From Vitrella brassicaformis CCMP3155 (lineage: Eukaryota; Protista; Chromerida), in NCBI GenBank assembly GCA_001179505.1, contig CDMY01000655.1, positions 1 through 35,966 of the forward strand: 35,966 bases of DNA, written 5' to 3'. Below are positions 1-35,966 of this stretch, piece by piece. Position numbers and translations under genes: made by a program. The notes beneath the pieces are model-generated. The model did no database searches, was not told the DNA's origin, and was given only the letters and a program-made list of their open reading frames with translations. Within the stretch, counting starts at the first letter, position 1. Each line of letters opens with the position of its first letter.

Positions 1-3000
1 GTCGGGGTCGTGTGCCGGCGACCGAGCGCAGGATGGGCCGCCTCGACCCACGGAAAGCTCCGGTGATTCCACTGGTGAGTGCCCTTGAGCTTGGCGAGGC
101 ACCTCTCCACCATGAGGCCGACACCTGACTGGGTCAGCTCCATGATAGCCTCGGACTGGCGAGTCAGACCTAGTGGCACCTCCTCGAGAATGACATGTGC
201 ACTCGTCCCGCCGAACCCGAAGGAGCTGACGCCGCCGACCATGCGGTCCTTGGCGGGCAGGCCAGAGACGAGCGGCACGGGCTCGGTGGGGAAGACCACT
301 GGGAAGCCCTCGGTGTCGATGTACGGGTTGAGTGAGTTGAAGTGGAGATTGGGGGGCGCCTGCTTCATCTGCAGCACGAGTACAGCCTTTAGCACCCCCG
401 CAATGCCCGCGGCTCCCTCCAGATGTCCGATGTTGGTCTTGAGGGCGCCCAGCAGGAGAGGGTGCTCCAAGTTCCGCCCGCCGGCGAACACGGCCTTGAT
501 CGCACCCATCTCGATTGGATCTCCAAGTGAGGTGCCCGAGCCGTGAGACTCCACGAAGTCGATTGATGATGGCTGGAGGCCGGCCTGGTGCAGCGCCGAC
601 CTGATGACCTGCTGCTGGGCTGGACCGCTTGGCACTGTCAGGCTGGCTGTCTTCCCTCCGTGGTTGACAGCTGTGCCTCTCAGACAGGCCAACACGCCGA
701 CCAGGTCGGGTGATGCGTCCGAGAGTTGTTTGAGGATGATGGCAGCCCCACCCTCGCCCCTCACGTAGCCGTTGGCCTTGGCGTCAAACGTCTTGCATCT
801 GGCGTCTGGCGCCATCATGCGTGCCTTGCAGAACGCCATCGTGACTTGTGGATTGAGCATCAGGTTGACGCCTCCCACCAGGGCACCGCGGCACACCCCC
901 ATGCGCATGTCCTTGACCGCCACGTCCATGGCCACCAATGAAGATGAGCATGCCGTGTCGATGGTCATGGAGGGGCCCTTGAGACCGAACACGTACGAGA
1001 TGCGGTTGGAGAGGATTGATGCGGCGACTCCGGTCGCGCTGTAGCTGCTCACGCTGAGGGCAGTCTGGTTGTATACGTCGTACCAGTCAAAGGAGCAGCA
1101 CCCGATGAGCACGGCCATGTCCTGGCCAATGAGCTTCTCGCGGCTGAGGCCCGCGCTGTGGAAGGCCTCGTAGCCCACTTCAAGCATCAACCGCTGCTGG
1201 GGGTCCATGCAGTTGACCTCAGCGGGGCCGATGTTGAAGAAGGCGTTGTCGAACATCTCTGCATCGTCGATGAAGCCTCCCTCTCTGATGTACATCTTGC
1301 CATCCATGTCACGGTCGGCGTCATAGACCTCGTCGATGTTCCAGCGGGTCAGCGGCACCTCCACTATCGCATCATGGCCGCTGCAAAGCAGCTCCCAGAA
1401 GGATGCGGGGGTTGTCACCCCGCCGGGCAGCCGACACGCCGCCCCAGCGATGGCGATCGGCTCGTCTGCCCGGATGCCGCTCGCGAGTGTGGCTTCCTTG
1501 GCGGGCTCCTCGGCGGCCTGGCCCTCGACCTCCCCGACAAGGAAGTCGATGATGTCATTCATAGTTGGCTGGTTGAAGACGAACGTCGGCTCGAGAGTCA
1601 TTGACAGCTCCCTTGACACGTCCTCGGCAAACTCCAGCGCCCTGATGGAGTCGACACCCAGCTTGTGCAGGGGCGTGTCGAAGTCGCATACGTCGGTGTC
1701 CAATATCTTGCCCGCCGACGCCATCACTGCAGACTGGACCCTCCTCTGTGCGGCTGAAAGGCCCTTGCCCTTCCCCTCGCCGTGCCGTGCCGCCTTTTGT
1801 GTCGCAACGGGACCCGTGGGCGGCCTCCCTCGAGCAGCTGCGGACTCCTCCTTCTTGTCCGCATCGGGTTCCCCCACGACCTCATCCCATATGAGACCCG
1901 CCAGGTCCTTGTTGTCAAGAAGAAGCTCACGCGTCTTGGAGCGACGAACCTTGCCTGTTTGATGAATGTGACAATAGATGAATGTGACATTGTCTGTCGG
2001 CATGTGTGTATGTCACATACATGTACCTGCTGTTGTCTTTGGAATGGTTCTTGGTCTGAGCAGCCATATGTGGAAGACGGGAAGTCCGATCTTGACCGAG
2101 ACGGCCTTGTATATCTCGCGGCTGATCCCCTTGTACTCCGTGCTGGTGAACGCCTGCCGCAGCTGCGACAGCCGTCCCCACATCCCCTCCTCCATCTTGA
2201 TCTCGACCGCCAGGCCCAGCCGCTCCTGATCATCCACCTCCAGTGAGAACGCCGCCACGCACCCCTTGCGGACCGACTCGCAGCTCTCTGCGGCCTCCTC
2301 GATGACCTGCGGGAAGTAGTTGCGGCCATTGACGATGATCATGTCCTCAATGCGCCCAGCAATGAAGAGCTCTCCCTTGTAGAAGAAGCCGATGTCACCT
2401 GTCCGCAAGTACAAGGGCTCCGACTTGTCGCCTGTCAGGTAGATGCACTGCCCGTGGAACGACTCCTGCGCCTCGTCGGGCTGGTTGAAATAGCCGCGGG
2501 CCGTGCTGCCAGACATGACCCACACCTCACCACATTGGCCTTCCGGCAGCTCCTTCATCGCCTCGGGGTCAACAATGCGAACTGAACGGAGCAGGCGGTA
2601 CAACTATGCCTATCTGGTGATCGATCTCGTCGGTCAGTGGTGTGTACCGTCTATTCCAGAGAGGGGTACGCCACATCCGACGAGCCGCCGGTACTCGCCC
2701 TCATGACTGCCATCCATGTCAGCTTCATCCACCAACTCAACCACACCCTGCCCACACGCACGCAGATGTGTGCAGCGGATGTCTGCTATGTGTTTGTTCT
2801 TGTACTTGGTTTCTCAATTTCTCGGCGTTGACATTGATGATGAACGGCTCGCTGTCAATGTCTTTGCGGCCCGACACGCACAGGGTGTTCTCGGCCAACC
2901 CATACGCTGGCACAACCTTGCTGCGAGTCACACCCTTACTCGCGAATTTCTGAAATGGACAACAACACAGACCCAAACAAACAGCCATCGTGTTCTCTTT

Positions 3001-4265
3001 CACTGATCATTGGCCGCCTACACCTACTCACGCGCACGTACGCACCTTGACGAATCTATCTATGGTGGCCCCTCTGATTGGCTCTGCCCCGCAGAGGAAG
3101 CCGGACACGTGACTGAGGTCCAGCTCCTCAAACACGCTGTCGGGCATCTTGCGCGTCACCAACTCGAAGGCGAAATTTGGGGCCGCACACGCGCCAGCCT
3201 TGTATCGACTCATGCCTATTCCATGAGAATACAAGCACACACCAACACACCACATAAGCATCAGTCGGTGGTCGGCTCGGGGTTTGTGTAGGCACCTTGT
3301 AGCCACAGGTGCGGCTTCATGACGAAGTCGAGCGGCGACATCTGGAAAACTTCAAATCCAAAAAAGAGGGGCGTGCAGAGGAATCCGATGAGCCCCATGT
3401 CGTGGTAGACGGGCAGCCACGAGAAGCACCGCATGCGGTGACCCCGCACCCGCTTGCTGATCTCGTGACGCTGCATCATTATCTCGCGCATCCTACTGTA
3501 GGGCTGCCCCGTCGCTGTGATGTTGGGGATGGTGGGGTCCTCGATCTTGCTGTCGCAGCCGTAGGCCGTGATGCAGCAGTGGACGTTGTGCAGCAGCGAG
3601 CCGTGCGTCACCATCACGCCCTTAGGCGTCGATGTGGACCCCGACGTGAACTGCAGCAACGCGATGTCGCTCAGGCCGATGCACGGGGGGGTGTAGACGG
3701 TCTCGTGCTTGTCACCATGCCTGTCGGCAGCCGTCCTCTTAAATGCGTCGCTGGTGAGTATCCACTCGATAGATCTCCACCTGGTGTCCTTGCTTAGCGT
3801 GCCCACGACCAGGGCTATCTTTTGGTAGACGGTGTTAGTGAGCGAATAGCGCACCTCAGCGTTCTCGGCGATGTCGCAGAAGCGCGGCACATCGATGTTG
3901 GTGGTGTTGGGGGCGGGGGGATACACGGGCACCGCAACGACGCCCGTGTAAAGGCATGCGAGGAAGGCGAGAATGAAGTCGGTGCCGGGCGGATAGCACA
4001 GGATCACCCGGTCACCCAGCTCCAATCCCAGATCCTCGGTGAGATAGGCGCCGAGCCGCTGCACCTTCCTGAAGAGCTCCCCGTATGTGAACACCTCGGC
4101 CGGCTCCCCATAACCGTCAAGCCACGTGATGGCAGCCGCGTCAGGTATCTCCTTGGCCCACTTGGCGAGCGTCTTGCCGAAGGCCGAGTCGCCATACAGC
4201 TGGTGCAGCTGTGAGAGATCATCAGGGATGGGTCGGCGGGGGATCTCCCAGTTGGAAATGGCCAT
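1..4265 (-). CDS. Type I polyketide synthase, 5' part (FAAL-ACP-KS-DH start), 6 exons, continues beyond left edge
   Basis: Exons 4265-3296, 3215-3046, 2949-2806, 2747-2648, 2581-2027 and 1954-<1 join in phase through GT-AG introns. FAAL motifs: LQFTSGSTSTPKGV, SWLPVYHDMGLIG, YGLAE, LRTGDIG, PKTTAGK. ACP LGVDS. KS DTACSS, HGSGT, KTNIGH, SSFGFGGTSAHVIL. The last exon has no ATG, so it is missing from the ORF track. Confidence 0.95.
185..1465 (-). other. Ketosynthase domain, catalytic triad intact
   Basis: EPIAIAGAACRLPG, MDPQQRLML, GPSMTIDTACSSS (Cys ~948-950), ESHGSGT (His ~543-545), KTNIGHLEGAAG, SSFGFGG. Confidence 0.95.
1555..1730 (-). other. Acyl carrier protein domain
   Basis: FDTPLHKLGVDSIRALEF...TFVFNQPTMNDIIDFL, with the phosphopantetheine Ser in GVDS (~1648-1659). 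Confidence 0.9.
1900..4265 (-). other. Fatty acyl-AMP ligase (FAAL) loading domain
   Basis: Adenylation motifs TSGSTSTPKG, YGLAE, TGD, GRxxD and PKTxxGK. A FAAL-type insert lies after YGLAENTLCVS (...NVNAEKLRNQGVVELV...RLVGCGVP). Confidence 0.88.
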
Positions 4266-4524
4266 AATACAGTTACTCAGCCTGTGAGAGGAAGGGGACA
4301 AGGTAATGGAACATAGCGGGATCTGACCTGTACTATGGAGCACACATGCACGCAGCGTTTGTTGATGCGTATCGTACCCGGCAAGCAGCAGAGGCAATTG
4401 AGTAGAGGGTGGCGCGCTGCATCGCCGGCAGGTTGTCTATATCCTACCATCCGATTGGTCCAATGCCGTGGATCCGGACAGCGGTTTCACGGAATTGCCC
4501 GAGCTCTTTTTTAAAACCCTCCTC

Positions 4525-4556
4525 AACCCTAAACCCTAAACCCGAAACCCGAAACC
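4525..4556 (+). repeat. Interstitial telomere-like repeat (AAACCCT/AAACCCG)n, ~4.5 units
   Basis: AACCCT AAACCCT AAACCCG AAACCCG AAACC read directly; complement of the TTTAGGG-type telomeric repeat. Confidence 0.7.
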
Positions 4557-4704
4557 ACTGACCCCAACTTTTGTGCGATGTGATCGAACTCATCGAACGA
4601 CGTATGAAGATGCCTTCACGCAACACATGAATGCGGTCAGTCACGCGCGTGTCCATGCATCATGAAGTCAGCCATCAACTACTATCTACACCCGCCTCCT
4701 CCTA

Positions 4705-7700
4705 TCACCCATCCGACTTGTCGTGATCGCTTGCCATCATCATGTCCTCATCAGACACGTCACTATGAGCCGCCGCCGGCTGTGCTGCTGCTATCGATGC
4801 CGCCAACAATTCCTTCTCACTCACTCCCTCCCCCTCCTCCCCTGCCTCGGCCTCTGCCTTCGCCCTCGCCCCGCCCCTCGGTGCTGCCGCCTTTGGCTGC
4901 TGCTTGGCTGTCCTCTTCTGCTTGGCCTTGGGCGCTAAGATGGACTGCACGTCAGCCCTGGTACGCGACCGCCCCTGAGCCGAGGGAGTGCTGGTTTGCA
5001 CGAACGGCCGACTGCTCCAGAGATGCGATACCTGACACAACCTGACACACGCCACCCACACAGACAACAGTCATCCGACCCCGCAGCCCTCTCTCCCCCC
5101 TTGTTCAGCGCCTACATGGTTTCCGCTTGACGGCTTTCGTGGTTGGTTTGGTCAGCTCCTCCAGGCTACCGCCCAGCAACACCGACTCGGAGGGCGGCTC
5201 CGTCATCTGGTAGTGTTTCTTGAAGAAGTCCTTGACGTTCTCGGGGAACACCAGACGCGGCCGAGCCCCGACGCCCTCCTGCGCCAGGCGGCTGCCGGGG
5301 TGATCCTCCTTCAAGTTAAGCAAATGCAGCACCTGCACACAGCAAGACGGAGGGAAGCAACGATAGGGCGAGAAGAGATGGTCATCTGCTACGTTGTCTG
5401 CTGACCTGATTCTGTGTATGATGAGTTTGGTGAGGCGGCGTTGCAGACGAACATACGAGTAGCTCAGGAGGAACAGCCCTGCTGCCGTGACTCCAATAGA
5501 CACGACTGCAGCCAGCAGTGAGCTGACAGAACAAGGAGAGAAAACGATGCACACGTGAATGTCCAAGGGTGTTTGCTCAGACGCACCAGCGCTATGACGC
5601 CCTCGACTGCTTCGCCGACGTAGACCACGCATCCCCTCGTCTTGCCCAGCGCTGTCTCGGCCATCTGCCACTCGAGCGGCTTCGGGTTGGCGCGGGCCAG
5701 CACGGCCCGGATCTGCTTGGTGTAGCTGTCGGCTGTCTGCTGGTACGGCAGAAGAGCCGGCTTCTGGTCGTCGTGGCCTCCGTCGAACTGGCTCATCTCC
5801 CAACAATAGACGTCTTCGCCTCGCTGCTCAGACTGAAAATGGACGAAACAACCAACCAAATGAGGAACCCATGGCCGTTTCGGTCGTCATCCGGCTCACC
5901 TGTGGCAGTTTGGTGAGGGATTTCTGTCGAGGAGCTCGGACGCGCGCGTCGTTCGGAATCGGCAGCACATCGACGGCCAGCAGGTTGCTCTTGAGGGCGG
6001 CATCGATCTCCTTGGCGAGAATGTGACCGCTGGGCAGAGGCTGAAACACGGAGAAAATGAATCGTCTCGCCCTCCCTCCCTCCCTCCCTCCCTCTGTGTT
6101 GTGCCGTCTTTGCCTACAATCAGCGCACTATTGTCTTGTTCGTCTGTGATGTCGTGTGTCTGCTCAGGAGGAAACTTGCTGCCATGGCCGTACACCACAC
6201 ACTGCACACACCAGGTACTGTCCGTCGTCGCGGCATTTGGCTGAACCACCACACAAGGCATGGATGGGTGTCTGATTGCGTGCGTGCCCCCCCCCTCCCT
6301 CACATGCCAAGCGAGTTTGCTCGCGTGCCGACTGCTGTTGGTCCATGACGATGAACCCTGTCCTCTTGTCCATCCCCTGGAGAGGGACGGTGCCATCGAC
6401 AGGAGTGGCCAGTGCTGCCATGACCTCCTCCCTCAGGTCGAGCGAAGGCGCGTAGATGATGAAGACGAGCGTCGAACCGATCAGGTTCTCGCAGAGGAAC
6501 GCGAACTTCTTCTCAGAGCCAGGGAAACGGATGCGCGACTCACATACATCTTCCCTCCCACCCCACCTTGTCCAGTCGCTTAAGCGACGACGAGTTGGAC
6601 GGGGCGGGGAGGACCAGAGGCTGGTTGGAAAGGTCTGTGTGCAACACTGCCGGCAGGTGGCCGACGGCACGCATGAGAAGTGTGTGAAGACAGCCGTGCC
6701 ATTGCTCCGCTTCTCGAGCTCCTCCTCGTCGAATATCTTCTCTCTGAGGAGATATGGCGACGGAAGGTGAGTGGTGCCGATGAGCTTGGCGGCTCCTCGG
6801 GCTGCAGCACGCTCACGCGACGCCTCGAACTGACGCTCCTGACGCTTGAAGTCATCGATCGTCGCCTGATGGATCTGGCACACCCAAGAAACAAACGGAG
6901 CCGTGGAGAGAAATACCCATCACCACACGGAAGCCCACAATGCTTCTCAATTCCTCCCCACCTCCAGAATTTCGTCACCGCCTCACGATGCGCTACGTCT
7001 CAGCCGACTCTTGGTCCGATGCAGCCCCCTCGCCCGCTGCCCCTGCGACTGCACTGCGGGTGGTGATCTCCATCAGCTGGGCTCGATCGGTCTCTGCCTG
7101 CCTCTCGGCCTCCGGGAGGTCGCACGCCTCGCTCTTAAAATTCTCAACTGGTGGATGCATCACTACACAACCCAACCCACGAGTGAATAAATGAAGGAAT
7201 GATGATGGATGAATCGTCTGCTGCTCCTCTCTGCTCTCATTTTGTGCGTACGTCCGGGCTCGAGTGTCCCCTCTTTGAGTTTTCGGCCGATCTCTGTGGC
7301 GTGGCCACCTTCGAGGATCGCCGTGAACAGCTGCTGGTACAGGATGCCGAACGATGCGATGAGGTCGGCTGAGAATGTGGCGGCCGCCGCTGGCTCGTCT
7401 TCACATGCCTCCATGGGCTGGTCGCTAGGCTGCTCTTCTACTTACACACCCATGGCTTCATCCTCTACCTCTTGGTACACAGGTGGTGGGTCTTGCTCCC
7501 GCTGGAGATGCGGATGGACACTCAACAAGTCACCGAGTGTCCATCTGCATCTCCTGACACACACAACATGCGCTTGGAGACCATCTTGGTTCCCGCCTTT
7601 TGTGTGCTGTGCGTGTGCGTACCCGTATGTGCGCCTCTGTGTGTCGAATGGCGAGCACACGACCGATCTGCAGGATGATGCCGCCCTTGATGTTCTGCAC

Positions 7701-7890
7701 GCTGCTCACACCCTCTGCAAACGCCATACGAACAATCTGCACACAAACAACATGAATGTACCCAGAGCGCGGTCCTGCAGCTGCTCTCGAGCGGTGAGCT
7801 TTATGTGCCTTTGATGTGGATGGCTTTGAGACGAACGCCTTTGAAAACATGGCAATGCTCACCAATGTCCTGCTCGCCAGGCTCCGCCAA
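4705..7890 (-). CDS. Multi-exon hypothetical protein; 5' end uncertain (may extend to ~8280)
   Basis: A series of coding-like exons between GT-AG introns (e.g. ESRIRFPGSEKKFAFLCENLIGSTLVFIIYAPSLDL; EDVYCWEMSQFDGGHDDQKPALLPY; LHLLNLKEDHPGSRLAQEG). Low-complexity acidic C-terminus with stop at 4705-4707. No family recognised. Confidence 0.7.
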
Positions 7891-8026
7891 ATTTAGACAT
7901 ACAAAACACAAGCAGACAAGACAGCAACTCGAGCCAGTCACTGCAGACACAAGTCTGCATCATGTGCATAGAAAGGTATACGCTGGTGGCAACAGAGACA
8001 TGTAGCGAAACAGAGACACGTTAAGC

Positions 8027-8163
8027 TTTCGTCTGCATCCATCAGACAAACCTCATGTGTGAGTCAATAACGCGCAATACGACACAATGAAAACCAGGGG
8101 GGGGAGGAAGACACAATGCCAGTTCGCGCTGCTGCCGTTCTCTCGCCGCCATCCTCTTCGATC
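8027..8163 (-). repeat. Dispersed ~140-bp repeat, copy 1 (inverted relative to 35584-35749)
   Basis: The reverse complement GATCGAAGAGGATGG...GAACGGCAGCAGCGCGAA..GGCATTGTGTCTTCCTCCCC...TCACACATGA..GTTTGTCTGATGG.TGCAGACGAAA aligns by eye to 35584-35749. Confidence 0.85.
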
Positions 8164-9323
8164 TGACAAACACACACAAACACAAACACCACCCACATCA
8201 TCCGCACATCGGTTGGATGGACGTGCGGTTCGCCTTGCTGACCTCCGCTGAAATCGGTGTGGTCGTTCGTCCGCATCCATCGCCGCTGCCTGCTTGAGCA
8301 CCCATGCAATGACTGGAAGTCCTGGATTCTGGTCTGCAGGATGGGTGGCCAGACCTAGGTGAGCAGGATAGCTAATAAAGGAAATGAAAGAGTGAGAATG
8401 GATGAGGGATGGACGGCAGACTCCACCAAGACTCACTCACCATCTGTTTCAATGAGATGGAGTCTGCTTTCTGTGAGAGCGCGGGTCGATCATGGAGACA
8501 TTTCCCACACAAGATACACATGGACAGACCTGCCTGCAGGCCACCCGCCTTGTCTGTCTGCTACCTCGCTGTCCGAACCTGCAACAAACAATGATCAAGG
8601 ACACAGACTTGATGAGTGACTTATGGTGAAGGCTGAGAGATGATGACATTTCTCGCATCTGTATGGTGTCGAACAAGTAGTTGGTGCAACACATGTAAAA
8701 CACACGGACAGACCGGTGCCGCTCGGTGCGTGTGTGGTGGAAAGACAACTTGTTGGGTATCTTATTTCGCCTGCATCAATGTCTCGTCTCGCTATCAATG
8801 AACCGACTCAAGGCGAGTGTCGTTGGCCTGGTCATTGTGTGTCGTTGATCTGACCCACTCTGTGTTCGGCCTGGGGTCTCATACACAGAGACACACAGAT
8901 GGACGAACGGACAAAGACACGATCACTCATTGACTACTACAGACCCACACATACAGTCTACGCACGCACAACCAGCCTTCAGGCAGCAGTATGAGTATGA
9001 GTAGACGGCATGTGTCGGTTCTAATGCGCACCACACAGTATTGCAGAGAGCACATGCCGAGAACGGGGGCAACAAGGTAGGTACATCCACGTGCCACATC
9101 CACGCACACAACGGAGACTGGCGACTCAGGCGCAAATGTAACCGACACGTCGGTCCGGGGCGGTACGCCAGATGAACAAGTGGGAGCACACAGCCAGAAC
9201 AAAAGGAAATGACAACAAGCACTATCTCCTCTCTGCTCGACGCCCCTGCAATTGGGTCCCCACTCGGCATGAGAAACCTTCGGATGGCTATCATTGTCAC
9301 ATCACATCCTCCAGGCGTCCTCA

Positions 9324-11825
9324 TCAACACTGCATACACAGGATGGACGACACATGCGACTGATCCCCTGATCCTCCACTTACCGTGACCTCCAGCTCGT
9401 TTTCGAGGACATCGGGAAATGCATTGAAGTTGGTCACGGCCACGAAGTAAATGCCCTCCGTCAGAACTGTCGAGACCTGGGCGTTCAAATCACCGGGGGG
9501 GTCTCGATCGTTGTTAACTTGGCGGCATTGCTCAAACCGCAGCAATCTGTAAAGAAACACGCATTTCAAATAAGCATTTTACCCGCCTTAAGTGAGTTAA
9601 GTATCTTACCGTTCAACAGCGCTATAACTGGGTCATTCTCACGTCTTGTTGTGTCGTCACCGCTCGTCTTTATGGTCACTTGACCCGCCGAGGTAACAAC
9701 GATTCTATAGATTTGAGCATCGAGAGAAGGGTTGAAGCACGGGATATAGCCTCGAACGCTGTGCAAAAATGAGCACATATGCATCCAGGCGTCACGTCGT
9801 TGTGAGCCGAATGTTCGACTCACACGTTCTCACCGGTGGTGACAGGTATCGGGTCGGTCGTGCCACTGGGGCAGGTGATAGTTCTCGTTCCTGTTCCCTG
9901 GGCTGTCACCTGCGTACATCACATTAATCTTCACACCACGTGAGTGAATGCGTGCCTGCCTACCCATGAGGAGCACACACCGGAGAGTTCCTGTCCCTCC
10001 TCACACTCTAGAAGAGACACGGTATGCGTCACACACACATCGGTCACCGACTCGTGCTATTCGTTTCATTGATACCAGGATAGAAGCAGTCGCCCTCCCA
10101 GAAGCAGCAGGAATTGCCCTGCATGCAGTGACATATTTCTGCCTACTGACTGGCGCAGGTCGCTGGATGCCTTTCTCACCTTAGCGCACTCATCCCGGCT
10201 GAGGTCTGACTGACCCAGCTGAGTACAGTCTCGCACGGCCCCCCACAAACTCATCCGGCTCGCATATTCCGTCATCCGGGCCGAAATGCAGTCTCTCCTT
10301 CCCATCCGGGTTGGCATTCTTCTTGACGCCCTTGAGTTCCTCGACGAGCGCATCGCTCATGGGGTTGACATCGACATACATCAGAATGGGCGCCCCCTGC
10401 GAAGTCCCGCTGACGTACAACTGGGCGCAAACTCTTCCGTCGAAATGAGCTGACGTCCTTCCCTATCAGCCAAAGACAGAAAGACGTCACCAGCAGACAG
10501 AGACGCCGCCACCACGCAACACAAACAACAAAGCGGGTTGCCCCTGTCTGTCTGCGAGTGGATAGGTCGCTTGTGCTGACCCACCCAATCGGAGGGTCCC
10601 TTGTCCCCTTTTTCCTTGTTGCCCTTGTACTGCCTTAGGCTCGTGGCAAATTGATGGCACTCAAGTTGGCCTTGGCACTTGCCGTTGCCCGCCAGTGTCT
10701 TCTCTCGGCTGTCTGTCATGGCCCAGGGGGAGGGCGCGTCGAACTCGAGCGACACGGGGCCCTCCTTCAATGTCTTGGGCTTGGTATCCGACGAGTCGAC
10801 AGAGAAGGCCGCAGTCATCTTCTTCTTCCTGTCATACTCCAGCAAGGTGTAGCGCACGTGGCCCTTCAGAGCCTCAGGCCTCGAGTTGTCCGTCAGGACC
10901 GAAACTGACCAGTGCAATAGACACGGCAGCAATCAACACAGACAGACAGACAGTCCCACGCGTCGACCGCACAAGGGGCTTTACCGACCGAAGGTGAAGT
11001 CGCTCGTCACAGCCGGCGACAGCTTCAGGCTCAGAGGCTTGCCGGAGTTGATATCAATGGGGGCTCTGGATGAGGACACATTCATGAACCCATCGCCTTT
11101 GCCTTGCCCTTCCAGGGGCACGTGGACAAAACCGCCCAGTACATCAGCCGGACCTGCACACTCACACAGACAGGCAGAGAGGCCATCACGCCCTCCCACC
11201 ATTCCACCATTGTCGGTGGTAGGAGCCGTCGCCGCATACCGTGTGTCTTAAGCTGCGCGGGATTGACTTTGGTGCCGCAGGTCTTGGGGCCACTGACGGA
11301 CCCCTTACTGATCAAGTACTCGGTCGGCATCCCGTCCTTCTGCAAGAAGCACTTCTTGTCGGCCGAAAAGGTGAATGCCTTGCAAGCTGTGGTTGTCTCA
11401 CACGCCGTTTGACAGGCCATGGGAGACGGCTCCTCACTCATGGGAACAGCTTCCATGTCAGAGCCCACCATCTCGTGATCCACCCACCACCCGACGCAAC
11501 GAAGGGCCTGACCTGCAAAAGACGAACGAATCCAACTCTCCGGCTGTGCGCGGGCACAACAGATGTCAGGCTGTGCCCTGCTTCTTGCTTGTAGGAGGAG
11601 AGCCGGGACGCACTACATGCCGCACACACGAACACACACGCACACACAAATACCTCATGTGTCTTCTTCTTGCTCGTCGTTCTGCAGTCGGACTGCATAA
11701 GACCCCCCCCACTGACCCTTCTTTTGGCGCCCGGCTCCTTGAACGTGCGTCTCTTCAAGTGGAAGAGACAGTGTCAACACTCACAGGGGCAGGAGAGAGG
11801 AGAGCCGCGCACACGAGAACAACAT
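9324..11825 (-). CDS. PAN/Apple-domain protein with C-terminal PPC/DVUA0089-like domain (multi-exon; ends approximate)
   Basis: PAN motif CQTACETTTACKAFTFSADKKCFLQ...SGPKTC (~11270-11400). C-terminal IYRIVVTSAGQVTIKTSG...DPVIALL...NNDRD...NAQVSTVLTEGIYFVAVTNF resembles bacterial pre-peptidase C-terminal modules. The middle region is unassigned. Confidence 0.65.
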
Positions 11826-12337
11826 CGTCTTAATTGACTGGCCGATATATAAAAGACAAGGACCCACAGAACAAACGAAGCAACTCGAGAAAAGCCGTCC
11901 GCGGCTTGTCGTTGGCACCGTTGAACTAACGCACCGCGGTGCCGTAACACTATTTATTCGGATCACTGACCTGATCCTTCGCCTTCCTGGTGTCCCTCAG
12001 CTTGTGGTTCAATTTGTGTAAGCATTAGTTCGTACCAAGCCAACAGAGGGGACACAACCATGCACAGCTGTGTTAGTTGTGTTGTTTTTTCGGGCAATTA
12101 GGTCGCCACGTCGATGGTCACGTCCACTGCAGAACAGAGGCCAACACCATCGAACCACCCCGTTGAATCCTTCCCCCTTGATCGAAGGATTCTTAAAACC
12201 TCCCAAATGTGCCGAAAAATATTCAAAACCAACCGCGGAAATATAGTTAAAACTATACTCAAAACCCGGCAAATAAATGGACAAACGAGGGAATATAAAA
12301 AAAACGGTGGCCGGGGGGGACTGGGGGGGGGGGGGTT

Positions 12338-12637
12338 NNNNNNNNNNNNNNNNNNNNNNNNNNNNNNNNNNNNNNNNNNNNNNNNNNNNNNNNNNNNNNN
12401 NNNNNNNNNNNNNNNNNNNNNNNNNNNNNNNNNNNNNNNNNNNNNNNNNNNNNNNNNNNNNNNNNNNNNNNNNNNNNNNNNNNNNNNNNNNNNNNNNNNN
12501 NNNNNNNNNNNNNNNNNNNNNNNNNNNNNNNNNNNNNNNNNNNNNNNNNNNNNNNNNNNNNNNNNNNNNNNNNNNNNNNNNNNNNNNNNNNNNNNNNNNN
12601 NNNNNNNNNNNNNNNNNNNNNNNNNNNNNNNNNNNNN
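12338..12637. other. Assembly gap (300 N) flanked by poly-G
   Basis: Exactly 300 N with G-runs on both sides. Confidence 0.99.
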
Positions 12638-12859
12638 GGGGGGGGGGGGGGGGGGGGGGGGTTGCCATGGAAAGCCCCCCCAGACCCTCTTACTTCGCCG
12701 CCTCCTCAGCCAGCCATCTCCATTTTCAAAACCTCGCAAACCCCTCAAAAAATCAAAGGAGTAGTATTAAAAAATCTCAAATCAAAATAGAAAGGGAGTA
12801 ATTTTAAAAATATTCAAATCAAAGGGAGGAGGCTTCAACGGGGTGACTTACCCCTGCGT

Positions 12860-15800
12860 ATGTATACCTTTTTACCCCCGACGGCTGTTTTCCTCGTGTT
12901 GTTTAGTGCATCTTTGACTGTGGCGTTCTCGGAATCGAGTGTTCGTGCATCGAAGACTGCGAAAACTCAATCAGACCGGAATCCCTTTGAGCTTCGGCTG
13001 GACGACCGAAAACGATTCGTCCAGGAAGGAGACACCCGTCCGTACGGCGGGGGCCAGTATGAGTACCTCAGTCCTCGGCCCAAGGCTGCCCACGTCAACG
13101 AAAAGACATCGATCGCCCTTCGTGAGGGGAGGAAGGTTTTGGATGGTCCCGAGGAGGTGGGTGAGCTGTTTCGTGTTGAAGGAGAGAAGACTGGGACCGT
13201 GCACGGCCAAGTGGTACTCGCCCGGGATGGGAAAACGTTGCTGTTCTATCCTAGAACACCGCTGGCTCGCGGAGAAGAGGTGACTGTCACCGTACGCAGA
13301 GGATTGAGGGTTGCATCGCATGGGCAATCGAGTGATGAAGGGGCACTTGAAGTGGGAGGCTATGAATGGAGTTTCACCATTCGGGACGACGAGGAGCGGT
13401 CTGATATTCTTGCCGAAGACGAATTCTACAGGTCGCCCGACTGGTTTCAAGGAAGAAACCAGACCAGGAGACAAATCCTCACAATTCGGATGAGAAGCGG
13501 CCTCGGACGCTTCCGCAATGGGGCGTTCATTGGAAGTCCACTCACCAACAAGAGAAGAACGGCGAGCTGGAAGCCGATGAAAAAGGGCTCTATTACTTCG
13601 GACGCGCTGTCGGCCTGGCACAGGTGCGAAGAGGCAGATGTCAAATCGAACGGTATGTGCCCTTTCGTTTTCTTAGCTGGTCATCCTTGAAAGGGATGGC
13701 CAGCGAGTGTGGTGGCACGCGACCAGAATGGAACGCGCTTCAGACCTGCACGTCCAGGGTAACGGCAACCTGGCGTTTACTTTGGGTGAGGCGGATGCGG
13801 CTTACGAGTTCGACAACCACTACGAACTGGTTCGCATCATCGACAGATGCGCAGCGTATACATGCCGATTGATCTTGTAGGTCAAGAGGCACAGAGCAGG
13901 CAACGGGTATGTCATGAATGTTCACTCCTTTGAGCTCCTAAAGGACGGCAGCAGGTGAGAAACCAAAAACAACCTTTCTTAGTAGGCACCCACCATGCTT
14001 TGTGTAGCATCTACAACTGCTGGCCAATTGTCAACAACATGTGGGAGGATGTCGTGCAAGTGAAAGACCCAGACGGTTAAGCAGACATCACTGACAGCTT
14101 CTGGGCCAGCAATTCATCAGAATCTCCCCTGGATCGCCACATAGGCAACATCGTGCTTGAGTGGCGAAGCATTGATGACTTCCATGGAGGTAGGGGAGCA
14201 TATTGGTGGCTGATGAAGAGTGTGTGTGCCTCCCTTTGCCTCACTCGCCAGGTGGTGATCCAGCTTGGTCCGCACACGAAGACGTGAGAGTACCACATAG
14301 GCGATAGACGCTTCTTTGAAATTCCTCCCTGGTCTTCATTGGTTGTAGCGATACCACGGGAACAGTGCAGTGGAAACCCCTGGTACATAAGAGTTCCCGG
14401 GATCATATCCACTGCACTGTTCCCGTGCAGATGGCAACTACCTCATTTCCCTGCGGACGGCCAACCTAGTTTTCCTCTTGAGTGCTAAGACGCGGTACGC
14501 GCGTAGCAGTCAGTAGAGCTGCTTGGTATTTCCTTTCTGTGTCACTGCGTTCAGCATCCTGTGGCGGCTGGGAGGCGGCAGTATAAGGTGTGCCAGAAAA
14601 ATACAGAAACACGCATCTGGAGGAGACTTATCTCTGTGATGCATAGCGATTTCACATTCATCGATGTCGATGAGGAGGAGAAGCAGTCACCCGACGACCC
14701 GCCATTCATAGGCCAACATTCTCCATACCAGCTGCCGAATGGTAAAGGGCGAGAGAGATAAGGCTGCCCTGAGACACGTCTGTTGTTGAACTTCGCTGTG
14801 CAGGCAATATTCTCATGTCAGTAAAGACACATACGAGGAAAAACAGAAGAGAAAAAGTGAATGATTTTTCAGGTACGACAACCAGTTCAGGCATTGGTCA
14901 TGGACTTACCTCCCCGACAGCTCTTTGCCCGGCCGCCACGCGTCGCGCGTGGTTGAGTGGGAGCTCGATATTGAGAAAATGACGGCGACCAACGTGTGGT
15001 CGTATACGCATCCGAAGAGGTAAGCAAGTAGTGGCGTGGGAGATCGAATTGCTTAAGTGCACTAATCCCTGGCAGGCTCTGGAGCTGGTGCTGTGGGGGT
15101 GTCCATCTGATCAACACCACTGAATCTGACGCTCCAATCCTGGCGATTGGCTGGGGTGCTACTGATGTTTTTTACAATGAGGTGACGTACGAGAGTGAGC
15201 CCAAGATCATCAGAGAATTCAGTGGCTTTAGTCCCAATCGGGTGGGAAAACAGAATGGGTGTAATGGTGAATGACTTGTCTCATTTGGCGGGCCCTCCTT
15301 AGGTCTATTTGCAGCCTTGGGAAGGCTTCTCCAATGATCCACCCCGACTTCTTCTCTGCAGTGACTACGCTAAGGACCCCGACTCCTTTGGTGAGCTGGA
15401 TGACTGGACGCTCCACATGGCGTATAATGGCGTGACTGGTGAGCATGCGTAATAGCAGAAAGAAGCAAGAAGCTTTCCTCGTTTCGGACAGGAATACCAA
15501 GGTGGCGCGTCCATGGTGGTCACATCTTCTGTGTGCAGGAATAACGAAGTGGCGTGTGTATGTTGATACCTCCCCTGAGACCCTTGCCCAGCAGAAAGCA
15601 GGGGAATTTCTCGTGGAAATTCCCAAACAGGACTTTGAAGAGACGCTGTCGCTGAAGTCTGTGCGACAGCTGATGGACGTCACAGGCAACAAGAGTATCG
15701 AATACAGCGGGAAGGATGCTATATGCGCAAGTCGTCCCAGTCAAGGGCAAGGACGAAACCCTCACGCCATCGAAAACGATCAAAGGTGCGCTGGGAGCCG

Positions 15801-16231
15801 GGCGATCGATCAAGTAGTGCTTTGGAAACCACGGTTTTGTTTTGCATACGTCCCTCTCCCTCTGTGCTGCCATGCGACCAGTGCCTCTGGGTCTCTATGA
15901 GGATGCGGATGCTGACGGCGCCGCGGTGCTTCTGCCGCCATCTTCAGTAGTTCCATGTGGCTGCTTCGAGCCGGACATAGGGAAAGAACGTGATGAGGAC
16001 GAGGATGAAATCATTAAGGAGATTGACCTGAAGGATGCCATGCAGCTCGATAAGGACGTGATCAACATGGCTGCCATCGTCCGCTGTCAAGAAGTGTGTC
16101 AGCAAACGTCGGGCTGTGGTGTCTTCTCCTTCTACGAGGATCTGTCACTGTGTCAGCTTCGTCGGGGTGGTGAGCAATGGCAGCGTCGGCACTCGCTTCC
16201 AAACGTCATCTCCGGAGCAAAAACATGCTGA
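12860..16231 (+). CDS. Secreted PAPS-independent arylsulfotransferase (ASST-like) with N-terminal Ig-like (Big_5-like) and C-terminal PAN/Apple domains
   Basis: Hydrophobic N-terminus (TAVFLVLFSASLTVAFS); Ig-like YLSPRP...DGKTLLFYPRTPLARGEEVTVTV...WSFT. Spliced motifs AGNGYVMNVHSF (His 13923), YHGNSAVETPDGNYLISLR (His 14355), ILWRLGG, FIGQH (His 14717), MYDN, SRVVEWELD..MTATNVWSY, IGWG, PWEG. PAN CQEVCQQTSGCGVFSF...CQL...SGAKTC before the stop. Confidence 0.85.
14355..14427 (+). repeat. Perfect 20-bp inverted repeat pairing an exon with the next intron's 3' end
   Basis: CACGGGAACAGTGCAGTGGA (14355-14374) and TCCACTGCACTGTTCCCGTG (14408-14427) are exact reverse complements. Confidence 0.95.
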
Positions 16232-16744
16232 ATCAACCAAATGTCCCCGAAGCACGACGGAGCCTGGCGCACAAAGGTTCCCCCCGCAAACGAAGAAACG
16301 GACGGACGGTAGCTACTATCGTTCATTTATTCGTTGCACCTCTATAAGCATGATGGAAAAAAAAGAAAAAAGAAAAAAGAAAAAAGGACCAGGGGAAGTC
16401 TTGTCTGCTGGTCGGTGTGACGTCGCCTGGCTCACTTCCAGCATATTGGGAAGTTTGTCTTTCAAATCGTCCGGGTTCCGTTGGGCAGTTCTCCATCTGG
16501 AGAATGGTTTTTGTATGTGAGACAATGCGGTACTGTGCTGCCTGAGAGTATACTGGGTGTGTGGATGCCTGTGCGGCGACTGTCTTGTTTGTCGTTTGTT
16601 TATCGTATGTTATTTTGTCTCGGCGGCGTGTCCGTAGCCGACAACAGACTTGTTGACAGGTTGTTTATCTCACTACTGTGAGCCAAATCCTACTTGCTTT
16701 CGTAGGCATACCTGACATTGCAGACAGACAGACAGACAGACAGA

Positions 16745-18900
16745 AAAACGAACCGGTCTGCTGGATCTGCTGTCCAGCAGTTTCCTCCTTACCCGAAGTA
16801 AGCAAGCTGTCTGTGATCGCCGGAGTGTGGGTTCTTTCCAGGAATTCTGACGAATTCTGACATCTCGGATCCTCACTGCGGCGGTCCTGCCCCCCGCCTT
16901 CATGCCACACCGCTCCTTATTGTCCAGGACGGCCTTGGACTCGCTCATGGCTTCTCCACTCGGGAGATCCACACACGCCAGATCTAGATTGGCCCATGAT
17001 TGACCCCTCTCCGCCCGCTGGCCAAACCAGCATGAGCGTACGCACACAAGTCAGGTGCTGGTAGGCCGTAGGTATGTGGCCCACCAGAAGAGGACTGCCC
17101 ATAGCGTGTCAACGAGTTCATCGAGCTCTCCCAGGTCGATATCGACTGCCTCTCCCTCGTATACACATGCATATGTTGACGGCGCCGTCAGCCATCCCTC
17201 CCACCCACCACTGCTTATCCCCCCTCTCTCACACCTACGATGGACGTCGAGATGCCTGGTGACGACAACAGACTCGAAATAGTCGTCGACCGAGGGAGCC
17301 CTGAGCAAACCATCAAGAATGTCGACATCAGAGGCGCCGTCATGCAGATGCCGATGTCGTTATGGAACGGCCTGCTCAGGTGCACCATGCCGGCAAAAAT
17401 GGATCGTCTCCCCAAGCCCTTGAGCGAGGAGCGGTTGTCGACGATACTCGCCAACCCAGGCGCCTTGGTTGAGAGCAGCGCAATCAACTTCCGTATGTAT
17501 TTCGCGTGGATAATACAACATTCTCCCCATCCTCACGTCCCTTGCCAGCTAGTCGAAGCTCCTATCTCATTTACTCGCTCAACCTTGCGAGAATCACTAC
17601 ATCCGAAAGCGCCTCCTCCAAAGGGACTCATCGGAGCATCCCCATCTTGAGAAGCGGCAGACTCTGTCGGAGAGAAAGGCACACGTACATGAGTGATCCA
17701 TGCAACACTGCCTGCCCCAGGCAGCACCTACGTACCGCAATCCACGTTTATGTTCCAGGGGCCAACTACGGTGCTTACTCGGTTCGGCACCGTCGCCATC
17801 CGCTGCGAAGCGAACCGAGTACGTCGGCCTGCAAACAAGCAGATGAAGCGCGACATGTACAGAGATATGTATATGTTTGCGTCTGCACACTGGCAGCTTA
17901 CTGGACTGGAGTTCTGCTGGGAGCGGAACAAGTGCGGTCTCGGCTGAACCTACGCACACACACATACACACACAGACCCTGTAAGGCTCGCGTGATCACG
18001 CTCCGCTGGGACTCTGCCAACTCGATTCCCACATCTCCGTCGTCATTGCGGAAGACCCTCCAGTACAGCCTTCTCAGTGGCCTCAGAAGATGACGCGTCC
18101 ACATCGTCCCTGTCGTCAAAGCCACCCTTGCGGACAGGCACGTGGACAGGCAATGAGCAGCGCTGACAGATGCCACAACATTGCGAGGCGCCACTGGGAG
18201 TAAACTGACGCAAAGAGCTTTGCGCAAGAAGCTTTGCGAAGGGCATCTTCTATATATAACACAACAAATGGAGACGTTCGGCCGTTGGGGTGGCGAGACC
18301 CTCACCCTGCTTTGCCGCCTAGCGCGACGGCGCGTCCCCCCGCCCGCCAGCCCTGCAGAAGACCGTGCGTTTTTTCATGAGGTGGATGACAGGTCGATGG
18401 CTTTCTCCTCGACTTGATCGAGCAGCTGTCGCAGCCGAATGAGCACGTGACCGAGCAGCAGGGCCACGAGAGCCTCATTCGGCTTCACGGCCTTGGCGTC
18501 GTCATCGCCCTTGCACAAATCGTTGCAGCCCCCATGGCGTGTTCTTGTGATGTCATCCGGTGATAAAACAGTTGACAATTCCGCAGCCGTTACGCATGTA
18601 ATGTTTGTACATGTACACAAAGGCGCGACTATTGAGCACGTGGGCTGGAATGCGGACTGTTGCGACAAGGAATGTATATCGGACGACAGGATTGCCTGAC
18701 GGCAAACCGTACTTTCACATTTATATGCGTAGAGCTTGGACGTCCAAGTGGGCTACGTGCCGTTGGCCGAAGTTGCCTGCAGCCCTTCTTTTCTGTCTGT
18801 GTGTTAACCGGTCGGGGGCGCAAGTGATCCCCGGCCCTGTCATCCCTGACTATGTCGACGATGAAGGATGTAAGTGAGGCAGCCAAAGGGCACAGCCATC
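16745..18900 (+). CDS. Putative coding exons of unresolved structure (possible 5' extension of the PAN-GH3 gene, or a separate gene)
   Basis: Plus-strand exon-like pieces with GC3-rich codons and splice sites: RVNEFIELSQVDIDCLSL, then PSLPPTTAYPPSLTPTMDVEMPGDDNRLEIVVDRG...AINF|gtatgt. No recognisable domain, and linkage to downstream exons is not established. Confidence 0.4.
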
Positions 18901-18945
18901 CACGACTGACGTGTTCCACTGTCAGCCAGCTGCTTTGAGCACGGT

Positions 18946-21900
18946 GTGTTCTACCGTCTTCGCCAGGGCACGATGGCCACTCGGAACATGATGATGGGCA
19001 TCGCCACCCCCCGTCACTGCCAGATGAAGTGCTGGGCTTGGGAAGAATGCGAGGCATTCACCTTCTCGTACGACCACGGGTGCTTCCTTCTCACCGACAA
19101 ACTGACCGACGTTCAACATAAGCAAGAGAGCCATTTCGCTACATCAGGGCCCAAATATTGCACCTCGGACGGACAGCAAAGCACAGAAGGCGGGACAGAG
19201 GAGCTGATCGGGGGATGGTATGTGACATTAGGAATCTACGGAAAGATGACAGTGTGAGTGATTATGATTTGTTTTGTGGATGGCAGTATCGCTCAGGGCT
19301 GCCACTACTATGCCACGCCTATCGATGTTGTCAGTCTGGGATCTGTTGCGACACCATTTAGGTGCCAGGCCCTCTGTCAGCAATATGAGGCCTGCATCGT
19401 CTTTAGCTACGACTACAGCACGCAGCTATGCACTCTGCATGCTACCGAAGAGAAAAAGACTACCAGCCTCACCCCAAACCATCTTTGTGGGCCAAGGTCA
19501 GTGCGTACATGCTGACACATGTGTGCATCGATTGTGTGGATCTAGGTCGTGTGCCCTGTGGCCCGAGCCGCCCAAAGTGAGAGGCCCTGTGGCCAAGTCA
19601 TTCAAGCTGACCGCCCCCATGGAAGACTATATCGATGGCCTATTGGCGAAGATGCACAACTTGGAAAAAGTCAGCCAGATGGTCATCAGCACGGACCCTG
19701 TCGGCGAGGGTCCTAGCTCACTTGAGGAGTACAACGTCAACGTGCTGTGGCCGCTTAAAGAGGAAGATGCCACGATCGTTCAACAAACGACAAAGAACAA
19801 TTACCAGCACTCGATGCAACGCAAAGAGGGCCGTCGTTTGGGCATTCCGTCCATCACTGCTATAGACGCTGTCCACGGGCTGAATACCATCGGCCACGCC
19901 ACCATCTTCCCCCACAACATCGGCCTGGGATGCGCCAGCGATCCAGACCTCATGCGACGAATCGGTACAGGCCGCGAGAAACACAGAGATGCGTGGATCA
20001 CAGTCTCTATCCGCGTGCTTTTAGGTCGTGTGACTGCTCTAGAGCTCCGCGCGGTGGGCTTCGCGTGGATCTTGGCCCCTGTCACCGCGGTGTCCACCGA
20101 CTACAGGTGGGGCAGAACTTATGAGAGCTTTTCGGAGAACGGAACCGTAACGGCTAACCTCGTTGAGGTGCAGATACACACAGTCGAAAGCGCATATGCA
20201 AAGTCTCTACACATGATCGATGGCTCAGGCGTACATAAACGGTCTGCAAGAGGGCGCGGGAACCGGCACTGGTGTGGCAGCTATGTGCAAGCATTTCCTG
20301 GGTGACGGAGGGACACTCGGCGGTGTAGTCGACGGTGACACCGAAATGGGGGAGGACGAATTGATCGGAGTCCACTTCAGACCCTTCATAGGGTGCTTCA
20401 AAGCGAGTATGTACACAAGTACTGTTTGGCCAATCCATATGTGCCTGCCTCTGCCTGATAGAGGTGATGAGCACGATGCCTTCATTCAACGAGATCAACG
20501 GCATAGAGATGCACCAGCACTACCACTACCTGACGGAGATCCTCAAGGGCCACTTCGGCTTCGATGGGGTCGTCATGAGCGACTGGAACGCGCACGCTGA
20601 CATACCTTCTTGCACGTTGGACAGCTGCCCACAAGGCATCAACGCGGGCGTACAGCACGCATCCTCCTGTCTCACACACGCACTCATTGTAACTCCCTAC
20701 TTGACACCTTTATCAGATTGACATGTTTCTCCTCTCCACGGTGGGTGGCGATCACTACTCCAAGTTTATCGAGAAAACCCTCCAGGCTGTCAGAAATGGC
20801 ACCGTACCGCAGTCGCGCATCGACGACGCCGCCAGACGTGTGTTGCGTCTTAAGGCCCGGCTAGGCATGATCGGACCTGGTGTCAACGCACTGGACAGAA
20901 TAGGCGACGTCAACATCACCGCCATCGGCAGCCCAGAGCACACGGCCGTCGCCAGGGAAGCCGTACAAAAGTCGGCGGTGCTGCTCAAGGTGAGAGGAGA
21001 AAGATCAGAGAGCAAGTCTTAAGTGTTTCGGTACGTGGCATTTGAGCAGAACAATGGCGGTGTGTTGCCGCTGAAGCCACGGGCCGGCATGAGGGTGTTG
21101 GTGATGGGCAAGGCGCGATGGACCTATCTCGCGTGTGGGGGATGGACCATGGCGTGGCAGGGACAGGGTGAGCTCAAAACGCGAGTAACGAGTCTGTCCT
21201 GGATCATGCTTGCTGTCATTCCCCCCTATCCAGTCAACGACGACGTTTTCGATAGGGTGGACAATTCTGCAAGCCTCTTGGAGGCCCTCCAGGAGCACAG
21301 CAACAGTAATAACTACACGGTGGTTGACGACGAGGAAGGCAAAGGCCTGCTGAACAGCGACTACGACGTCATTGTTCACGTCATGGCCGAAGACCCCTAC
21401 GCCGAGGTCTATGGCGACCTGGATGATGGAGAAAGCCTCATGCACCACCGAAACGAGTACGCACACATTCTTCGCCATGTAGCGGTTGATGAGTCGTATT
21501 CTGGGATGCATGTGGCACAGGTCCAGATCCGGCAGGCATACGTACCCAGAGGACTTCATCCGCCTGAAACATGCACGCGACAACGCACCCACGACCCCAA
21601 TTATTACCATTTTGTACTCAGGGAGGCCGCTGTATGTCAGCGCAGAGATAAACCTCTCAGACGCCTTCGTCGCCGCGTGGCTACCATGCAAACAGGCGGG
21701 CCCCGGGCTCACCGATCTGCTCTTTGGAGAGGTGGACTTCACCGGCCGGTTGTCCATGACATGGCCCGCTCACCCATGCCAGTTCAACATCCGCAAGGGC
21801 GACGGGCAGCAGCCATTATTCCCCTACAGCTATGGCCTCTCTTACGAGGACACGCACCCTCGGAAAGACATGCCACTTCTTGACGTTATTGAGCTCGACA

Positions 21901-21980
21901 CGTGTCTCAATCCGTGCAGTGATTTAGACGGGGAAGACATCACCTGGGAGTCGCCCGATTGCAACTTAGGAAGATCCTGA
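18946..21980 (+). CDS. Glycoside hydrolase family 3 (ExoI-like beta-glucosidase/beta-glucan exohydrolase) preceded by two PAN/Apple domains; true start upstream and unresolved
   Basis: PAN1 CQMKCWAWEECEAFTF...CFL...SGPKYC; PAN2 CQALCQQYEACIVFSY...CTL...CGPR. GH3 motifs DAVHG, ATIFPHNIGLG, WGRTYESFSE, KHFLGDGG, VMSDW (nucleophile Asp 20581), CGGWT, PYAEVYGD (acid/base Glu 21404), SGRP, AAWLP, PLFPYSYGL. Confidence 0.92.
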
Positions 21981-22028
21981 TGAGTTTTGTTGTTGTTGTT
22001 GTTGTTGTTGGGGGGGGGGGGGGGGGGT

Positions 22029-22328
22029 NNNNNNNNNNNNNNNNNNNNNNNNNNNNNNNNNNNNNNNNNNNNNNNNNNNNNNNNNNNNNNNNNNNNNNNN
22101 NNNNNNNNNNNNNNNNNNNNNNNNNNNNNNNNNNNNNNNNNNNNNNNNNNNNNNNNNNNNNNNNNNNNNNNNNNNNNNNNNNNNNNNNNNNNNNNNNNNN
22201 NNNNNNNNNNNNNNNNNNNNNNNNNNNNNNNNNNNNNNNNNNNNNNNNNNNNNNNNNNNNNNNNNNNNNNNNNNNNNNNNNNNNNNNNNNNNNNNNNNNN
22301 NNNNNNNNNNNNNNNNNNNNNNNNNNNN
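22029..22328. other. Assembly gap (300 N) flanked by (GTT)n and poly-G
   Basis: Exactly 300 N. Confidence 0.99.
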
Positions 22329-22662
22329 GGGGGGGTTGGTTTGTTTGGCTTCCTGATGGGTTGACGCGTCGTGTTCCGCTTATTACTGTGCGCGCCCCTC
22401 ACAAATGACAGGACTGTTTGGTAATTTTTGCAGCTTTGTGCGCAAATAATACGAAAAGTCAGTCCATCCGCAGATGAAAAAGCATACATCCCACCCTCTC
22501 AGGGAGGGCAAAAAGGAAGACGAGTGAGATAAACATGACCAACATCGAAGGGAATCATCGGATGGTGCTTGGCGTATTTCTGTCATTACAGTATCGTTCG
22601 CGAGTAAGGCGCCCAGCAAGCTGAGCGCGGTGCACGACCCCTCAAGTGATCGAGGTGATTGC

Positions 22663-22919
22663 GCGTTTGACGGAGAATGCGGATGCGTCCAACGAACACG
22701 TCGACCACACCATTCATGCGATGAGTAAAGGAACACATGTGCTCACTCAGCATGTCCTTCTCCGTTTTGTAGCTGTGTGTCATGAGAGAGAGGTACGAAG
22801 ACGAAGAGACAGAGAATACCTCACAGGTGAGCAGAAGACGCACACCACAAATCATGAAGGGACGGCAGGTATTGTGCAGTGGGGATGAAATACACGAATC
22901 ATGAACCATGCAGCGGATC
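22663..22919 (+). repeat. ~260-bp direct repeat, copy 1
   Basis: GCGTTTGACGGAGAATG...CACCATTCATGCGATGA...CACCACAAATCATGAAGGGACGGCAGGTATTGTGCAGTGGGGATGAAATACACGAATCATGAACCATGCAGCGGATC recurs at 26375-26648 with substitutions and indels. Confidence 0.92.
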
Positions 22920-22949
22920 AAGAAACATACACAGATAGCTTCTGTCAAC

Positions 22950-25940
22950 GAAAAATGACCGATGAGAAGAGTGTGGCTTCTTGATCTCGAGCCTATTGGC
23001 ACGAAAGCCGATTGGTCCACGCTCCTGAGGTGCTTGCCCAGAGCCTTGACGACAGCAGCCCATCGTTGGACGGCGTCCTTGTCGTTTGTGTCGATGACGT
23101 CGCCGAACTCTGCAGACACAGATGAGAGAGGCGTCGTTGTGTGGGAGATGTGTGTGTGTGTGCGTGTGTGTGTGTGTGTGTGTCGTGTGTATGCACGTGG
23201 TACCTCACCTGATGTCGATTCGCGCTGGCGACCCTGGCGGCCGTCGCTGTCGGGCAGTTCTGGGTGACTGTCTGCCAAGAAAGACACTCACGCACAGGCA
23301 CATGACTGCTGAGACGTACGTTGCTTTCTCCTCTTACGCCCAGGGTTTTGCTGTCGTGCTCCTATGGCAAACTACTGAGTGCTTGGAGGCCGAATCTGTC
23401 GCTGCATCTTCTCTGCATTGTACGGCGACGGGGTTTTGCTCAGGGCATCAACAGCGGGGATGCATCATTGCCAAACGATTGCATCAGCGATGGCATCAGC
23501 GATGGCATCAGCGATGGCGCGGCCAAGGTTGCCAAGCTTGCTGAAGTCCTTCACGCACCGGAGCCGAAGCTGGCAGACCCGCTTGTGATACGCCTCCCAC
23601 TCAGGGAAAGTCGATCCACTGGTGGAGTTGACGAGGGGCTCGCCGAAGGCCTCGCGCATCTTGTCATTGACAAAGGAAGCCGTGGAGGGCACGGCAGGGC
23701 CAGCAGAGGGGGAGATGGCATCCGATTCATCATCATCATCGCAAACAGCCGGGTCCGCGGGATACGCAAAATTCGTGCACGTGCCGCGCTTGCAGCTGAC
23801 GCAGTTAGTGCAAAGGCGGTTCTTGTCCCGGCAGTCACATCTCCGGCTGCATGTGGACAGCGCAGACTTCCCTTTCGCGTTGCATGCGCAACAGGGGAGC
23901 CCGCCGCCGTCTCGCGGGATGAGGGTCGGTAGAGGGGGCTGGACACGTGTGTTTCATATGCGTTTGCAGGTCAACAGCAGAGTGATCCGGCATGACGTCT
24001 TTGTTTTGGTTGCCAGATGGTGTGTGTGTGTGGTGTGTTGGGTGGTGGCTGTCATCATCGGCCGTCTTCGTCATGGTCCGTCCTGAGGAACAGCACGTAC
24101 ACAAGAACAGCACGTAGACAAGGACAGCACACCGGACACAAAGAAGGCAGTAGTCTGTGTTGCTGCTCTTCTTATGTTGAGTACCCCGACAGGCGATGAG
24201 CGGTGTGGGCATTGAGAAGTACGTCAAGTGCGGAGCATCACTATAATGGGGTCATCGGTGGTAGTCTGCAACCAGCTGCTGTACGCATGACTATGCTTGG
24301 TACACAGCTCATCCAGAACGGAGTGCAGCTTCTCTTTCTCGCCGGGAGGCCAGCGACCATCGCGCCACCACCGCTGTGGCAAGCGCGCCTCCGAGAAGTT
24401 CGATCAGGGGAGGCTTCCCCACCTCGCTACTGCGTACATATTCCTCACACTGCAGAGGCCTTAGCTGCTGACCAGTCGCGTAAACCATTGGGTCCTACGC
24501 CTTTAGCCCACAAGAGAAGACAAGCAGACCCTGGCTTTGTCTCCGTCTCTCCTCTGTTTTTTACAAGATGTCCTGTCGGTGTCTGGAGTATGCAATCACT
24601 GCATAATAGATATCATCCCCTCGCTCTGCACCAATGCGAGTATGGTGGGAGACGAACATGCATAGGGCCAGCCGGCCCCACACCCCCGACGACCAGAGGG
24701 GGTGTGGCGGCCGGCTGGCTTCCTGCATCACCATACGGCGTTTCTATCTTCTCATCTGTGTCACATTTTGAAGGAGTTCAAGGAGATAGAGACAGAAGGG
24801 TAAGAAAGACTTGCGCATATGCGTGTTCTCATTTGGGCCCCGTTTTTTCACAACTGTAGCCGTAATCGCCTATCTGTAGCCGTCGCAGCCGATGCTGGCC
24901 TTCGTGCTGCTCTGTGCTCTCCTTGAATGCATACATATGTACCGTGAATCAATGACACAACAATTGCTGCGTCACGCTGGCCTTCTGACACTCACGGTTC
25001 GAACCCCCACGGCCAAACCCAAACCCTGGAGTTCCCTTCCTAGTGTCGGTAATTATGGAGGCAGCGGTCCCTCCACAAAAAAGGACGGAAAAAGGTCGGT
25101 CTCGTTCCGCCTTGCTGTTGGTCTTTGTAGGGTCGCTGGGCGTTTTCCTTATGTCGTCCGTTGTGTCTCCGTCTCTGTGTCTGCATGTATGGTGGAGTTC
25201 GTCCCTCAGAGGCATTCTCAGCCGCTGTGCCTCATCTACTTCACTTCATCCATGTGGCCAACAATACACAAGAGACCAACACTCATCGATTGGGTCAGTG
25301 TGGCGCACCGACTGGATCACGCAAGATCCTTTTATCAACCATCGATTCGATATCTTGTTGGTCGGGCTCGTCCGTCAACTTCCATTGCACCCCCTCATCT
25401 TGAACCGGCGTATTGAGGTAGCCCTCCTCCAGCATCATCTCCACCACTCCCCTGAAGGCCGAGCTCCCTTGCCTCCGCAGACACCAGGTCTTCAACTACA
25501 CGCCATACAGAGGTTTTTTCCTTCGAGCGTGACGAGTTTGCGTCACCTACCTGTTGCCACGTGTATCCAGGCCCTTTTTCCTCCCCTGGATAGACGAAAT
25601 TTCCAAAGCTAAACTCGTCCACAATCTTGTTTGCTGCCTCGATACACCGACCCTGCTCGTCAGTCACAAAATGAATGGCGTATGACTTATCTCTCGAGTT
25701 TGCGATACGTCAACGACCTACCCGGGCCTCCGGCCTGATGTTCTGCTTCTGTACCGGTTGTCCCGGGGGCTTGCTGCCGTCTGTCTGTTCCTTCACGACT
25801 CGACCACTGCAACGTCACACACCACCCCAGTCACACACCGGCACCGTGCATCTTGACCTACATTCATTCGCTCACCTTTTGGCCTGCACCCCCCCTGGCA
25901 CTCCTCCAGACGGCGAGTCCTCTCCACCAATCACGGCTTG
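22950..25940 (-). CDS. Putative multi-exon hypothetical gene with a Cys-rich CXC-like motif; 5' end enters a gap
   Basis: In-phase exons QAVIGGEDSP...|SGRVVKEQ...|GRCIEAANKIVDEFSF...WQQ|LKTWCLRRQG...RDPV. A further exon encodes CCACNAKGKSALSTCSRRCDCRDKNRLCTNCVSCKRGTCTN (23893-23771). Downstream exons near 23000-23290. Exon linkage between 24000 and 24950 is uncertain. Confidence 0.5.
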
Positions 25941-26240
25941 NNNNNNNNNNNNNNNNNNNNNNNNNNNNNNNNNNNNNNNNNNNNNNNNNNNNNNNNNNNN
26001 NNNNNNNNNNNNNNNNNNNNNNNNNNNNNNNNNNNNNNNNNNNNNNNNNNNNNNNNNNNNNNNNNNNNNNNNNNNNNNNNNNNNNNNNNNNNNNNNNNNN
26101 NNNNNNNNNNNNNNNNNNNNNNNNNNNNNNNNNNNNNNNNNNNNNNNNNNNNNNNNNNNNNNNNNNNNNNNNNNNNNNNNNNNNNNNNNNNNNNNNNNNN
26201 NNNNNNNNNNNNNNNNNNNNNNNNNNNNNNNNNNNNNNNN
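25941..26240. other. Assembly gap (300 N)
   Basis: Exactly 300 N. Confidence 0.99.
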
Positions 26241-26376
26241 GCCTGACAACACTTGCATCTAGGCCGATGTCAGTGAGATGGCTTTCGACCTCGGACACAC
26301 CAATGCCGCTCCCGCGCTGAACAGTCAAACAAACACTCGGAAGTGCACGTGGCTCTCGTGTCACCCCTCGGTAAGC
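26241..26376 (-). repeat. 136-bp copy of the NOG1 intron/exon segment 29443-29578
   Basis: Appears identical base for base; encodes [25 protein letters not shown] downstream of the NOG1 acceptor site. Confidence 0.92.
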
Positions 26377-26648
26377 GTTTGACGGAGAATGACGGATGTG
26401 TCCAACAAACACGTCGATTACACCATTCATGCGATGAACGATAAGTAAAAGAACACATGCGCTCACTCAGCATTGCATGAATGTTCTTCTCCCTTTCGTA
26501 GCTGTGTGTCATGAGAGAAAGGTACAAACACGAAGAGACAGAGAATACCTCGCAGGTAAGGAGAGGACGCACACCACAAATCATGAAGGGACGGCAGGTA
26601 TTGTGCAGTGGGGATGAAATACACGAATCATGAACCATGCAGCGGATC
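26375..26648 (+). repeat. ~260-bp direct repeat, copy 2
   Basis: Aligns to 22663-22919. Confidence 0.92.
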
Positions 26649-28931
26649 GAAGCACAAGACCTGTGAGAAGAGACCGCAAGTATCAAGGCTTACTTGACAG
26701 CAAGACACAACAACACAAGCCAAGATCAGCTCGACAAGCTGCGGGAAGCGATCCCAAGAGCATATTGATCAAGGCTTGGCGACATTTGCCTGCTTGATGG
26801 GATGGTGAGATTGGTCACGAGACACCAAGAGTACGGGCCCGTGTTGATCGTATCGAGGCCACTGCGTGCAGCAGCAATGAAGCTGCACCACGAGCACCTG
26901 CTTGGAGGGCACCTGGCAATCGAGAGACGTATCGAGAGAGCATACAAGAGGCTGGCAAGAGAGTATTATTGGCCTGGCATGTATGAGAGCCTACGGAGAC
27001 ACATAGACTCGTGTGCTGTATGTCAGAGCAAGCGCAGCCTGAGAATGAACAAGAGGCCAACCATACAGACACCGTCAGCGGACAGACCATTCCAGAGAAT
27101 CGCAATGGATTACATCCAAACAATGGGCACTCACCATCCAGGATTGTTTCACCAAGTGGCCAGAAGTCGTCACTTTCAGCGAAGCCCCAACGGGAGAAGA
27201 GACAGCCAGTGCGCTTCTCGAAGTGGTTATTGCCAGGTATGGGCTGCCAGAAGAGATAATCACTGACAATGGCTCACATTTCGTGAATCAGCTGATGAAA
27301 GAAGTGACGACCAAGCTGAAAAGCAGGCACGTAACGACAACACCAGCACACCCACAGGGCAATGGCATGATTGAAAGGTTCAACCAGCACTCTGAATGCG
27401 TCCATACCTCGACGAGAAGCAGAGCAATTGGGACAAGGTGATCCCACTTGTCTTGTATGCATACCGCGCAGCAGAACACGAATCCGCCGGCTTCACGCCA
27501 TTCAAAATGATGATAGGCAGAGAGGCGGTCCATTCAGGCAGTACCGTGCGATTGACCGCTGCAAATGAATCAGAAGCCACAACCATCGACCCAAAGGATG
27601 CTATCAACCTGATAATTGAAGGCATACAAGAAATTCATGAGAAGGCCCGCTCGAATATGGATAGGTCCAAACAAAAGGTCGCCGCCAGAGAGAGAGGACT
27701 GCCTGAGCCGAGGGAATTCAAGGCGGGAGACAGAGTGCGTGTGTTCAACAACCAAGCGCCGAAGGGCGTCAGCAAGAAACTCATTTCACCTTGGCGGACA
27801 GTAGCGATTGTGGAAGAAAGGACGGGCCCAGTCACCTGCAAGATCAGACCGTGCGGGTCACAAAAGGCAACAAACATCAATGTGGATCGATTGAAGGCAG
27901 CTTCGACTCAGGAGACGACCGATGATTACCAAAGCACTGAAGTGCCAGGCTCTTAGCTGAGGAGAGACAGACGGCAGACTGTGTTCAATCAGGATGCATT
28001 CCTGACCACAGAGCAGGAGGACGTATTGAAAGAATTCGCACTCGGATCAGATCATGTACCTGCCACAAGGAGACAGAGCGAGGCTCAGAATTCGACCCGA
28101 TGGCACATGACCCAAGCCTCAAAGACATCCAGCCAGACGACCGATTTGACCGTGTAGAGAAACACGAAGTGCAGGCAGTGATCGGCAAGAGGAACCATCA
28201 GGGCAGAGTGCAATTCTAGACCCCGGCGGGACCGGGGGATGCACACGACAGCCCTTGTCCGTTTTTCCTTAGTGCAGAACACGTGCGTGAATTCCATCTA
28301 ATGAGGGGTATGACGGGCATGTGCAACTGCAGTGCCATGTACGTGTAAACTGCGATCTTGTGGGCAGACTGGGATGGGCGACGTCGAGACACGTTTTGGT
28401 TGACGGTGTGGTGATATCGATGTGGCACCGCGTGGCGGTTGGCTTGGTTGCAGTTGAAACGTTTGCGACCGCTCACTTCTTCACGGATAATCAGAAAAGA
28501 GATCGTGTTCGCAACGGATGAATTAACCTAAACGGAGCAAAGAATGTAAGGAAAGGCTATATGGATGCTGTAATCAGAGCTCGGATTACTTCGATGCACG
28601 GAAAGGAGACACGCTCCTCTAAAACTCGGGAACGGTTTTCGAAGCTGAGGCAGTGTCAGGCCTGAGAAGGACCCTCTATGTTGGATCATCGGAGTGTCGG
28701 CTTTCCGTCAAACCTCTACATTCTCTCCTTGTTGGGTCTTTGTTTAGCATATAGGACTTTACACAAGTGAGCAGAGCATCTTTTTCCCTCTCTGACAAAC
28801 CCCAATCATCGCAAGAAGCCGTCTCTCAGAGTGTCTCAGACGACTCTTTAGTATTTTTTAGTTGGTCACACCATGTGGTCTACTGACAGAACTGAAATCG
28901 TGGTTATTGTAGAAGAGACTTGGCACTTACA
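26649..28931 (+). mobile_element. 5'-truncated, degenerate Ty3/Gypsy LTR retrotransposon (integrase, chromodomain-like remnant, 3' LTR)
   Basis: Integrase H2C2 (HEHLLGGHL...YYWPGM...CAVCQ), RPFQRIAMD, IITDNGSHF, HPQGNGMIERFN, WDKVIPLVLYAYR, TPFKMMIGRE. Broken by two frameshifts and in-frame stops (26766, 27954). EVQAVIGKRNHQGRVQF* resembles a chromodomain start. No RT/RNaseH or gag is visible. Confidence 0.9.
28545..28931 (+). repeat. Putative 3' LTR (~387 bp)
   Basis: Begins TGTAAG after a purine-rich tract (AAACGGAGCAAAGAA) and ends CTTACA, a perfect 6-bp terminal inverted repeat. There is no partner LTR in the window. Confidence 0.65.
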
Positions 28932-28982
28932 ACGACACACAAAGAAAAGCTCACAGAACACTGTGCACCTTTCGGCTTTTAC

Positions 28983-29282
28983 NNNNNNNNNNNNNNNNNN
29001 NNNNNNNNNNNNNNNNNNNNNNNNNNNNNNNNNNNNNNNNNNNNNNNNNNNNNNNNNNNNNNNNNNNNNNNNNNNNNNNNNNNNNNNNNNNNNNNNNNNN
29101 NNNNNNNNNNNNNNNNNNNNNNNNNNNNNNNNNNNNNNNNNNNNNNNNNNNNNNNNNNNNNNNNNNNNNNNNNNNNNNNNNNNNNNNNNNNNNNNNNNNN
29201 NNNNNNNNNNNNNNNNNNNNNNNNNNNNNNNNNNNNNNNNNNNNNNNNNNNNNNNNNNNNNNNNNNNNNNNNNNNNNNNNNN
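28983..29282. other. Assembly gap (300 N), probably containing the NOG1 3' end
   Basis: Exactly 300 N; the NOG1 frame (GGHRKRTRS) runs into it. Confidence 0.95.
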
Positions 29283-32026
29283 CAGAGCGAGTGCGCTTAC
29301 GATGCCCTCCTAGGCCATCCACCACGCATCAAAGAGACTGCAGATGACTGTATCCTTGTTCTTCCTTAGTTCTCACCTTCTTGCATAGTACGGCCCTCCC
29401 CATGCCCACTGGACAGTGCATGAGGAGTCTTGCGTGCGCGTCGCCTGACAACACTTGCATCTAGGCCGATGTCAGTGAGATGGCTTTCGACCTCGGACAC
29501 ACCAATGCCGCTCCCGCGCTGAACAGTCAAACAAACACTCGGAAGTGCACGTGGCTCTCGTGTCACCCCTCGGTAAGCATACGCCCACCCACCTGTCTTG
29601 GAGTGGGAACGTGGTTTCTTGATTTGGTAAGGGCGTTCTCCACTCTCTTTTGCTGGATCTTGGAATGGACCTCCTTGAGCAGCTGCTGGGTGTGACGCCA
29701 GTCCTCCTCGTCCAGCTGAGAATGGGTGCGGGCGTATGAATGGGGTATTGCTGTAAGTTTGCATACCACGTCATCTGCTCCACTCTGGATTAGCAGGGCC
29801 TCCTCCTTTTCGAGCTCCGTCAGACGGGCCTCAATATCAGGATCGATGAAATCTGTGGTACAGAGGGGCACACGAAGGGCCAGGTATGCTCATGCACCAC
29901 ACATCTGTACTGTGTGTGTGTGTTTTACCTGCAACGTTCTTTCCCTCGAATATCTCCGGGACGAGGTCATACTTCCAGCTGTCGTCTTGCAGCATGTATT
30001 GCTCTGAAGTCACCCGAGACGCGCCATGCGTGTGGAGTTTGGCTTTCTGCCTCTCTCCTTCTTCTGTCTGCACAGCTCACTTTTGAGGTCCACCGAGTAC
30101 ACTCCCGGCCCTCCCTGCTCCTCTTGCAGATCTTTCTCCGTGCGCCGCTTGGGCATCTCCATACCCATCTGCACATGTGCAAACGAGCTTGTGACGCATC
30201 GATCATGCCTACAATTAAGTGACCTGTTTCATCTGTCGCTGCTGCTGCACTGAATCCGGAATGCACGGCGGGCGATCTGGAAGCATTCAGACAGGCATTG
30301 CCAGATATCTACACAATGCCTCAATCGTCTACTGTACCAGCTCGTGGCTCCACAGCAGTGACGTGCAGGCGATTCAAAACACTGTCCACCTGAGTGTCAT
30401 ACAGACCGACAAGGCAAGAGGCATTCATGTCTTTACCGATGGTTGAGGCACTGGCAGTGCTTGCCTTTTTGGACTCCACCTTGCCCTGCACGCGACGTGT
30501 TAGCAGCAGCTCGCATGCCTGGACAGCACAGACACGAAAGAACAAGACACAACAGTGTGTTGGCGGGCACGTCCGTTTGGGTGCCTTACCTTGTTCTTCG
30601 CGTTGTCCACCCCTTGTGCTGTCAGACAAGAAGTGGGCAGGAACTCGACACCACCACCTGTACACAGCACACGTGACAGAAACAATTTTCCTCGCTTCGT
30701 GGGCATCCGCATCAAGTGTGATGCAGACCTTCTTTCATCGACTCGATCAGTGCTCTCTCGTCTGGTTCGAGTGCATCGGGGGGCCGCACGTCCATCTTGT
30801 TGAGGATGACCAGCAGGGGTTTGTTTCTGAAGAGAGGCTTGAGCGAGTGAAACAGGGCGACTTGCGCGTCCAGCCGGAAGCCACACTGCTCCGACAGATC
30901 CACGAAATACAACACAGTGGCCTGAAGCAGAAGCAGACACGATCGCATGTCGTAGCTGTTGAATGAATGTGTGTACATGCTCACCTGTATGTTAGCGAGC
31001 GCCGTGATGGCAGTCATTTCTATCGTGTTCCTTTCTTCCAACGGATGATCCAGAATGCCAGGAGTGTCGATCACCTGAAAATACCGAGACGCACAATACA
31101 GGGCGAAAGGACAACCTCACCCATGGATATCCGTACCTGCCATCGGGTGTAGTGGTAGTCGAAGTGCCCGACGTAGAGCGACTTGGTGGTGAAGGCATAG
31201 GGCTGCACCTCAACATTGGCATTCGTCACTTGGTTCATGAAGGACGACTTGCCGACATTAGGAAACCCTGTCAGAATCAGAGTGCGGGTCGTCCTGGAAA
31301 AACGGGCGAGAGAATTGAAATGACAGACGTCGGCATGTGCACACACATGTGCTCATTTCTTACGGATTGATGGATGGCAATCTGGCCAGATGTTGCCTGA
31401 CCTCCTCCAGATAGGCCAGACTGGCGTGCAGCTTCTTCACTGCCGTGCACATTCGGCCCAGCGCGGCCCTCTTGAGCATCTTGCATTTGTAAGGGCTGTC
31501 GGCGTACTTCAGCAGGCGCACGTAGTCCTTGGCGACGTTGTCGATGATTGCTCGCACGGCATGCACCTGCCCGAGACCCACCTTGTAGTGATCACGGTCA
31601 TACAAAACGTTGCAGAGGTCCGCGTAGAACGGGTGAAGGTCCTGTCGACACACACGCGCCCACGGGAGAAGGATGCTCGTGGGGTCTACACATCTGTCTG
31701 AGTGCACGCAGCAGCTCACATCGAGTTTTGGGAACTCCTGGAGTATTGACGAGAGCCTGTCGTGGAAGGCCTGCTGACAGAACTTGACCTTCCGCATGTA
31801 GAAGGATCTGATGCGGCTGATCTTGAACTGGGGATGCACTTGGGTGGGCGTCTTCCGCTGCGTCTTCGACAAGACGATGTCTACGAAATCCTTGGCTGTC
31901 GGAACGACAGTGATCTCCTGCAACAAACACACAGCAACATGTGGAACAAACGCAGGAGATCACTGTTGTCGACATCGGAAGGATCTCCAACCAACCCCTT
32001 ACCTTGAACTTGTAGGACTGGGCCAT
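29283..32026 (-). CDS. NOG1: Nucleolar GTP-binding protein 1 (multi-exon; 3' end in gap)
   Basis: MAQSYKFK|[39 protein letters not shown]; G1 [10 protein letters not shown]2 [10 protein letters not shown]3 IDTPGILD, G4 NKMD; [29 protein letters not shown]. Confidence 0.97.
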
Positions 32027-32444
32027 TGTGACGGGCTTTCCTCCCGCAGCTCTCCCGCAGCTTCTCTCTGCCGGAGGGTTATTGTGTTGTACCGAGACTC
32101 GTGTCGAAGAAGAAGGTAAAAGTGTGTGTGTTACACGGGCAGGGGATCATCCCCTACATGAATTTTAAAACCGGGGCTTTTTCCCACTGGAATTCCGATG
32201 CGTGTAGGCAGCGCATGCGAGAGCTGTTTTGGTTAAGCAAAACTAGACAGCATGCTCTCGCTTTTGAACAAAGGAGGGAAAAAGAAAATTTGGCAATCTC
32301 TTCCGGTTTCACGGATTTCCTAAACATTCGCTTTTACTGTTTTACGGACACGCCTGCCCGAAGGGCAGGCACTGCAGGCACCCGTCTCACAACAATGTGC
32401 TCCCTGAAACCGCTGCTGCCGGTGTGAACAAGAGCACAGTAGCT
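32027..32444. promoter_or_regulatory. Probable bidirectional promoter
   Basis: About 420 bp between the divergent ATGs at 32026 (-) and 32445 (+). Contains the interrupted palindrome AGGGGAT-C-ATCCCCT (32141-32155). Confidence 0.5.
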
Positions 32445-34821
32445 ATGACGAAGGGAGGTCGCGTTGACCTGGCCACCCTCACGGCTGATGACGAGGTCAC
32501 AGCAGTTTATCATGAAGCAGACCAAGTGGGAAAGAAAGTCAAGGAGTCCAAAGTGCGATACACATGGGTGAGGCGGGAAGGGGGTTGTCTCGTGTGGATA
32601 CGGCACATTTGATCGTGGCCGTACAGGTGCTGGACCTCGGGGGGACGTCGCATCGCATCGACTTCACTAACTCGCGGGCATCTGGGATGAAGCGGGTGCT
32701 CGTAGATGGCCACCTGCAACACGAAAACAAACAGTAAGACGGCCGCGTTGACAACCACCGTGGGTGCCATCCTGTGTGGCTTCTCTTCGCATGGATCAGG
32801 TTTCGGGGCGGTGCGTTTCAATATAGCTGGCCTATGGGCAAGCATCTCCTGAGCATCGTGCCAGACGAAGACGGTGCGCATGTCACCATCGATTTCTTCA
32901 TGAGCAGCTTCACGTGTGATGCCGTTCCATTTCTATCAGGCGGTCGCTTTCGTCTCCGGATCAATGGGCTGCCATTCGAGGCCTTCGCACCAAAGCAGAA
33001 GCTCAAACGGCAGCAAATGCAACTTAGGGAGCAAGCAAAAGCCGCTGGACGGGTAAGCAGGGTGTTGAAATGAAGGCAGCTTAAGAGACTCGGTGGCGGG
33101 GGGAGCCGCGGTTCACGCGACGCTTTCTGGGTTCTGTCTCCTCTGCAGAATGCCGGTGCGAGTCCAAGTGGCGCTTCATCAGGAGCACATAGCAGCGTAC
33201 AGCGCCCCGCAGAGAAGCGTCCATCGGACAGCAAACCACAGGTGACGGCGGTCGCGGTGACAGCAAGACAGCCACAACAGGTCAAGGCCAGTGACCCGGA
33301 CCTGCTTATCGGTAGGCGGCGTTTGCGAGTGAGATGTGCGTACCGGCTTTGGCATATGTTGTGTGCTTGTCAGGCATAAGCGACTCGTCTGACCCATTTG
33401 CTGGCACAGTGGGAGTTGGAGCGGCTGGTGTGCAAGATCCGTTCAAGGAGGTGAGGGCGGTCGGCCATCGTCACAACAACAGGATGGGCGCGCATCGTTC
33501 ATCCATTTGGTATCTGTACAGGAATCTGTCGCACCGAGCGGAGGAATCCTTCACGCTCCAAGTGGTGAGTAAAAAGAGGGTGCTCAAATGTAGCTCCCAA
33601 GTACTCAATAGGTGGCTTCCACTGCCTCGGTTTCAGACGATCTGATTGGCTTGGAGACCCCGAACAGCTCACCCCCTGCAGCACACGTCGGAGAACGGCA
33701 CTTCGACCCACTCATAGTGAGCAGCTTCCTCGACGGGAAAGGGAACACCATCCACATCGTGAGTCTTATTCACCCATTAGATGAGTAGTTCCGGTGGCTC
33801 GTTTGACGCTGATCCCTTCAGCGGTGCTGAGCCCTTCACCGGTATTGCACCTGGGGCAGACATTGGGGACCTGCCACCAGACCTATTTGCAGCTCAGCAT
33901 TACGATATCAGTAAGGAAGGGGGGGGAACCCGACACAAAGCCACAGTCGAAGTCAAGATACTTGTTACCTTCATTTGCTGCCTTTCTCAGGTACTCCGCC
34001 AGATGGCCGGTCCGAGGCCGACACCACGGAGGCGGGGCAACCCCAGCAACCAAACAGCCCTCAGTCAGCCGATCCGTATGGTTTTATGCCCCCCGTGCGC
34101 CACGCACAACTGCACACCCCAACCGGCAGCACACAAGCCGCCTCAAAAACGCTCATGCCGGCAAGCGACGACCAATTTGATTCGACCGAGAAGGCAAGCC
34201 CAGCGTCCTACGGGCAGCAACAGATGGCGTGCGGCAGTTACCCTTCACAGATGCAGTCATGGCAGCGGTTCGGTGGGGACTGGTGCAGCAGCACTGGGGG
34301 CTATGACAACCAGTGGAATACATCAATGACGGGGCAAGGCCGGCCGATCGGTCAGGCGCAACGAGCACAGATGATGCCATTGTCACAACAGCAACACGTG
34401 AGACAGGTGTGAGGAAACGAAGACAAATGCAAACCAGCCAGTATCACCCTTGTTGCGAACGCTTGGTGTTAAGGGTGGCGACCTATGGGCACACAAGCTT
34501 GTGCAGCTCGATTCTCTGGGCAACAACATGGACCTACCCACCACTAGCAACACGAATCCTTTTGCAACAGCGGCACCAGCTCCGAACCACAGTTCTGCTG
34601 CAAACATGTTGGAGGTAAGCAACGAGATGAAGGAGACCCATGAATAGTTGGATTCGTCCATGTCAGGGCGGAAGGTATATCAGCGGGAGCCATGGTGAGC
34701 TACAGGGCAGCTCAACTGTGTGCTTGCATCTTCGCACATGTTGTCTGTTAATCTAGGTGGCCCGATCGCTCAATCATCAACTAATGAGCTGGACGATGCT
34801 TTCTCTCTCATAAAGCTGTAA
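32445..34821 (+). CDS. FAIM1-like beta-sandwich domain protein with a long low-complexity tail bearing DPF/NPF motifs (multi-exon)
   Basis: Spliced N-terminus YTW|VLDLGGTSHRIDFTNSRASGMKRVLVDGHLQHENKQ|FRGGAFQYSWPMGKHLLSIVPDED|GGRFRLRINGLPFE resembles the FAIM fold pattern W...H.I.F.....SGKR...VDG. The tail has DPF at ~33391, 33437 and 33811 and NPF at ~34555. Stop TAA at 34819-34821. Confidence 0.7.
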
Positions 34822-35583
34822 TGGACATTTGCTAATGTTGCTGACATACGCTTACAACGGTGTCTCATGACGACGCGTTGTTCGAGAGCTCATGTGGTAT
34901 ACTATGTTACGAGGTGGCATTTTGAAATGAATGAGAGCCTGAATTCAAGCACCATTTGCTCCCGTCTCCGGCACATTCTCAGTGAAGTTCTCAGGAGAAT
35001 GACGCTTCGCTGATAAAGGGAGGGAGGTGCACACCTGACCTCATGCGGCGTCGGACACACAAAAGTCCGACCGTCAGCTACCAGGATGAGCTGTGGGCGT
35101 GTGTGTGTGTGGCTGTGCCACCCACGCGAATGAGAGACGCCTGAGCCACGTGTGTGCTGTGATGATGGTGCAAGGAAAGACATGAGTGTTATGGTGGATT
35201 GCATGATGAGTGTAGTGTATCTATTGAGAGTGAGTGGGTAGACAGGCAGTAGATGATACATGGAAGGCACATGCAGACAGGCATGATTCCGAGAAGCGCA
35301 CAACAAATTGACGGCAGGGAGAAGACATGAACGGACTCCGGGCTACGTACAACCGAGTGCCTCGGTCGGTGGGACCTCAATTACTGTGTACCTGTTCGCC
35401 TTTTCCCTGCTTACCTCTCGCTCACTGCACGTGCATGATGCGGTGGCCACTTTTCTGTTATCTGCGAGAGCCTCGCGCAAGCGGTGGGTTGCGTTGCATC
35501 CAATGCCTCCTACGTGATTTTGGTAGCGTACGCGGGCGTAGCACAGCGATCGCGTACATACGCGCCGCGTGCGGGAGCGACCC

Positions 35584-35749
35584 GATCGAAGAGGATGGTG
35601 GCGAGCTTTTGCGGAGCTCGCGGTGAGTGAACGGCAGCAGCGCGAATCGGCATTGTGTCTTCCTCCCCCCCCCTTGATTTTCACTGTGTCGTATTGAGTG
35701 TTACGTATTGAGTCACACATGAATGTTTGTCTGATGGGTGCAGACGAAA
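35584..35749 (+). repeat. Dispersed repeat, copy 2 (with ~22-nt insertion)
   Basis: Aligns to the reverse complement of 8027-8163. Confidence 0.85.
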
Positions 35750-35966
35750 TGCTCGCCGCCTGTGTATGAGCTGTCTTTGAGACGAGCTGTGCCTAGTGGA
35801 GAACGAAATGTGAAGTGATGGGGGGAAACTGTCATTAACCGTAACACTCGTCTGTGTGTCCGTGATACTCATACAAATACAGTCCCATCAGCACGCAGAC
35901 TCAAACAGGCTCAAGGGGAGGAGGGATCAATCCCCGCCCCATCAGCACACCCCAGTCCCGCAAACC

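What the first reader, a model, noticed from the sequence alone, without database searches (positions are those of the whole stretch)
1..4265. FAAL-primed PKS whose first module appears AT-less (KS directly followed by a DH-like start)
Seen: after the KS end (SSFGFGGTSAHVILEE) only ~35 aa precede WNHRSFPW...HPALGRR. Established: this W.R..(Y/F)W / HPLLG signature normally closes the post-AT linker and opens a DH domain, and a cis-AT module needs a ~300-aa AT there. Apicomplexan FAS1/PKS modules are typically KS-AT-DH-ER-KR-ACP. Inference: this is a trans-AT-like megasynthase primed with a fatty acid by a FAAL-ACP loading unit, in an intron-bearing protist genome.
Basis: partly seen in the sequence, partly recalled or inferred. 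Interest (0 to 1): 0.75.

Follow-up and report, generated by a model that had tools for sequence, protein, structure and literature searches.

The report
Algal polyketide synthase module lacking acyltransferase
The front end of a giant lipid/polyketide synthase gene of the alga Vitrella brassicaformis really lacks the acyltransferase in its first module, lost at a clean recombination joint, but acyltransferase-poor synthases are already described in these algae, so this is a well-documented example, not a new kind of enzyme.

Summary
On the minus strand of window 1-4265 lies a six-exon gene: FAAL, ACP, a ketosynthase (KS) with its Cys-His-His motifs intact, then 36 residues and the W..R.FPW / HPALG start of a dehydratase (DH). 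There is no room for an acyltransferase (AT).

The contig ends at window base 1, so the window holds only about 25 residues of the DH. A 96% identical copy on contig C496 continues as DH (catalytic HxxxGxxxxP present), ER, KR, methyltransferase and ACP. No AT appears in the next 10 kb.

The genome is Vitrella brassicaformis CCMP3155.

The "trans-AT lineage" reading is only partly supported:
- The closest KS paralogs (76% aa) are FAAL-ACP-KS-AT-DH.
- The window keeps their pre-AT linker, joined at about base 126 to a post-AT linker plus DH that is 94-95% identical in DNA to a different module family. This is a recombination scar.
- The assembly holds about 14 KS-DH and over 20 KS-AT junctions, and AT state changes at least 6 times on the KS tree.
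- No free-standing cytosolic AT was found.

Published work already notes AT-lacking modules in chromerid synthases (PMC7464705) and AT displacement in algae (PMC4661987). This scan reported the same design before on other DNA of this genome. Verdict: new member of a known kind, modest interest.

The parts
3296..4265 (-). FAAL exon 1 (start ATG at 4265; AMP-binding N-terminal part)
   Evidence: PF00501 1.5e-38. The best PDB matches are FAALs (7R7E 2e-37, 3KXW, FadD23/28/32). GT donor after 3296.
3046..3215 (-). FAAL exon 2
   Evidence: In-frame GT-AG joins 3296>3215 (80-nt intron) and 3046>2949 (96-nt intron). The peptide runs ...KPHLWLQG/MSRYKAGACAAPNFAFEL.... Boundaries are inferred, not supported by transcripts.
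2806..2949 (-). FAAL exon 3
   Evidence: Frame and GT-AG scan; the peptide contains ...PAYGLAENTL.... Boundaries are inferred.
2648..2747 (-). FAAL exon 4
   Evidence: Frame and GT-AG scan; tblastn of P0010 covers ...GCGVPLSGID.
2027..2581 (-). FAAL exon 5 (end of the N-terminal part, hinge and C-terminal subdomain)
   Evidence: PF00501 end of profile. Collinear with the FAAL-ACP-KS proteins P0009 and P0010. The join 2027>1954 gives ...IPKTTAGKVRRSK....
1539..1724 (-). Loading ACP (GVDS phosphopantetheine site), inside exon 6 (1-1954)
   Evidence: PF00550 3.1e-09, residues 97-158 of the ORF at 3-2012.
177..1472 (-). Ketosynthase with Cys (DTACSSS), His (HGSGT) and His (NIGH) all present
   Evidence: PF00109 and PF02801; motifs read; CurL is the best single-KS PDB match at 8e-138.
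127..176 (-). Remnant of the pre-AT linker (...TRQSEAIMELTQS)
   Evidence: DNA homology to the KS-AT paralog C378a runs through window 127-698 and stops 8 nt before that paralog's AT. C378a reads RSESEAIKELTPS|TAFLFTGQG.
78..126 (-). Recombination joint and remnant of the post-AT linker (GVGLMVERCLAKLKGT)
   Evidence: Window 1-125 is 94-95% identical in DNA to the segments that follow the AT on C27 and C508 (93% on C858). The three-way view of the joint shows only a few bases of microhomology.
1..77 (-). First ~25 residues of the DH (HQWNHRSFPWVEAAHPALGRRHTTP), cut by the contig end
   Evidence: tblastn to the C27 DH, 96% over 25 aa. The C496 copy continues into a DH with an intact motif set.

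Best explanation
Window 1-4265 (minus strand) is the 5' end of a modular type I polyketide/fatty-acid-like megasynthase gene of Vitrella brassicaformis. A FAAL adenylates a fatty acid and puts it on the fused ACP. A catalytically intact KS takes it up for one Claisen extension. The module then goes straight into DH (followed by ER and KR in the sister copy), with no integrated AT. The AT is missing because of an in-frame, domain-boundary recombination. The head of the gene (FAAL-ACP-KS plus the pre-AT linker) comes from a starter-module family that otherwise reads KS-AT-DH. At about window base 126 it is joined to the post-AT linker and DH of a different, recently amplified module family. Shown here: the anatomy, the joint, its presence in two diverged copies, and the mixture of cis-AT and AT-less modules across the genome. 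Inferred: the module's extender ACP is malonylated in trans. The most likely donor is an integrated AT of another module of the same or a sister megasynthase, as must happen in the other Vitrella lines that carry one AT for several modules.
For: Domain calls. The KS-to-HPALG distance is 63 aa, against 382-426 aa in the KS-AT paralogs measured. The C496 copy (96% DNA identity) has the same joint, a complete DH motif set, psiKR-ER-KR, MT and ACP, and no AT in 10 kb. The flanks of C655 and C496 stop matching about 1 kb upstream of the start codon, so these are two loci or two very divergent haplotypes. Between the two copies dN/dS is 0.41 overall and 0.32 in the KS, meaning 43 non-synonymous changes where neutrality predicts about 100. 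Chimeric origin: the KS and pre-AT linker match C378a/C506/C731b at 77-82% DNA identity up to window 127. Window 1-125 matches C27 and C508 at 94-95% (C858 93%). The DHs of the KS-nearest paralogs are only 32-38% aa identical to this DH type. Census: about 14 KS-DH and over 20 KS-AT junctions. On C685 one strand carries FAAL, KS-DH, KS-AT-DH, KS-DH, KS-DH in order. On the KS tree AT state changes at least 6 times, and the AU test rejects a single clade of AT-less starter KSs (p = 2e-6). The literature agrees on the general design (PMC7464705, PMC4661987).
Against: The window's own copy is cut 125 nt after the joint, inside a segment repeated at 93-95% elsewhere, so nothing downstream is known for this copy. 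C496 is a scaffold with 300-N gaps, so the link from its DH to ER-KR-MT-ACP rests on scaffolding. The C496 KR reads GQSNHAAAN where six other Vitrella KRs have Tyr, which hints that this copy may be decaying. A dN/dS of 0.3-0.5 shows only moderate constraint. No transcript evidence was available here, and no annotated protein spanning the joint was found in the length range searched. The trans-acting AT was not identified. The KS tree is built within one genome, where gene conversion between modules can distort it, and the AU group was named after the tree had been seen.
Confidence: 0.72

Rival explanations
1. It belongs to a true trans-AT PKS lineage, like bacterial trans-AT PKSs or the chlorophyte and haptophyte ones. 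In that case the whole assembly line is AT-less and is served by a dedicated free-standing AT enzyme.
For: The first module is AT-less and no AT lies in the 10 kb assembled downstream on C496. A C-methyltransferase domain is present, as is common in trans-AT systems (PMC4661987). Direct KS-short linker-DH junctions also occur in other protists: Gregarina, Chrysoparadoxa, and an unnamed eukaryote protein, eukprot UC1.
Against: The nearest KSs are cis-AT. PDB ranking favours cis-AT KSs. Both flanks of an excised AT are still recognisable. The candidate discrete ATs proved to be KS-AT fragments (C418; P0121). The only stand-alone AT is a FabD with a signal peptide, listed as plastid-located in PMC7464705. 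Other lines of the genome mix AT-bearing and AT-less modules.
Confidence: 0.12
2. The AT-less joint is an assembly artefact: a chimeric contig made from repeated PKS modules.
For: The contig ends 125 nt beyond the joint, inside a 93-95% repeat. The PKS loci of this assembly are full of 300-N gaps and collapsed or duplicated modules.
Against: The two sequence types share only a few bases at the joint, far too few for a k-mer-based mis-join. The joint is in frame. Two copies that differ at about 4% of bases, including within the linker itself (6 changed codons of 59), carry the same joint. On C496 the sequence runs on without a gap for about 940 nt past the joint.
Confidence: 0.06
3. It is a decaying or non-functional duplicate: the AT loss killed the module and the gene is drifting.
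For: The KR of the C496 copy has His in place of the catalytic Tyr. dN/dS is 0.3-0.5, not below 0.1. Truncated PKS remnants exist in this genome according to earlier scan notes.
Against: All exons are open with GT-AG introns. The KS Cys-His-His, the ACP Ser and the DH His/Asp motifs are intact. Non-synonymous changes are less than half the neutral expectation. Thirteen or so other AT-less modules sit inside long open frames.
Confidence: 0.1

Closest known systems
Vitrella paralogs FAAL-ACP-KS-AT-DH on contigs C378, C506, C997 and C731 (for example the annotated partial protein P0124, 1220 aa)
   Same: Same loading unit: FAAL exon 1 is 73-81% aa identical. The KS is 76-78% aa identical. The pre-AT linker is the same.
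   Different: They keep an AT of about 290 aa and carry a different DH type, 32-38% aa identical to the one here.
Chromerid FAS-I-like / PKS multi-modular enzymes (Tomcala et al. 2020, PMC7464705)
   Same: Same organism and gene family. [quoted passage not shown]
   Different: In the passages read, the paper gives no junction-level analysis, no loading-unit description and no evidence on how the ATs were lost.
Algal trans-AT multimodular PKSs (Shelest et al. 2015, PMC4661987)
   Same: Multimodular eukaryotic PKSs without integrated ATs, for which the paper proposes 'displacement of AT domains' from cis-AT ancestors.
   Different: Those lines are almost wholly AT-less and their KSs tend to form separate clades. 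Here AT-bearing and AT-less modules are interleaved in one KS clade and on the same contigs. Chromerids were not in that study (the word 'Chromera' occurs 0 times).
Cyanobacterial olefin synthase (Ols) of Picosynechococcus PCC 7002, FAAL domain structure 7R7E
   Same: Its FAAL domain is the best solved match of the window's FAAL (2e-37; identity of 7R7E from PMC11837247). From my own knowledge, Ols starts FAAL-ACP-KS-AT.
   Different: It is bacterial, keeps its AT, and ends in a sulfotransferase-thioesterase release unit.
Cryptosporidium parvum CpFAS1 / CpPKS1
   Same: An alveolate megasynthase that elongates a pre-formed fatty acid (PMC7464705). From my own knowledge it is primed by an acyl-ligase-ACP loading unit and has fully reducing modules.
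   Different: From my own knowledge every module has its own AT. This was not tested here.
Bacterial trans-AT PKS ketosynthases (PksJ 4NA1, PksL 5ERF, 'AT-less PKS' 4QYR)
   Same: A KS not followed by an AT.
   Different: They score lower against this KS (about 327-335 bits) than cis-AT KSs do (CurL 464). From my own knowledge they carry a flanking subdomain of about 100 aa after the KS, where this module has 36 residues.

Membership tests
Type I modular PKS / FAS-like megasynthase | KS of the PF00109/PF02801 family with a Cys-His-His catalytic triad | tested here: met
   (287 and 135 bits). The motifs DTACSSS, HGSGT and NIGH were read.
Type I modular PKS / FAS-like megasynthase | Carrier protein and processing domains fused in one reading frame with the KS | tested here: met
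   ACP-KS-DH start lie in one ORF in the window. DH-psiKR-ER-KR-MT-ACP follow on the C496 copy, across scaffold gaps.
Fatty acyl-AMP ligase (FAAL) | Adenylate-forming fold whose closest characterised relatives are FAALs and not acyl-CoA ligases | tested here: met
   PF00501. PDB ranking: Ols FAAL 2e-37, LpFAAL 1e-31, FadD23 3e-24, FadD28 and FadD32, against the acyl-CoA ligase FadD13 at 7e-06. Exon 1 only was searched.
Fatty acyl-AMP ligase (FAAL) | FAAL-specific insertion that blocks CoA use | not tested
   This needs the joined exons aligned to FAAL and FACL structures. The joined protein was not built or searched.
Fatty acyl-AMP ligase (FAAL) | Delivers to a cognate ACP (fused or adjacent) | tested here: met
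   An ACP (PF00550) follows the FAAL C-terminus in exon 6. The transfer itself is inferred.
PKS dehydratase (double hotdog) | N-terminal HPLL-type motif, HxxxGxxxxP catalytic His, YGPxF and DxxxQ/H motifs | tested here: met
   The window holds HPALG only. The 96% copy on C496 has all four motifs, with PF14765 at 2.5e-19.
trans-AT PKS | Module lacks an integrated AT | tested here: met
   63 aa from SFGFGG to HPALG, and no PF00698 hit on C655.
trans-AT PKS | A free-standing AT enzyme serves the line | tested here: inconclusive
   All 39 PF00698 hits were inspected by position. Those followed up are KS-linked, apart from the signal-peptide FabD on C525. A six-frame search without gene models cannot exclude a discrete AT.
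trans-AT PKS | KS groups with trans-AT KSs and not with cis-AT KSs | tested here: not met
   Sister KSs in the genome are KS-AT. PDB scores favour cis-AT KSs. No broad reference phylogeny was built.
trans-AT PKS | The whole assembly line is AT-less | not testable with these tools
   Both copies run off their contigs. Other FAAL-primed lines in the genome are mosaics.

The most novel reading that the evidence does not exclude
Vitrella carries a natural series of matched starter modules: the same FAAL-ACP-KS head with and without an AT. ATs would have been excised several times independently by in-frame, microhomology-level recombination between unlike modules exactly at the AT's short linkers. 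The resulting lines would work by sharing one integrated AT among several modules. That would be a living intermediate of the 'AT displacement' route proposed for algal trans-AT PKSs, and a ready-made test bed for AT sharing.
Probability: 0.45. Interest if true: 0.45.

Novelty: new member of a known kind. Interest (0 to 1): 0.3.

Why it matters
AT-poor megasynthases in chromerids and algae are already on record, so the architecture itself is not new. The added value is the resolution. Here the AT loss can be read base by base as a joint between two module families. AT-bearing and AT-less sisters of the same starter module sit in one genome. This gives a concrete pair of constructs for asking how an AT-less module is supplied with malonyl units in a eukaryote. 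It also supports the view that module duplication came before AT loss in protist PKS evolution.

Tried and rejected
- Leftward extension of the contig is impossible: the window is C655:1-35966.
The domain order on C685 therefore rests on hit coordinates only.
- I looked for a discrete trans-acting AT. The tandem AT hits on C418 are preceded by a KS end and interrupted by N gaps. The AT-only annotated protein P0121 (461 aa) starts inside a KS and ends in a DH start, so it is a gene-model fragment. The AT on C525 is a FabD with a signal peptide.
- I looked for an annotated or transcript-derived protein spanning the AT-less joint, using a word search focused on the joint with candidates of 430-1368 aa. 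None from Vitrella appeared.
- The idea that C655 and C496 are plain haplotigs is not supported, because homology stops about 1 kb upstream of the start codon. A haplotype with a large rearrangement is not excluded.
- A 75-nt repeat upstream of the gene was tested as a tRNA and against Rfam. Both were negative.
- The FAAL exons were searched separately by reference. The joined spliced protein was not built or searched.
- The large representative-protein search and structure prediction were not used. The family scans left nothing open that they would settle.
Full report
**What is there.** The window is contig C655 of a 72.7-Mb, 1064-contig assembly, and window base 1 is the first base of the contig. 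Proteins from the same contigs are named Vitrella brassicaformis CCMP3155 in public records.

The gene lies on the minus strand. A frame and GT-AG scan gives six exons: 4265-3296, 3215-3046, 2949-2806, 2747-2648, 2581-2027 and 1954-1. Collinear FAAL-ACP-KS proteins from other assemblies support the order of the last three. The exon borders are inferred, not backed by transcripts.

Pfam finds the following:
- AMP-binding in exons 1 and 5.
- A phosphopantetheine-binding ACP.
- Both halves of a ketosynthase.
- Only the first third of the KS C-terminal extension profile, below its cut-off.

The FAAL exons were searched one by one, by reference. Exon 1 matches solved FAALs best: the FAAL domain of the Picosynechococcus PCC 7002 PKS (7R7E, identified in PMC11837247), LpFAAL, FadD23, FadD28 and FadD32. 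The acyl-CoA ligase FadD13 ranks far below them.

**The observation.** After ...SSFGFGGTSAHVILEE come 36 residues, then WNHRSFPWVEAAHPALGRRHTTP, and then the contig ends. No AT profile hit lies on C655. The KS Cys, His and His motifs and the ACP serine are present. The coordinates run on the minus strand. And only about 25 residues of the DH are in the window.

**What follows the joint.** A copy on contig C496 is 96% identical over window 1-1500. There the frame goes on into DHVVLG, crosses an 86-nt GT-AG intron, and continues VPLMPGAG. The spliced reading is an exact HxxxGxxxxP motif, and YGPRF and HPAILDGALQ follow. Pfam then calls PS-DH, an ER (ADH_N and ADH_zinc_N), a KR, a C-methyltransferase and, by motif, an ACP. 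No AT appears up to the contig end 10 kb later. C496 has four 300-N gaps in this stretch, so the order beyond the DH depends on scaffolding.

Upstream, C655 and C496 match only to about window 5336 (86% identity) and not beyond. They are therefore two loci, or at least two strongly diverged haplotypes. Between them dN/dS is 0.41 over 650 codons and 0.32 in the KS.

**How the AT was lost.** In the same genome the closest KSs (76-78% aa) belong to FAAL-ACP-KS-AT-DH genes on C378, C506, C997 and C731.
- The C378 copy reads ...RSESEAIKELTPS then TAFLFTGQG, the start of its AT. The window reads ...TRQSEAIMELTQS then GVGLMVERCLAKLKGTHQW.
- That second half is the post-AT linker of a different module family on C27, C508, C858 and C231. 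There it reads ...DDQDGVSLTVATCLAKLKGTHQWKHRSFPW and directly follows an AT.
- At DNA level, homology to C378a covers window 127-698. Homology to C27 and C508 covers window 1-125 at 94-95% (C858 93%).
- On C496 the two tracts meet within 4 nt.
- The aligned view shows only a few shared bases at the joint.
- The DHs of the KS-nearest paralogs are only 32-38% identical to this DH type.

The first module is therefore a chimera: the head of one starter-module family, the tail of another module family, and the AT dropped exactly between its two short linkers. A single unequal recombination explains this most simply. A deletion followed by gene conversion of the DH is not excluded.

The contig breaks inside the 125-nt repeat, which explains why the assembler stopped there.

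**Genome context.** Profile searches give 54 KS-C, 39 AT and 40 DH hits. Reading the junctions gives about 14 KS-to-DH joints with 38-63 residues between SFGFGG and HPxL (a few have a variant NPF start). More than 20 KS-AT joints were read; some are near-identical copies and a few have degenerate AT motifs.

FAAL-primed lines occur in two forms:
- With an AT in the first module: C997, C378, C731, C506, C791 and C244.
- Without one: C655/C496, C236, C685, C357 and C830.

On C685 one strand carries, in order, FAAL, KS-DH, KS-AT-DH, KS-DH and KS-DH (coordinates). I could not fetch the whole contig to confirm that this is one gene.

A maximum-likelihood tree of 31 KS domains puts the window's KS in a well-supported (100/99) clade of ten KSs. 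For at least nine of the ten, a FAAL hit lies upstream on the same contig. Five of the ten are followed by an AT and five are not (C357's AT-less junction read). AT state needs at least six changes on the tree. An AU test rejects putting the five AT-less starter KSs into one clade (p = 2e-6). The group was named after the tree had been seen, and gene conversion among modules may distort such a tree.

**Comparison with known systems.** Against solved structures the KS scores:
- 464 bits with cis-AT CurL.
- 366-396 with PikA1 and DEBS.
- About 327-335 with single trans-AT KSs (PksJ, PksL, 'AT-less PKS').

The top entry, 7ZMA, sums two KSs in one chain. Direct KS-short linker-DH joints also occur in Gregarina, Chrysoparadoxa and an unnamed eukaryote protein (eukprot UC1).

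Tomcala et al. [quoted passage not shown] They add that two V. brassicaformis enzymes carry MT domains (PMC7464705). Shelest et al. 2015 describe algal multimodular PKSs that lack integrated ATs, and they propose displacement of ATs from cis-AT ancestors (PMC4661987).

Earlier notes of this scan report the same design on other contigs of this genome. My tests agree with them.

**Mechanism.** Shown here: the domain order, the intact catalytic motifs, the absence of an AT, the joint, and its occurrence in two copies.

Inferred: the FAAL loads a fatty acyl chain on the ACP without CoA. The KS extends it with a malonyl unit that some other AT must place on the module's ACP. DH, ER and KR then reduce the product.

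The most economical donor is an integrated AT of another module. I base this on three points:
- Such ATs are abundant in the genome.
- Other lines carry one AT for several modules.
- No cytosolic discrete AT turned up. The only stand-alone AT is a FabD with a signal peptide, listed as plastid-located in PMC7464705.

One warning sign is that the C496 KR has His where six other Vitrella KRs have the catalytic Tyr. That copy may be impaired.

**Verdict.** The trans-AT-lineage interpretation is only partly supported. The feature is a clear, well-resolved example of a design already recorded for chromerids and algae.

Noticed in passing
L005:3726-3770 (C496 about 58726-58770): The KR after the AT-less module on the C496 copy reads GQSNHAAAN. 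The catalytic Tyr is replaced by His, whereas six other Vitrella KRs read N-Y-[AS]-A-A-N.
   Followed up: partly
L009, L011, L021, L032 and others (KS-AT junctions of the paralogs): In the AT-bearing modules, only 37-63 residues separate SFGFGG from the AT's GQGSQ motif. From my own knowledge this gap is about 100 or more in canonical cis-AT PKS and animal FAS. The usual KS-AT linker domain seems largely absent in this alveolate family, and Chromera and Lankesteria hits look alike.
   Followed up: partly
L005:3726-9999 (C496 58726-65000): After the KR comes about 570 aa with no Pfam hit, including an ER-like GroES motif. A C-methyltransferase, a Rossmann-like stretch and an ACP follow. The block AYRDGMLLAPRE...MT is present about three times between N gaps, so it is either a tandem repeat or an assembly duplication.
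   Followed up: no
window 7830-8149, also 35620-35749 (-): A dispersed repeat of about 320 nt is found at 76-93% identity on more than 20 other contigs.
   Followed up: no
window 4567-4641: A 75-nt element about 300 nt upstream of the PKS start codon recurs at 92-95% identity on contigs C747, C620 and C152. It is not a tRNA (ARAGORN) and has no Rfam match.
   Followed up: partly
window 4612-5336 (-) and C496 49906-50615: The duplicated block shared by C655 and C496 extends about 1 kb upstream of the PKS start. It includes a short conserved minus-strand ORF (...KEDHPGSRLA.EGVGAR...ENVKDFF.KHYQMTEPPSESVLLGGSLEEL...).
   Followed up: no
window 12338-12637, 22029-22328, 25941-26240, 28983-29282: There are four scaffold gaps of exactly 300 N in the window.
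   Followed up: no
L017 (C791a) and L041 (C58): Two integrated ATs have degenerate active-site motifs: GGEGHAQ on C791a and no GQGSQ on C58. They are possibly dead ATs.
   Followed up: no
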